Below are positions 1 to 64,000 of a stretch of DNA of 64,000 nt, piece after piece (the first letter of the stretch is position 1; every line of letters starts with the position of its first letter). The position numbers and the translations under genes were made by a program. The notes under the pieces are model-generated. The model had not been told where the DNA came from. It did not search any database and saw nothing but the letters and a program-made list of their open reading frames with translations. The stretch lies in assembly GCA_039189765.1 (NCBI GenBank), contig JBCCYL010000008.1:64001-128000 (forward strand), in the 5' to 3' direction. This stretch comes from Cyanobacteria bacterium P01_F01_bin.150. GTDB lineage: Bacteria; Cyanobacteriota; Cyanobacteriia; CAKZMO01.

Positions 1-2
1 TC

Positions 3-323
3 AAGAGAGCAGTCCATTCTCTCCTTAAAGCCTACGACACTATTCTTGACCTAAACATCAACAAAGATAAAATTAAAGGACGCTACAAAGTTTCAGCAGA
101 AGACCTCAATCAATTAGGCAGCGTTGACGATCTGCAACCGAATACCATTCGATCACTTTTAGATTCTTCTACGTTTGTGGCAAAAGGAGCGGCAACGTTT
201 AATTTCGGAGATGAAACGTTTCTTGCGTTGAATGATAAAGCTGACGGTTTTCAAGCAAAATCCGATGCGATCATTAAAATTACGGGCTACATCGGCAATT
301 TAGATAACCTGAATATCTTTTAA
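3..323 (+). CDS. 3' end of a bluetail-domain surface protein (5'-partial)
   Basis: Manual translation of frame 3 gives ...AYDTILDLNINKDKI...GAATFNFGDETFLALNDKADGFQAKSDAIIKITGYIGNLDNLNIF*, resembling the cyanobacterial bluetail C-terminal domain; TAA at 321-323. Confidence 0.75.
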   Translation, partial: KRAVHSLLKAYDTILDLNINKDKIKGRYKVSAEDLNQLGSVDDLQPNTIRSLLDSSTFVAKGAATFNFGDETFLALNDKADGFQAKSDAIIKITGYIGNLDNLNIF

Positions 324-333
324 ACTCTGCATC

Positions 334-395
334 GGACGCGGCAACCGCTCCTCTACAGGATATTTCGCTACGGTAGGGGTCGGGTTTCCGGCCCC
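334..395. repeat. Inverted pair of GTAG-type REP-like palindromes
   Basis: GTAGGGGTCGGGTTTCCGGCCCC (373-395, +) and GTAGAGGAGCGGTTGCCGCGTCC (334-356, -) lie between convergent genes. Confidence 0.55.
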
Positions 396-476
396 AAGAT
401 TGCATAGGAACTTCAGATCGATCTGCCATTTACTGAAAGATCTAGGGTCGATTTCAGAATAGCTCTGGAAACGCCT

Positions 477-2096
477 TCAAATGAAAGACGCTTCAGTAAT
501 CTGGCTCGCTGCAATTCCAATTAGAGTGGCCAGTTTACTGTTACCGCTGGTGATCAGTGTGCTGCCATTGCGATTTTCAAAGGTTAGATTTTCAAAGGTT
601 AAACTGCCCGATAGCTCTAGCTGATCCTGCTTGAGGTTAAAGTCTGTAATTCGATCAATTCCCGCTTTGGCTTCAAGGACAAAAATATCAGAACCGCCGC
701 CCCCTCTAAGCACATCAGAACCGCCACCGCCCGTCAAACGATCCTCTCCACCCTGGCCTAGTAAGGTATCGCGACCGCCGCCGCCGTTTAGCAAGTCATT
801 ACCACCACCGCCCACAAGGCGATCGCGACCACCGCTGCCATTTAATACATCATCACCACCATTGCCAAAGAGGCGATCGCTTCCCCCTGAGCCGTTAAGA
901 ATATCATCACCGCCATTGCCCCGTAATGTATCGGCTCCAGCTCCACCAATCAAGGTATCAACCCCAGGGCCGCCTTTGAGGGTATCTTGGCCCCCATCCC
1001 CCCACAACTCATCATCTCCAGCTTCGCCGAAGAGACTATCGTTCCCTTTTCCACCGCTTACTTGATCATCTCCGGCTCCGGCCCGAACCACATCATTACC
1101 CGCCAAGGCATCAAATATATCAATGCCATCCGTTCCTAAAACGAAGTCATCGCTATCTAGAAACTGAGAATTGCCAGGAATCGTTGGATCTTGAGGCGTT
1201 GGGTCTTGGATATCCGGATCTTGGCCATCTGGATCTTGGCCATCTGGATCTTGGGGCGGCGGCTGAGGAACAGGCTCTGGATTAGGATTGTCATTATCAA
1301 CAATCAGTAAAGTGGCACTGGCTTGAGATCCAACAATGCCTTCCCCATCAATACTATTTAGGGCCAAGACAACGGTTTCATTGGATTCACTTAAACCATC
1401 ATCGATGATCACAACAGAGACGGTGGCGGTTGTTTGTCCCTCGGCAAAAACAATGGTTGATTGAGACGTAGCAGCATAGTCATCATCACCAGCTGTTCCA
1501 TTACTGATATTGATAGTTACGGCTGTTTGTCCCGTTATTCCCCCTGTACGTACGACCGTAACTGTTGCCGTACCGCTGTCTTCATTAACATTAAAACTTC
1601 CACTGCTGAACCCCAGTGCTCCTGTAAAAATAGGGGTAAAAACTAGGCTATCTAACCGTGCAACTTCATTGCCATTCCGAGTCCCAGTAAAAACAATAGA
1701 ATCGTCTGAATTTACTGGTACATTATTAAATGTAACGCTACGCCTATTAGTAGCAGTAATACCATTTTGACCCAAGTCCTGATTATAGGAAATCGACGGT
1801 AGAGTATTGGAGCCAATACGTAATGTCCCAGTCGACTGACCATCGCTTTCTTCAAAAATATTTGCAGTAATGGTGTATAGACCTGTTTCACCATCAACAT
1901 CACTAAAATTCCCTCTGGCAGTTCCTTCTGCTCCCTGAGTAGTCGTTCTCCTGAGCCGGATTAAATCACCGCCCGATGCAAATGGGAGAAGGGCTGGAGA
2001 CAAATTTTCTCGTATCCTATCGTCACTTTCTTTTTCATAATTAGCAGACAAGGTCAAGTTTTCTGCTTCAAGCGTAATAGGATTTAAAATAGCCAT
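477..2096 (-). CDS. Secreted RTX-repeat Ca-binding protein with CBM-like N-terminus and Calx-beta domain
   Basis: ITLEAENLTL start; Calx-beta motif FNVNEDSGTATVTVVRTGG...IIDDGLSESNETV; QDPxx linker; many GGxGxDxL nonapeptides; DRITDF C-terminal motif. Confidence 0.85.
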   Translation of the reverse strand: MAILNPITLEAENLTLSANYEKESDDRIRENLSPALLPFASGGDLIRLRRTTTQGAEGTARGNFSDVDGETGLYTITANIFEESDGQSTGTLRIGSNTLPSISYNQDLGQNGITATNRRSVTFNNVPVNSDDSIVFTGTRNGNEVARLDSLVFTPIFTGALGFSSGSFNVNEDSGTATVTVVRTGGITGQTAVTINISNGTAGDDDYAATSQSTIVFAEGQTTATVSVVIIDDGLSESNETVVLALNSIDGEGIVGSQASATLLIVDNDNPNPEPVPQPPPQDPDGQDPDGQDPDIQDPTPQDPTIPGNSQFLDSDDFVLGTDGIDIFDALAGNDVVRAGAGDDQVSGGKGNDSLFGEAGDDELWGDGGQDTLKGGPGVDTLIGGAGADTLRGNGGDDILNGSGGSDRLFGNGGDDVLNGSGGRDRLVGGGGNDLLNGGGGRDTLLGQGGEDRLTGGGGSDVLRGGGGSDIFVLEAKAGIDRITDFNLKQDQLELSGSLTFENLTFENRNGSTLITSGNSKLATLIGIAASQITEASFI

Positions 2097-2374
2097 GTTG
2101 CAGCTCTCAATATGTCAATCAATAAAGTAGTCAACCGTTGATTTAGCAAGGCACACGGTCAACTGAGTAAATCCGAAAATTATGTTTATACTCAGCTCAG
2201 GCTATCAGACCCATCAGCAAATTCACTAGTGGTCATGACAATCTTTATAGTTTCTTGTATTAAGAATGACAGCACATATCCAAAAGGCTTAAATAATTAA
2301 GATTTAGGTTAAGATACCAAGCAAATTCTGCACAATTGTCAAATCGTAGATTGCACCATCTTCAAGCGTGAACA

Positions 2375-2454
2375 GAGTTTCGTTTTAAGGCGAAATAAAA
2401 TCAAGGGTAGTGTGGGCACGGAGCACCCACACTACCCGCCTAAAGTTGATACCC
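2375..2454 (+). mobile_element. 80-bp palindromic dispersed element, family A, copy 1
   Basis: Ends GAGTTTCGTTTTAAGGCG...CCGCCTAAAGTTGATACCC; perfect 12-bp stem GGGTAGTGTGGG/CCCACACTACCC. Confidence 0.75.
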
Positions 2455-2511
2455 TGTACCCTAAAGTTGATAATCTGATTTAGAAGCATGAGATATTGAG
2501 TACGGTTAATA

Positions 2512-3003
2512 ATGAAAAACATATATGCGCGTTGGTTAGAGGTCGCTTCCTTAAATCAGAAGGCGATCGCCTTTCTACTCATCACTACCATTACTGTTTG
2601 GGGGATTGGTCTAGGATTCAGTACCTCCGCTCTGGCAGATACGGAGCGATCGAGTGCACCAGATGGAGCAGAGGCTTACATTATTTCCCCTGCAGGAGGG
2701 GCTGAAGTCGCTTCTCCTGTGACGATACAGTTTGGGCTATCAGGAATGGGAGTTGCTCCCGCAGGGATCGATATTAAGAATACGGGCCACCACCACTTAC
2801 TAATTGATGTGGCCGACCAACCCGATCTCGATCAACCACTACCTGCGACTAATAACATTAAGCATTTTGGAGCCGGTCAAACCGAAACAGCCATTTCGCT
2901 CGATGCAGGCTCACACACCCTTCAGCTACTGCTGGGCAACTATGCTCATATTCCCCACGATAAACCGGTCACATCTGAACCGATTACTATTACGGTGAAG
3001 TAG
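2512..3003 (+). CDS. DUF4399 domain exported protein
   Basis: Signal peptide; AYIISP...FGLSGMGVAPAG...GHHHLLID...HFGAGQTE...HTLQLLLGN..HIPH. Confidence 0.85.
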   Translation: MKNIYARWLEVASLNQKAIAFLLITTITVWGIGLGFSTSALADTERSSAPDGAEAYIISPAGGAEVASPVTIQFGLSGMGVAPAGIDIKNTGHHHLLIDVADQPDLDQPLPATNNIKHFGAGQTETAISLDAGSHTLQLLLGNYAHIPHDKPVTSEPITITVK

Positions 3004-3209
3004 TACAAAGCATTACTAATGTACCCTTGGTATGAGGGAGTTGCGGGAAAATGACATACCAATGTTGAGTAGGATAGGCAAAATGAACTTTTGCCCATCA
3101 GCTAAGCGTTAGGATGGGCACGTCCTTATGTCCTTTGCCCATCCTAACTTCTAGTACCTTATTTCTTTGCAAATCCCTAAACGTAGTTACTAGCGGTAGG
3201 TTATTCGAA

Positions 3210-4580
3210 ATGAGCCATCGTTCACGTATCGTTCTTGAAGCGCTTAAGCAACATAATGCTAATCTGACCAGGGAAGAGCGAGCGAGTAAATATGGAAAAA
3301 TGGCTCAATCCCCATTTCGCTTTTACAGGGGAACAAACCACCTATTCTGGTCTGACTTTAGTCAAGATAAACGACTTCAACAATTTAGCTCTCAAAGAAC
3401 TCGAATTTGGCTGCAAGGCGACCTCCACACAGAAAATTATGGGGCTTATGGCAATGATGATGGCCATGTCGTCTACAGCCTCAACGATTTTGATGATTCA
3501 GTGGTCGCTGATTATCAATTTGATATATGGCGCATGGCCATCAGTATTGTGCTAGTTGCACGTCAATCGATCACTCGTTCATTTTCTAAGAAAAATATTG
3601 AACAAATTCTTGAAGCATTTGTAGAAGAATATTTAGAGACTTTAGATCATCATCGCGGTCAGCGTAGCGAACATCGGTTAACGTTTACTGGAAATGTTTT
3701 AACGGAACATCTCAATGAGTTTTTAGAAAAGGTGGATAATCGTTCCACCCTAAAGCAGTTTCTGAATCAGTGGACCATTCTAACCACCGATGAAAAAAAT
3801 TCTAGAAAGATTAGCAGCAAGAATGGCACGGAACGACGGCGATTTAACTATGGAAAATTGCCCCATAAGTTAGCGCCTGTTACCAAACCAGAATGGGACG
3901 CAATCGCTAATCAAATGGCACAATATGGCACCACGCTCAAAGGCAAGATTGATTACAACCCCCACCACTTTGAGATTCAAGATATTGCTCAACGCATTAA
4001 TGCAGGCACGGGATCACTGGGTGCAAGGCGGTATTATGTCCTTATATCTGATGGAGATAAAAGCCCTCTAACAGAGCGAATTTTAGATATTAAACATCAA
4101 ATGGAACCCACTCCCTTCTTACACATGAAGGAAGGCGATCGCCAAACCTATAATCAGGTATTTGGTAACAATCATGCTTTACGCCATGCAACCGCTTATC
4201 GAGCATTAACGAACAGTACAGATGATTATTTAGGCTGGATGTATCTTAAAGATCTTCCAGACCACGTTTCTGGATATTTCTCGGTACGAGAGCTTTCGCC
4301 CTACAAACGTTCGTTTGATGCGACTAAGATTTCTACGCTCAAAATCTTTAAGGATGTTTCGAAAAACTGGGGCACCATTCTGGCCACAGCTCATTCCCGT
4401 GCCGATAAAGATTTCGATTCTACCTTTATTGATTATTCTTTTGATAAGCAGGTTGATAAAATCGTCAAAAATCATCATGACGATTTTTGTAGACTGGTGA
4501 AAACAATTGCTCTTCCCTATGCCGATCAAGTGGAGAGTGACTGGCAAACATTTATAGATTCCAAGCTGATAAATGAGTAG
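3210..4580 (+). CDS. DUF2252 family protein (kinase-like fold)
   Basis: KMAQSPFRFYRGT, GDLHTENYG, NDFDD, GTGSLG.RRYYVL, LATAHSR motifs; start chosen at MSHRS (3210). Confidence 0.85.
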   Translation: MSHRSRIVLEALKQHNANLTREERASKYGKMAQSPFRFYRGTNHLFWSDFSQDKRLQQFSSQRTRIWLQGDLHTENYGAYGNDDGHVVYSLNDFDDSVVADYQFDIWRMAISIVLVARQSITRSFSKKNIEQILEAFVEEYLETLDHHRGQRSEHRLTFTGNVLTEHLNEFLEKVDNRSTLKQFLNQWTILTTDEKNSRKISSKNGTERRRFNYGKLPHKLAPVTKPEWDAIANQMAQYGTTLKGKIDYNPHHFEIQDIAQRINAGTGSLGARRYYVLISDGDKSPLTERILDIKHQMEPTPFLHMKEGDRQTYNQVFGNNHALRHATAYRALTNSTDDYLGWMYLKDLPDHVSGYFSVRELSPYKRSFDATKISTLKIFKDVSKNWGTILATAHSRADKDFDSTFIDYSFDKQVDKIVKNHHDDFCRLVKTIALPYADQVESDWQTFIDSKLINE

Positions 4581-4771
4581 TCAATCCAGAAAAAAGTCTA
4601 GCAAGATTGATCTTATCCATTAGAACTACGTCGTTCTGCCCAGACTAAAATGCCAAGGGCGATCGCCGTAATTACAACAGATCCTGATAGGGCAACAAAA
4701 ATTTTCCACCAAGTTAGTTGAGCCAGAATTATCTGGCCCATTTCCTGCAATATCTCTAGCATCTTCAGGCT

Positions 4772-5179
4772 TTATTCTTCGTCTTCATCTTCACTACCAA
4801 GCTGTTTAAGATGAATATGCTTTCGTCCCAAAGAAATAATAAATTCATCTCCTGGTTTGAGATCCATTTTTTTAGTGTAGGCGGAGCCAATCAGCAAATT
4901 GCCATTTGATTGGACTGTAATCCGATAGCTAGCATTACGGCCACCACGTCCATTTCCAGTATTACGGCTATCGAGTTGAATATCTTCCGCATCAAGCAGC
5001 GCATTCATATACTTCATAAGATTAACGCGCTCAACACCGCTCTTAGTGACTGTAAAGTAGCCACAAGCTTTTGCCTTTTCTTCCTTCGTTAAGTCACCCA
5101 GCTCCTTGATCTTGTCTAGCAGCTCCTGACCTACCAGTTGCTCTATTTTTTTTGCTTTTGTTGCTTTCTTTCTTGCCAT
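4772..5179 (-). CDS. Cyanobacterial AbrB-family regulator (cyAbrB)
   Basis: AKACGY...YRITVQSNGNLLIGSAYT..MDLKPGDEF.I.LGRKHIHL. Confidence 0.93.
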   Translation of the reverse strand: MARKKATKAKKIEQLVGQELLDKIKELGDLTKEEKAKACGYFTVTKSGVERVNLMKYMNALLDAEDIQLDSRNTGNGRGGRNASYRITVQSNGNLLIGSAYTKKMDLKPGDEFIISLGRKHIHLKQLGSEDEDEE

Positions 5180-5292
5180 TAAACGTAATGCCTAGAATAC
5201 TCTACAGAATACTTGTACAGGGTATCAACTTTAAAAGGTGAGTCCACATCACTCGTAGTATCTTTAATTTCGTTTTACATCATACCGAATCC

Positions 5293-5367
5293 GGATTCCA
5301 ACTTAAGGCGGAACAAGCTTGTAGAAAATTGGGACGTATCCCAATTTTCTACCTTAAGTTAATACTC
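5293..5367 (+). mobile_element. Family-A-like element with a different, AT-rich hairpin
   Basis: Ends ...CCAACTTAAGGCGG / CCTTAAGTTAATACTC; perfect 14-bp stem GTAGAAAATTGGGA/TCCCAATTTTCTAC (5321-5352). Confidence 0.55.
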
Positions 5368-5927
5368 CATAACGAATCCCTTTGTACAAGAGACAAAGAT
5401 AAATACTACTTTGATCATTAGGATGATCATACATAACAAGTTTAATCATCTTACACTAATCAGACTCGATTTTTCATCGAAGTTCATATTATATTTCTTG
5501 GATTTTGATTTGTGTTTTGAGACTCTGTTGCAGCATTCAGAATGCGCTAAATTCATCGCTGTAGAATTTTTAACCTCTCTAGATTTATTTCTTTTTTATA
5601 ATCGACAGACCGTATGAGAAGTTATTACTAACCCGATTTGTTCTCTTTGCTGAGTTTTCTATCAAAAGACTTACATCCCATACATACCAATGAATTAAAG
5701 ACCTTGAAACTATATTGTAAAAGATGCAGCTTAGCTAGAATAAGCCCTTAATCTAGCTAAATTAGCCATGGTCACACCCCATTGAATCCATAGCTGTGAA
5801 ATTATGTAAATAATTTGTATTTTAAGGCAAGATATTGGGGTTCAGAGCGCTCCGCTATTTTCCTCAATTCTTCTCGCCCTGAGTTTTAAGTCGTGTAAAT
5901 ACTATAAATATAGAATTAGCTCTACCC

Positions 5928-6371
5928 ATGAAACTTACCACTCGTGGCTACTATAGTGTAAAAGCCCTGCTAGATTTAAGTCTGCAGCCTGATGGTAGTC
6001 CATCCTCAGTGAAAGCGATTGCAAAACGCCAAAATTTGCCTGCACCCTATTTGGAGAAATTGCTGATTAAACTGAGACAGGCTGATATTGTTGTCTCCAT
6101 TCGAGGTGCGCATGGAGGATATAAATTAGCGCGATCGCCTCATCAGATTTCTTTTGGTCAAATTTTAGAGGCTGTCGGTGAAACGATAAAACCACTCCCA
6201 GTTTCTTCGCTGCTTGAAACAAATGCAGAAGATTGGGTGACAAAAATGGTTTGGCAGCGACTCAATCAAAAAATGAAATCGGCAATGTATGAGATTTCTT
6301 TAGAAGATTTATATTACGATGCTAGAAGCTGGCAAGCAGCCCAGGGAGAAGCAACGAGTTTTATCGTTTAA
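5928..6371 (+). CDS. Rrf2-family transcriptional regulator (Cys-less)
   Basis: MKLTTRG.YSVKALLDL, YLEKLL..LR, S.RGAHGGY.LAR; no cysteines. Confidence 0.9.
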   Translation: MKLTTRGYYSVKALLDLSLQPDGSPSSVKAIAKRQNLPAPYLEKLLIKLRQADIVVSIRGAHGGYKLARSPHQISFGQILEAVGETIKPLPVSSLLETNAEDWVTKMVWQRLNQKMKSAMYEISLEDLYYDARSWQAAQGEATSFIV

Positions 6372-6400
6372 AGTCACACATTAAACAGATAACTCATAGA

Positions 6401-6769
6401 TTAAAGGGGCAGATTAATCTGACGACTCGTCTCACTAAATGCCCGAAAATGTTGAGCCTGTTGTTCAATGCGTGTGGCAAGGCGATCGCAGACTAAACCA
6501 CATAGTTCAAAACTTAATTCATCTTCTACTCGATAGTAGGCCGACGTTCCTTCAGTCCTACGCTGTACGATACCGGCTTGAAGCATTACTTTAAGATGCT
6601 TAGACACATTTGCCTGGCTGGTTTCCGTTTCAGAAACCAGGTCTTGAACACACTTTTCCTGATCCCTTAGAAGATGCAAAAGGCGAAGACGCATAGGTTC
6701 TCCCAACACACTAAAATATTCAGCAAGCTGTTGTACGACTTCCGGAGAAACTGATGGGGTAGACTCCAT
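6401..6769 (-). CDS. ArsR/SmtB family regulator
   Basis: FSVLGEPMRLRLL..L, SQANVSKHLKVM..AGIV.RR.EG; likely start MESTP at 6769. Confidence 0.9.
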   Translation of the reverse strand: MESTPSVSPEVVQQLAEYFSVLGEPMRLRLLHLLRDQEKCVQDLVSETETSQANVSKHLKVMLQAGIVQRRTEGTSAYYRVEDELSFELCGLVCDRLATRIEQQAQHFRAFSETSRQINLPL

Positions 6770-7102
6770 ATAGATGCTCTTGTAAACGAAAACAAAAGTA
6801 TAGTGGCTTGGCATGCAAGAAAAACGTGGGGGCTATCATATTTGACGAATCATTTAAGATAGACAAGGTCTAGCATGATTGCGAGGCATTGATGAACACC
6901 CCATAATAACGACTTAAAAGCTAAGCCAGCACAAGCCGCAATGATTTATGTATAACAATAGAGTTATATGTGGTCAAATGCACAGGGAGGCACACCCCTA
7001 ACATTGCGATTTGCTACGGTTATGACCTTTGATTTCTCTTTTTACAGTTCATCAGCACTAAACTAAGGGAGACTCATTTTTAAGCGTTCATAAGAATTAG
7101 GC

Positions 7103-7576
7103 ATGGTTCAATATACACTCGCCCAATGTCCAGAAGTCACTCTCTCTATTACCGGTAAAGATTCCAAAAAAGCCCGTGAAAAAGCCTTAGATCAGCTTAT
7201 TGAGCTGATGGATGCGGGCCAATTGCCCGTAGATCTGTCGGAAGGCTTTGGCCCCCAGCAACTGATTGAAGTCAAGTCGCAGGAACTAACGGTGGTAGAT
7301 GAAGAAGCGGCTGTCGTAGAAGCCGTACAAGTTCTAAATAACTTAGCAACATTAAAGCTTAAGGCCCAAAACCTACGAAATGGAGCGTTAGAGGTGCGAT
7401 CGCTGGTCGATTTGTTATTTACAGATGAACCGATTACTGAAGAGCAAATTGATCAGCTCAAAAAAGGATTTAAGGTGCTTAAGGACTTTGCCCAGGCTAA
7501 CCTTCGCTATCGGGCCGGTCGAAGTGAGGCAGAAGAGGCCCGTACAATCTTGGATGCAGCCCTAAAGAATGATTAG
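7103..7576 (+). CDS. Hypothetical protein (cyanobacterial)
   Basis: 157-aa helical ORF with ATG after an AGG; co-oriented with the DUF790 gene. Confidence 0.75.
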   Translation: MVQYTLAQCPEVTLSITGKDSKKAREKALDQLIELMDAGQLPVDLSEGFGPQQLIEVKSQELTVVDEEAAVVEAVQVLNNLATLKLKAQNLRNGALEVRSLVDLLFTDEPITEEQIDQLKKGFKVLKDFAQANLRYRAGRSEAEEARTILDAALKND

Positions 7577-7614
7577 AAAGACAGCTAAATAGCGTTTTAA
7601 CATAAGGAGAGATA

Positions 7615-8838
7615 ATGTTACCGTCTGACCTATTGGTCAACCGATTTTCAGGCGAAGAAATTGTGCCCAAGCGATCACCCCTCAATGATCAAACCTTGGC
7701 GATCGCGCAAGAAGTGATCGATATCTTCCAAGCACATCACCACTGTAAGCAGGGATTACTGAATCGACAGTTAAAAGAGCTAGAGGGTGAGCAAACGAAT
7801 TATCGCTTTAAACGAGGACTAGCTCACCTGCTTAAAAATAAGCGCTACAGCACGTTTGAAGTCGTTAGCCCCCTACCACCTCAGGAGTTACGGAAAAAAG
7901 TTTTTGCGATCGCGTCCAAAGCGGTACCACTACCAACGACAGCGCCTCAGACCTTACAAAAAGTGGCCGATGAGCTGAGTCAGGAACTTGACGATACGGT
8001 TTTATTAGAACAAGTCCGACAAGGGCTCTACGCGGATTTATCTGAGAATCACATCCTAACGGAGTTTGAAACACCCACATCGGAGGCGCTTTTACACCTC
8101 TATAATCTTTCCCAAGTCCAGGGAATCTTTTATAAGGCTAGCCATATTACGATTACAGCCCATCGAAACGATCCGGGAGAATATAAGTTACTCTTTCGCT
8201 ACCTAAAGCTCTTTGGCTTAATGGCCTATATTGAAGGCGACGCCGACCATGGCTTTACCATCACCATTGATGGCCCTACCAGCTTGTTCAAACCCAGCAC
8301 TCGCTATGGATTAGACATTGCTAAATTGATTCCTGCCCTCCTCCATGTGACAAAATGGAGTTTGAGAGCAGAGCTAAAAGTCCCAGATAAGTATAGCGAT
8401 CAGCCAAAAAATCGATATTTTAATCTGAATTCGACCTGTGGTTTGGTGAGCCATTATCCCCCAGGAAAACCCTATGACAGCATGTTAGAGTCGTCCTTTG
8501 TGGAACGATGGCAAAAGCAAAAAACGGAGTGGATGCTGGAACGGGAGGTCGATCTCATTCCCATTCCTGGCAGCGTGATGATTCCTGATTTTCGCCTTGT
8601 TCACCCCGACGGTCGCACTTATTTATTAGAAATTGTGGGCTACTGGCGACCCGAGTATTTACGTAAAAAGTTTTATCAGGTTCGTCAATCTGAACGAACT
8701 GACCTGATTCTAGCCATTTCAGAACGGCTAAATCTAGAAAAGGCAGGGGTTAACTTTGACGACACTCCAGCCAAATTAGTGTGGTTTAAAGACAAACTTC
8801 TACCGAAATCGGTCCTAAAACTATTGGAATCCCAGTAA
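7615..8838 (+). CDS. DUF790 family (Bax1-like) PD-(D/E)XK endonuclease
   Basis: MLPSDLL start, YNLSQVQGIFY, IDGPTSLF..STRYG, MIPDF...LEIVGYWRPEYL; AGGAG RBS. Confidence 0.9.
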   Translation: MLPSDLLVNRFSGEEIVPKRSPLNDQTLAIAQEVIDIFQAHHHCKQGLLNRQLKELEGEQTNYRFKRGLAHLLKNKRYSTFEVVSPLPPQELRKKVFAIASKAVPLPTTAPQTLQKVADELSQELDDTVLLEQVRQGLYADLSENHILTEFETPTSEALLHLYNLSQVQGIFYKASHITITAHRNDPGEYKLLFRYLKLFGLMAYIEGDADHGFTITIDGPTSLFKPSTRYGLDIAKLIPALLHVTKWSLRAELKVPDKYSDQPKNRYFNLNSTCGLVSHYPPGKPYDSMLESSFVERWQKQKTEWMLEREVDLIPIPGSVMIPDFRLVHPDGRTYLLEIVGYWRPEYLRKKFYQVRQSERTDLILAISERLNLEKAGVNFDDTPAKLVWFKDKLLPKSVLKLLESQ

Positions 8839-8856
8839 TTTTTTCAAATATACCTT

Positions 8857-9474
8857 TTACTTGGCGGAGAGGCGATCGCTTACTCGCCTTAGCACACCGT
8901 TGATAAATCGATGGCCATCGTGTTCGCTGTAGCGTTTCGCTAATTCCACCGCCTCATTAATCGCCACCTTCGGATCGAGTTCTAGATATTTCATCTCAGT
9001 CACTGCAATCCGCAGGATATCCTGATCAATACGGGCCAAACGACCCATCGTCCAATCCACCATAGAGTCATTGAGGTACTGATCAATTTCTTGGCGCTTC
9101 TTCAGCATATCAGTCAAAATATATAGGGTATATTCGCGGACATCCTTCAAATTAGCCCCTTGTAAAAGTTCTGGAATTTCCACCGAATTGCCCAAGCGAT
9201 TGATGGCCGATTGAGTGGCCTCAATTGCTTCTACGACCATCGCTTTAGCCGTAATTAAATCAGAGGAACGAGTTTCACTGGATAGCAACAAACTATTGCC
9301 CCGTTCTAATTCAGAGGAGGCGACCTCCAAGGTGTCTCGGATTTCTCCCGAAAGAGTACGGACCGCAGCAACAACTAAATCCTTCAGTTCCTGCTGTTCC
9401 AATTTCTGAAGATTACTAGGTACTTGACTCGCACTCAGCAAAGCCAGCTCACGAGAAATTCGACGGGGTTGCAT
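8857..9474 (-). CDS. nusB: Transcription antitermination factor NusB
   Basis: RRISRELAL, W...RL..ID..ILR.A..E, VAINEAVELAKRYS...FINGVL. Confidence 0.95.
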   Translation of the reverse strand: MQPRRISRELALLSASQVPSNLQKLEQQELKDLVVAAVRTLSGEIRDTLEVASSELERGNSLLLSSETRSSDLITAKAMVVEAIEATQSAINRLGNSVEIPELLQGANLKDVREYTLYILTDMLKKRQEIDQYLNDSMVDWTMGRLARIDQDILRIAVTEMKYLELDPKVAINEAVELAKRYSEHDGHRFINGVLRRVSDRLSAK

Positions 9475-9525
9475 AATAACTAAGCCTAAAACTTTACGGT
9501 ATCAGACCATCACAAGAGACTCCAT

Positions 9526-10491
9526 CTAAACCCCCCTAGTGAGTCCAGATTGCTCTAAGTCTGACAACTTATTGACAGCTAAACGATTCGGCAGAGTCGA
9601 TTCTACAGCTTTTTGTGGTTCCGTAGTTAAATTAACGGCCTCTCTTTGGGACAGCCGCTCTAGGTCGTCGGCGTCGGAGGAAGTGACTTTCGCTGCCGTA
9701 GAGACCTTTTCATTCGGTTGCTCCAATCTATCGTTGGCAGTGGATTTTTGACCTAGCGTTTTTTCAACATCGCCCTTGGGTAACTGAACATCGGGGGGAA
9801 GCGCACTGACATTGGGGGCCATCAAATTAGCTCCAACAATTCCTCCCGAAATCAACACTTTGAAGGCATCCTCAATGGGAATCGACAGATTAATCACATC
9901 TGATTCTGGCACGATCGCATACCAGCCGCTGGTAGGATTGGGCGTCGTCGGAATAATTACGCTCAGCATGGGACCTGTCACTTGGCCACTCAAGGTCGCA
10001 TTAACCGTGCCCGTGACAAATGCCATAGCCCAAATTCCCCGCCGTGGATATTCCACCAACACAACTCGGCTAAATTTTGTATTGGAATCCCCCAGGATTG
10101 TCTCTAAAATTTGCTTCAGCGTTTTATAGACTGAACCCGCTAGTGGAATAGCTTGTAGCAGCCGTTCACCGACGTCTAATAGCCAACGTCCCGCAATATT
10201 ACGAGCCATTAGCCCAATAAATAGAATGAAAGCAAGGGGTACAGCAAAACCAACAATTAAATTACTTATAGAAATGAGGAAGGGATTTAAATCATTAAAT
10301 GGATTCAGTTGCTTGGGAATCCGGGTCAAAAAGTCAATCACCCAACTGGCAATAGTGAACGTCAACCAGATCGTTGTCGCCAGAGGAATAATGACCAGTA
10401 ACCCTGCAATCAGATCATTCTTTAGATCCTGCTTAAGCCTTTGAAGCACAGATAGCTTAATCTCCTTTAGATTGACCATGTCCACTCGCAT
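9526..10491 (-). CDS. DUF502 membrane protein
   Basis: IAGLLVIIPLATT, IPLAGSVYKTLKQI, VVLVEYPR, PTTPNPTSG; low-complexity C-tail; start may be 10479. Confidence 0.9.
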   Translation of the reverse strand: MRVDMVNLKEIKLSVLQRLKQDLKNDLIAGLLVIIPLATTIWLTFTIASWVIDFLTRIPKQLNPFNDLNPFLISISNLIVGFAVPLAFILFIGLMARNIAGRWLLDVGERLLQAIPLAGSVYKTLKQILETILGDSNTKFSRVVLVEYPRRGIWAMAFVTGTVNATLSGQVTGPMLSVIIPTTPNPTSGWYAIVPESDVINLSIPIEDAFKVLISGGIVGANLMAPNVSALPPDVQLPKGDVEKTLGQKSTANDRLEQPNEKVSTAAKVTSSDADDLERLSQREAVNLTTEPQKAVESTLPNRLAVNKLSDLEQSGLTRGV

Positions 10492-10644
10492 TAAACAACT
10501 GACGCCTGCCGTGGACCAAAACTAGAGCCCATGTCAATACACTGCTCATGCCTGGTGCCCAAGCCTTATGATGGCACTCTTCGTTTTATTCTAATGACTT
10601 ATGGGGTGCAAAGGCAGGTTTCTATGATATTTCCTCGATTAGAC

Positions 10645-10698
10645 GGGTATCAATTTTAGGCGTTAGTGGGGGTGCGTCGCGCCCCCACTAACGTTAAT
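10645..10698 (-). mobile_element. Family A element, truncated copy
   Basis: GGGTATCAATTTTAGGCG end plus perfect 12-bp stem CGTTAGTGGGGG/CCCCCACTAACG; flanked by TTAGAC direct repeats. Confidence 0.7.
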
Positions 10699-11080
10699 TT
10701 AGACAGCCATCATAGCTTTATAGAAAAATGAGGCATCAATGTTAGGTGACGAACATGGACACATTGCACTCACACCACCGTTCATCTTGGTTCGCCTTAC
10801 AACAATCCCCGAGAAATTGTTCTTTGAAAAAAGACAAAAGTGGTAATATTGAACTATAACAGTCGTAGATAGCGGTAGAATAGGCATGCTCAACAAACTT
10901 TCTGGGCAAAGCATCTAGCCCCTTGGCCAGTAAAGATTTCACACAGAAAGTCGAAAGAAAATCTAGTGGAAAGCCGTGAAGATGGCGATAGCCTTGCAGA
11001 ATAGAGTTCAAGCCGTCTTATCAGTCTTGTATTCAATACATGTAAACCAACAATCAAACAACAACCAGGAGGCTATAGAG

Positions 11081-11437
11081 ATGGGGATCAATACCGTACA
11101 GCTAGTGGGTCGAGCCGGAACCGATCCGGACGTTCGCTTTTTTGAATCCGGAAGTGTTGTGTGCAATTTTAACCTTGCCGTCAATCGCCGTAAGCGAGAT
11201 AGTCCTCCTGATTGGTTCAGGCTAGAGTTCTGGGGTCGTCAAGCAGAAGTGGCCAAAGATTACGTTCGCAAAGGCAGCCTGATTGGCATTACTGGCTCTC
11301 TAAAAATCGACACGTGGCAAGATCGTAATACTGGAGCACAACGATTTTCTCCAGTGATTCGGGTCGATCGTCTTGATTTACTCGGATCCAAGCGAGATAT
11401 CGAGCAGCCAATGGCCAGCAGCTACGAAGAATTCTAG
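11081..11437 (+). CDS. ssb: Single-stranded DNA-binding protein
   Basis: INTVQLVGRAG.DP.VRFFESG, F.LAVNR, W.R.AEVA..YVRKGSLIGI.G.L, acidic tail ending EEF. Confidence 0.95.
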   Translation: MGINTVQLVGRAGTDPDVRFFESGSVVCNFNLAVNRRKRDSPPDWFRLEFWGRQAEVAKDYVRKGSLIGITGSLKIDTWQDRNTGAQRFSPVIRVDRLDLLGSKRDIEQPMASSYEEF

Positions 11438-11438
11438 A

Positions 11439-12497
11439 TTACTCCTCAGGCAGCATCTGAATTCGAATGGTTTTCGATAGCTCACTGTTAGCTTCACCAA
11501 GCTGGATCTGAAGAATTTCACCAGACAGCGGCGTTAGCGCATCAAGCATTGATCGGATGTGGGGCGTGCTTGCGCCGCTGTCTAAGTACACTCGTTCAGA
11601 TAGCTTGTTAATGCGCTTCCAAGATGTGTAGACTTTGGCGATCGCCTGTTCTAACTGGGATGCTTGATTCACCATTTCCGCCGTAGAATTCAACGCTCCA
11701 ATTCGTAAAGCTTCTTCCAGCGCCAACTCCAAATCTAAACTTTTGTCCGCTTGAAGCGCCTGTACTTCTGTCGCTGCTTGCAGGTATTTTGCCAAGTACT
11801 TCGCTTCGGACGTAGCCTGTTTGACGCCATCAATGGAAGGTTCAGCGGCCACTTCCTGACGAATCGTTTCTTGATGGACTTCTGGTAGCTTCTCTAGCTC
11901 TTTTACTAGAGGAGCCACATACTTCGTTGGAATGGTATTATCCGCCGCCTTTTCTTTTACTTCCTCAGGCAGAAGATCGGATGACATGGCGGTCCACTCA
12001 TCCGATAGCTGACGCACTTCGCGACGCGTAATGCGATCGCCCTGGTGGGCTGCATCACTCACTAATTGTTGGACCTCAGGCGGCGACTGGGCCGTTTCGA
12101 CAAATGCTTTTTTGCTAAAACGGTTGACGTCATCGGGTTCTAACATTCCTTCCTGGAGCAAAACATCAGCACTGTCTGCCAGCTCCATTAGTTGATAGGC
12201 CTGACTTTTACTAATTTCTCGCTCACTCAGCCAGTTGAGGAATCCACCGCCTCGACTATCACCCTGGGCTTTCTCGCGATCGCGCACCGCCTTTAAAATT
12301 CGCCCACGCCAAATATCCGTTTGTAAGTCAAAGCGATCGCACACTTGCCATGCTTGATTGACCTGAGTCTGAAAATCGATCTCCGTAATCTGATCATCTT
12401 CAGGATCTGGAAGTTGAAACTGTAAATCTCCAGTCGAAGAAATTTCATGAATCGCCGAGTTATGGGGGTCTCGTAGAGTATCAGCGGCTTGAACCAT
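11439..12497 (-). CDS. Conserved cyanobacterial hypothetical helical protein
   Basis: 352-aa ORF; FDLQTDIWRGRIL and GGGFLNWL.EREISKSQAY (HTH-like) segments. Confidence 0.75.
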   Translation of the reverse strand: MVQAADTLRDPHNSAIHEISSTGDLQFQLPDPEDDQITEIDFQTQVNQAWQVCDRFDLQTDIWRGRILKAVRDREKAQGDSRGGGFLNWLSEREISKSQAYQLMELADSADVLLQEGMLEPDDVNRFSKKAFVETAQSPPEVQQLVSDAAHQGDRITRREVRQLSDEWTAMSSDLLPEEVKEKAADNTIPTKYVAPLVKELEKLPEVHQETIRQEVAAEPSIDGVKQATSEAKYLAKYLQAATEVQALQADKSLDLELALEEALRIGALNSTAEMVNQASQLEQAIAKVYTSWKRINKLSERVYLDSGASTPHIRSMLDALTPLSGEILQIQLGEANSELSKTIRIQMLPEE

Positions 12498-12661
12498 ATT
12501 TTTGTTATCCGGTGGCCAAAATAATGGGCAGAGTATTAAATACTAATGTTCTGAGAACTATCAGCCGCCATATTATGCCATGCCTCTCTTCACTTTAAGA
12601 GATTGTTAGGGATTATCTCAATTTGGAGGGCGATCGCCTTCAGGGCTGAATCATTAACGTC

Positions 12662-13462
12662 TTACCAGCCTTCCCTCGTTAAGTCTTTGAGATGCTCTAA
12701 ACGTTCAATTGTTAGTCGCGTCTGACATCTTAATTCCAAGGCATCTCTGCGAGCCATGCCTTCATAGGTACGCCCATCGTCCAGTTCATCAATGTCGGGA
12801 AAATAGGGATTAGCCATTACCTGTGTAGCTTCAAACTCACAGTGAGCTTCTCTATAAGAGAGCCACAGCAATTGAGCAGTATTGTAGCGTGGTGCGTTGT
12901 CTCGATCCCCCCAACGACTATATTCACGCCAATGAGCATCTCTTTTATTCCAATCAGTATCAGGGTCCGGCTGTAATTCCATATCTAGCTCCTGTAAGCG
13001 TTGAAACGCTACGTCAGGGTCTAGCGTCACGTCCCCCCAAAACTGTAGTGCAGCGATTCGTTCATTAGTTAACGATGCCCGACAGTTGCCCCAGAGCATA
13101 GGGTAAGCTGAACCACCTAGGACTTGCTGAGCAACCAAATCACAATGTTCATCCCGAAACCTATTCCATACTTGATGGATACTCTCTAGCTCTGATTGTT
13201 GAGTCTCTAGAAGAGAAACGTTTATCTCGTCATACACTAACTCATGAAGATGCTCAGATACCTGCAACCAGCGACCGATACAGCGATTTAAGGGCTGTTG
13301 GGCAAAATCGCCACAGTAAGGCTGAGCAACGCCCGGAATCGAATCGTTTGTCAACCCTGAAGCAGGTACGCCCAGCGCAGGCAACGCCCAACCAGCAACA
13401 CTGATAAGGCTTAAAATAGGCATTGACATCATCAAACATCGAAGCATCATCGTTGACATCAC
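12662..13462 (-). CDS. LprI/DUF1311-like exported protein with two repeats
   Basis: Signal peptide; Q..W..FRDEHC...GGSAYPM....C...LT.ER motif repeated as QLLWLSYREAHC...C.TRLT.ER; exact start uncertain. Confidence 0.75.
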   Translation of the reverse strand: MMSTMMLRCLMMSMPILSLISVAGWALPALGVPASGLTNDSIPGVAQPYCGDFAQQPLNRCIGRWLQVSEHLHELVYDEINVSLLETQQSELESIHQVWNRFRDEHCDLVAQQVLGGSAYPMLWGNCRASLTNERIAALQFWGDVTLDPDVAFQRLQELDMELQPDPDTDWNKRDAHWREYSRWGDRDNAPRYNTAQLLWLSYREAHCEFEATQVMANPYFPDIDELDDGRTYEGMARRDALELRCQTRLTIERLEHLKDLTREGW

Positions 13463-13503
13463 CTTTTATTTAGCTCAAGTGGGTCTCTAATGGATTCAGA
13501 CCT

Positions 13504-14664
13504 TCATAGCACGTATCCCTGAGGTTTCATGGACCAGTGATCAAGAAGGAGGTATAGCTGCTCACGGGGGGTTGGATTAGCAGGACGCCCCTGAGTCTCA
13601 TCTGGAAAACGGTCTAATTGACCATCTAGATACAAGTCAGTGGCAGCCACTAACAATCTGCGAAATTGGGGACGAGCATCATCAATTGCACGGAGATTAT
13701 ATCGAGATGAAGCAGAGGGCGATTGACCCAGCTTCTGCATAAGTTTGTCGTTTAACGGAAATTGCAGTCGTAAATAATTGGATTGTGAGGTCGACCCGGT
13801 ATTGGCAAAACGCGGGGAACGGGACATCAATTGTTCAGTAATATAGCGATGAATATCGTTGGGCGCATCCATCAAAACATCCGCAATTCTGGGTGCCCAC
13901 TGACTCAGTCCCCAACCCCTGACTTGTTGCCAAAGCAGCGGCTGAGCTGGGTCGCCTGTACCAATAGATAATACTTTAATCTGACTTAAGCACGCCGACA
14001 CCAACTTAGACGGTAGCCGTTTTGACAAAAGCTTAGCTCCTGCTACCACTGCACAAGAGGTCGGATTATTTGCGCATACGCCTCCATCCACTAAGGAATA
14101 TTCCTGGTTAAGACCATAGGATTTCGGATCAATACGGTGAGCGGGAAAATAAGTGGGTGCAGACGCAGAGCTAATACACGCATCTGCTAACGACAACGTC
14201 TTATACCATTTATGACGGTACCAACTTTTAAAGATGACAGGTCTGCGCCGAACCGTATCGTAGCTAGTAATCAAAACATGCAATCCGTAGGGAGAAGTAG
14301 GCGTGATATCGCCCAGTGTCAAATTCCCTAAATGTCCTGAGATAACCTTTACCAGCCCCTGATCGGAAAATTTTGGAGCTGAAATGCCATGTTTCAACAT
14401 AAGCGGAATGCGCCCAAGCGCCCAATAGTTCCGATAGGGAAAAATATCTTTGCCCTCTTTCTCATAGATATTAAAGATTTCTGAAGCGGACAAACCAGCA
14501 GCGATCGCTCCTGCAATTATCGCCCCTGTTGATGTTCCCGCGATTAAATCGAAGTGGTCTCTCAGAGGACCGCCCCCTAAGCGTTCCTCGACCTGCTTCA
14601 AAATATGGGCAGAGACGATCCCCCGCATTCCGCCACCATCTAAACTCAGAATGCGAAATACCAT
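13504..14664 (-). CDS. Patatin-like phospholipase
   Basis: DGGGMRG, GTSTG, SASAPTYF and DGG catalytic motifs are intact. Confidence 0.92.
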   Translation of the reverse strand: MVFRILSLDGGGMRGIVSAHILKQVEERLGGGPLRDHFDLIAGTSTGAIIAGAIAAGLSASEIFNIYEKEGKDIFPYRNYWALGRIPLMLKHGISAPKFSDQGLVKVISGHLGNLTLGDITPTSPYGLHVLITSYDTVRRRPVIFKSWYRHKWYKTLSLADACISSASAPTYFPAHRIDPKSYGLNQEYSLVDGGVCANNPTSCAVVAGAKLLSKRLPSKLVSACLSQIKVLSIGTGDPAQPLLWQQVRGWGLSQWAPRIADVLMDAPNDIHRYITEQLMSRSPRFANTGSTSQSNYLRLQFPLNDKLMQKLGQSPSASSRYNLRAIDDARPQFRRLLVAATDLYLDGQLDRFPDETQGRPANPTPREQLYLLLDHWSMKPQGYVL

Positions 14665-14700
14665 GATGTACCCCCTAATCGATAGCCGTCGTTGATATCC

Positions 14701-16671
14701 CTATCGAATTCCTAACAAAATCATTAACTGATAGGGTTCTAGGACCAACTTTTGCATTGCAGTAATGGTTTTACCCGACACAATATCGGTAAAGGTTTTA
14801 CGCAAACCCAACAGCCGTAATCGTTTGGCCACCACTTCCTGTGGTTTCTCCGTAAAGTTGGCTAGCACGAGGACATTTTGATTCCAATCGTGCCGAAAAT
14901 AGCCAAATACATGATTATTACCTGGGTCCATAATATCGGTTTCACCATTTGTAAACGCGCGATTCTGCTGACGAATTTGAATCAATCGCAGCAGCCCTTG
15001 GTAAATACGACCGGGGATAGTGTCAATGTCCGAGCGTTCTTCAGCCCGTTCCCAGTCAAACCCAAGTCGATGCAGCCAGCGACTGTCGCCCTCTTTATCA
15101 GGGTCATTGCTGTAGTCATAGTCATTTACCATGCCCAACTCATCCCCCAAATAAATTAGCGGAATACCACCAATTGTTAAAAGAATACCGTGGAGCAAAA
15201 GAATACGACGAATGGCAAGATCAATTTCAATTTCATTCCCCTCAAACAATCCCTTTTCCAATCCACACAAAGACGCCGTTGTTCCTGACACTCTGGCATC
15301 CCCAGTCTTGGGGTTTTCCTGAAATGGTTGACCACGCCCAAATGAGCCGGGAAATTGGCCGGTATAGAAAGACGTTAGAAATTTACGATGGTCATTAAAG
15401 TTTAAATTAATTTCCACCGCATCTTCATCGGAAAAGGCCCAACCAATATCGTCATGACAGCGAATATAGTTGACCCAGGCACAGCCTGATGGAATCGACA
15501 GCCGCTTTTCCATCGCATGGCGCAGCAGGCTGACTTCCCGCGTAGCCAAGGCATTCCATAGCAGGGCCATTAGCTGAGGATTATATGAAAGCTGGCACTC
15601 ATCTTTGCCGATGTACTTATTGACTTCATCGGGATGGACAATTGCCTCAGACTTAAACACCAAAGCAGGTGCTGCGATTTGAACTAAGGCATTAAACGCT
15701 TGAATAATAAGATGGGCTTCTGGCAAATTCTCACAGCGGGTACCCACCTGTTTCCAGAGAAAAGCCACCGCATCCAGCCGCAATACCTCTACTCCAACGT
15801 TAGCTAAAAAGAGCATTTCACCAGCCATACGGCTAAAGACGGTGGGATTTTCGTAGTTCAAATCCCACTGAAAGTTATGAAAAGTAGTCCACACCCATTT
15901 ACGGATACGGTTGCGATAGGTAAAACAGCCCGGGTGTTCATCAGGAAAAACCGCCACAATACTCTCTTCAAAAGCATCGGGCAGATCACGGCTGGAATAC
16001 ATGCGGTAGTATTCCTGGTAATCCTCATGACCCGCTAGCGCTTTCGTCGCCCAGTCATGCTCATCAGAGGTGTGATTGAAGACAAAATCCAGAGCCAAAC
16101 TAATGCCATGACGCCGCAGTTCGGACGCCAACTCTTGCATTTGTTCAATGGTCCCTAACTGCGGATCGACGTCCCGATAGCTACTAACAGCGTAGCCGCC
16201 ATCGTTGTCCCCCTCGGGACTCTTAAAGATGGGCATGAGGTGTAGGTAGGTAATCCCCATTTCAGTGAGGTAAGGAATGCGATCGCTAATTCCTTGTAAA
16301 TCCCCCGCAAACAAATCTACGTAACACATTGTGCCCACCATGCGGTTGGCTTGATACCAATGAGGATCTGCCTCCCGCATAACATCAAGGGCTTTTAAAT
16401 CATCAGGACGCTCCACCCACATTTGAGTCGCCGTAGCCATAATGTCTTCTAAATGATAGAAAAAATCATATTGCTGGCCATAGAGTTGAAAAAGCAGCTT
16501 AAACAAACGAGGAAAATGGGTGTGAATGCGCTGCACGTAGCCATGCCAATCACCTTGGTCCACCTGATCGGCAAACCGAGCTTTCAGACGAGGCATTAAC
16601 CGTGATAAAGATGTTTGAATCTCCTTTGAAAAAGAAATGGGTTCACCCATGACCGTTCTTGATTGCCGCAT
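14701..16671 (-). CDS. Amylosucrase (GH13)
   Basis: YVDLFAG, DGGYAVS, FVFNHTS, RLDAVAF, KSEAIV, RCHDDIGW, RVSGT..SL. Confidence 0.9.
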   Translation of the reverse strand: MRQSRTVMGEPISFSKEIQTSLSRLMPRLKARFADQVDQGDWHGYVQRIHTHFPRLFKLLFQLYGQQYDFFYHLEDIMATATQMWVERPDDLKALDVMREADPHWYQANRMVGTMCYVDLFAGDLQGISDRIPYLTEMGITYLHLMPIFKSPEGDNDGGYAVSSYRDVDPQLGTIEQMQELASELRRHGISLALDFVFNHTSDEHDWATKALAGHEDYQEYYRMYSSRDLPDAFEESIVAVFPDEHPGCFTYRNRIRKWVWTTFHNFQWDLNYENPTVFSRMAGEMLFLANVGVEVLRLDAVAFLWKQVGTRCENLPEAHLIIQAFNALVQIAAPALVFKSEAIVHPDEVNKYIGKDECQLSYNPQLMALLWNALATREVSLLRHAMEKRLSIPSGCAWVNYIRCHDDIGWAFSDEDAVEINLNFNDHRKFLTSFYTGQFPGSFGRGQPFQENPKTGDARVSGTTASLCGLEKGLFEGNEIEIDLAIRRILLLHGILLTIGGIPLIYLGDELGMVNDYDYSNDPDKEGDSRWLHRLGFDWERAEERSDIDTIPGRIYQGLLRLIQIRQQNRAFTNGETDIMDPGNNHVFGYFRHDWNQNVLVLANFTEKPQEVVAKRLRLLGLRKTFTDIVSGKTITAMQKLVLEPYQLMILLGIR

Positions 16672-17226
16672 AGTGAAGAGTAATGAAGAGTAGGGCTAGA
16701 CCAATATAGCAAGAACACCGATATCAAAAACCCGATTCATGTTCTCTTGACACAAAATTTGGATATTTATTGCACTCTAGAGTAAAAATTAGGTAGAAAT
16801 GAGGGTGTCTCCATTCACATGGAAGAACTTGTTTATTGATTTCGGATTGTATTTTAAGCTGGAATGCTAAAGTTTGCATCCTAGTCTTTCGTTAAATTCT
16901 TGCAAGCTTCAAATACAATCCTTGCTCTTTGCACTTCAATTTAGCGTCGTCTTTAAAAAACAACGCTGTATCTCCTAAAAAATGTAAAGAAACAAGAGAT
17001 TTTCTAAGGGATCTACACTGGGTTGAATATGATGTTTCCATCAAAATCTGAGTTTTCACAGAGGGTAAAACTGCTCACCATCAACTGCTCACCATCGTTG
17101 GCCAAGAATAGTTGCAGGCTCAAACTGCTTATCCTTTTCTAGCTAAAGATGGTTTCAAGCTCATAGGTCTCAATTTTAAGACTGTTTTCTAACAATCAAA
17201 CCGTTGCTCTCTGGAGCCATAGTCCG

Positions 17227-17955
17227 TTGAACCCGATTAACCTGAGTCAATCCACAACCCAAATTATGCCGGTAAATCACCCTAATGATCTACCAGCAGT
17301 GCTCACTGCCTTATCATTGGAAAAAAGGCGACCAACCTTGGTGTTGGTGGGAGGTGCCAGCAAACTCAGTCCAGGGGACTTTGAGAAAGTGGAGACCTTA
17401 TTTTTAAAAGTACTAGCCCCCTTAGCCCAGGAATTAGGGCTAGCAGTTGTGGACGGGGGGACCGATGCAGGCATTATGAGGCTTATCGGGCAGGCTCGAA
17501 AGACCATCGGTGGGACCTTTCCGCTCATAGGAGTAGCTCCCTTGGGACTAGTTAATTTACCAAATCAGCCTGCGCTGAGTGGAGACTCTGCACCGCTAGA
17601 AGAACATCACACCCATTGCCTGTTGATTCCTGGTGATCAATGGGGTGACGAAAGTCCCTGGATTGCAACAGTAGCAAGTACTTTGGCGTCTGGTTTACCC
17701 TCCACAGCAATTCTCATTAACGGAGGAGAAGTCACCTGGAAAGATGCACAGTCAAATGTGGAGGTGAAGCGAAAAGTGGTAGTGGTTGATGGCAGTGGAC
17801 GTACGGCCGATATTCTAGCAGATGCGATCGCAGGGTATGAGGTGTCTGATCAACGGGCTCGCCCTTTGGTTGATTCAGGTTTTTTGAATAGTTTAGACCT
17901 CAATCAATCAGTCGAGCATTTAACAGCTCAAATTCGTCAATTCTTTACGACCTAA
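17227..17955 (+). CDS. SLOG-superfamily protein (TRPM-like, LSDAT-type)
   Basis: LVLVGGA, VVDGGTDAGIMRLIG, LIGVAP, HHTH..L..G..WGDESPWI, INGGE, GSGRTAD; start may be ATG 17266. Confidence 0.8.
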   Translation: MNPINLSQSTTQIMPVNHPNDLPAVLTALSLEKRRPTLVLVGGASKLSPGDFEKVETLFLKVLAPLAQELGLAVVDGGTDAGIMRLIGQARKTIGGTFPLIGVAPLGLVNLPNQPALSGDSAPLEEHHTHCLLIPGDQWGDESPWIATVASTLASGLPSTAILINGGEVTWKDAQSNVEVKRKVVVVDGSGRTADILADAIAGYEVSDQRARPLVDSGFLNSLDLNQSVEHLTAQIRQFFTT

Positions 17956-18052
17956 GTTTAAGCCTTTTCAAGAAATACGCGATCGCCCTGCTCTACATTG
18001 AGAGATTGAGAGATACTAAAATATTTTCCTTGGAATCATCCAATCGCATGGG

Positions 18053-20095
18053 TTATCGTATCAGCTGGAGCTGAATTTTTTGGGAAAGCCACACCTGGAC
18101 CCATCCTCTTGGTTTGCGGATGTAGGTCTCGGGATTGAGCCATTTGGGATACGGTGAAACGTATAAATCTGTCGGCTCAGGATCCTTGGCCCGGCCTCTT
18201 TTCTCAGCAGGTTGAAAGCCGGCTCCATGGATTAATTTAGCCAATATTTCCAGGGTAATATTCCAATCTTCAAACAGCTTTTGCCCCTGTTTAATATCGC
18301 TTTGAGCCTTGGCGATCGCATCAGGCATTACCCGTTCTAACAAAATTTGGATATTGTAGGCGGGAGTTTTCACGTCTTCCGCACGGCAAACAGCATCCAG
18401 CATCAAGTAGATAACTAAACGTATGGTCAATTCATGACCATACGCATCAAGTTGCAACAGATGCAGAGCAATTGTTCCAAATTGATTTAGGCTTTGGTTA
18501 CTATCATCAGTAAATGCCACATCCATAGAGGGTACTGGCGGATTGTACCCGCCATCTAACAGCTCTACCCATAATCCCGGGCGCACCGTTAGCAAGACAG
18601 TGCCGGTCGTTTCAATCTCCCCACTTTGACGATCAAATAGTCCTTGAGGAGTAATCATCACATCCCACAGCTTGCCAACGGGCGATCGCCCCATGGCTTG
18701 AGTATTTAATTTCCCCATCAAAGGCCCTATTGACTGTGATGGCGGTTCTGCATCGTCACTGATGGACTCTTGAGGCGGAATATTCGCCGCACTTTTCAGC
18801 TCAGAACTATCTTGGCCTTTGTAATCTACCCAAACTAGCTTTACCAACACACAAGACAGGGCATAGAGTAAATTGATAGCTTTCGTCTCTACATCCTGAT
18901 CATTTGTGAAATTGCCCATTTTAGCGGCATGGCCGCTAATAGTACGAGACGACGACCAGCCCAATGCTTCCACCAAATTTGCGGACGTTAACGTAAAAGG
19001 CTGATCCCAACGGGGATATTGAGTGGCATAGGCAGCCAAAAGAAACTGTAATTTAGCTGCGCTCAAGCCAAATTTTAGACGAATTTGTTCCACTAATTCC
19101 CACGGTAGCGCTTTAATATCGCGTGAACTGGTGATGTAGTGTTCTAAATATTGATGGCGATTTTGTTTAGCGTGGTAGCGTAAATAAGCAACTTCACGGG
19201 CATCAGATGACCATAAATCAGATTGAAATTGATCTGAAAATGATATAGTCCCGTCTTCGCCTTCCTGAACCGACAGCGGCAACTCACTGGCTAACTCCGC
19301 AATCGGACTGACATTTGACAGGGATTGCTCCACTTGAGGAGTTGCTTGGGACTCCTGTTGTTCGGTCAGACCTAATCGACGTCTCAATAAAGAGAGAGAT
19401 TGGTTTGCCAAATCCATTTCTTGGATAATACGCTGAGCCAATCGCTGGGCATAGGACTCTTCCATGGGCTTTAACCGCTCGCGAAGATTCATCGTCGGAG
19501 CTTCAAACATATATTGAAAGAGAATTTGGTTAAATTCTTCCCAGTCAAGGGATTCCAAAACGCGATCGCCCAAATCACGCTGCATCGCTTGTAACGCTTG
19601 GGAGACTAGCGTAGATCGAATATCTTCAGCAGTATCAGTCCAAAGGTTATAGCGATCGCACTGTTCTGCGGCCCAATTTTTAAGAGTTGTCAAAATGGTA
19701 TCACTCGTCATCTCTTGATCCAACTCGGCACCATATGCCTCAATCAAGTGCTGATAGATGGCGATGGCAATTAAATCCAGTAGGGTCGATTCATGGGCCA
19801 AATAATGGGTAACGGCAGACATCTCTGGCCGAATCACACTAATGGCAGCGTCTTGAGACACTCGCAGAGGGGAATCAGAGCTAGATGATGCTTTAGGAGC
19901 TTTAGGGGAGTTCAGAGTTTTTGGATGCTTGGATGGCTTGGATGCTTGATTGGGCGCAGACAAATTCGATGACAAAGAATCATCATTCCCCATGTAATCA
20001 GCCTGGTCAGCAGAGCTATGCTGAGAGCTGTAGTGGGATGTAGGATTTGATTTAGGCTGGTTCACAGCACATTTTCTCCACTTGCGATCGCCCAA
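18053..20095 (-). CDS. Large hypothetical protein, possibly related to cyanobacterial XRE-HTH/replication-initiator-like proteins
   Basis: 680-aa ORF; LAAYATQ..RWDQPF, VRPGLW and RKPRGW motifs; start uncertain. Confidence 0.6.
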   Translation of the reverse strand: MGDRKWRKCAVNQPKSNPTSHYSSQHSSADQADYMGNDDSLSSNLSAPNQASKPSKHPKTLNSPKAPKASSSSDSPLRVSQDAAISVIRPEMSAVTHYLAHESTLLDLIAIAIYQHLIEAYGAELDQEMTSDTILTTLKNWAAEQCDRYNLWTDTAEDIRSTLVSQALQAMQRDLGDRVLESLDWEEFNQILFQYMFEAPTMNLRERLKPMEESYAQRLAQRIIQEMDLANQSLSLLRRRLGLTEQQESQATPQVEQSLSNVSPIAELASELPLSVQEGEDGTISFSDQFQSDLWSSDAREVAYLRYHAKQNRHQYLEHYITSSRDIKALPWELVEQIRLKFGLSAAKLQFLLAAYATQYPRWDQPFTLTSANLVEALGWSSSRTISGHAAKMGNFTNDQDVETKAINLLYALSCVLVKLVWVDYKGQDSSELKSAANIPPQESISDDAEPPSQSIGPLMGKLNTQAMGRSPVGKLWDVMITPQGLFDRQSGEIETTGTVLLTVRPGLWVELLDGGYNPPVPSMDVAFTDDSNQSLNQFGTIALHLLQLDAYGHELTIRLVIYLMLDAVCRAEDVKTPAYNIQILLERVMPDAIAKAQSDIKQGQKLFEDWNITLEILAKLIHGAGFQPAEKRGRAKDPEPTDLYVSPYPKWLNPETYIRKPRGWVQVWLSQKIQLQLIR

Positions 20096-20276
20096 CGCAT
20101 CTCCAGCGTAGCTTAGGATAAACCTTTCAGAGAATGATTTTCGCTCAGTGTAAGAATTGGAGATGGAGGGTTAGGGTGTTGAAGAGTTGAGATGTTGAAG
20201 AGTTGGAGCGTTGGGCGTTGAAGAATGGGACAGGTCTAACTGCTTTATTCCTTAGCTCCTCTGCTCCCCCTCTCCT

Positions 20277-20318
20277 TTTGCCTTCTGCCTTCTGCCTTCT
20301 GCCTTCTACCTTCTGCCT
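20277..20318. repeat. Heptamer tandem repeat (GCCTTCT)n
   Basis: About 6 units directly after the kinase stop codon; the reverse complement occurs at 28149-28188. Confidence 0.85.
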
Positions 20319-21728
20319 TTAATTGAGGCGTTGATGGGCGATCGCTAGGCTATTGGCATCTCCTACGTTGCCAGGAAAGAGAAGTACGGGCAAGCGGGGA
20401 AACTTTGAATGGGAGGTATCTGTACAGACTAAACAGCATCCTGGCAAAATTTGTCCCAGAAGCTGTACCGACTGCAACCCTAAGCCGTGACTTAAGGTGT
20501 TGTTGGATGTAATTCCTCCCTTGCTAATCAAAAAACTAATCGTACTCGGTAAGTCTTTGACAATATCGATCAACAGATCAGCCACCGTTTGACTAAATTG
20601 AAGACGTTGTTCAGATTTTTCAAATGTAATTTCATCTCGACTGGTGTACACAACGACACTTTGACCCAGACGGTGGGCCGTATGAATTTTGGCCAGGGTG
20701 TCATTGAGCAATTGTTGATAAATTGGTTGTACATCAGCCAAGATTGAGTTGGGTGATGTCACATTTGCATTCACTTGTTGTAAAGTCTGGGGATGAGGCG
20801 ATGCCTGAGGCATAACAAAGGCCCAAATATTTACTTCAATCCCGCACACCCGTGGCTCTTGGAGCAATACCTGGAGTTGTTTTGTGGTTTTGCTCACATA
20901 GGACCCCACAAGCACAACACCGGGTCGAGAGTTACGCATATCTTGGCCAAACAATTCAGACAAGATCGGCTGGGGTGGAAGCTGGGCTAAAGATGTGAGC
21001 AGGCTGGCGGCACTGCGAAACAGAAAACGTTTGCCCTGATCGGCAGCAGTAAGACAGTCTGTAGCAAAATTATCTAAGTCAGTTTGAGCTTCAGCGTCAA
21101 CGACTACACATTGATTCTGCTCAAAAGTTAGTAGCTGATCGACACATCCCTTCTGGAGATCCGCAGAAAGCATTCGATAAACAGACGATGCAGCGATCGC
21201 CCCTCCTGTTTTTTCTTCGACATAATCCGGTAAGAAACTATGACTAAATGGGAAAATAGCATCTTGAGCAAACTCTGTTTTATGCACAGGCATATCAATC
21301 ACGTTGCCCTGATCATCTTCGCTCTTAACATAATGAATGCTATTGCGGGTGAAACGTCCCCCTTCAAAAAAGGCTGGCACTAGAAAATGAGCATCAAAGG
21401 GTCCCAGTTCATCCGCAATGGTGTCCGTTTCTAATGGATAGTGGCCCCGCAGGGTGGAATCGGAACGGCTAACGATTAGACACTTATCAAGACATTCGTG
21501 GGCGATCGCGTCTTTTAGATTACGGCAAACATCACGGGTCACCTGTTCTGCCTGGGCTGGAGAAAGTGATCGGGTGTTGGTGAGAATAAATACGATGGGG
21601 CTGGGGTCCCGAAGACCCATACATAAGGTGTCTACATCCCACTGCATCAGCAATAAACAACTATGGACAGTTTGCGACCCTGTCGGATCGTCATCAAGAA
21701 CAATAATTTTCGGACGTTGGTTTGACAT
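20319..21728 (-). CDS. Four-carbon acid sugar kinase family (DUF1537)
   Basis: IIVLDDDPTGSQTV, SRSDSTLRGH, VGSYV..T..QL, SKGGITS, FPGNVG. Confidence 0.92.
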   Translation of the reverse strand: MSNQRPKIIVLDDDPTGSQTVHSCLLLMQWDVDTLCMGLRDPSPIVFILTNTRSLSPAQAEQVTRDVCRNLKDAIAHECLDKCLIVSRSDSTLRGHYPLETDTIADELGPFDAHFLVPAFFEGGRFTRNSIHYVKSEDDQGNVIDMPVHKTEFAQDAIFPFSHSFLPDYVEEKTGGAIAASSVYRMLSADLQKGCVDQLLTFEQNQCVVVDAEAQTDLDNFATDCLTAADQGKRFLFRSAASLLTSLAQLPPQPILSELFGQDMRNSRPGVVLVGSYVSKTTKQLQVLLQEPRVCGIEVNIWAFVMPQASPHPQTLQQVNANVTSPNSILADVQPIYQQLLNDTLAKIHTAHRLGQSVVVYTSRDEITFEKSEQRLQFSQTVADLLIDIVKDLPSTISFLISKGGITSNNTLSHGLGLQSVQLLGQILPGCCLVCTDTSHSKFPRLPVLLFPGNVGDANSLAIAHQRLN

Positions 21729-22594
21729 TAGGGATTCAGGTGACGGTGAGGAATCAAAGAGTGAGGCTTCTCTAGACCATGAGCCAGCATTAGTTCCTCA
21801 TTGCCCATAATCACTTGGGGAATCCCGTCTGCAATAATCTGGCCTTCGTCGAGTAAAAGGACGCGATCGCACACTTCCAACAAAAACTCCAGGTCATGGG
21901 ACGATATCAGCATGGTTTCCTGGGACGTTTGCAAAAACTGAATTAGGCGACGACGAGCGCGTAAATCTAGGTTAGCCGACGGTTCATCATAAATAATCAG
22001 CTCCGGCAACATCGAGAGCACAGAAGCGATCGCCACCATCCGCTTCTCGCCACCCGAAAGATGATGGGGCGCATGCTGTTTATGGTCTATCATCCCCGTT
22101 AGTTCCAAGGCCATTTGAGTCCGGGTCTGCACTTCATCGGGAGCCAACCCCATATTTTCTGGGCCAAAAGCGACATCGGCTTCAACTGTTGCGGAAAAAA
22201 GCTGATCGTCTGGATTCTGAAAGACCAAGCCGAGTTCAGGGCGAAATTCTCCTTGAACGACAGGTTGACCAAATAAAGAAATTGCCCCTGATTTAAGGGG
22301 TAAAATTCCACAAATTGTCATAAATAACGATGTTTTACCCGCACCATTAGGACCAATAATGCCAAGCTTTTCCCCTGCACTCACCATAAACGATAGTCCG
22401 TCTAATGTTGGCGGATATCCTGGATAAGCAAACGTGAGAGTTTGAACGTCAAGAATCACCGACCCCAGATCACCAGCCACAGAAACATCGGAGAAATGGG
22501 ACGTAATGAACCGATCAACAGGGCCATTTTGCTCATTAGCCTTGAATGGATCGTTATTTTGAGGAGATGAAGGAGAAGATTTAAGTTGTGTCAT
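21728..22594 (-). CDS. ECF transporter ATPase (CbiO/NikO)
   Basis: GPNGAGKT, VFQNPDDQLF, LSGGEKRMVAIA, DEP, SHD; start chosen at 22594. Confidence 0.9.
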   Translation of the reverse strand: MTQLKSSPSSPQNNDPFKANEQNGPVDRFITSHFSDVSVAGDLGSVILDVQTLTFAYPGYPPTLDGLSFMVSAGEKLGIIGPNGAGKTSLFMTICGILPLKSGAISLFGQPVVQGEFRPELGLVFQNPDDQLFSATVEADVAFGPENMGLAPDEVQTRTQMALELTGMIDHKQHAPHHLSGGEKRMVAIASVLSMLPELIIYDEPSANLDLRARRRLIQFLQTSQETMLISSHDLEFLLEVCDRVLLLDEGQIIADGIPQVIMGNEELMLAHGLEKPHSLIPHRHLNP

Positions 22595-22692
22595 AGGAGG
22601 ATAGTCTGAAATCGCCTTTAGGCGTGGGTACCAGTGAAATGAAGAAAAAGTCAATCCTTACACGATTGACAGTATTGGCAAGAAGCCTGACA

Positions 22693-23589
22693 CTACGTCA
22701 TTGCAGTGCTTCCATGACTGAGCCAATAGTTTGCAGCCAGAAGGCTAATAGCAACCAACAGTGAACAAAAAAGCGCGATCGCATCCCAGGTATACGTCGA
22801 CAGTAGAATATGAGGTTTTAAATTTTGGCCATTGGATTTTGGCGTAAAGCTGTGGGGCCGATATCCATATCCTCGAAGTCGCATGGCTTGATAAACACGC
22901 TCTGATTGCTCATAACTGCGAATAAAAAGTGTTCCTGCCAACGTTGCCAGGATCATGGTCTGATTGGTCAGCGATCGAATATGAATGGGAAGACTGGAGG
23001 ATTCTGTCGAAGAAAGTTGAGGCGATCGCTGAGGGACTTGCTGAGGCGATGAAAGAACCCGAAATCCTCTTAATGTCATGGCCCGTCGCATGCGATCTAA
23101 ATTTGCCAAAATCTCAAACAGATATCGATAGGACAACAGCATCATATCGGTCAGCAGAGCGGGAACTCCCAGTGCTCTAAATGCTTTCACAAGCTTTAGA
23201 AAAGGCGTTGTCCCCAACACAATAAAACCAAGAGTGACACTACATAAAAACCGTCCAGCAATTAATAAAGACGAAAGTAGTCCTTCTCTCCATAGAGTGA
23301 GGGGTCCCCACTGCCATAGAGGAGTCTCACCAGAGAGCCACGGAATAAATAAGACAATGCCCACAAGGAAAAACCCCGGATAGCGGAGACGGGATTGGAG
23401 AAATGACATGGGTAAACATGCAAGTCTGTAGACTAATCCAACAATCAGCACCATCCATGGCAACAGCCACAAGGATTTCACCGCAGCAAATGCCATCATC
23501 AGCCCCACTAAACCAATCACCTTAAAGCGAGCATCCCACTGGTGGACCCACGAATCTAAATTAGTACAATCATCAAACTGAATCTTCAT
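22693..23589 (-). CDS. ECF transporter T component (CbiQ/NikQ)
   Basis: WDARFK, TTPF, YRYLF..., AM.LRGF, RSYEQSERVYQAMRLRGY. Confidence 0.9.
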   Translation of the reverse strand: MKIQFDDCTNLDSWVHQWDARFKVIGLVGLMMAFAAVKSLWLLPWMVLIVGLVYRLACLPMSFLQSRLRYPGFFLVGIVLFIPWLSGETPLWQWGPLTLWREGLLSSLLIAGRFLCSVTLGFIVLGTTPFLKLVKAFRALGVPALLTDMMLLSYRYLFEILANLDRMRRAMTLRGFRVLSSPQQVPQRSPQLSSTESSSLPIHIRSLTNQTMILATLAGTLFIRSYEQSERVYQAMRLRGYGYRPHSFTPKSNGQNLKPHILLSTYTWDAIALFCSLLVAISLLAANYWLSHGSTAMT

Positions 23590-23769
23590 GTAGTCCTGTC
23601 CACATATCAACTTTAAAGGGTATCTAAGAAGGCTCCCAGCCCCTTTGACTGGCAAGTCTGACTGACAAGAATTTCAGTCGAAAGAGCTAAAGTCCCTGTA
23701 GCTCCTGTCCAGTGAGGATTATAATCGACTTCGCGGTCACCCTCTTATGAAGCCAAGCCCGCCTCCGGA

Positions 23770-24522
23770 CTATCCTGTCCGTTGCTCGGTCTGCTGATGG
23801 GCTTGCGGATGAGACGACTGCCCCCTCGTTCGGTCACCTGGCGAATCCAGCAGCTCTGGCTTTGTACGCAAAATAAACACGACAAACGATCCAGTAAATA
23901 GACCTTCTATGATCGCGAGCGGCAAATTAACCAAGGTCATCAAAGAAATAGCAGCCTGCTCGGTCGCAGCGTTTATATCCGCAGGAATCGTCGAAATAAC
24001 CAGAGCAAAAAACAGTAGGGCCGCCCCCATCACCCCCACAAATCCAGCTACCCCTCCAAACAAACCGTGCAGCATTCGAGTCGGAACTCTACCCCCAGCC
24101 GTCATCTTGGGAATTAACCAATGTCGCGATTCAAATAAATGATGAGCTAAGAGAGCAGGTACTCCTAGCAATAAAGTATTCAGTCCTAATGTGGTTAATC
24201 CACCATGACCCAGCAACAATGCTTGAAACAGTAAGCCACTGACAATTGCTGGAATTGCATAATATCCCAGGACAACTCCCAACAGACCATTCATTAAAAA
24301 GTGAATCGTTCCCAAGGGAGGAGGCCCTGGCAAGTAAAGTGATGAAGCCACAAAAAATGTTGCTGTTAATAGGGCCGCTTTAGGAATGGTTCGAGACACA
24401 CCAGCCGGATGGCGACGGGACTGAAGCTCAATACGGCGGAGTGAATACCCGATGAGGGGTACGGCGATCGCATACCCAACGACACTGACTTGAGCAGGTA
24501 GAATTCCATCGGGGATATGCAT
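23770..24522 (-). CDS. ECF transporter S component (NikM/CbiM)
   Basis: MHIPDG N-terminus, H..MNGLLG, GHGGLTTLGLN; multiple TM helices. Confidence 0.9.
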   Translation of the reverse strand: MHIPDGILPAQVSVVGYAIAVPLIGYSLRRIELQSRRHPAGVSRTIPKAALLTATFFVASSLYLPGPPPLGTIHFLMNGLLGVVLGYYAIPAIVSGLLFQALLLGHGGLTTLGLNTLLLGVPALLAHHLFESRHWLIPKMTAGGRVPTRMLHGLFGGVAGFVGVMGAALLFFALVISTIPADINAATEQAAISLMTLVNLPLAIIEGLFTGSFVVFILRTKPELLDSPGDRTRGQSSHPQAHQQTEQRTG

Positions 24523-24784
24523 TAGGTCTGATTCCTCTGATTAGTCTCACTTATATTTAGTGTTAGGGCTATTGGGGTTTCTACACAGGTTATTTGGGAT
24601 TTATTAATGGTTTTGTTAAAGCTGAGTAATGTTTTTCAAAAACATCACCTGAACTACCCATTGAGTCTCCCAGTCATTAACCGACAAATTATAGATTTAT
24701 TTAAAATTTCATTTTAAGGTGTCACAATGCCGTTTTAAAGTAATGACTCCAGAGCATCATTTAGGCTTTATACGTAGAATTTAA

Positions 24785-24864
24785 AGGTATCAACTTTAGG
24801 TGGGGAGTGTGGACACAGCATGCCCACACTAACGCTGATTGTGTTTCACCTTAAAACAAAACCC
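24785..24864 (-). mobile_element. Family A element
   Basis: AGGTATCAACTTTAGG...CCTTAAAACAAAACCC, 80 bp, GAATTTA on both sides. Confidence 0.75.
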
Positions 24865-24868
24865 GAAT

Positions 24869-25354
24869 TTAGAAATGAGAATGCTCTGGAGTGGCTGTAG
24901 TTTGGAGTGGCTGTTGCCGTCTAGAAAAGAATAGGGCGGTTCCCACAAAACCCCATACAACTGCTGCAATTGTCAACCACTTTTGCAGAGGAGTGTTGTC
25001 TGAACGAGATAGCTGTCGAATAGCACCATCTTCTTGGACATTAATTCGCAGTAATTCTCCATGACCTGCTAAACGCGCCTGAATATCCCAAGTACCGGGT
25101 ATATTTGGATCTGGCGTAAATAAAAAGTAGCCATTTTCATTCGTAAGCGTCTGTAGCCAAACGTTTTGCGGATCCGTGGGAGCATAAACATTGATTTGAG
25201 CATTGGCCATTGGCTCGCCGGATTCATATGTGACTTGAACCTGAAACGAGGGAATTGGCGTTGCCTCCATTAATACTCCATGGGCCAATGTTCTAGAAGA
25301 CCAATTGATGCCAGTCACGAGTATTAGCAAGGAAAGAACAAATTGCAGTTTCAT
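24869..25354 (-). CDS. NikL/CbiL-like accessory component (signal peptide, Ig-like domain, C-terminal TM)
   Basis: Mature N-terminus AHG, Y.SGEPM..A...VYAP, G.F.F.PD...G.W...GHG, C-terminal TM; upstream of the M/Q/O genes. Confidence 0.75.
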   Translation of the reverse strand: MKLQFVLSLLILVTGINWSSRTLAHGVLMEATPIPSFQVQVTYESGEPMANAQINVYAPTDPQNVWLQTLTNENGYFLFTPDPNIPGTWDIQARLAGHGELLRINVQEDGAIRQLSRSDNTPLQKWLTIAAVVWGFVGTALFFSRRQQPLQTTATPEHSHF

Positions 25355-25763
25355 CAGTATTTATTCCTTGAGGGTTGTCGTCGTACAGTGTCCTTCTCCA
25401 ACATGTCCCATCCCAAGTCATGCATTTGACAATTGAGCACAATCATTAAGAGCTAGCGAGGATTTATGCCCATCTCAATCCATTTCTGATGCGGATTAAT
25501 TTGAAAATATTGTCCCCTAACTTTATGGCTTATGGAGAGAACCTTAGGGAGAACTTCAGACTGTTACTCTATCACCCATGACCACGCTAGCATTGAACCT
25601 TGACTACAACCGTGCCAAACCCGCATAAATAGCGTCAAAGTTCTACAAATCTCTATTATGGACGCTATACTTAGATATATAATATATCAAGAGTCATGTC
25701 ATCTACATCAAGCTCAAGGTTTTATTCTTCACCATTGAGAATTTCTACTTTATGTTGCAATTA

Positions 25764-25843
25764 GAGTGCCAACGCAAGGCGAAATATAAACAAACGGTAG
25801 TGGGAGCGCGACGTGCCTTCACTGACCGCCTAAAGTTGATCAA
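25764..25843 (+). mobile_element. Family A element with a 12-bp flanking direct repeat
   Basis: AAGGCGAAATA...CCGCCTAAAGTTGAT; ATGTTGCAATTA at 25752-25763 and 25844-25855. Confidence 0.78.
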
Positions 25844-25937
25844 ATGTTGCAATTAACGGTGATTCTTAGACGAATAACATGGAACAAAGCTATAACTCTG
25901 TCATGTTTTCAGCGCTTCTATATCTGATGAATTGCAT

Positions 25938-26513
25938 ATGGTTTCCCAACTCCCTCGCACAGACCATCGAACAGATCATCGAATATCTCCCTCTGCTAAA
26001 CAACGCTTTCCACATTTAGTCGAAGGGCTGATTCAAGTCTTCACTGGACCCCGCCGTCGTTTTTTCGCTAACGTAATGGCCCAAGCCTTACAGCAAGCGG
26101 GCCAGGGAACGTCTGTGCTGATCGTTCAATTCCTCAAAGGGGGGATTAATCAAGGCCCTGACAATCCAACTCAACTCGCTCAAAATCTTATCTGGCTACG
26201 CTGTAATGTGGCCCGATGCATTACCACTGCTGAGCTGGAGCCTGATGAAATATCAGCCCTTCAAGAGTTGTGGCACTATACGAAAATGCTTGTTAAGCAA
26301 GGAAAATATTCATTGGTTATCTTGGATGAACTCAGTGTAGCCATCGAACTCGGGTTAATTCCGTTGGATGAAGTCTTGCACTTGCTAAACGACAGACCCA
26401 GCCATGTTGATGTCACATTGTGTGGTCCCCATATGCCCACTGTAATTATGGATATGGCGGATCAAGTCACCGAGCTACGCCAAAGTCCCCGTTTAGCAGA
26501 GATGATATCTTAG
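25938..26513 (+). CDS. CobO/BtuR (cobalamin adenosyltransferase)-like protein with degenerate P-loop
   Basis: GLIQVFTG, VQFLKGG, LVILDEL, RP.HV.V.L.G, ADQVTE; GxGKGKT replaced by GPRRRFF. Confidence 0.8.
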   Translation: MVSQLPRTDHRTDHRISPSAKQRFPHLVEGLIQVFTGPRRRFFANVMAQALQQAGQGTSVLIVQFLKGGINQGPDNPTQLAQNLIWLRCNVARCITTAELEPDEISALQELWHYTKMLVKQGKYSLVILDELSVAIELGLIPLDEVLHLLNDRPSHVDVTLCGPHMPTVIMDMADQVTELRQSPRLAEMIS

Positions 26514-26632
26514 CCCATCCCAATTGGGATTAAAGACTTAAGCCGAAAGCAATTAACGTGATACCGGGTTATAAAGTACACCAGTATCGTCTATTAAACG
26601 ATAAAGCCCAAAATTATTTAGGACACTGGTTT

Positions 26633-27241
26633 ATGATCAAGAACGATAAATGGATCGCCCACATGGCAGATCAAGGGATGATTGCACCGTTTGAACCCCA
26701 GCTTGTTCGTCAAGTTAAATCCTCTGATATAGATGCTTCAGCTCATTTACGGCCCGTAATTAGTTATGGACTATCGTCCTATGGCTACGATATTCGCTTG
26801 TCTCCATCTGAATTCCGGCTTTTTCAACATGTGCCTGGGACCGTGGTCGATCCAAAGCAGTTTAATGCAAACAATTTGCGCCCAGCTACCCTTCACGCAG
26901 ATGAGTCGGGTGATTTTTTTATATTGCCCGCCCATTCTTACGGATTGGGGGTCGCCATGGAAAAGCTAAGCGTGCCCGATTACATTACGGTCATCTGCAT
27001 TGGCAAATCTACCTATGCTCGTTGCGGAATTATTGCCAACCTGACCCCTGCGGAAGCTGAATGGCGGGGACATTTGACCTTAGAGTTCTCCAACTCCTCT
27101 AGTGCAGACTGCCGCATTTATGCCAATGAGGGAATCGTACAGTTATTGTTTTTGGAGGGAGAGCCTTGCGAAGTCAGCTACAACACTCGCCAAGGCAAGT
27201 ATCAAGATCAGCCTGAGGCAGTCACGTTAGCCAGAGTGTAG
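26633..27241 (+). CDS. dcd: dCTP deaminase
   Basis: ISYGLSSYGYDIRL, GKSTYARCG, W.GHLTLEFSN, YANEG, GKYQ.Q. Confidence 0.95.
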   Translation: MIKNDKWIAHMADQGMIAPFEPQLVRQVKSSDIDASAHLRPVISYGLSSYGYDIRLSPSEFRLFQHVPGTVVDPKQFNANNLRPATLHADESGDFFILPAHSYGLGVAMEKLSVPDYITVICIGKSTYARCGIIANLTPAEAEWRGHLTLEFSNSSSADCRIYANEGIVQLLFLEGEPCEVSYNTRQGKYQDQPEAVTLARV

Positions 27242-27412
27242 GTGCGTATCTCTCCGTGTTACGCCCGCCTGTTGGCGCTCGAATCTTTAGCGTAATTCTA
27301 GAAATCACGCAGATTTTGCACGTTATGCTGCTTTGCATATGAGCATTAGAGTCACGCAGCGTAATTGTGAAGATTGCGATGTCAATAGAAAAAATATAGA
27401 GGATGTGGGATT

Positions 27413-28135
27413 GTGGATCGATTTCGGATTGATGTGATTGCGGCAACGGAAAATCCGCAGCAAGTCATTTGGGCTGCTATGCACCAAGATTATTCTGAGG
27501 AATTTGTGGTGAATGAGCGCGATCGCTGGCCCGATGAGACCCAGGCTGGAGAGCTGGTCGTTAAGCATCTCCTAGCGGGCAATCGAGGGCATTATGGTCC
27601 TCTCGAACATCCTCAAATCACCTTTAACGTGGGCTATTTTCCCCATTCGATGATGCAGCAAGTTCGTACTCATCGGGTCGGAATTTCTTTTGACTGTCAG
27701 TCATTTAGGTACACAGGAACTAGAATCGTTGATGTCGTCAAGGGCGATCGCGACGTGGAGGACGTCTTTTACCTCCGCCCCGTCGGGAAGTATTACAACC
27801 GCAAGGGTAAGCACTATGAATACACGACAGACCAGCGCGAATCAGATTTGCAGTGGTGTCGTGAAGCCTGTCAACGATACCATCAGCGGGTGCAAGAAGG
27901 AGTAGTGGAAGAACATGCCCGGGGCTTAATTCCCTTTGATGCCCGCCAGCACTTTGTCGTGAGTTGTAATACGCGATCGCTGATGCATCTGCTAGACCTG
28001 CGCTGGAAAAAAGATGCTCAGCTAGAAGCTCAAAAATTTTGTGAATTGCTGTTTGATCATTTTGAACAGTGGAGTCCAGCGATCGCCCAGTGGTACCAGG
28101 AAAATCGGGCTAAAAAAGCCCGTTTATCGCCCTAA
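27413..28135 (+). CDS. thyX: FAD-dependent thymidylate synthase
   Basis: GHYGPLEH, Q.RTHRVGISFD.QSFRY, EHARGLIP, N.RSLMH.LDLR...AQLE. Confidence 0.93.
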   Translation: MDRFRIDVIAATENPQQVIWAAMHQDYSEEFVVNERDRWPDETQAGELVVKHLLAGNRGHYGPLEHPQITFNVGYFPHSMMQQVRTHRVGISFDCQSFRYTGTRIVDVVKGDRDVEDVFYLRPVGKYYNRKGKHYEYTTDQRESDLQWCREACQRYHQRVQEGVVEEHARGLIPFDARQHFVVSCNTRSLMHLLDLRWKKDAQLEAQKFCELLFDHFEQWSPAIAQWYQENRAKKARLSP

Positions 28136-28148
28136 GCAAATTTTATGA

Positions 28149-28188
28149 AAGGCAGAAGGCAGAAGGCAGAAGGGTGAAAGGCAGAAGG
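28149..28188. repeat. Heptamer tandem repeat (AGAAGGC)n
   Basis: Between convergent thyX and glycosyltransferase genes. Confidence 0.8.
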
Positions 28189-28218
28189 CGCGTTTTTGAT
28201 TAAATTACCAACCAGCAA

Positions 28219-29469
28219 TTAGAGGTTGAAGCCCATGCTTTTGAGTGCCTGGCTTAAGCGATGGGCTTCCTGGGGGTTGTTGTTTTGATGGAGGGCGATC
28301 GCCTGCTTAAATGCAGCCAGTGCTTGGGACAATTGGCCTAGCTTGAGAGAAGCAACACCTAAATTTTGGTGGGCTTCAGCATAGTCTGGAGCAAGCTGAA
28401 TCGCCTTTTGATAATGGGCAATCGCCTCGACAAACTGGCCTATTGCTTTATAGGTCATGCCTAAATTGTAGTGAGCGATGACGAATTCTGGATCGATGGC
28501 GATAGCCTGTTTGTAAATTTGCCGAGCAGAGGATAAATCACCTGTGAGTTGTTTAAGGGAACCAAGATTGATGTAAGCACCTAATTTCAGGGATTCCAGC
28601 AGAGGTTGCTCTAGGGCTTGTTCGTAATGATATTGAGCGTTGTCTAATTGCTGTTGTCTACGATAGGCAATTCCCAAATGGTAATGCAGCTCATAGGCAA
28701 TAGCGACATTATCACTGCGTTTATCGTGAGAGCGATTATTCCTCTCCACCTTATCTTGCTGTTGATTTGCGTTGATTGCCATCAAACCCTGCATCAACAA
28801 CCGCTGCCCCTTGGCCACTTCCCCCATTTGCACATATAGCGCTCCTAACTTACTACATACATAGGCATCTTTGGAATGTTTGGCTAAGAATTTTTCCATC
28901 GCAACCCTGGCCCGCTTTTGTTTATTGTGGTGGGCGATCGCCGCTGATTGATAGCCTTGGTGGTAGATCATCACCGTAGGAATTTCAGCGATTTGCCAAT
29001 GGGGTTCATCACAGAGTAAATCAGCAACACTATCGTCAATCATGGCGTGGTAAGGACGACTGAAGCGTACTTTAGGATGCTTACGAAATAACCGTGATAC
29101 AGACGAATAAGGCGACTGTGCTGCGCCGACCTCCTGCCGAAGCAAATTCACGACCAAGCAATCCTCAGCTTGAATGGCCTGTTGAATCATTGCTTTTGCT
29201 CCGGGCACAAGCTGCTCATCAGCATCCAGTACCAAAATCCAATCCCCACTGGCATGCTCCAAAGAGACATTACGAGCAGCCGCAAAATCATCGATCCAGT
29301 CAAAATGATAAACTTGAGCATTAAACTGATGGGCGATCGCTACTGTTCCATCCGTCGAGCCAGTATCCAGGACAATAACTTCATCTACAATGTCTACAAC
29401 GCTCTCTAGACAGCTAGGAAGTTGAGTTTCTTCGTCTTTGGCAATTAGACACAAACTAAGGGTGGGCAT
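28219..29469 (-). CDS. GT2 glycosyltransferase with TPR repeats
   Basis: LSLCLIAKDE, LDTGSTD, DFAAARN, LDADE; C-terminal TPRs. Confidence 0.92.
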   Translation of the reverse strand: MPTLSLCLIAKDEETQLPSCLESVVDIVDEVIVLDTGSTDGTVAIAHQFNAQVYHFDWIDDFAAARNVSLEHASGDWILVLDADEQLVPGAKAMIQQAIQAEDCLVVNLLRQEVGAAQSPYSSVSRLFRKHPKVRFSRPYHAMIDDSVADLLCDEPHWQIAEIPTVMIYHQGYQSAAIAHHNKQKRARVAMEKFLAKHSKDAYVCSKLGALYVQMGEVAKGQRLLMQGLMAINANQQQDKVERNNRSHDKRSDNVAIAYELHYHLGIAYRRQQQLDNAQYHYEQALEQPLLESLKLGAYINLGSLKQLTGDLSSARQIYKQAIAIDPEFVIAHYNLGMTYKAIGQFVEAIAHYQKAIQLAPDYAEAHQNLGVASLKLGQLSQALAAFKQAIALHQNNNPQEAHRLSQALKSMGFNL

Positions 29470-29593
29470 AGGGTTAAATCTAGATGATCCCGACAACGGA
29501 GAGGTACACATTTGGATAGTATTAAGGTAAGCCCATGAATGAATTTTTGCTACCACAATAGGAACATCAGGTCCACGGCAACGGAAATCCACA

Positions 29594-32386
29594 GTGCAAC
29601 ATTTATATTGGCTTAATCAGCTTCAAACCCAACATCGCTCGCTTGTGGGTGAAACTGCTTATACCTTAGGAGTTGCCTCCCAAGCACAGTATCCTGTACT
29701 ACCGGGAATAGTGGTTAGTTCCTCTTCGTTTTGGCAGTTTCTAGAATCTATCAACTGGAGCGATCCGCTACTCGCAGATTTTCCCCATTCTCCGCTCCAT
29801 TTGGATATGGAAAATCCATCTCAACTGCAAGCGATCGCCCAGCGAATTCAATACCTCATTCATGCCCACTCTCTTCCGGAGCAACAGCAAGATACTATTT
29901 ATAAAGCCGTTCAGTCCCTGCACTCTCCTCTAATTCAGCTCCAACCATCCTTAAGTCTGGCCTCCACCCAGCAGACCCGTTCTAGAAAGTCAGCAGACAA
30001 ATCGAAGGACACGATCGCCCCCCTGCTGAATTCGGCCCTGCCGTTACTCGATACCCATATTTGTTATGCAAAACGTAGCGCACTCATAAACGCTATCCGG
30101 CAAATTTGGAGCAGCTTTTTTCGAGCTAGTCATCTGTTCTACTGGCAACAACTTGGTGTTCCCTTTCAGCAATTGCAATTAGCGATCTTAATTTGTCCTA
30201 CCACTTCTGCTTTGGCCTCAGGAACACTCAGCGTCAGTCATCAAAAAACAATTATTAAGGCCGTTTGGGGAATGGGATCTGGAGTAAAAACTGGTGATAT
30301 CCAGCCAGATATTTATTACCATCAAAGACATGATTATCTAGAAAATCATAACCCACCAACCCCTGATCCTCAGCCTGATATTGAATCCCCCAAAATAAGA
30401 ATCAAACGCTACGCCCATCTCCTTGCTGCGGAGAAACCCTCAGACGCTAAAGCTGAAGCTACAAGTATTGAAAGCGTTTATCATCTGCTATCCCACCAAC
30501 GAGCACACCAACCTGTTTTATCAGACCCATTAATCCAATACCTGACTCATCTGACTCAAGGCTTGACCCATGAAAGTGCCATGGCCAACCCAAAAGATTG
30601 GGTCATAGATTGGGTCATTTATCCTAGCTGGTCTGTGCCGTCAAAGGAGCATCAAGAGCCTTCACCTGACAATCAGCCATTTAATGGATGGCAGCATTCA
30701 GAGTCAATTTTTACGCGAATAGACGATTCAGCCTTAGACCTGACATCCCTGGTGCTTGAACAGAAACAGTATGCCGTCTACATCACTCAAATCTTGGCGA
30801 ATCCCCGTGAGATGATGCCTTCTGTAGCCACAAAAAATAGCTTAGCCCCCAATCCATCACGCTCACAGACGTCTTTCAAAGTTGCCTCTGCCGTTGATAT
30901 TGCTCTGGAGCACCAGCGCTCTAGGGCTAGGCACTGGCCTGTAGAAGAAGGCCAAAACACCACAGCTATTAACAGTTTCTCCACAGACAATTTGACTAGC
31001 ACTGAAAAGCTAAATTCTTATTCTGACTTAGCGGGCATTGGCACATCCTCGGGACAAGTCACTGCCCCATTGTGGGTCATGCCAGACACAAAGTCAGCCG
31101 ACCAAGACATTCCCGATAATCATATTTTGTTGACGAATTCAATTTCTCCCGTATGGTTAAATGCAATGCGGGGCGCTAAAGGAGTAATCAGCACTAAAGG
31201 CGGAATGACTTGCCATGCTGCAATTTTAGCCCGGGAATTGGGCATTCCATCCGTGATGGGCGTCACCGATGCCATGACTCGTTTTCAAACCGGGGACTGG
31301 ATTTATTTAGATGGAGATCGCGGTATTGTGACCCTATTGGCTCCAGCCAATAGCCCTGATGCTCTGGATTATCCTCCTGAAAACAGCACGAGCCATCAGG
31401 ACAACGACAGTAGTGAACGTAGTGTTGAGGCTGCTCAGCTCTCACCACTGTATCAACCTGAGCAGCATGGCCTACGCAAAATCGGTACCGCAACTCAACT
31501 AATGCTGAGTCTCAGTCAAATTCATCAGGTAGATGTTTTAGCTCAGCGTCCCGTAGATGGCATCGGTCTGATTCGATCCGAAATTATGTTGGCATCTCTC
31601 TTGCATCATCAGTCGCTTCAATCTTGGTTAACGCAAGATAACCGTTCACTGTTAGTTCAGACAATTTGCTATCACATTAAACAATTCGCTCAAGCCTTCT
31701 CTCCTCGCCCTGTATGGTATCGAACGTTAGATATGCGCAGCCATGAGCAGGGGCATCCTCCAGGACATGCCACAGTCATTAACAATCTGCTAGGCGTTCA
31801 TGGCACCATGAGCTATCAGCAAAATCCAGGATTTTTTATCGCAGAATTAGAAGCATTGCGCCAACTACAGCAAGAAGGCATCAAGAACATCAATATTATT
31901 TTGCCGTTTGTACGTACGGTGGAAGAATTTCAATTTTGCTACCAAACGATTCGAGAGATGGACGTAGATACGTCAGCCTGCGACGTTTGGATTATGGCAG
32001 AAGTGCCCTCCGTTCTCATGCTGCTACCAGATTATATTGAAGTCGGAATCCAAGGTATTGCAATTGGTAGCAACGACTTAACTCAAATGATGTTAGCGAC
32101 CGATCGCACCAATCCCATGATGCATAATGCTTTTCATGCTCCTCATCAATCTGTATTACGAGCGATTAAGCAACTGATTGTCACGGCACGTCAGGCAAAT
32201 ATCCCTTGCTCTCTCTGTGGTGAATTAGCCAGTCAGCATCCAGAAGTGATTGAAGATTTAATTCGGTGGGGGATTACGACTTTGTCCGTCAGTCCTGATG
32301 CACTTGAGCAAACCCATCGTGAAGTTCTACGCGCTGAAAAACGCTTGTTTCTAGAGTGGGGTAGAAATGCTCACCGTAATAGTTAA
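29594..32386 (+). CDS. PEP synthase/PPDK-like PEP-utilising protein with degenerate N-terminal domain
   Basis: GGMTCHAAILARELGIP phospho-His domain; DGIGLIRSE, MAEVPS, IGSNDLTQ, CG barrel motifs. Confidence 0.85.
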   Translation: MQHLYWLNQLQTQHRSLVGETAYTLGVASQAQYPVLPGIVVSSSSFWQFLESINWSDPLLADFPHSPLHLDMENPSQLQAIAQRIQYLIHAHSLPEQQQDTIYKAVQSLHSPLIQLQPSLSLASTQQTRSRKSADKSKDTIAPLLNSALPLLDTHICYAKRSALINAIRQIWSSFFRASHLFYWQQLGVPFQQLQLAILICPTTSALASGTLSVSHQKTIIKAVWGMGSGVKTGDIQPDIYYHQRHDYLENHNPPTPDPQPDIESPKIRIKRYAHLLAAEKPSDAKAEATSIESVYHLLSHQRAHQPVLSDPLIQYLTHLTQGLTHESAMANPKDWVIDWVIYPSWSVPSKEHQEPSPDNQPFNGWQHSESIFTRIDDSALDLTSLVLEQKQYAVYITQILANPREMMPSVATKNSLAPNPSRSQTSFKVASAVDIALEHQRSRARHWPVEEGQNTTAINSFSTDNLTSTEKLNSYSDLAGIGTSSGQVTAPLWVMPDTKSADQDIPDNHILLTNSISPVWLNAMRGAKGVISTKGGMTCHAAILARELGIPSVMGVTDAMTRFQTGDWIYLDGDRGIVTLLAPANSPDALDYPPENSTSHQDNDSSERSVEAAQLSPLYQPEQHGLRKIGTATQLMLSLSQIHQVDVLAQRPVDGIGLIRSEIMLASLLHHQSLQSWLTQDNRSLLVQTICYHIKQFAQAFSPRPVWYRTLDMRSHEQGHPPGHATVINNLLGVHGTMSYQQNPGFFIAELEALRQLQQEGIKNINIILPFVRTVEEFQFCYQTIREMDVDTSACDVWIMAEVPSVLMLLPDYIEVGIQGIAIGSNDLTQMMLATDRTNPMMHNAFHAPHQSVLRAIKQLIVTARQANIPCSLCGELASQHPEVIEDLIRWGITTLSVSPDALEQTHREVLRAEKRLFLEWGRNAHRNS

Positions 32387-32463
32387 AGTAGCCCACAAGA
32401 CTTACATTGTAAGCTGATGTTATGAGGTGCTTCGCACTTACAGAACCTCCGCCCCATTCCCAA

Positions 32464-34269
32464 TTAAGCTGTCGCATGGTTTATGGAATTCAAATAATAC
32501 GACTCAGTGACCTTCAATGACGGTGAAGATGAAGCGATCGCACTCACTCCAGAGAATTCACTAACGACAGTTGGTTGGTTGTGCGGGGACACATTTCCAA
32601 GCGTTTCATTCAGCTGCATGGGCAAGATTACGGTAAACGTAGTGCCTTGCCCTAATTGTGACGCACACAGAAGTTTGCCTTGATGCTGTTCCTCAATAAT
32701 CTGTTGACTAATCGATAAGCCTAAACCAGTCCCTACACCAGAGGGTTTTGTTGTAAACAAAGCATCAAAAATCCGAGGTAAATGTTCAGGGTCAATTCCA
32801 GGGCCGTTATCTTTAATATGAACCGACACTGCTGAACTATTGGGTTGAAGCTGAGTTGTAATCGTAATTTTTGGATGTCGCTGTTGAGAGGCTAACAGAG
32901 CATCAATCCCATTGTTAATCAAATTGGTAAATACCTGATATAGCGGACCAGAATAGCCTGGAATTAGAGGTAAATCACTATAATCTTGCACAACCATAAT
33001 TCCTCGTTTGAGGCGATTACTAAGAATAATCAAAGTATCCTGTAAACACGCCTGAAGATTGACGAGGGTTGGCTTAGAATCATCTAAGCGAGAAAAATTC
33101 CGCAAGCTTAGGGCAATTTGCTTGGCTCGTTCTGAACCTACTGACATAGACTGAATCAATTTGGGCAAATCTTCTTCAATAAAGTCTCGATCAATCTCTT
33201 CTATTTTGGCAAGAATCTCTTCTGGCACTTGGGCTAACGTTTCATCATAAACATGCAGCAGACTAAATAAATCATTAATGTAATTATTGGCGTGCTTCAG
33301 ATTGCCATGAATACAATTCACCGGATTATTAATCTCGTGGGCGACTTCAGACACCATACGACCCAGCATCGCCATTTTTTCATTTTGAAATAGTTCTTGC
33401 ATGGAGGCCGATTGGCGCTGTTGCTCCAGCAATGCCCCCACTCGATAGATCAACTGGTTAATCGCAATCGCTAAGCTTCCCACCTCGTCATCAGTATTGA
33501 CCATCACCCTCAAGTCAAAATTTTCGTCCTGCGTCACCTGCTGAGCCGTTTGAGTTACAGCAGCTAAAGGATGGGCGATCGCTCGACTCAAGTGCCATGA
33601 CAGAATCGTCGAAATAATGATAGATAACGCCAGGCTAGAGAGAATCATTTTCATCCTCAGCACCTCGGCTTCATGGAGGGCAGCACCAGCCAATACCTCA
33701 TAGTTATGGGCCACTTGATTCAGCGGAAAAAGCTGGTTAGGAAATTCAATAAAAGCAATAAATTCTTGACTTTTTAATAGTTCCAACAGTAATCCACGAA
33801 CAGTCTTAGCATGCTCTGGTGAGCCAATCAGCGGATCCACCATGTCGAGCACAGTTCGAGTTTTTTTAATCAACCGATCAATGGTCTGCTCATAATCCTG
33901 TAGCAAAGCAGGTAAATCCGTCAGCACAGGTGAATAACCATGACGATTGTAAGCCACTATATCCGATTGAATCGCTTCCATCCGCCACAGTAAGGCTTGG
34001 CTTTCTCTCTGAAAATCTTCCGACGAATGAATGTGGGGGAGAAGCTGTTTAGCCGGACGATTGTAAAGGATATCAATTTGTAACTGGTTTAGAAATTTCT
34101 GTTCTTGAGCGGCTTGATTACGAAGGGTTAACGCTCGCTGTTGGTAATGATTGCCGAGCCATACTCCATTTAGAGTGCCCAAAGTCGCTACGCCTAGGGC
34201 GATCGCATACCCTCCAATCAATTTATGTTTTAGTTTCACCGCATTTTCTCTCCACTGCCATCGCTGCAT
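32464..34269 (-). CDS. HAMP sensor histidine kinase
   Basis: Two TMs, HAMP (DEVGSLA), AHEINNP H-box, QVFTNLINN, DNGPG, FTTK, GTGLGL. Confidence 0.93.
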   Translation of the reverse strand: MQRWQWRENAVKLKHKLIGGYAIALGVATLGTLNGVWLGNHYQQRALTLRNQAAQEQKFLNQLQIDILYNRPAKQLLPHIHSSEDFQRESQALLWRMEAIQSDIVAYNRHGYSPVLTDLPALLQDYEQTIDRLIKKTRTVLDMVDPLIGSPEHAKTVRGLLLELLKSQEFIAFIEFPNQLFPLNQVAHNYEVLAGAALHEAEVLRMKMILSSLALSIIISTILSWHLSRAIAHPLAAVTQTAQQVTQDENFDLRVMVNTDDEVGSLAIAINQLIYRVGALLEQQRQSASMQELFQNEKMAMLGRMVSEVAHEINNPVNCIHGNLKHANNYINDLFSLLHVYDETLAQVPEEILAKIEEIDRDFIEEDLPKLIQSMSVGSERAKQIALSLRNFSRLDDSKPTLVNLQACLQDTLIILSNRLKRGIMVVQDYSDLPLIPGYSGPLYQVFTNLINNGIDALLASQQRHPKITITTQLQPNSSAVSVHIKDNGPGIDPEHLPRIFDALFTTKPSGVGTGLGLSISQQIIEEQHQGKLLCASQLGQGTTFTVILPMQLNETLGNVSPHNQPTVVSEFSGVSAIASSSPSLKVTESYYLNSINHATA

Positions 34270-34321
34270 CTAACACTGAACGAGGGCACACACCCAGATC
34301 ATCTCAAGTCCCACGCCAATA

Positions 34322-34403
34322 TGGTGATCGCCACTCTGATTAGGACGTTTTTGGTCCCCCGCTGCGCGGAGGAGCAAAAACGTCTATGTCCTAACTAAAG
34401 TGA
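34322..34403. mobile_element. MITE-like element with CCGCTGCGCGG core (family B)
   Basis: Inverted ends CACTCTGATTAGGAC/GTCCTAACTAAAGTG, inner stem GACGTTTTTG/CAAAAACGTC, flanking direct repeat CCACGCCAATA (34311-34321, 34404-34414). Confidence 0.7.
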
Positions 34404-34551
34404 CCACGCCAATAACTACTGTAGCCATGACACTATGAGAGTGATTTACTTTAATGTTCCCAAATTCAGATAGTGGATTGCGATGAGCAGCCCGTATTTT
34501 AAGGCGAGATCCCGATTCCCCATACACCCTAGCTTCAATTAAAACGTCCGT

Positions 34552-36237
34552 TTAACCATGGATAACAGAAACAGTAAGCCCAGTAGACGTAGAGGCAGAA
34601 TCTAAACGGGTGCGTTCGTGACAAGAAAGGCGATCGCATCGTTGATCAATCATTATGAGACAAGCATAGGGAGTCTCTGGAGTTTCTGATAAATTAGCAG
34701 ACAAAGAAACAGGGTCTTCTGCCTCTTGATTAATAGAGTGTTCAAGCCGGGATAAGCCCAATTCTAAGGGTTCCGGATTGCCCTCACTCCACACGATCAC
34801 CTGGACCAAAAGGACCAAAGACTGGCTGGGCGTTACCATCTGCAGAGTCAAGCTCATTGAGTGGTCTTGAAAACGATAGGCAGCATTGAGAACACCGTGG
34901 GGAGCAGTTAGACGATGGCAAAATGCCATAACCGCCATGTAAGGCGCAATGGACTCATAAATGACTGTTTGCATTAAAGCATCGCCTTGAGATTGCCACA
35001 GCGTGACAAACGCATCCCAAACTTGCTGGACGTTCACCGTACCGTCCAAAGTTATCCAAGTTGATTTTATTGACCCCAGAGAGGCGATCGCAGGCATAGC
35101 TAATTGACGCAGAATCACGTCACGGTATAGAGGATTCGAAATCACTAATCCCCCTGCGGCGTCAAACCGACAGATTCCTGTTGCCACCACCATCTGAATC
35201 TGCTGATTCGTGGGCCGCCGCAACACTTTCTCCGTCAACACAGGCTCTAAAATAGCTTGAAATTGTTGTAATCTCGCAGGTAAATGATCTAATGGAAAAG
35301 GATAGTTGATGGAGGATTGACACAGAATGTGGGCAGCAGCAGATTCGATGTGGTGAGGTTCAATGGGGTCCTCAGTTTGAGCAACCGCGTACTGGGCAAT
35401 CGCATTCACTAACCACGGCTGTCCCTGGGTCACTTCAAAAGCACGATCCACAGCTTCTAGCGTAAATAACTGTCCTGTGGCATTGGTATGCTTTTGATAC
35501 ACATTAGCCACCTCCTCTAAGGAAAAGAATTGAAGCTCTAGGGTAGCAGTGCGCATGCCATGAAAAACACCACCAGGGGTTGGGAGAAACAAGTCTCCTG
35601 CCAGATTTTTATCGGGATTCTTGACATCTAATTCATCGCCAGACCAGTAATTGAGATCTTGAAGAGCCATGAGGGCAATAGATTGGGGAAAAGGCTGAGG
35701 ACGTTGGTTTAAGCCACTCGCCAATTGCCTCAACAGAAAAAGGAGTGAGCGCCCCCGTAAAGTATCCACATCATCAATAAACAACACCAGTGGCCGTGGA
35801 CAAACATTGGCCCAAGCCGCCAGCGCTGCACGAATCCGCTGTCCGGCTACCTGATAGCCCCAATCTGGTGGTTGACAGTCTTCTGGTAGACGATGAGCCG
35901 CTGCTCGCAGCTCATACAAAAATGCGTCTTCAACGATCGCACTCCTGCCCGACCACTCATTAGGCGCTTTATAAGGCCATTTATCTGATTCCAAGCCAGC
36001 CAAACTCGCTGCAGAGACTAAAAGTGCAGCATATTTTCCCCGTTTAGTGAGTTCCATTGCCCACAGTTGCATAACCGTTGTCTTACCGGTCTGACTCGGC
36101 CCATACAGCCAAAAGCAGCCCGATTGATCAACCAAGGCCTTCACTTGAGATAACCGTTCCTTTGCATCTAAAACATAGTGCTCTTTTGGGTTACAAGCTC
36201 CAACTGTGTTAAATCGACGTGTCATGAAAAATGCCAA
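34552..36237 (-). CDS. AAA-like P-loop ATPase with C-terminal PD-(D/E)XK-like remnant
   Basis: RRFNTVG.C....HY, GPSQTGKTT, LFIDD.D, T.GQPWLVNA, NP.YR; start may be 36225. Confidence 0.8.
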   Translation of the reverse strand: MAFFMTRRFNTVGACNPKEHYVLDAKERLSQVKALVDQSGCFWLYGPSQTGKTTVMQLWAMELTKRGKYAALLVSAASLAGLESDKWPYKAPNEWSGRSAIVEDAFLYELRAAAHRLPEDCQPPDWGYQVAGQRIRAALAAWANVCPRPLVLFIDDVDTLRGRSLLFLLRQLASGLNQRPQPFPQSIALMALQDLNYWSGDELDVKNPDKNLAGDLFLPTPGGVFHGMRTATLELQFFSLEEVANVYQKHTNATGQLFTLEAVDRAFEVTQGQPWLVNAIAQYAVAQTEDPIEPHHIESAAAHILCQSSINYPFPLDHLPARLQQFQAILEPVLTEKVLRRPTNQQIQMVVATGICRFDAAGGLVISNPLYRDVILRQLAMPAIASLGSIKSTWITLDGTVNVQQVWDAFVTLWQSQGDALMQTVIYESIAPYMAVMAFCHRLTAPHGVLNAAYRFQDHSMSLTLQMVTPSQSLVLLVQVIVWSEGNPEPLELGLSRLEHSINQEAEDPVSLSANLSETPETPYACLIMIDQRCDRLSCHERTRLDSASTSTGLTVSVIHG

Positions 36238-36448
36238 AGGGAGTTGTTTACAGATAGCCTACACGTTTTGTGCGTGGGTCAGTAACAAGCTCAAATATAC
36301 ATGCGGTGTTTTATGAATCAGCAGGGCAAACAGGATCAATTCACGTTTCTTATATTCAGTAAGACCCTTAAGTCATGAAGATACCTGTCAAAACTCGTGA
36401 TTCAGTGCGTTATTCTGCTAATTTTCTTAAATACCTTTTGGACGCGCT

Positions 36449-36898
36449 ATGACCCTTTTCAAATTTGAAGATGACTTTGTTCAGTCCCTGCGCTGTATTC
36501 CAATGAAAGTTAGACTCAAGTTAGACACCTGTGGAGTCAAGCTCAAGCTGGATCATTGGAATGAACTCTCCCTAGATGAGCGATCAGCCTTACTAGAAAT
36601 GCCCTGTGCAAGTACACTAGACGCTAAAAATTATCGTATTCACTTACAAGAACTGATAGTGCGATACACAGGAGAACCGGCAAAAGAGTTGGACGTTAAT
36701 CCTAATCCTCCATGGTTAGACTCAACCTTTATTCCCCAAGCAGTTCAAGATAAATCACAATCGCTGAATATATCCATTACGCAAAAACAATGGGCAAAAC
36801 TGACTCCTCTTCAGCGTTTTGCCTTAATTAAGCTGAGTCGTCCCAGCCATGAGAATCGCAATTTTTTACCTGCAATGCAAGAATTCCATTTAACCTAA
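36449..36898 (+). CDS. Nitrate reductase-associated protein (NarM-like)
   Basis: F.FE.DF..SLRCIPM.VR.KLDTCGVKLKL.HW...LQRFALIKLSRPSHEN.NFLPAM.EF. Confidence 0.88.
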   Translation: MTLFKFEDDFVQSLRCIPMKVRLKLDTCGVKLKLDHWNELSLDERSALLEMPCASTLDAKNYRIHLQELIVRYTGEPAKELDVNPNPPWLDSTFIPQAVQDKSQSLNISITQKQWAKLTPLQRFALIKLSRPSHENRNFLPAMQEFHLT

Positions 36899-36924
36899 TC
36901 CATACCTGTCACGACTTGGCAACG

Positions 36925-37002
36925 TAGTGCTCTTTCAACCTTAAGAATTGGGGTAAATCCCCCTGGGCTTTACCCCAAAATTAAAACTTGCAAAATCAGT
37001 AG
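36925..37002. repeat. Palindromic dispersed element, family C, copy 1
   Basis: TAGTGC..TCAACC..AATTGGGGTAAATCCC..GGGCTTTACCCCAA; similar to 56247-56321. Confidence 0.6.
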
Positions 37003-37012
37003 CTCCGATGTG

Positions 37013-37723
37013 TTATTTACGGATAGAAACAGAGGGCCGATATTGGGTCAAAAATGGAACAGCAGACAAAAGTGCCAATAGCCCCAGGGATAGCATCAAT
37101 GGGAGCATTCCTTTGCCATTCCAGGCATCCCACCCAGTCACTCCCAACCAAGTGTATGCAAGAGTACCAGGAATAATGCCAACAAATGTGCCGACAGTGT
37201 AGGTCTTAAAACGCACACGGGTAAGACCAAATAGAAAATTAACGACTGAAAACGGAGAAATGGGCGCAAAGCGAATCGCCAGAACGCAGCTTAAATCATT
37301 ATGTTTAACAAGCCGATTTATTTTCTTCAAAGCAGTATGGTGGCTAAATCGTTGCTCTACCCAGTGACGCAAACAATACCGGGCAAGACAAAAGGCAGCG
37401 ATCGCCCCTAACGTTGCCCCCACCACAGACCATACGGTTCCCCAAAATAGACCAAATACAAGCCCACCGATAAAGACTAAAAAGGTACCTGGAACGCCTA
37501 CCAAAGCAGCAACGGTATGAGCGACAAGAAAAATAGCGACGCTCCAATCACCATGCTGGTTCAAATATTGCACCCAGGCCGCTTGGTCAAAGACGATTCC
37601 AAACCGAGCCATCACCGCAGTATTTCTCAGCGATCCAATGCAAACAGCCAATATTGTCCCCAGGATGACAAAACCCAGGAACGTACGCCAGCGATGCCAA
37701 AGACATTTCGAAAACAGTGACAT
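37013..37723 (-). CDS. TVP38/TMEM64 (DedA/VTT) membrane protein
   Basis: PG......GG.VFG...G..WS..GAT.GA..AF.LARY; RFAPISPFSVVNFLFGLT. Confidence 0.92.
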   Translation of the reverse strand: MSLFSKCLWHRWRTFLGFVILGTILAVCIGSLRNTAVMARFGIVFDQAAWVQYLNQHGDWSVAIFLVAHTVAALVGVPGTFLVFIGGLVFGLFWGTVWSVVGATLGAIAAFCLARYCLRHWVEQRFSHHTALKKINRLVKHNDLSCVLAIRFAPISPFSVVNFLFGLTRVRFKTYTVGTFVGIIPGTLAYTWLGVTGWDAWNGKGMLPLMLSLGLLALLSAVPFLTQYRPSVSIRK

Positions 37724-37895
37724 AATCCAATCGCGAATACCAGTGAGGACTGAAGTCTATAAGCTGAATTATGTATGAAAATGGTTACCAATACCTGAAA
37801 GCATCCTTAAAAACCACGGAAAAATCCTAGTTTATGCGTGAGTTTAATATTGGCGCACACTAAACCCAAACTTTACAATATTGGCAAATGCTCCA

Positions 37896-39617
37896 TTAAA
37901 AGCGATCGCCAATATTAAACAGCAGCCCCGTATCGCCATTGTCTGCAATCCCAAACTCCAGCCGTACCGGGCCAATGGGAGTCCGTGCCCGTAGACCCAA
38001 GCCATACCCTAAGCCTGCCCCTGGTTTATCGCGAATTTCAGCAGGTTCGCCCAAAATAGTGTCTCCGGATCCGAGATCATTGGCGTAATCCACAAACAAC
38101 AACCCACCAATATCGATATCTTCCTTGAAGGCTGTAAAGTCGAAAATCGGGAAGCGATATTCAGCAGTTGCCTGTAAAAAGCTGCGGCCACTGCCCACAT
38201 CGCCTGAATCATAACCACGTACAGAACTACTGCCTCCCAAGCTAAAGGCTTCATAGGGAGGTAAATCGCCAATAAACGTTCCCCCTTGAAGATTTAACAC
38301 CAGAGTTTGGGGACCATCGTCAAACCCAAAAATCGGCATGGGGATAAAGCGTGTATAGTTAGCCGCCAGACGATTGGCAAATACGTCTGCATCACCCACT
38401 GGAATAAACTGATCGGTGCGGAAAAGGAGGCGATCGCCCTCCGTCGGGTACTGATTATCATCGCGACGGTCCCAGGCTGAGGCGAAGGACAAGGACAACA
38501 GGTCATCCCTTCCATCGCCACTAATACTTAGGTCGTTACCCAGTTCATCATCGGTAAAAATATCGTCGGTAAACGCATCATCTCTGATAGAAACGCTCTG
38601 GTAGGACAGCCCTGTGGCGACAGCAAAATCCGAGGAATAGGAGCGAAAAACCTCCACGCCTCCCCCTAAGCGATGTACCCATGGATCGCGATCGTTGGCT
38701 AGCTCAACCTCGCGATCGCCCCCATTAAATACGGTTTGTACTTCTCGACGATTAAAGAAATTAACGGCCACACCAGTACGATGCTGACCATCCAAGAGCC
38801 ACGGATTTGTATAGTTAATATCAAAGCTGGCAACGCTTTCGCCGCCCTCAACCCCTAAAGCAAGGGTCTGGTTATAGCCCAGTAAATTAGTGAGTTGAAA
38901 TTGAAGCCCGTTAGAAATACCGCCGCTTCGACTGGTTCCTGGCAATACCGTTGCCGGTTCGGTCGGTCCCATTAAAGCAGTAGGATGGGGCAAGGTTAAC
39001 CCAAAGGCAACCGGAAAAGGACGCTTTTCATCGACCGTAATCAGCATTACTGCTTCTCCTGATGCTCCGGGCTGGAGAGATACAGTGGCTGTTCGCACAA
39101 TATCCAAGTTTAGAACACGCTGTAAACCAGCCTTAGCTAACTCAGCATCATAGGCATCGCCGATAGTCAGATCAAACTCACGGGTAATGATAAACGGACG
39201 GGTGTGGCCATCTACCGGTTGTCCATCATCCACATACTGGACTTGAATATCTGTTAATCGCTCTCCACTGCCCTCAGGCACTTCTGCGTCGTTAGCATCA
39301 CTACCAAACTCAGACATGCGATCCTGGGCAAATAGCGATGGAGTATTATAGGTTGGTTGCACTAGCTGACCCGGCTGACCCAGCGATTGACGATCTTCCG
39401 TATTAAGTCTCTGCCAGGAAGGAACCGGAAGCATATTCGAGTTAGCTGATGGTGCCCTGTCCTCCGGGGCTACCATCGTCAATGATGCTGCAAGGGGAGC
39501 CTCCGCCCAGCTAGGAAAAGCGATAGCAACATTTGCCACACTCACCATCGCGGCTCCTGCTATCGGTCTAACAATTTTGTGAATCGTCCATCCCAAACAC
39601 TGATGTCCCAAAACCAT
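37896..39617 (-). CDS. Omp85 (BamA/TamA family) outer-membrane protein with about one POTRA domain
   Basis: T.PFIITREF POTRA, F.LGGSSSVRGY, AEYRFPI, G.G.R..TPIGPVRLEFG, C-terminal F. Confidence 0.9.
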   Translation of the reverse strand: MVLGHQCLGWTIHKIVRPIAGAAMVSVANVAIAFPSWAEAPLAASLTMVAPEDRAPSANSNMLPVPSWQRLNTEDRQSLGQPGQLVQPTYNTPSLFAQDRMSEFGSDANDAEVPEGSGERLTDIQVQYVDDGQPVDGHTRPFIITREFDLTIGDAYDAELAKAGLQRVLNLDIVRTATVSLQPGASGEAVMLITVDEKRPFPVAFGLTLPHPTALMGPTEPATVLPGTSRSGGISNGLQFQLTNLLGYNQTLALGVEGGESVASFDINYTNPWLLDGQHRTGVAVNFFNRREVQTVFNGGDREVELANDRDPWVHRLGGGVEVFRSYSSDFAVATGLSYQSVSIRDDAFTDDIFTDDELGNDLSISGDGRDDLLSLSFASAWDRRDDNQYPTEGDRLLFRTDQFIPVGDADVFANRLAANYTRFIPMPIFGFDDGPQTLVLNLQGGTFIGDLPPYEAFSLGGSSSVRGYDSGDVGSGRSFLQATAEYRFPIFDFTAFKEDIDIGGLLFVDYANDLGSGDTILGEPAEIRDKPGAGLGYGLGLRARTPIGPVRLEFGIADNGDTGLLFNIGDRF

Positions 39618-39817
39618 ACTTATTCCTCACATCGCTACAGGGGTATCAACTAGAAATTCAGTTCCTCATACCCAAATTGTGCCTGGAGTCCTCTAAATTT
39701 TCCACAGATATTACGTTCCATAATCTCTGGGAACATTATGATCATGCACTACGTCAGAAATATTTAATATCTTTTTCTAAACGCAAAAGTTAGAAAAACT
39801 AATGAGAGATCCGCTGC

Positions 39818-39835
39818 TTTCTCAGGAATTTCTCA
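39818..39835 (+). promoter_or_regulatory. Putative OmpR/PhoB-type direct-repeat site TTTCTCA-N4-TTTCTCA
   Basis: Exact 7-bp repeat with 11-bp period, 65 bp upstream of the Cys-rich gene. Confidence 0.4.
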
Positions 39836-39900
39836 TAAACAGGCAGTTTACTGAGAGAGACTCATAGCTATCGTCTTAAAAAATGTTTTAGAGGGAATCC

Positions 39901-40209
39901 ATGAAAGTTAAACTAGCCAGCCTTGCCATTACTTCTTCCATCCTTTTAGGAACGGTTGCTTGCGGTGCTAATCCCTGCGCAGGTGCCACGAAGCAGGAGA
40001 ACGTTGATCCTTGTGCAGCGGCAGACCCCTGTGCGGCAGACCCCTGCGCAGCAAAGAGCGCCGATCCTTGTGCAGCAGACCCCTGCGCAGCAAAGAGCGC
40101 CGATCCTTGTGCGGCAGACCCCTGTGCAGCGGCTGATCCTTGTGCGGCTGATCCTTGTGCGGCAAAGAGTGCGGATCCCTGTGCGGCTGATCCCTGTGCT
40201 GGAAGCTAA
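39901..40209 (+). CDS. Cys-rich lipoprotein with 12 [D/N]PC repeats
   Basis: GAGGG RBS; lipobox LLGTVA-C21; one NPC plus 11 DPC units, with synonymous variation in this frame (gat/gac, cct/ccc, tgt/tgc). Confidence 0.85.
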   Translation: MKVKLASLAITSSILLGTVACGANPCAGATKQENVDPCAAADPCAADPCAAKSADPCAADPCAAKSADPCAADPCAAADPCAADPCAAKSADPCAADPCAGS

Positions 40210-40289
40210 GCTTGAACGTCAATCCAATTCTTCCCGTTTAGCGTTTCATTGTTCTTAAGACTTATCCTAAGCAGCTATGACATGGGCAA

Positions 40290-40349
40290 AAACTGGAAGG
40301 ATATCCCTGAAGCCCCCGCTAAAGGGGGACTTCAGTTTCTAGCTTTTTT
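40290..40349 (+). terminator. Putative intrinsic terminator or stabilising hairpin after the Cys-rich gene
   Basis: CTGAAGCCCCC-GCTAAA-GGGGGACTTCAG followed by TTTCTAGCTTTTTT. Confidence 0.5.
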
Positions 40350-40518
40350 GAATGAAGACGAACATCAGCCCCACACCTTGACAAACGGTGAATGGAGAGA
40401 ATAATTCAGAGTTTTGAATCTCAAATATGTACCAGTAGCCTGAGTTAAAGACGTTAGCCTGGGCATAAAAGGCTTTCGCACCGATCACTGAATTGCACAC
40501 TAGCAAAGGGAAATCAAT

Positions 40519-41067
40519 ATGATTGTAAAAAAAATGTGGGTGGGTATGGCGATCGCGTCCACCCTTCTTCTCGGGACAGTCGCTTGTTCCGATAAATCTA
40601 CTTCAAGCGCAGAAAATGCCACCACATCGACTCAAGTCTCTGATGCTGGTGCTCCTAATGCCGATACCGTTACTCCTGATGCCGAAGTTGCGCTGCAGGT
40701 TAACGTGGAAGAGGGTGTTGCGATTGATGGAGCCGACCCAGTGGCCTACTTCACTGAAAGCAAAGCTTTAATTGGCGATGCTGCTTTTGCCCATGAATGG
40801 CAAGGGGCGACCTGGCATTTTGCTAGCGCTGAAAATCGTGATCTCTTTGCGGAAAATCCCGAGCAGTATGCACCTCAGTATCTAGGCTATTGTGCTTGGG
40901 CCGTGAGCCAAGGATATACCGCTCCCATCGATCCAGAAGCCTGGAAGATTGTCGATGGGAAACTATACCTGAATTACGACAAGCGAGTTCAGGACCGCTG
41001 GTCTAAGGATATTCCTGGCAATATTGCTAAGGCTGATGCTAATTGGCCTGGTGTGCTAGCAAACTGA
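40519..41067 (+). CDS. YHS domain-containing (seleno)protein family lipoprotein, Cys form
   Basis: Lipobox LLGTVA-C; AIDG.DPVAYF, W.GATWHFAS.ENRDLF..NPE.YAPQY.GYCAW, IDPEAW.IVDGKLYLN, A..NWP. Confidence 0.9.
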   Translation: MIVKKMWVGMAIASTLLLGTVACSDKSTSSAENATTSTQVSDAGAPNADTVTPDAEVALQVNVEEGVAIDGADPVAYFTESKALIGDAAFAHEWQGATWHFASAENRDLFAENPEQYAPQYLGYCAWAVSQGYTAPIDPEAWKIVDGKLYLNYDKRVQDRWSKDIPGNIAKADANWPGVLAN

Positions 41068-41411
41068 AGAACCGCATCTTAGATTGCTTAGCTAATGTCA
41101 GACGTGAACACTTAAGGTAAGCTTACGGAAGGCAGAATGCCTCATAACTTTGCATTAAAATGCAACTTAATTATTTTTTAGAAGAGTATTTAATGCTCAG
41201 AGAGGTAGGTAATGCCAGTGCAAACCTGCCTCTTTCATTATGAGTTTAAATAAAAGTCTTTTGAATTTTTATCGATCAGCTCTGAGTGTTTTAGGGCAGC
41301 CTTTGCTAGGCTGCTTTCTTAAAAGCCTGAATATCGGTAGCATCGATAACCCAAAACTGCCACCACGCAAACCAAATCTACCTGAATAGAGTGAAGTCAC
41401 AAGATATCGAA

Positions 41412-41446
41412 CGGGATACTGAGGCACTCTGTGCCTCAGTATCCCG
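41412..41446. repeat. Perfect 16-bp hairpin
   Basis: CGGGATACTGAGGCAC-TCT-GTGCCTCAGTATCCCG. Confidence 0.85.
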
Positions 41447-41624
41447 CATAAAAGACAAGCCGAGTGAGTTGAAATTTTATTCGTTCGCATAGGCGCAGTT
41501 TGAACTACAAAAAACTGCTCTAAATATGTTCTTAGATTACATAGAAATAAAGGATTAAGTGTTAGACAATAAGAAGTATTATCATCATCAGCATTTTTTA
41601 CCAGTTCTTTAAGGAGTTTTAGAA

Positions 41625-44048
41625 ATGGCCCTCTCGTTCGCTACTCTCAATATTACTGACCTGCCTGCTGAAATATTAATTGCTAATCCAGGGCTTACGA
41701 ACGCTATAGCTAACGATAACCAAGATGATGCAAATACGATCCAAACGGTCGTTGATTGGTTGACTGGCCAGCGAGCAATGGGAGTTATGGATGAAACAAC
41801 CATCTATATTCCAGCAGGAACATTTGACCTAGCAACAAGTATTGAAGTCGACACTCCCAATATCATCTTTGAAGGGGCTGGTCCCGGATTAACCGTACTC
41901 CAGAATGCAAACACGTTCCAAGTCGATACAGCAGAATTGGTTGATGTAGGTGTTAACATTAATTCCGTTAATCGCGATGCATATCTATTCGACCTAGATA
42001 AAAATGCCGATAATGTCATATTTAGAGACCTGACTGTCACAGGAGCAGAGGTTCATGGCGCAATTTTCGGCGTTAGGCTGGACGACCTAGAGATCAGTGA
42101 AGTTGAGTTCAATGATTTTGCATGGAGTTCTATCCGACTCTTTAATTCGAGTAATGCAAAAATCCATAACAACGTTTTCCTCGATGCTGGTGGACAGGCG
42201 AAAAATGGAGCTACAGGCGGTTCTATTTACGGAACATTCCTAGCAGATTCTGAAATATACAATAACGTTATCTCTCGGAGTGAAAATCGAGAAATCAATG
42301 TCTTCGGAATTAAAGGTCGTCAATTCAGAAATACTCGTATTCACCACAACACTATCAATGCTGGTTTTGCAATAGAGCTGCCATTCGAAAACGATCATTT
42401 TGTAGAAATTGATCACAATTTTCTTAACGGCGCAGTTTCTATTCCAAAGTTCGGTGGAGGAAGTGTACCTGATAACGGTTTCACGTTTCATATTCACCAT
42501 AACTACTTCCAACGGTCTTACTCTCTAGAGTGGGCACGAAATGGTGCTGAAATTGACCACAACGTTTTTGCTCTTGATATTGAGCAAGATAGAGGCAATC
42601 TCATTTCAAACTTTGGAGATGAAGCAGCAGAAGGCCCTACAAAATTTCATAACAACCTCATCATTAATCCTGGGCGAGGAATTTTTTGGAGCGCTGGCGT
42701 TTATAACAACTTTTCCTTCTATAATAATGAAATCATTGCAAATGAAACTGTAACTCCCAGATCTGAAGGACTATTTAGCTTCAACGATAATACAGACTTT
42801 AGTACCATTGAAATTAAAGACAACATCATTTCAGTAAACGGCATCCCTCGTCCACTCATCCGACGGGAAGCCAGTTACGCAGCAACAATTGAGAATAATA
42901 CCCTCATCAACGTTTCTGATGCTGACCAATTTGATAACCTCAACACTGGTGCCCCCCGTGGTCTGCTTGCCCCTCTGCTCTTTACCGTTGGTGCAAGGGA
43001 TGAATTCACTGTTGATGGTGCTAATTTAAGTCCGACAGAGAACGGAGGGTTGCCTACCCTAAGTATTACAATCGACCCCGTCAGCATCTCGGAAAATGGC
43101 GGCCTAGCAACAGCAACCGTTATCCGTGAGACAGCAACCAATGGAGACTTAACGGTTACTCTCTTCAGCAGTGATACTAACGCTGCCACTGTTCCTGCTG
43201 CTGTCACAATTGCTGATGGCGAAACGTCTGCTAGCTTTACAATTACGGCTGTTGATGACCCGGTGTTCGACCATACCCAAATTCCCACTATCCGAGCATC
43301 TGCGACAGGTTTTTTCCCTGGATTTAACACCATTAGTGTTACTAATGACGAGATGCCAACACGTATCACTAATCAGTTGCTAGCGCTTTACACCTTTGAT
43401 GAAGGGACTGGTAACATAGTGGGCGATACCTCTGGAGTGGGTACAGCTCTGGATTTGACCATTGAGGACCCTAGTGATGTCACTTGGGGAACTGGAACCC
43501 TAACCCTCAATGACCCTACGATAATTACATCTCCTGGCTTAGCCACTAAGCTAACGGATGGGTTAAAAACCACCAATGAACTCACCATTGAGGCCTGGAT
43601 AGCACCTGAAAACACTACTCAGAAAGGTCCCGCTCGTATTGCCACGCTGTCGAGAGGTTCGCATAAACGGAACGTTACTCTGGGTCAGAATGGTGATAAA
43701 TATGACGTTCGCCTACGCACAACTGCAACGAATAAAAATGGGACCCCCTCAGTCTCTTCCCCTAACGGCTCTGTTACTACCGATCTAACACACGTGGTAT
43801 ATACTCGGGAGGCTGATGGTGATGTCTCTGTTTATCTCAACGGTGAGCTAGTCACCACTGGTAATCGAAGCGGTGATTTCTCTAACTGGGCCAATGACTA
43901 TCAGTTTATCTTGGGCAACGAATTAGGCTCTAACCGAGGTTGGTTAGGCACCTATGACCTGATAGCCTTGTACAATAAAGCCTTTGACCTCAATGATGTG
44001 AGCCAAAATTTTCAGGCAGGTCCGAACGATATTGTTTCCGGTCTATAA
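41625..44048 (+). CDS. Right-handed beta-helix protein with Calx-beta-like and LamG-like domains
   Basis: DD..TIQ..V, IYIPAGTF, Asn-ladder repeats; ISENGG.ATATV.R; ALYTFDEGTG...TIEAWI...HVVYT...VYLNG; AAGGAG RBS. Confidence 0.85.
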   Translation: MALSFATLNITDLPAEILIANPGLTNAIANDNQDDANTIQTVVDWLTGQRAMGVMDETTIYIPAGTFDLATSIEVDTPNIIFEGAGPGLTVLQNANTFQVDTAELVDVGVNINSVNRDAYLFDLDKNADNVIFRDLTVTGAEVHGAIFGVRLDDLEISEVEFNDFAWSSIRLFNSSNAKIHNNVFLDAGGQAKNGATGGSIYGTFLADSEIYNNVISRSENREINVFGIKGRQFRNTRIHHNTINAGFAIELPFENDHFVEIDHNFLNGAVSIPKFGGGSVPDNGFTFHIHHNYFQRSYSLEWARNGAEIDHNVFALDIEQDRGNLISNFGDEAAEGPTKFHNNLIINPGRGIFWSAGVYNNFSFYNNEIIANETVTPRSEGLFSFNDNTDFSTIEIKDNIISVNGIPRPLIRREASYAATIENNTLINVSDADQFDNLNTGAPRGLLAPLLFTVGARDEFTVDGANLSPTENGGLPTLSITIDPVSISENGGLATATVIRETATNGDLTVTLFSSDTNAATVPAAVTIADGETSASFTITAVDDPVFDHTQIPTIRASATGFFPGFNTISVTNDEMPTRITNQLLALYTFDEGTGNIVGDTSGVGTALDLTIEDPSDVTWGTGTLTLNDPTIITSPGLATKLTDGLKTTNELTIEAWIAPENTTQKGPARIATLSRGSHKRNVTLGQNGDKYDVRLRTTATNKNGTPSVSSPNGSVTTDLTHVVYTREADGDVSVYLNGELVTTGNRSGDFSNWANDYQFILGNELGSNRGWLGTYDLIALYNKAFDLNDVSQNFQAGPNDIVSGL

Positions 44049-44059
44049 GTAAATCTCAC

Positions 44060-44123
44060 GGGTTTGTATTTTAAGGCGGAAATTGCGACGCGTCGCGTCG
44101 CAATTTCCCTTTAGATTCTTCCC
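44060..44123 (+). mobile_element. Short family-A-like element with an alternative hairpin
   Basis: GGGTTTGTATTTTAAGGCGG end; 15-bp inverted repeat GGAAATTGCGACGCG/CGCGTCGCAATTTCC. Confidence 0.55.
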
Positions 44124-44285
44124 GGATTACGTTTTAAGTGTTTAAGGTTATATCTGATGACATTTAGGATAGGCAGTTACCTGAAAATCGTGGACTTAGG
44201 CAGGAGAGAGATTAAAAAAAAACTAAGAATCTTATGAGCCAGCTTTTATCCAGAACCTAAGCCCCATTCAGGGACAACATCCAAG

Positions 44286-44813
44286 CTACTTGAGTCGTTC
44301 GGCTTTTTGCCGACGGTTTATCTGATATTGATCATAGGCAACGCAGATCCAAGCACCAAATAGCATAAATGTATTTTTGTCCCAGCTCGCCTGATTATTT
44401 GGAAGCAAGCCATTGGGGCCAATTAACCCAAACGCTAGCAAAAAGCTAAACAGCATCAGCATCATTACGATACCTGCCCAGCGTACAAAGCGGTTAATCA
44501 TCATCAACACGCCAACCAATATCTGCGTTGGCGGCAACAAATATGCATAGGGTAACGAAATAATAGGCGGCAACGGACCAATGCCTTCAAAACCCATCCC
44601 CCACAAAAGCAGTTTGCCCTGGGTAACGGTTTCAAAAAAGCCGCCGGGTGAATAAAAATGTATAAGGTTTGAAGTGGCTGAAAGAACAAAGAAAAGCCCC
44701 AACATAATACGCATGACAGCAATAGAGAGTCTGAGCATACTGCGTTCAGATTGGAGACCGTTAGAGAGATCAGAGTCCATTAGCATAGTATTTGTCCTAA
44801 GTAGAGAGAGCAC
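44286..44813 (-). CDS. DoxX family membrane protein
   Basis: RIMLGLFF..S, four TM helices, KN near the C-terminus; start uncertain. Confidence 0.7.
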   Translation of the reverse strand: MLSLLRTNTMLMDSDLSNGLQSERSMLRLSIAVMRIMLGLFFVLSATSNLIHFYSPGGFFETVTQGKLLLWGMGFEGIGPLPPIISLPYAYLLPPTQILVGVLMMINRFVRWAGIVMMLMLFSFLLAFGLIGPNGLLPNNQASWDKNTFMLFGAWICVAYDQYQINRRQKAERLK

Positions 44814-44835
44814 ATCGTCTTACCAACCGTGCAAA

Positions 44836-46278
44836 TTAGTCTTGTTGGTCCTCGGAGTCTGGACCGTACTGTAAATAATCGAGGAGGGTTGGAATACCTG
44901 TTGGCTCAAGGGCTTTAGTAAACGTTGCGGGTCCAACCGTGCGCCATACTAGCAGGAAAGTAGCAGCAACAGTTGTAATCAATATGCCATCGCCGACCCA
45001 TTTAAATGGACCATGAGGAACAGGCTTTGGCCGCACTGAGGGGCTGTGGGCCTGAAACACTTCTTCGGTAATCCACTCGACTGTGGCTTTAAAGTTGTGA
45101 ACCGGATTGGGTAAAAGCCTTACATAGGTGCCTTGACGCATCAAATGGCCTGCTCGCCCTGGAATCAAAACTTTGTCAAACAGATACGCCGCACCTTCTC
45201 TGAGTCCCAACTTCATTAGGGTGCCACGCAGGCTAACTTTTACTGGCTTGAGCGACTGTCCCTGGGCAAGCGCCATCAAGTTTGCAGCAATTCCAGCGCC
45301 CTGCTGATAGGCCACCTGGGCGGTCGGCGGTAGGGGAGAATCAAGGATTGAAACATCCCCACCCACAAACACATCTTGGAAAGAGGGAAGTTGCAACGTT
45401 GGAAGAGCCTTTAAGCGACCAGCGCGATCGCGTTCCTCCACGGTCAGCGACTTCACCAAGGGATGAACATCGTTGCCCGCCGCCCAGACGATAGTGGCAG
45501 CCGGTAGCTCATGAACAGCATCGGCTTGCTTGTATTCAACTTTATCCTGGAAGATTTCCTGGACAGCAGCTTTGGACAGAATTTGCGGACGAACCAGGCG
45601 ATTGTCTAGCGCATTTAGGGTCGTCTCTCGCAGAGTACCGTTCAGATCGCCTTTGAGGATTTTCTCGGCGCGATTCAAAACAACAATTTGAATCTCATCG
45701 ATATTCCCCCCCAGTTTGCGATACCACTGGGGCAGCAGGTCTCCTAAAGTAGCAGCCATTTCAATACCAGCGGGACCAGCCCCCACGATTGCGACCGTTA
45801 ATAACGCCCGCCGCAACTGCGGATCTTTCGTTTGGCTGGCCTGCTGAAGCTGGGTGCGTAGGTGCTGACTAAGGGCGATCGCATCCGAGCCATCCCGTAA
45901 GGAAAACGTATGCTCTTTTGCACCCTGAATTCCAAAATAGTTAGAAGTACTACCCAGGCATAGGACAAGCTTTCCGTAGGCATAACATAGCCCTGTAGCC
46001 AGCTTAATTTCTTTTTTCGATAAATCGATAGCTGATACACTGTCTTGGACAAAGGTGATGGCATCGCAATTTAAAAGTTCCGCAAATCGGGGCCACACCT
46101 GATTAGTAGTCATCTCACCACTCAACAACTCATAGAGCAATGGCTTAAACACAAATCGTTCAGCCTGATCAATCAGGATAATGCGCTCTGGATAGCTTTT
46201 GTTACACAGGTGGAGGGCTGTAAATAATCCTGTAAAACCCCCACCCAAGATTACGGTGGGGAGTGTGGGTACATCCAT
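44836..46278 (-). CDS. Type II NAD(P)H dehydrogenase-like FAD oxidoreductase
   Basis: GGGFTG, F.FKPLLYE, VGAGPAGIEMA, VWAAG, GD, PPTAQVAYQQ; extra C-terminal TM. Confidence 0.9.
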   Translation of the reverse strand: MDVPTLPTVILGGGFTGLFTALHLCNKSYPERIILIDQAERFVFKPLLYELLSGEMTTNQVWPRFAELLNCDAITFVQDSVSAIDLSKKEIKLATGLCYAYGKLVLCLGSTSNYFGIQGAKEHTFSLRDGSDAIALSQHLRTQLQQASQTKDPQLRRALLTVAIVGAGPAGIEMAATLGDLLPQWYRKLGGNIDEIQIVVLNRAEKILKGDLNGTLRETTLNALDNRLVRPQILSKAAVQEIFQDKVEYKQADAVHELPAATIVWAAGNDVHPLVKSLTVEERDRAGRLKALPTLQLPSFQDVFVGGDVSILDSPLPPTAQVAYQQGAGIAANLMALAQGQSLKPVKVSLRGTLMKLGLREGAAYLFDKVLIPGRAGHLMRQGTYVRLLPNPVHNFKATVEWITEEVFQAHSPSVRPKPVPHGPFKWVGDGILITTVAATFLLVWRTVGPATFTKALEPTGIPTLLDYLQYGPDSEDQQD

Positions 46279-46414
46279 AGGGTCAATCGATGGCAGGGTT
46301 TAGATGAATCGTAGTAAAGTCGTGCTTTTATGAACTTAATCATCCTACACCCACTTCCAGAACGCATTAGCCAGACCCCAATCATAGATTAAGAATCAAT
46401 TAAAAATTTTATGA

Positions 46415-46494
46415 GGATATCAACTGTAGGTGAGCGGTGTGGGCGCGTCGCGTCCACACCGCCGTCAATTTTGTTTTGCCTTAGAACGAAACCC
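46415..46494 (-). mobile_element. Family A element
   Basis: GGATATCAACTGTAGG...GCCTTAGAACGAAACCC, 80 bp; stem GCGGTGTGG/CCACACCGC. Confidence 0.78.
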
Positions 46495-46509
46495 CAAATT
46501 GTATTGCTT

Positions 46510-49500
46510 TTACTGTTTGGGAAACGCTTTTATTTCTTCTGGAATAGACATGTCCTGGGATTCCAAAGATAAGTGGGGTAAACTACGGCGCTCAGGAGTC
46601 ATTCGATCGACCAACGACTTAATAATGATGTAAATGACAGGAACCACAAACAGACTCAGAATTGTTGCTACTAACATGCCTCCAAACACAGCCGTGCCAA
46701 GCGATTGCCGACTGCCAGAGCCTGCACCAGTGGCAATAACCAGGGGAAAAATACTGCTCAAGGTGGAAATCGCCGTCATCAAAATAGGTCGGAGTCGCTG
46801 CTTTGACGCTTCAAGCGCTGACTTGACGATAGAATAGCCTTCTTCCCTCAGTTGGTTGGCAAACTCCACAATCAAAATCGCGTTTTTACTGGCCAGACCA
46901 ATCAGCATTACCAATCCAATCTGGCAGTACACATCATTGGGCAATCCCCTGAGGCTCTGGGCAACCAGCGCCCCCATAATTGCCAAGGGAACCACCAACA
47001 TAATGATGAGCGGATCAGCAAAGCTTTCATAGAGAGCAGCTAAAACAAGGAAAACCAGAACTAGGCCAAGGGTAAAGATAATTGGGGCTTGACCACCGGA
47101 TTCCACCTCTTCTAGGGACGTTCCAGCCCATTCATATCCCAGACCAGGGGACAAAACTGCAGCAGAGACTTCTTCCATAGCAGCGATCGCCCTGCCTGAA
47201 CTCGATCCGGGTGCTGGACCACCGTTGACTTGAATCGAGCGTAGGCCATTGTAATGGTTAATCGTTTGGGCTCCCGTGGTTTCAGTGAGCTTTACTAGAT
47301 TACCCAGAGCAATCATCTCACCGCGCTGCGATCGCACATGGAGTAAATCAATATCACCAGGGTTATCTCTAAATGCCTGGTCCGCTTGCACATAGACCCG
47401 ATAGGTGCGTCGATCAAGGGTGAAATCATTGACGTATTGCGAACCAAGATAAGCCTGTAGGGTTTTAAACACATCTTCCACCTTTACCTGGAGGGCATTG
47501 GCGCGATCGCGGTCCACCTCAATTTCAATCTGGGGCGTATTGGCAGCATAGGTACTAAACACCCCTTGCAACTCAGGATGTTCGTTGGCTGCACCTAAAA
47601 GCGGCCCTAAGGATTCAACAAACTGATCTAAGCTTAAATTGCCTCGCTGGTCCTGGAGCTGGTATTGAAAGCCCCCAAAATTGCCCAAACCACGCAGTGG
47701 TGGAGGATTAACCGCAAAGGCTCGCACTTCAGTCAGTTGAGACAGCGGCCCCTGGACTCGATCAATCACATTTCGAGCCGACTCAGCAGCAGAGCGTTGC
47801 GACCAAGGAATCAGTGGCGTAAAGATTACGGCACTATTGGCCACGTTACCGCTAAAGCCAAAGCCACCCACCGCAAATACAGCCCGAATTTCTGGAATAT
47901 CCGCATAGATAGCCTCGATCTTCTTCATGGCCTCATCGGTGTAGTTCAAAGACGATCCTTCTGGTCCCTGAACAATGGTAATAAAATAGCCTTGGTCTTC
48001 TTCCGGTAAAAAAGCTGAGGGAACGGCGTTATAAATCCAGACGGTGGAGGCCAGCAGAATCGCAAAAATCGCCAATACTAGATACTTGAGTCGATTGAGC
48101 CGACTCAAAATTGACTCGTACCAGCGCTGAAGATGCGCTTGCGCAGCGTTAACCGTGGAGAAAAGCGGTCGTAGCCAAGGAGCTGTAGGCGGATTAGGGC
48201 GCAGCAGAAAGGCGGAGATTGCTGGGGTCAAGGTGAGGGCATTAAAGGTGGAAACGGCGATCGCAAAGGCAATGGTCAACGCAAATTGCCGATACAGTGA
48301 CCCAGTCGTACCGGGAAAAAACGCCACCGGAATAAACACCGCCATTAGCACCAGCGATGTGGCAATCACCGCCCCCGATAGTTCCTGCATCGCCTCAATG
48401 GTGGCCTGCATCGCAGATAAACCCCGCCGCTGAATCTTGGCGGCAATATCTTCCACCACCACAATGGCATCATCCACCACCATGCCCGTCGCCAGGGTTA
48501 ACCCAAACAGCGTCAGACTATTAATAGAGAAATCAAACAGTTTGACAAAGGCAAACGTGCCAATCAACGAAATCGGGATAGTAATGGCGGGAATCACCGT
48601 GGTGCGCCAGTCCTGTAAAAAGATAAAAATCACCAGGACCACCAGACCTACGGACTGAACCAAGGTCAGGGCCACTTTTGACAGCGATTGCTCCACAAAA
48701 TCGGTCGTATCAAAGCCAATGTCATAGGCCATATCCTCGGGAAACGCTTCAGATAGGTGGGCCATTTCGGCCTTTACGCCTCGGGCCACCGAGAGGGCAT
48801 TGCTGCCAGGAATCTGATAGATTCCTAGTCCCACCGAGTTGTAGCCTTGAAAGCGCAGAAACGAATTATAGTTTTCTGCCCCTAGCTCAGCTCGACCCAC
48901 ATCCTTCAATTTCACTAGGGTGCCATCGTCTCCGGTTTTTACCACCAACTCTTCAAAATCCTGGGTATCCTGAAACCGACTGACCGCTCTTAAATCAAGC
49001 TGATACTGCTGGTCCGCAGGCGCTGGCTGCTGGCCAATACGCCCCACTCCCACTTGGAGATTTTGTTCCTCTAATGCATCTACGACGTCCTGAGTCGTTA
49101 GGTCCCGACTGGCTAATCGAATGGGGTCGAGCCACACCCGCATAGCGTATTTTCGTTCACCAAAAATCCGGACATTGCCAACGCCTTTAACTCGCTTAAG
49201 CGCATTGACGATATACAGGTCGGCGTAGTTACTCAGAAAAATATTGTCAAATTCTCCCGTATCGGAATAAAGCCCAAAGCCCATCAAAATACTGCTGGAT
49301 TCCTTTGTGACGGAGACTCCCGTGCGGGTCACGGGCGTCGGCAACTGCGGTTCTGCCACGGACACCCGATTCTGAATATCCACCGCTGCAATATCCTGGT
49401 CCCGATCAGGGTTGAGTGTCACGGTAATCGAACTCGTTCCACTGTTACTACTGCTGGAGGTCATGGAGCGCATTCCCTCCACCCCATTAATTTCCCGCTC

Positions 49501-49698
49501 TAAAATAGTAGTCACCGTGTCCTCGACCGTCCGCGCATCCGCCCCCACATAGTTCGCCCGCACCCGCACCTGCTTGGGCGTAATATCCGGATATTGGGCA
49601 ATGGGCAACAGCGGAATACAGACACCTCCAATCAGCAAAGTGATCAGAGCACAGACGATGGTGAAGACGGGGCGTTTGATGAAGTATTGAATAAACAT
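46510..49698 (-). CDS. RND efflux permease (AcrB/HAE1 type)
   Basis: FIKRPVF, LPIAQYP, G.VVDDAIVVVE, KNAILIVEFA, RLRPILMT. Confidence 0.95.
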   Translation of the reverse strand: MFIQYFIKRPVFTIVCALITLLIGGVCIPLLPIAQYPDITPKQVRVRANYVGADARTVEDTVTTILEREINGVEGMRSMTSSSSNSGTSSITVTLNPDRDQDIAAVDIQNRVSVAEPQLPTPVTRTGVSVTKESSSILMGFGLYSDTGEFDNIFLSNYADLYIVNALKRVKGVGNVRIFGERKYAMRVWLDPIRLASRDLTTQDVVDALEEQNLQVGVGRIGQQPAPADQQYQLDLRAVSRFQDTQDFEELVVKTGDDGTLVKLKDVGRAELGAENYNSFLRFQGYNSVGLGIYQIPGSNALSVARGVKAEMAHLSEAFPEDMAYDIGFDTTDFVEQSLSKVALTLVQSVGLVVLVIFIFLQDWRTTVIPAITIPISLIGTFAFVKLFDFSINSLTLFGLTLATGMVVDDAIVVVEDIAAKIQRRGLSAMQATIEAMQELSGAVIATSLVLMAVFIPVAFFPGTTGSLYRQFALTIAFAIAVSTFNALTLTPAISAFLLRPNPPTAPWLRPLFSTVNAAQAHLQRWYESILSRLNRLKYLVLAIFAILLASTVWIYNAVPSAFLPEEDQGYFITIVQGPEGSSLNYTDEAMKKIEAIYADIPEIRAVFAVGGFGFSGNVANSAVIFTPLIPWSQRSAAESARNVIDRVQGPLSQLTEVRAFAVNPPPLRGLGNFGGFQYQLQDQRGNLSLDQFVESLGPLLGAANEHPELQGVFSTYAANTPQIEIEVDRDRANALQVKVEDVFKTLQAYLGSQYVNDFTLDRRTYRVYVQADQAFRDNPGDIDLLHVRSQRGEMIALGNLVKLTETTGAQTINHYNGLRSIQVNGGPAPGSSSGRAIAAMEEVSAAVLSPGLGYEWAGTSLEEVESGGQAPIIFTLGLVLVFLVLAALYESFADPLIIMLVVPLAIMGALVAQSLRGLPNDVYCQIGLVMLIGLASKNAILIVEFANQLREEGYSIVKSALEASKQRLRPILMTAISTLSSIFPLVIATGAGSGSRQSLGTAVFGGMLVATILSLFVVPVIYIIIKSLVDRMTPERRSLPHLSLESQDMSIPEEIKAFPKQ

Positions 49699-49704
49699 TG
49701 ATTC

Positions 49705-51042
49705 CTAACTCCCCTGCTCCTCTAATTCTTCCTGCCCAACAATCGCCATTCCATTCGATAATTTCAAAATCCCGGACACGACGATCGCATCTCCCGCTTC
49801 AAGCCCCTCTAGAACTTGGTATTGATTGCCTTGAATATCGCCTAATGTGACCGAACGCTGCTGAGCAATCAGCTTTGATTCGCCCGTTTCTTCATTGGTG
49901 GCATCGGTGACAACAAAAATAAATGGCTGTCCAGCCAATCGAGAAATGGCCGTGGCGGGCACCAGAACGCCAGAGCGCTGCTGCCAAATAATTGCGGCTT
50001 CTACCCGTTGATCATCGAAGAGAATATTCGTAGCATTTTCAAAAGAGGCTTCCACGGTCAGGGTTTGGGTCGCCGGGTTGACCTGAGGAGCAATAAAGCT
50101 GACCCGTCCAGTCACGCCTTGGTCATCCTCTGGAGAGCGTCTGATTTCTACAGGCAATCCTAAGCTGAGCCGATCACGATATTCAATGGGCACCGCAAGG
50201 GAAAGATCCAATGTTTGATTTTGAGTAATAGATGTCAACGCATCCCCTGTTTCCACATAGTCTCCCTGCTTTGTCACCATATCGCCAATCACGCCATTGA
50301 TAGGGGCCGTCACCAGGGTGTCTTGGAGATCGGCTTGCACAATGTTGACTTGAGATTGGGACTGGGATAACGCTGCCTCCGCCTCTTTGACCGACGCTTG
50401 GGATTCTTGAACTCTCTCGGTAGCAACATCAAGGGACGCGATCGCCCGTTCCCAATTGCGCGTCACCACATCTAGCTGCTGCTGAGACTCTGCCCCTTCC
50501 TCCACTAAATACTGAATCCGTTGAATTTCTTCCTCTTGGAGGGCGACTTCCGCTTCAGCCCTAACTTTTTCGGCCTCAGCGGTACGCACCTGTGCTTCAG
50601 CATTGGTCACAGCAGCCCGAGCAATACGAGTGTTGGCGATCGCCGTATTCACCTCTGCCTGACTACGATCGGGACTAAGACGCAGAATTGGATCCCCCAC
50701 CGATACCGTATCACCAGAATCAACAAAGATATTCACGATCTGACCATCCATTTCAGGCTTGAGGACAACCCCTTGTTGAGCGTCTAAAGTACCGATAAAG
50801 CTGGAGCGATCCTCTAAAGTACTTGTCTCTAGCGCCAAAATATCTACGGGAACGGGGCCAGTTTCCATCGTGGGCTGGGGCCGCGATCGCCCAAACACCC
50901 ACCAAAGAGCCGCTAAGCTCCCTAGCAACACAGCAATCAGAATGGTCCATACCCAGTTAGCAGTTTGAGAGGTTCGGTGCAAAGCTGATGATGAAGATAC
51001 GTCCACCTGAAGGTGGCTAGATTGGGCATGTGATAGTTTCAT
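49705..51042 (-). CDS. RND periplasmic adaptor (membrane fusion protein)
   Basis: N-terminal TM, lipoyl half-motifs, coiled coil, APING, V..GL..GD.IV..G. Confidence 0.93.
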   Translation of the reverse strand: MKLSHAQSSHLQVDVSSSSALHRTSQTANWVWTILIAVLLGSLAALWWVFGRSRPQPTMETGPVPVDILALETSTLEDRSSFIGTLDAQQGVVLKPEMDGQIVNIFVDSGDTVSVGDPILRLSPDRSQAEVNTAIANTRIARAAVTNAEAQVRTAEAEKVRAEAEVALQEEEIQRIQYLVEEGAESQQQLDVVTRNWERAIASLDVATERVQESQASVKEAEAALSQSQSQVNIVQADLQDTLVTAPINGVIGDMVTKQGDYVETGDALTSITQNQTLDLSLAVPIEYRDRLSLGLPVEIRRSPEDDQGVTGRVSFIAPQVNPATQTLTVEASFENATNILFDDQRVEAAIIWQQRSGVLVPATAISRLAGQPFIFVVTDATNEETGESKLIAQQRSVTLGDIQGNQYQVLEGLEAGDAIVVSGILKLSNGMAIVGQEELEEQGS

Positions 51043-51172
51043 TATTGAGATGGTTTGAGTGGGAATGAAGAGATACTGCCCCCATAGTTGCCATGAAGCT
51101 GGGCAGTAAACATCCCCCAAAAGGCTTAAGTTTCATATCAATGTTACAGAACTCCAACCCAAATTTACCAAA

Positions 51173-51252
51173 GAGTATCAGCTCTAAGCAGGTAATGGGG
51201 GCACTTCACGTCCCCACCGCCGTTAAATTTGTTTCGCCTTAAAATGAAACCC
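51173..51252 (-). mobile_element. Family A element
   Basis: GAGTATCAGCTCTAAGC...TTTCGCCTTAAAATGAAACCC, 80 bp. Confidence 0.72.
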
Positions 51253-51441
51253 CGACAAAAAAAGTAGAATAGATAAAAATACTTAGTGGCCCCTAAGCGA
51301 ACGTTAACAAACAGCGTTTTCTATAAATCCAAACGTTGCCTACATTCTGATACCCTTTCCAGAATCGTCACAAAGAAGAACTTTTAGTTGTTATGCATCA
51401 ACAAAATTGCCCTTGCCCTCCTTTCAATATAGTCAAGTAAT

Positions 51442-52938
51442 ATGAGTGCAGCTTATACTCGTCTCAACCAAGCAGTAGCGAAGTGCAAAGAGACTCTTTT
51501 AGGACCTGACGGTTGGTATGATGCCTGCATGCGAGTCAGCAATATTTTGACAAGCATGGGGCGCTTTAATGAAGCGTCTCAATGGCATTCAATGGCCGTT
51601 GAGACAGAACCTAATCCTACCCAGTTTCATGCCAAAGTCGCTGTACTTTACGTCATTCAGGAAGAATGGGACGAAGCAATCAATTGGTACAGTCAACTCT
51701 TAGAAATCAATCCGCAATATGCAGAAGCCCATCGTAATTTGGCACAGATTTATTCCCGTTTAGGAGATACTGATAACGAGGTCATTCACTGGTATGAGTT
51801 TTTGTCTCATAAACCGGAATTAGGAACTCCCGAAGGCCATGTCAAACTGGGTGACTCGCTTCAAGAACAAGGCAAATTTGAGCAGGCAGCCATTTGTTAT
51901 GAGCGAGCAATCGTTGCCAAGGATCAGTATTGGCAAGCGTATGATGCGTTAGCTGAACTACGAAGCAAACAAAAGCGATGGAATGATGTTGCTGATTGCT
52001 ACCAGCGCATGCTGGAACAAGACCCCAGCAAAGTAGAAGTTCACTACAATCTTGGCAAGGTATGGCTCCAGCAAAAGCACTATGACAGAGCGATCGCCAA
52101 ATTTAGAGAAATCAATACACTAGACCCAACGTTTTCCCAAGCATATCAAAGCTTAGTCCAATGCTTGGTGGAAAGGGAGCAATGGGATGACGTTGTTTCC
52201 ACCTGTCGTTCTGCCACTAATTCGATCGAAGATTTGCCCTGGGCATATCGTCAAATGGGTCGAGCATTGGCGCAGAAAGGTGAAGAAAAGGAGGCGATCG
52301 CAGCCTACCAGCAAGTCTTTCAACTCCATGGATGGGAGGAGTGCTCCAAAAACGACTATCAGGTTATTGACGACTACTTTAGTGACCAAATTCCCCTATG
52401 GCAGAAACATTTACAGCCCTTGATCAAGCAAGAAGGAGGGGCAGCGCTAGTGATAGGTAGCCAGCAAGGCATTATCCCTTGTTGGTTATTGGATAAAGTT
52501 TTGACCCATATGTCTGATGAATTATTTTGTGTTGATCAGGCTTTTTCTAAAGCCTTTGACCAAAACATTAATCAAACGAGCGGGCTAGAGAAAATTGTTT
52601 GCCTTGAAGGACAGCCACTTTCCCTACTGCCAGAGTTACCCAGTGACTGCTTTGACCTCATTGTTGTTCAGGAGCGACGACGAAAAGCAGACTATACTCA
52701 GCAGGAAATGGACTTATGCTGGCCTTTACTGAAAACAGGAGGAGTAGTAATCGTCCAGGAATATAGCTGGGAGCATCCAGGGGGTCCACAGCATTCTCCC
52801 AAAGCAGGAGTAGATAGTTTTTTAAAAACCATCAAGGGTCAGTTTGACATCTTATCCCAGGAACATCAGCTTATTTTTAAGAAAAAAGCCCTGAGTGTTG
52901 TTTTCTCGCCGCTGCGCGGGGGAAAAGCCCTGTTCTAG
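51442..52938 (+). CDS. TPR protein with C-terminal class I methyltransferase-like domain
   Basis: About 8 TPRs, then DYFS..IP.W, CWLL, WPLLK.GG, PK.GVD.FL. Confidence 0.85.
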   Translation: MSAAYTRLNQAVAKCKETLLGPDGWYDACMRVSNILTSMGRFNEASQWHSMAVETEPNPTQFHAKVAVLYVIQEEWDEAINWYSQLLEINPQYAEAHRNLAQIYSRLGDTDNEVIHWYEFLSHKPELGTPEGHVKLGDSLQEQGKFEQAAICYERAIVAKDQYWQAYDALAELRSKQKRWNDVADCYQRMLEQDPSKVEVHYNLGKVWLQQKHYDRAIAKFREINTLDPTFSQAYQSLVQCLVEREQWDDVVSTCRSATNSIEDLPWAYRQMGRALAQKGEEKEAIAAYQQVFQLHGWEECSKNDYQVIDDYFSDQIPLWQKHLQPLIKQEGGAALVIGSQQGIIPCWLLDKVLTHMSDELFCVDQAFSKAFDQNINQTSGLEKIVCLEGQPLSLLPELPSDCFDLIVVQERRRKADYTQQEMDLCWPLLKTGGVVIVQEYSWEHPGGPQHSPKAGVDSFLKTIKGQFDILSQEHQLIFKKKALSVVFSPLRGGKALF

Positions 52939-52983
52939 AATCTGACTTAAAACCGATCAACTGATTAAATACTGGCAATACTG

Positions 52984-53352
52984 ATGAAAACAGAATATCG
53001 AGTTTTACAGCGACTCTCACTTCTAGGTGCCTGTGTCATATTTGGTTCGGTACAGGGCTGTCGGATTGGCTCTCGTTCTATTGAGTCACTCCAAGAAATA
53101 CATCAGTATCCCACTACGGTTACTGTAGAGGGAATAGTGGGCGATCGCGTCCCCCTCGTTAATCAATATCTGTATGAGCTAGAGGATGCATCGGGTACGA
53201 TTTGGGTGCAAAGCGCTGGCGATATCTCGAATATGGCGGCCCAACAGCGCATCCAGGTCAAAGGTAAGCTTCAACACTACTCAATGCCAGAATTTGGCAG
53301 CGGCTATGGTGAACTTTTGATTAAAGAGTTAAGCCATCAGGTAATAGAGTAA
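52984..53352 (+). CDS. Putative OB-fold lipoprotein
   Basis: Lipobox VQGC; V.VEG.V...VP.....YEL.D.SGTIWV. Confidence 0.7.
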   Translation: MKTEYRVLQRLSLLGACVIFGSVQGCRIGSRSIESLQEIHQYPTTVTVEGIVGDRVPLVNQYLYELEDASGTIWVQSAGDISNMAAQQRIQVKGKLQHYSMPEFGSGYGELLIKELSHQVIE

Positions 53353-53385
53353 TAGCCTATGATAGGCTAAAGTGCCTATTTTTTA

Positions 53386-53464
53386 GGAGTTCGCTTTAAG
53401 GCGAGGCAAGATCAGCGGTAGCGTAGGTGTTCGTTCTCACGCTACCCGCTTTAGTTTAATGCCC
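53386..53464 (+). mobile_element. Family A element upstream of lysC
   Basis: GGAGTTCGCTTTAAGGCGA...CCCGCTTTAGTTTAATGCCC; stem GGTAGCGT/ACGCTACC. Confidence 0.65.
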
Positions 53465-53492
53465 ATTTTGGGGAATGTTCTGGGGGGAAAGC

Positions 53493-55337
53493 ATGGCGTT
53501 AGTAGTTCAGAAATATGGTGGCACATCCGTTGGTTCAGTGGAGCGGATTCAAGCCGTTGCTGAGCGAGTGGTCAACACTGCTAAAGCTGGTCAATCAGTG
53601 GTCGTTGTAGTGTCGGCGATGGGTAAGAGCACGGATACTCTGGTGGACCTAGCCAATCAAATTTCCTCCAATCCCAGCCACCGGGAAATGGATATGCTGC
53701 TGTCCACTGGTGAGCAAGTCTCCATCGCCCTGCTGAGTATGGCCATCCAAGAACTAGGTCATCCGGCTGTTTCCCTCACTGGAGCACAGGTCGGCATTGT
53801 TACCGAAACAGCCCACACCCGCGCTCGAATTCTCAAAATCAAAACCGATCGGCTCCAGCGCTATTTAGGCGAGGGAAAAGTAGTTGTAGTTGCCGGATTT
53901 CAGGGAATTGCCCAAAGTGACGATCTGGAAATTACCACCCTCGGTCGCGGCGGTTCCGATACCTCAGCAGTGGCGTTGGCCGCTTCTCTAGCTGCTGATG
54001 CTTGCGAAATTTACACGGATGTTCCCGGCATCCTGACCACTGACCCCCGGATTGTCCCCGATGCTCAACTGATGCCAGAAATCACCTCCGATGAAATGCT
54101 AGAGTTAGCCAGCTTGGGGGCCAGCGTCCTTCATCCCCGCGCGGTGGAAATTGCCCGTAATTATGGGGTGACTCTAGTGGTGCGATCAAGCTGGAGTGAT
54201 GAGCCAGGGACAAAAGTCATTTCCCCTGCGGCCCAGGAGCGATCATTGGAAGGACTGGAATTATCCCAGGCGGTAGATGCAGTGGAATTAGATCGAAGCC
54301 AAGCTAAAGTTGCCTTGCTCCATGTTCCTGATCGCCCTGGTATTGCCGCTCAGCTATTTGGAGATGTGGCAGAAAAGGGTTTGGATGTGGATTTAATTAT
54401 TCAGTCCATCCATGACGGCAACACCAATGATATTGCGTTTACGATCAACCGAGACTGCCTAGAAAAAGCAGAAGCGTTAACAAAGGCTATTGCTCCTACG
54501 TTGCATCAAACGCCCACGACTCCCAATAAAGCAGACGTGTTGTCTGAACCTCAAATCACCAAGGTCAGCATCGTTGGTGCCGGGATGATTGGCCGACCTG
54601 GGGTGGCCGCTAAGATGTTTTCGGCCTTGGCCCATGCTGAAGTTAATATTCAAATGATTTCCACCTCTGAGGTCAAGGTTAGCTGTACCATTGACGCACA
54701 GGACTGCGATCGCGCTGTTACAATCCTCTGCGACACTTTTAATATTGCCCATTCTCCCATTCCCGCCGCATCTGCAATTTATGCTAAATCCGGCCAGCCA
54801 TTGGCACCGACGTCGAGAAATTCAACTCCAGTGGTGCGAGGTGCTGCCTTAGATCGGAAACAGGCCCGAGTCGCGATTCGCCATATTCCCAATCGTCCTG
54901 GCATGGCCGCTCGAATTTTCGAACTATTGGCAGAGCATCACATTAGCGTAGACACCATTATCCAGTCCCAGCGTTGCCAGATGGACAGCGATCAGCCCGC
55001 CGATATCGCCTTTACTGTGGCCCAGGGAGATTCAGAAAAAGCCAAAGAGCTATTGAGCAGCATTGCCCCTGATTTAGGCTGTGCCCCTGATGATATTGCT
55101 GTGGATGAGGCGATCGCCAAGGTCAGCGTTGTCGGCATCGGCATGATTAGCCAGCCAGGGGTTGCTGCGAAGATGTTTGAAGCCCTATCCCAAGAAAATA
55201 TCAATATTCAGATGATTACCACTTCTGAAATCAAAATAAGCTGCGTGGTATCGGAGGATCAGGGCGTGGATGCACTGAAGTTAGTGCATGCAGCCTTTGG
55301 CCTGTCGGGGTCTTCCGTTGTGACGGTCCCTGCATAA
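53493..55337 (+). CDS. lysC: Aspartate kinase (cyanobacterial type, four ACT domains)
   Basis: [31 protein letters not shown], duplicated ACT pairs. Confidence 0.96.
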
Positions 55338-55368
55338 TCTAACAATCAAACCTGGCAGATGGCCTGCT

Positions 55369-56103
55369 CTATCGCGCCAGCTCCCTATTTACCTTGTTAA
55401 TACACTTCCATTCCGTGAGCTTACTCTTAATCTCTTGAGGAGGATTATCCAACTCCTCAGGCGATCGCATTCGTAACTTCCCCGTCAATTTGTAATCAGC
55501 CATTCCAACATATTCCCGCAATAGCCGCCGCCACCGCTCTCGTTTTCCCAGTGATTCCAAGTCAGGGGGAATAATATGAGGCACTACTTCAAACCCCATA
55601 CTTTGAAACACGGAGCGCGATCGCAACATATGCCTGGCATCCGTCACCAATAAAATATTTTTTGTGCCTTTGTCGCGCAATACGGCTGAGGTAAACAAGG
55701 CATTTTCTTCCGTAGTCTGGGAACATTCTTCACCAGCTAGGGCTGCGGGAGGAATGCCATATTCCTCCTTCAGGACCTTGGCCATGGCTTGAGCGTCGAG
55801 CATACCACTGAGAAAAATATTGGATGCTCGCTCCTCTTGCCACAAGCTCCAGGCCACAGCCATTCTCTCGGGGCGAGCCTGTTCTCCTCGCCCCAAAACA
55901 ACAATGGTATCAACGCGATCGCCCGAGTCTGTGGGCAACGTTGCCGTTAACCCAGAAGTCAACAAATTAATAAACACGTCTGAGGTAAATAATAGGAGGC
56001 TAATCACAACCACAGCCAAGGGTTGAATAAGCCATCGTCTTCGACGCTTGGGGCTGACCAACCACAGGACCCATAAAACGGCCATACAAATCAGGATACC
56101 CAT
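55369..56103 (-). CDS. YdcF/DUF218 family protein
   Basis: IVVLGRG, E..S.TT.ENA, LVT...HM.RS...F, REY. Confidence 0.88.
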   Translation of the reverse strand: MGILICMAVLWVLWLVSPKRRRRWLIQPLAVVVISLLLFTSDVFINLLTSGLTATLPTDSGDRVDTIVVLGRGEQARPERMAVAWSLWQEERASNIFLSGMLDAQAMAKVLKEEYGIPPAALAGEECSQTTEENALFTSAVLRDKGTKNILLVTDARHMLRSRSVFQSMGFEVVPHIIPPDLESLGKRERWRRLLREYVGMADYKLTGKLRMRSPEELDNPPQEIKSKLTEWKCINKVNRELAR

Positions 56104-56246
56104 GGCGATTGACTAAATCTGATTAAAGGTTACAACTTAAAAATCTACTCGAAAAAAGCAGTAGCAACTACCCAGATTCACTACAGTATCGCTGTCGTCT
56201 CCTCTAAAGGGTAGCATTCAATCGATGGAACCCACCAATGGTTCAC

Positions 56247-56321
56247 TAGTGCAGCGTCAAACCTAAAAATTAGGGTAAATCCCTGTGGGATTTACCCTAA
56301 AACTAAGACCTAATAGAACTA
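56247..56321. repeat. Family C element, copy 2
   Basis: TAGTGC..TCAAACC..AATTAGGGTAAATCCC-TGT-GGGATTTACCCTAA. Confidence 0.6.
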
Positions 56322-56457
56322 ATATTCTAAGACAGAGACGTTTGAGGGCGATCGCACCTCTCACACGAACGTCCTAACCAATGCGACTATGATCATCAAT
56401 AGCCATAAATAGACTTTCAAGGGATAATCTATCTGCCAACCATTTGTTCTAATACCC

Positions 56458-57117
56458 ATGGCAAATGCTAAACCGATCAAAGTTGGCGATTCCGTTGCCG
56501 TGCGCACCGGAGTCAATAATCCTGATTTTGGCACCGATATTGGCGGATGGCAGGGAAGAGTGTCAGAGATCAACTCAGAGTCTCAGATCGCACTGATTGA
56601 CCTTGACAGCATCACGTTAAAAAACATGCCAGATGCCTACATTACCAAATGTGAAGAGGATGGCCTGGGCTGGAATTAAATCTACCTGGAGATGACAGAG
56701 CTTAGATTAACCATCGAGCGCGATACACAGGAAGATGTTGAACAAGCCCTTGACGATTTAGACAATCAGCATGCCTATGACTACTTGGGAGAAGACATTC
56801 GTGAGATTCTCAAAGGAGTAGATCTGAGTGATGAAATGGAGGTGATAGACGCCTGGAATGACTATTTGGAGGACAATCTTAAATTTCCGTTTGATGCTTT
56901 TATTGCTGAACCCCAAGATAGAGGTCCCCTCAAAGGAGGGCAGACAGTTCGCGTCAAGGCTATTTTTGATGTGGATGATTTGTATGGCATCTTGGGTGCG
57001 ATAACCCATCAACGGAAGACGTTTCATTTTCCTCTGTGTGATCTGGAGGCAAAGGATAAGAAATCCAGCAACTATCAGGTTTTAAAAAATTATGTAGTCT
57101 GGTTTGCCAATCGCTAA
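56458..57117 (+). pseudogene. CcbP-like calcium-binding protein interrupted by an in-frame TAA
   Basis: ORFs 56458-56679 and 56692-57117 share a frame (W-N-*-I-Y-L-E-M); C-terminal W..YL...L.FPF.A...FPL.DLE...N.Q....Y.VWFAN. Confidence 0.75.
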
Positions 57118-57197
57118 CTCCAAAATCCCTCCTTCCCAACGGGACACTGAAAAGTCCGCCTGAGCCAGACTCCGACTGGGCACCAGGAGCCAAAAAA

Positions 57198-58413
57198 GCC
57201 AATATCGGCATCGACCAGATCCAAGCCGCCATTCACCAAGAAACCGATCGCCTCGAACACCTGCGTACCCCATTTCCCAGTAGCTGGTCCGCCATTAAAG
57301 ACCGACTAGCCGATATGGATGAAAACTATATCCCCTTTGAAAAATACCGAGATATCTGTAACCAAGATGGTGAAACCGACTCCAGCCATCAAGACTCCCT
57401 GGCCGTCCATCTCCACAGCCTTGGCATCGCCCTCAACGACAAAGACGACCCCCGCCTCCGCGATACCCACGTCCTAAATCCTCACTGGGTCAACAACGGC
57501 ATCTATACCCTGCTTAACGTCCACGAGCTGGCCGACACCAACGGCGAACTAGAATCTGCATGCCTCTCCCGCACCCTAGACACCACGAACTATCCCCCTG
57601 AACGCCACGGCTTTTTGCTGGACCTGATGCGAAAATTTGAGCTATGCTTTCGCTTCCAGGAAGACGATCACCGCTACCTGATTCCCGACCTACTGGATAA
57701 ACAGCAGCCCGCTGTCACTGCCGACAGTAATCCAGCCGAATGCCTCAACTTCCGCTACGAATATCCCATCCTGCCAGCAGGATTACTGCCCCGCTTTATC
57801 GTCCGTACCCATATTCTTAGTGCCCCCACCCTGCGCTGGCGCACCGGAGTGATTCTGGAGTTTGAGGGCAATCGCGCTCTAGTAAGGGGCGATCGCCAAC
57901 AGCGCTCCGTCTCCATCAATATCCAAGGCCCCGCCCATAGCCGTCGTCGCCTCCTAGCAATTATTTGCTCCGACTTCGATCGTATCCACAGCAGCTTTAA
58001 ATTTACCCCCACCAAACGGGTACCCATCCCCGGCAATTCCACCGTTACCGTCAGCTATGAAGAACTGCTGGCCAGAGAAAAGCAAGGACGTAAATCTTTC
58101 GACGTATTATCTCGGCAACGACGAACTGCTGGCACTCAACGTTCAGGATCTGCTCAACGGCGTGGATTTAGAGGGCAGCCGAGACCGGGCATCTCGTCGC
58201 GATCGCGACACCTGGGACGACCGTCATCGGCGGGGCATGATTTGGGTCATTCCGATTATTGTGCGGCCCTTGGACTGGCAAGGCACTCCCTTTGGCGACC
58301 TCAAATCTGTGCCATCGAATGGGAAGGCGGTAACGACGTGGGGCAATCGCGATGCTGCTTGGTTCGATGTAGAAACGGGGATCAAACGGGCGATCGAATC
58401 TCTTCACGCCTAA
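57198..58413 (+). pseudogene. Remnant of an (LRR-)Roc-COR-TIR protein
   Basis: Roc end/COR (GIDQI...FPSSW.AIK.RL, LH.LG, VLNPHWV..GIY, FELCF, LP.GLLPRFIVR, WRTGV.L); frameshift near 58105-58111; TIR tail VIPII.RP.DW..TPF..L...P..GK.VT.W.NRD.AW. Confidence 0.8.
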
Positions 58414-59405
58414 ACATGAGGATGATGCACCACCGTAGTAGGCAACACAGATAGACTTTGGGCAGAAGGGGGATGGACTTGATTTAAAGCCCATTCGGCC
58501 GTAGCGCGAACCTCTGGGTCTTCATCGGCAATCGCCTGGGCCAAAATTTGGTTGATATGTTCCATCGCTCGGTAGAGACGGGTAATATCCCGAATCGCAT
58601 TTTTCCGCACGTCCGCATTTTTATCCTGCAAAGACAGCATCAATGCCTGATTCATCGGAGTCAGCGTGCGAACCCCAATCTCCGACAGTGCCGCCAAAAT
58701 CAGACTTCGCTGCTGGGAATCTGAGTTAACCATGCTATCGACTAATGGCTGAACCGCAATAGGAGCGCCTAGCTGGCCTAACTCCCAAATGGCCTGTCGT
58801 CGGATCGCGCGATCGCGACTCTCTAGATTATTGAGAAGATATTCAATCGAACGATTCACCTGCAAACTGTGACCAGAACTAGCAGCCTTAGCCAGGATAG
58901 AAGAACGAGTTAATGTATCACAAGACACATTACGAACAGATATACCTTTAGAAGGCTGATGCCGAACCGCCAGGGAGGAAACGGTTACCACTGAAGATAA
59001 AGCAGCAGTGCGTTGGGAAGAAGTGACCGCAGACGCTCTGCTAGGTAAACCCACAACATTCCGATGGCTGTGTTCCGTCTGCCCAGCATCATGGCTCTTC
59101 AATACATAAGCACTAATTCCTGTACCAACTACAGCCGCTGATGCTAGCCAAATCCAGGGTAAAACTGATGGCCGTTGCTGCTGAGGTTCCACAACAGCCA
59201 AGGGCAAGACATCAGTTGCCGTTTGGTTGAGATCAGACAGCAACGGTTCAAAGGTCTGTACGATAAAATCTGATGCTCGCTTCTCCTCAAACAAAGAAAT
59301 AGATAAAAGAGGAAAATGAATAGAGGCGGAGTCCTGGAGCGAAACTCCCATCCAATGGCTACACACCAGCAAGAGTGATAGAACGATACGATCCAACATG
59401 GCCAT
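58410..59405 (-). CDS. HEAT-repeat membrane-anchored protein
   Basis: TM segment, then RRQAIWELG, L.D.NADVRKNAI, D.DPEVRATA.WAL. Confidence 0.85.
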   Translation of the reverse strand: MAMLDRIVLSLLLVCSHWMGVSLQDSASIHFPLLSISLFEEKRASDFIVQTFEPLLSDLNQTATDVLPLAVVEPQQQRPSVLPWIWLASAAVVGTGISAYVLKSHDAGQTEHSHRNVVGLPSRASAVTSSQRTAALSSVVTVSSLAVRHQPSKGISVRNVSCDTLTRSSILAKAASSGHSLQVNRSIEYLLNNLESRDRAIRRQAIWELGQLGAPIAVQPLVDSMVNSDSQQRSLILAALSEIGVRTLTPMNQALMLSLQDKNADVRKNAIRDITRLYRAMEHINQILAQAIADEDPEVRATAEWALNQVHPPSAQSLSVLPTTVVHHPHV

Positions 59406-59580
59406 GACTTATCCAAAACGACTTTCCGCATCGGCCCTATTGTTCCCATTTCCAAAAGGAATGCACTAAAAAGCCAAAAGGGTCTTCAGTAACGTTACGG
59501 AACCTAGCACTCCCCAAAGCCTGGATTCCACTTCCTATAGCCTTTTCAATCAATATCGGTCACATACAAACTCCATCACG

Positions 59581-59622
59581 GCTCAACGCTCAACGCTCAA
59601 TGCCCAACGCCCAACGCTCAAC
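59581..59622. repeat. Heptamer tandem repeat (GCYCAAY)x6
   Basis: GCTCAAC GCTCAAC GCTCAAT GCCCAAC GCCCAAC GCTCAAC. Confidence 0.85.
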
Positions 59623-59746
59623 ATGCGCCCCACGCCCCCCCCACGCCTAACTCTAACTTTCAGTAATGTTACGTATTACATCGCTGAAAATAAAGCACTT
59701 TGCTTCATCGTAAAATCAGATCTGAATCCCTACGTGCACTACCATT

Positions 59747-59932
59747 ATGAAATTCCCCCAGTCCTTCCTAATTCTTGGTTGCGGTGTAGCCTTGGGCATG
59801 GAAATTGCATTCCACGCAACTGAATGGATTTGGCAAGTCCTCAATTCCATTGATTCAGTATCTGAAAAAACTGGCAACGTTGTCTTTGTTATGCCTCCGC
59901 CTGCGGAATCTCAAACGATGAGAAATTTTTAA
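59747..59932 (+). CDS. Possible small membrane protein (61 aa)
   Basis: ATG start and hydrophobic N-terminus; fills the gap between divergent and convergent genes. Confidence 0.4.
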   Translation: MKFPQSFLILGCGVALGMEIAFHATEWIWQVLNSIDSVSEKTGNVVFVMPPPAESQTMRNF

Positions 59933-60957
59933 TGGACTTGATCAATGGGTTTACCATGGCGGCTACCATACAGGTGGGTATATGCATAGGTTAAAGCATT
60001 ACCCATAAAAAAGATTTGGCAAGTGAGGTAGATCCAAAACATCAGCACCATGACACCACCAATGACACCATAGGACTTAAATCGACTACCAATACTAATA
60101 ATGCTGTTACTCACCAAATGCTGAAATATGATAAACAGAGCAACAGTCAGAATAGAACCTGGAAGAACATCCCGCCAAGTAATATTGGTGGAAGGGAGGA
60201 CTTTGAATAAGATCATCACAACCACCATAAACATCAAAATGGTGACTCCAAACTGAAGACCGCTAATTAAACCCAGATCATCAATTTGAATAAAGCTGAT
60301 TCTATTATCAACATTCTGAAGCAGCTTATCCAGAACGCCAACAACAATCTTAGATAGAAACGAAATAATAATTAGAACTACAGTGCCTAAAACTAGGGCA
60401 AAAGCCAGAATCTTATTGAACACAAACTGCAAAATAGCAGACACAAAATTCTGTTTGCCTTGGCGTTGCTTATGCAGTTGCCAAATCTTTTGAACGGCTC
60501 GATCTAATGCAGCAAAGACGTTACTTGCCGAGAAAAAGAGAATAATAAAACCGATGATGCTAGCACTAGTACTGTCGTCCTGAAGCTGATTCAACGTACC
60601 AGCAACGATATTATAAGCCTCATCGGAAGGAAGATATTGCCCAACAATATCTAAAAGTGACGACAGATTTAGGCTAGAGGTACAGTATGTCTCCAAAGAC
60701 TGATCCACCTGTGCAAATGAAAACGCAAGCAGATTCTGTAGAGGCTCGTAACAGATAATTCTTGGGGCAACCTTAGCAAGCAAACTCCAAATCACCAGAA
60801 AAATCGGGAATAAAGAGAATAGAGCATAGTATGAGAGAGAAGCTCCCATTTCTAAACACTCAGCCTGTTGCCATCGCATGAATGTATGCACGAAAAGCTG
60901 GATAAAGCGCGATCGCAGCAAATCGTGCAAGAGCGGTGGAATTTTTCGGGGTTTCAT
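59929..60957 (-). CDS. YihY/virulence factor BrkB family membrane protein
   Basis: GASLSYYALFSLFP, FAAL..A...IW, FKVLP, YG.IG.V.VLMFWIY....FF.G. Confidence 0.92.
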   Translation of the reverse strand: MKPRKIPPLLHDLLRSRFIQLFVHTFMRWQQAECLEMGASLSYYALFSLFPIFLVIWSLLAKVAPRIICYEPLQNLLAFSFAQVDQSLETYCTSSLNLSSLLDIVGQYLPSDEAYNIVAGTLNQLQDDSTSASIIGFIILFFSASNVFAALDRAVQKIWQLHKQRQGKQNFVSAILQFVFNKILAFALVLGTVVLIIISFLSKIVVGVLDKLLQNVDNRISFIQIDDLGLISGLQFGVTILMFMVVVMILFKVLPSTNITWRDVLPGSILTVALFIIFQHLVSNSIISIGSRFKSYGVIGGVMVLMFWIYLTCQIFFMGNALTYAYTHLYGSRHGKPIDQVH

Positions 60958-61152
60958 GACAAGGGAAACAGGAATGCATAAATAGATTGAAACGCAAGAA
61001 ATTGTAACATAACGCTTTCCCCGAATACCCACCGAACGTTAACTGCTCTGCGGCAGATGCTACCGCATTAATTTCAGCTTGAGAAACGCCAGCTTCTCCC
61101 ATTTGAGAGGCTACGCTGCATACACGTTTCTGGTTTGGATACACATCCTCCG

Positions 61153-61929
61153 TTATGAAACAGCAATAGACATGTTGATGGCATCACAGCACTGATTCAC
61201 AGGTGGTTGAACCACTTGAGTATCGAGATTATGCCGAGCCAAGGTAGCACGAAATTCCTCGACACTGCCTTCCTGGCTCAGTAAAGAATCTAAAAAACCG
61301 CTGTAGGATACATCCCCTCCAACTGCCGTAGGCAGAAAAAGCTGGGGCGTTAGCTGCTTTGCCAACTTTAAAGCCGTTTCATTACCTTTAATAATGGCTC
61401 CCGCTAGGGGCAAGGCCAAATTTACCACAGGGCTAATCACCGTATTGACGGCATCAATCTTGTCAAGGTTAGCGGGAGGAAACCCATGGGGTTCATAATA
61501 GACGCGATATTGAGTCTTGATATCGGTGATCAAATAACCATTTTCAACCTGTAGACCAATAGGAGCACCGGAAAGAGCCTGAATCATCAAAGAGTCAACA
61601 ATAGTAATAAACTCGCCAGGCGCTAAGGATGTGACATTGAAGTAGCCCAAGGATTTCACCACCTTTACGGCAGCAGGAGACGCCACAACTGGAATGGTTT
61701 TATCGAGTTTTTCAAGAGTAGGCTGATGGGCGTGATCTTCTAAGCCTTGAGATAGAACAATTAAGTCAATATTCTCAGGCAGTGACTCCAAAGGTTGGGC
61801 GCGATCGCCTTTAAATAACCAAGGGCTATTAGCAAAGACTAAAGACTCGACAAGCCAGGGATCAATTAAAATACGCTGTCCGCCCAATTCCAGTAACCAA
61901 CTGTTGGCTCCATAGTAGGTATAGTGCAT
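61153..61929 (-). CDS. MBL-fold metallo-hydrolase
   Basis: NSWLLE.GG.RILIDPWL, LSQGLEDHAH, ENGY, YYEPHG. Confidence 0.9.
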   Translation of the reverse strand: MHYTYYGANSWLLELGGQRILIDPWLVESLVFANSPWLFKGDRAQPLESLPENIDLIVLSQGLEDHAHQPTLEKLDKTIPVVASPAAVKVVKSLGYFNVTSLAPGEFITIVDSLMIQALSGAPIGLQVENGYLITDIKTQYRVYYEPHGFPPANLDKIDAVNTVISPVVNLALPLAGAIIKGNETALKLAKQLTPQLFLPTAVGGDVSYSGFLDSLLSQEGSVEEFRATLARHNLDTQVVQPPVNQCCDAINMSIAVS

Positions 61930-62016
61930 GCTGGTTTCTTCCCTTCCAATCCAATAATGAACAGTTAAAGTAACTTCAACAAATAATCAAACATATTTAT
62001 TTATCTTAACGAAAAA

Positions 62017-62095
62017 TAGTTGCCATTTTAATGCAGAACAGATTCAACAGTGTTGTGGGTGCTCGCGCCCACAACACCCGTCTAAAGTTAGTCCC
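62017..62095 (+). mobile_element. Family A element (diverged)
   Basis: ...CCCGTCTAAAGTTAGTCCC end; perfect stem GTGTTGTGGG/CCCACAACAC. Confidence 0.65.
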
Positions 62096-62360
62096 TCAAA
62101 AAATGACAAACGATTCAATCCTCATTCTTGAACGGGCAGAGGAACTACAGGGCTTGTGTATCGACAAATCCATCGAAAATGACTTACCCTAACTCTTATC
62201 TAGACAATTTTGGATTCAATTAATCCTTTGAGAGATTTCACGGTTTACTAACCGTAAAGTTTGGGTTCTTTATAATCTTTCTGGGTACCATAGGGGTGAA
62301 AATTGAAGCAACTGTTATTCCTCCCACAGCACTCATTATCTTTAGTCAAAGTTAATCTTC

Positions 62361-63044
62361 ATGCAAACTGAAGCATTTAAAGAGCTTTTTCCTCTATTTA
62401 ACTCTGCCAGTCCCGACACTTTGGCAGCTCTCAACAATGTTGTTGTTGAACATGAATATCCCACGAATCGAGCCGTCCTAATGGAAGACTCTTGGGGAAA
62501 TGCTGTTTACTTTATTGCTTCAGGCTGGGTTAAAGTGCGTCGCCATTCCGGTGATAATGTCTTCACCCTTGCAATTCTAGGCAAAGGGGATTTCTTTGGC
62601 GAAATGGCCATCCTAGACGAGTCACCCCGCTCTACTGATGTGATTGCCCTATCCCCAGTCAAGCTGTTCAGTATTTCAGCCCAACAGTTTATCCAAACGC
62701 TCTTTCAAGACTCTCAGCTCCACCATCGCATGCTACAACTTATGGTGAAACGTCTACGCCAGACAAATCTACGATTTCAGCTAACCCGTCAACCATCAGC
62801 GATTAAGTTAGCTCACACCTTAGTAGCACTGGCGCAGCAATATGGTGAACCCAGTGAAACAGGCCGAAAGCTCCTGAATATTCCTGAAGAGGATTTAGCT
62901 AATATCGCCGATATCAGCGCCGATGATACCCACAAAATCATGGAGAAGCTGGTCAGTAAAGAGTGGATTCAAATCGATGAAACAACCCAAATCCTCCATT
63001 TAAAAAACGAACGTCAACTGATTCAGCTATCGCAAAGACGCTAG
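62361..63044 (+). CDS. Crp/Fnr family transcriptional regulator
   Basis: YFI.SG.VKV, GDFFGEMAILD..PRS cNMP-binding domain; C-terminal wHTH-like region. Confidence 0.9.
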   Translation: MQTEAFKELFPLFNSASPDTLAALNNVVVEHEYPTNRAVLMEDSWGNAVYFIASGWVKVRRHSGDNVFTLAILGKGDFFGEMAILDESPRSTDVIALSPVKLFSISAQQFIQTLFQDSQLHHRMLQLMVKRLRQTNLRFQLTRQPSAIKLAHTLVALAQQYGEPSETGRKLLNIPEEDLANIADISADDTHKIMEKLVSKEWIQIDETTQILHLKNERQLIQLSQRR

Positions 63045-63186
63045 ATATCAATAAACGTAATGCATTCCGAAGAATAAGCTTAAGGATCTTTAGGTTTTTC
63101 TAAAGTCCGTGCTAGGCTCCAAATTAACCAGAGGTCTAAAGCAAACATTATGCTTCAGATCCATACTTTTCATCGGGAGGATTTTC

Positions 63187-63672
63187 ATGGTTTTAAAGAC
63201 TCCACCACCTCCATCTATCTCACCTCGGCAAATGAATGTTCTCCGCATTGCCACATCCATGGCTTGGTGTGATGGTGAACTATCAGCCGAAGAATCAGAT
63301 GTCATGCTGGAGCGACTGAGCAGAATATTTGAATCGGATCAAGTTCAACAAGCGAATTTACAAGCAGAACTCCAATCCTATCTCACCCAAAATATTCCGA
63401 TTACAGAATTAGTGCCAAAGCTCCAAACCCAAGCAGAGAAAGAGCTGGTGTTAAGGCTAGGTTATGAAGTGATTCGAGCCAGTGCACGATCCCCAGAGGA
63501 AGATGTTGTCAATAATGACGAGACGGTTGCATATAGCCACCTTAAACGTCTTTTAGATTTACCCCATGGCGATATTCAGCGAATCGAAGCAGAAGTAGAA
63601 GCTAATCAACCCCCCTCTGAGGCAATTCTTGATACGTTAATGCGTGAGTTAAGGACATTTGCTTCCAAATAG
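63187..63672 (+). CDS. TerB family protein
   Basis: MAWCDGELSAEE motif; start chosen at MVLKTPP. Confidence 0.85.
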   Translation: MVLKTPPPPSISPRQMNVLRIATSMAWCDGELSAEESDVMLERLSRIFESDQVQQANLQAELQSYLTQNIPITELVPKLQTQAEKELVLRLGYEVIRASARSPEEDVVNNDETVAYSHLKRLLDLPHGDIQRIEAEVEANQPPSEAILDTLMRELRTFASK

Positions 63673-63720
63673 CACGTCTTAGCCTCAACAAGTGCGGTGA
63701 TAGGGCTAAGAAGCGTAACT

Positions 63721-64000
63721 TTACGTGCACTCAAGGACAGCAGCCATAATCGCGATCGCTCCCAATGGAGCCGTCACGGCTCTCAAAACCCTGGGTCCCA
63801 AGGAAATAGGCTGATATCCCAGGGCGATTGCCGCTTGCACCTCTGATGGCGTCCATCCCCCTTCTGGTCCCACAGCAACGGTAATAGTTTTATGGGACTC
63901 TTGTAACATAGAGTCCATTTTTTTTGGGGTACTCGTTGTAGCCATCAACTCAAGCATTGCCGCTAGTAAATGCGGCGGCGCATCCATATTTTCATCCGAT
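63721..64000 (-). CDS. rsmE: 16S rRNA m3U1498 methyltransferase RsmE (3' end; gene continues beyond the window)
   Basis: VGPEGGWT..E...A......ISLGPRVLRAVTA. Confidence 0.93.
   Translation of the reverse strand, partial: SDENMDAPPHLLAAMLELMATTSTPKKMDSMLQESHKTITVAVGPEGGWTPSEVQAAIALGYQPISLGPRVLRAVTAPLGAIAIMAAVLECT

Follow-up and report, generated by a model that had tools for sequence, protein, structure and literature searches.

A Cysteine-Repeat Lipoprotein and Its YHS Neighbour in a Cyanobacterial Genome: A Candidate Thiol Sink Outside the Cytoplasm

Introduction

What could be the function of an exported protein that consists, beyond its signal peptide, almost entirely of a short cysteine-containing repeat? 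Thiol protection outside the cytoplasm is poorly known in oxygen-producing cyanobacteria, and the question is raised by a window of 64,000 nucleotides (the whole stretch of DNA analysed; positions 64,001 to 128,000 of contig JBCCYL010000008.1 of Cyanobacteria bacterium P01_F01_bin.150), in which a gene for such a protein is followed by a gene for a YHS-family lipoprotein. The original prediction took the two for a periplasmic metal or thiol system, the peptide being metallothionein-like or RiPP-like. No description of the repeat or of its regulon was found in the main texts of the open-access literature. The reading preferred here, to which a probability of roughly 0.45 is given, is that the peptide would be an unmodified, tethered and recyclable poly-thiol sink for thiol-reactive oxidants, that is, a cysteine counterpart of MrpX.

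The Repeat Lipoprotein

The first gene (positions 39901..40209, forward strand) encodes a stand-alone Cys-repeat lipoprotein of 102 aa that has 78 homologues of similar length. Its predicted signal peptide is composed of 20 residues and ends in the lipobox LGTVA-C, with Cys21 as the lipobox cysteine (39901..39963, forward strand); a lipobox-like Cys is present in 56 of 63 stand-alone homologues. The signal is followed by twelve [D/N]-P-C-A units of the types DPCAA, DPCAAA and DPCAAKSA (39970..40206, forward strand), and the protein contains 13 Cys in total. The mature chain of 82 aa carries 12 D/E and 4 K/R residues but neither His nor Met. The units differ by synonymous codons (Asp GAT 7 and GAC 4, Pro CCC 7 and CCT 5, Cys TGT 9 and TGC 3), and this ORF is the sole stop-to-stop frame with at least three [D/N]PC motifs in the six frames of the 10.6-Mb genome. 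The ORF analysis thus agrees with the original prediction on the lipoprotein nature, the twelve motifs, the 13 Cys and the synonymous variation. Its signal predicts attachment to a membrane, outside the cytoplasm.

No Pfam model matches the peptide, no NCBIfam model comes near its cut-off (bufferin and EGKCG models included), and no solved structure was found to be related to it by sequence. The repeat tract is predicted to be unfolded: AlphaFold2, run on an alignment of repeat peptides, gave a pLDDT of 48 and a pTM of 0.19, with no fold, and the Atlas model a pTM of 0.08. An Atlas feature search returned only unnamed clusters, all below 0.9.

With 13 Cys within 82 residues, the peptide might be a metallothionein-like buffer, whose unmodified thiolates would bind periplasmic Cu(I), Ag(I), Cd or Hg while the Cys and His of a sensor detect the metal. 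The metallothionein SmtA is cytoplasmic, has CxC and CxxC motifs together with His in a zinc-finger fold, and is controlled by SmtB. The window peptide shares with SmtA the small size, the richness in Cys and the scarcity of hydrophobic residues, but it has a lipobox, a smallest Cys spacing of 4–5 and no His.

Distribution and Architecture of the Module

The [D/N]-P-C repeat is an unnamed module that occurs as a stand-alone lipoprotein or as an arm on exported domains. A genome scan gave 109 confirmed loci, and the 80 listed comprise 50 with the stand-alone form only, 11 with a repeat-YHS fusion only and four with both, as well as six cytochrome fusions, two DM13 fusions, three other or truncated cases and four with none of these. 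Longer repeat proteins (the 120 listed of 356 matches) carry YHS, DM13, thioredoxin, SoxA/TsdA-like and P460 domains. Scanning of 54 longer representatives assigned SoxA/TsdA-like domains to 14, and P460, CCP_MauG alone, thioredoxin and YHS to one each; 25 matched no family and 11 gave other or low-complexity matches. Each frequent fusion partner of the module, namely YHS, thioredoxin (with WCxxC), DM13, and SoxA/TsdA-like and P460 cytochromes, is a redox-type domain. Of 301 cyanobacterial genomes, 33 are positive for the module profile, including three weak or partial matches, as are 15 of the 16 genomes of the window's own family; many of the loci come from close kin and are not independent counts. 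Cultured strains, among them Leptolyngbya sp. PCC 7375 and PCC 6406, are also carriers.

The sequences of 63 distinct stand-alone peptides define the repeat. Pro precedes every repeat Cys and is itself preceded by Asp or Asn in 462 of 476 repeats, and the Cys-Cys spacing is five in 300 of 413 intervals. The number of repeat Cys varies freely, from 3 to 31. His and aromatic residues are absent from the repeats of these peptides, and the cyanobacterial ones contain neither CxxC nor CxC, which speaks against the metal buffer. The free number of Cys, the Pro before each of them and the lack of His and aromatic residues point to a titratable pool of thiols rather than to a fixed fold or site. Fixed disulfide pairing is unsupported by the parity of the Cys count, which is odd in 32 of the 63 peptides and even in 31.

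The same features bear on two other functions. In the first, the tract would have only a structural role or none, as a spacer looped by disulfides or as a cross-linker of the envelope, with permanently paired cysteines. Its linker-like position between signal and domain, its free copy number and its lack in some orthologues, the window YHS protein included, agree with this, and the prevailing spacing of five would be compatible with i,i+5 loops round an Asx-Pro turn. Such a role is nevertheless very improbable, since the Cys number has no even bias and a spacer alone would not persist as a separate gene under an operator of its own, as seen in 54 of the 80 loci listed from the 109. In the second, the Cys would be persulfidated or thiol-loaded and handed to enzymes, like the arm of SoxY, for instance in sulfide handling by mat-dwelling cyanobacteria. 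Outside cyanobacteria the repeat is commonly fused to a SoxA/TsdA-like cytochrome (the 14 of 54 representatives mentioned above); however, one Cys suffices for a carrier, against the free number found here.

The YHS Lipoprotein and Its Link to the Repeat Gene

The next co-oriented gene (40519..41067, forward strand) encodes a lipoprotein of 182 aa with a lipobox at Cys23 and a Cys-free linker. As had been proposed, it belongs to the YHS (seleno)protein family, with 172 bits against NF041384 (cut-off 70), and has the G-x-C/U residue of this family in its GYCAW motif. This residue, Cys125 (codon 40891..40893, forward strand), is the single invariant Cys of the family, present in 38 of 38 aligned sequences and 40 of 40 extracted domains; in other members its position is occupied by Sec (GxU), according to the available part of PMC13188914. 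The function of NF041384 is undescribed in the literature examined, and here the family appears as part of a predicted regulon, often bearing a repeat arm. In a mycobacterial cyclase, Cu is sensed by a Cys-rich YHS domain, which would favour the metal buffer, but the site of that domain consists of Asp and three Cys (as far as the accessible text of PMC4626032 goes) and the 38 aligned sequences keep one Cys only. No solved structure related by sequence to the YHS lipoprotein was found. One of five structural models reached a pLDDT of 87, the rest 47–56, and the model matched only single YHS-like repeats in ciliary proteins and diiron monooxygenases.

The signals of the two lipoproteins had been noticed to be alike and to suggest a shared origin, an idea that gains from the genome comparison. 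The 13-mers preceding the lipobox Cys score 51 with BLOSUM62, the top non-self value when 530 ORFs bearing a lipobox-like motif were compared, with 38 as the runner-up. The tandem is also present in five further members of the family (L152, L153, L154, L158 and L159), two of them from the window's genus, where the YHS protein carries two to five repeats between lipobox and domain, and another (L157) has one fused repeat-YHS gene with six repeats; these six are kin. The window YHS protein is nearest to the same-genus tandem copies (75%) yet has no repeats in its linker, where its relatives have two to six. Since the tandem relatives still carry repeats on YHS, the shared signal is best explained by a front-end duplication: the peptide gene is most likely a tandem duplicate of the signal and repeats of a repeat-YHS gene, and the window YHS would have lost its repeats later. 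The YHS tree leaves the order of fusion and split unsettled.

Between both genes lies a G+C-rich hairpin (40307..40335, forward strand; −20.3 kcal/mol), which is possibly a terminator or attenuator and in that case would favour the peptide over YHS. It is the one terminator-like match found, against 1.7 in shuffles, hence not above chance. The intergenic DNA is single-copy and no Rfam family was detected between the genes. The YHS gene starts 309 bp 3' of the peptide gene, beyond the hairpin, and has no operator upstream (2.3 bits), an arrangement that counts against the thiol sink.

Whether the YHS protein is a partner of the peptide, as originally predicted, depends on the scale considered. 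The pair is conserved in the window's family, and a repeat-YHS fusion is found in 15 of the 80 loci listed from the 109. However, YHS lies within only four of the 54 stand-alone loci among those listed, its family is present in 13 of the 33 module genomes and missing from 20, and the module is missing from nine of 22 genomes with YHS. YHS is therefore not an obligate partner, given these 20 genomes and the thioredoxins, DM13 proteins and cytochromes that bear the same module.

The Predicted Operator

Upstream of the peptide gene, 83 bp 5' of its start, lies a predicted operator of the OmpR-family type, the direct repeat of 11-bp period TTTCTCAGGAATTTCTCATA (39818..39837, forward strand; 22.3 bits). 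The consensus is TTCTCAG-N4-TTCTCAG, and TCTCA at an 11-bp period precedes module genes in 36 of 112 cases. The matrix was built from 62 distinct sites, the window being left out of training, and the window operator is the genome's best among 69 sites of at least 15 bits on both strands. A score of at least 14 bits was reached by 68 of 110 training upstreams, versus five of 110 reversed and one of 330 shuffled. In a held-out set of 19 loci (21 further loci minus two duplicates of training loci), 17 reached at least 11 bits, versus one of 19 reversed, two of 190 shuffled and 73 of 5071 background genes. A sigma-70 promoter scan of the region stayed at chance level.

The operator also faces the cupin-kinase-regulator operon in nine of 12 scored loci where this operon is adjacent; at kinase-adjacent loci the copy that faces the module is a weaker variant, mostly of 5–13 bits. 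It precedes the kinase in the window genome (16.6 bits) and in two module-free genomes (19.4 and 20.9 bits), and was not seen ahead of two other kinase copies (L176 and L184). An operator ahead of the kinase operon would mean autoregulation and points to the regulator encoded there; we infer that the OmpR-type regulator of this kinase binds the upstream repeat.

Sensor Kinase and Alternative Regulators

In all 18 sequences compared (12 of 12 and six of six), the periplasmic domain of the kinase contains a single invariant Cys and one His; no solved structure related to this domain by sequence was found. A match to this sensor domain is absent in seven of the 33 module genomes. The kinase most resembles heavy-metal sensors, a point for the metal buffer: its top NCBIfam match is a heavy-metal sensor family with 231 bits, below the cut-off of 293. 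The kinase of the window genome shares only 39% identity with that of the cassette, falling to 29% in the sensor domain, and a second regulator gene also has a site, of 13.1 bits; both observations, like the seven genomes without a sensor-domain match, count against the thiol sink.

ManR was rejected as the regulator. The window genome's Mn-type ABC operon, which we take to be the Mn operon on the basis of the ManR motif, has ATGAAA-N5-ATGAAA twice and no matrix site of at least 9 bits. The ManS/ManR-type metal systems of cyanobacteria likewise combine a kinase that has a periplasmic loop, an OmpR regulator and an 11-bp direct repeat (available part of PMC7020235), but the matrix does not match at the Mn-type operon, whose repeat is different.

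Loci adjacent to an ECF sigma factor gene mostly lack the operator (present in two of 10, versus 77 of 102 elsewhere). Seven of these 10 have instead AATCC-N16/17-CGT, a pattern drawn by eye from the same loci, which occurs in none of the 102 others and in 20 of 5124 background upstreams. All five Rhodobacteraceae module loci adjoin genes for an ECF sigma factor and NrsF and have GTAACC-N16-CGAA. This is the SigF motif; periplasmic Cys residues of NrsF are required for control, and the system responds to Cr and Cd (PMC3511200). SigF/NrsF controls copper bufferins in alphaproteobacteria (accessible text of bioRxiv 10.1101/2024.03.18.585515), and in Azospira it induces MrpX, a periplasmic sacrificial scavenger of HOCl (partial text of PMC4436054). 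Thus, three different regulators are predicted to control one module: a two-component pair, a sigma/RskA pair and SigF/NrsF. The last of these is a known thiol or chlorine sensor, a point for the thiol sink. The heavy-metal-like kinase, the Cr and Cd response and the control of bufferins mean that these regulators fit metal stress equally well. New in this analysis are the operator, the finding that ECF promoters take its place at some loci, the exclusion of both ManR and DUF692, and the series of split and fused YHS genes.

Neighbouring Genes

Of the 32 other genomes with the module, 29 supplied the 33 loci, each spanning at most 16 kb, whose neighbourhoods were compared. A thiol-dioxygenase-like cupin is encoded at 21 of them, thioredoxin at 14, a CcdA/DsbD-TM protein at 13 and a repeat-YHS protein at 10. 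The kinase and regulator pair is found at 13 loci (from a raw cluster of 16, three being dropped as other kinases or as lacking a regulator) and an ECF sigma factor at eight, seven of which also have an RskA-type anti-sigma factor. The best solved relative of the cupin is 3-mercaptopropionate dioxygenase (E 8e-14), cysteine dioxygenases also being near; its His triad is kept in 38 of 39 sequences, and it is present in 30 of the 33 module genomes and in 47 others. At 18 hand-chosen loci from further genomes, the surroundings of the kinase include genes for YHS, DM13, DUF4079, thioredoxin-CcdA, thioredoxin-reductase-like, AhpC/TSA-like, DUF3179 and peroxidase proteins. Synechocystis sll0685–sll0688 may be a counterpart of the thioredoxin-CcdA-sigma-anti-sigma arrangement; what papers confirm is only the labels of sll0685–sll0687.

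In the window genome the cassette is scattered, with the cupin and an FGE-fold gene on one contig (C267) and the kinase and regulator on another (C6, with the regulator gene at 98911–99585). The thioredoxin-CcdA pair that would recycle the thiols in other cyanobacteria has no close orthologue there: the best thioredoxin matches span only 40–57 residues and the CcdA match is 32% identical, which counts against the thiol sink.

The neighbours fit the periplasmic thiol or metal role first proposed. Metal efflux pumps, CopA, multicopper oxidases and chaperones do not recur among them, either at the 80 loci listed of 109 or at the 33 loci compared, and the metal buffer is an unlikely function, though one to be kept in view. 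The cupin, as a relative of thiol dioxygenases, would also suit a carrier of sulfane sulfur, but SQR, rhodanese, SoxYZ, YeeE and persulfide dioxygenase are absent among the recurring neighbours in cyanobacterial loci, and this function appears improbable.

Is the Peptide Modified?

The original prediction also considered a RiPP-like peptide and DUF692 or radical-SAM enzymes encoded elsewhere, a reading that found no support. No DUF692 gene was found in the window's 99%-complete genome, and DUF692 occurs in two of the 33 module genomes, each time more than 700 kb from the module, so DUF692 maturation was discarded. Radical-SAM maturation was also set aside, as none of the 24 radical-SAM matches of the genome is on the window's contig.

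The most plausible modifying enzyme for a RiPP precursor would be an exported protein with the FGE fold, encoded upstream of the peptide in one clade. Its gene lies 117–331 bp upstream on the same strand in 18 of the 54 stand-alone loci (80 of 109 loci listed), and a stand-alone peptide is also encoded in each of the three genomes, out of 301, in which the gene was detected (E 1e-40 or better). The protein retains the two-Cys motif KGCSWDDLPGFC; of the motifs of FGE, however, it lacks the CxPxR substrate motif, and Asp takes the place of one of the two copper Cys. The gene is missing from 30 of the 33 module genomes, is without the operator at all 19 loci scored and sits on another contig in the window genome. 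The FGE-fold maturase was therefore demoted to a clade-limited possibility and, although RiPPs that are lipoproteins exist (available part of PMC13056109), a RiPP precursor is hardly probable.

Bufferins and oxazolins, Sec-exported copper binders modified by MNIO/DUF692 enzymes, are likewise small exported Cys proteins with a signal peptide, some being lipoproteins and some having repeats (as far as described in the accessible parts of bioRxiv 10.1101/2024.03.18.585515 and PMC12452194). The window peptide, in contrast, has no linked DUF692 or partner gene and no predicted fold, and its motif is different: NPC, DPC and YHS have no match in the available part of PMC12452194. The CefA RiPP family (NF038108) has Cys at every fifth position, as the repeat does, and one fused homologue reaches 19.5 bits (cut-off 30); however, the window peptide itself has no match at E 0.1, and radical-SAM genes are not among the recurring neighbours.

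A Candidate Poly-Thiol Sink

Partners that supply reductant, act through a single redox Cys or resemble thiol dioxygenases, together with an arm that has a free number of equivalent Cys and no predicted fold, make the thiol sink the simplest reading. In it, the Cys-bearing sensor kinase and its OmpR-type regulator would induce the peptide through the upstream repeat, the signal being thiol oxidation by HOCl or HOBr, peroxide-derived species or other electrophiles. The unfolded, unmodified Asp/Asn-Pro-Cys chain would then soak up oxidants and electrophiles outside the cytoplasmic membrane. Its cysteines would be kept reduced and recycled, partners such as the YHS protein re-reducing the peptide, with YHS Cys125 possibly acting on its cysteines. 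Exported cysteines are normally oxidised to disulfides, and the reduced state of the peptide is thus an assumption.

The closest known system is MrpX with YedYZ (MsrPQ) of Azospira suillum. MrpX, too, is a small peptide of low complexity that is exported and abounds in one sulfur amino acid, and it belongs to a small regulon under an envelope sensor, with a cupin gene adjacent in both cases, and the Rhodobacteraceae copies of the module are under the same type of regulator, SigF-NrsF (available part of PMC4436054). Like MrpX, the window peptide has a predicted regulatory site upstream (an operator here, an ECF promoter at other loci) to which a regulator would bind. However, the peptide is rich in Cys, has no Met in its mature chain and is lipid-anchored, and the repeat is also an arm on enzymes. 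The partners are thioredoxin-CcdA, YHS, DM13 and cytochromes rather than MsrPQ, which is not among the recurring neighbours of module loci, and control in cyanobacteria falls to either a two-component pair or a sigma/RskA pair. The peptide has slightly less than an even chance of working as a known kind of protein, a periplasmic scavenger of the sacrificial type, from which its chemistry, partners and control differ.

A wider proposal, tentative and with the odds somewhat against it, is that the module represents a cross-phylum system of periplasmic thiol defence, in which an Asx-Pro-Cys arm would either occur alone, as a sponge tethered by lipid, or be attached to thioredoxin, YHS, DM13 and haem domains that strip or re-reduce the arm's catch. 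Its control would rest in cyanobacteria on a Cys-sensing two-component system acting through TTCTCAG-N4-TTCTCAG, and elsewhere on ECF sigma factors.

Concluding Remarks

The locus joins the repeat family, the YHS selenoprotein family, DM13, DUF3179, DUF4079 and a sensor kinase in one predicted regulon, so that its signal, once found, would assign a role to all the members together. With a defined 20-bp operator and a single sensor Cys, this signal is directly testable by means of a reporter. A length-tunable, genetically encoded poly-thiol arm could also serve in metal capture or surface chemistry. If the wider proposal of a cross-phylum defence system is true, it would provide the first function for the YHS selenoprotein family, DM13 and DUF3179, and the first thiol-stress regulon of the cyanobacterial envelope.

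Other repeat-bearing proteins

Units like those of the repeat peptide, the 102-aa [D/N]-P-C-repeat lipoprotein, also occur in other proteins. In L022, L023, L027, L031, L038, L061, and L070, a second lipoprotein is encoded immediately upstream of the repeat peptide, composed of acidic, alanine-rich repeats of helical type and three to five DPC units at its end; no operator was found at the second-lipoprotein gene in these seven loci. The repeat-bearing proteins P0060 and P0075 combine DPCAA/DPCAG repeats with a conserved C-terminal GRGFxLS tail, and the Atlas clusters of their length are mostly from Myxococcota. The island present in Rhodobacteraceae (L026, L060, L068, L076, and L083) contains a SigF promoter, with DUF6969, NrsF, and an ECF sigma factor on one side and, on the divergent side, DUF3179 together with a P460-like CxxCH protein that contains 27-36 cysteines.

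The genome of the window encodes two further YHS-family lipoproteins (L002, 1468-2034; L003, 1306-1878), which constitute a distant subgroup with the motif GGYCTFG; both genes were checked and found to lack repeats and operator.

Neighboring and related genes

The gene divergent from that of the repeat peptide (37896-39617, minus strand) codes for a short Omp85/BamA-family paralogue, which does not recur among the neighbor clusters of related loci. Contig C267 carries, at 7252-9384, a thiol-dioxygenase-like cupin gene and, divergent from it, an exported FGE-fold gene cut by the contig end. Elsewhere in cyanobacteria, the repeat peptide directly follows an FGE-fold gene. At about 41410-41460, the window has a palindromic element roughly 53 bp long. 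Around 25 similar copies are scattered through the genome, including one that separates the cupin gene of C267 from the FGE-fold gene.

Putative regulatory sites in the genome

The region separating the divergently oriented genes of a metal ABC transporter contains two ATGAAA-N5-ATGAAA repeats (C63, 40429 and 40470), which we take, from the ManR motif, to be likely ManR sites.

Sites resembling the predicted operator are associated with genes for an exported 512-aa protein (C168:8180-9718, minus strand; 21.0 bits), a GT2 glycosyltransferase (C35:37428-39053, plus; 20.2 bits), a presumably cyanase-like product (C128:21244-21687, plus; 19.1 bits), a DUF3179 protein (C6:73958-75070, minus; 14.7 bits), and a thioredoxin (C96:35555-35881, plus; 12.7 bits). 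Within the window, a VTT/DedA-family membrane gene (37013-37723, minus) has such a site (12.4 bits) 59 bp upstream, and VTT genes are also found near the Cys-repeat module in L122 and L135. This VTT/DedA gene is a possible member of the predicted regulon.
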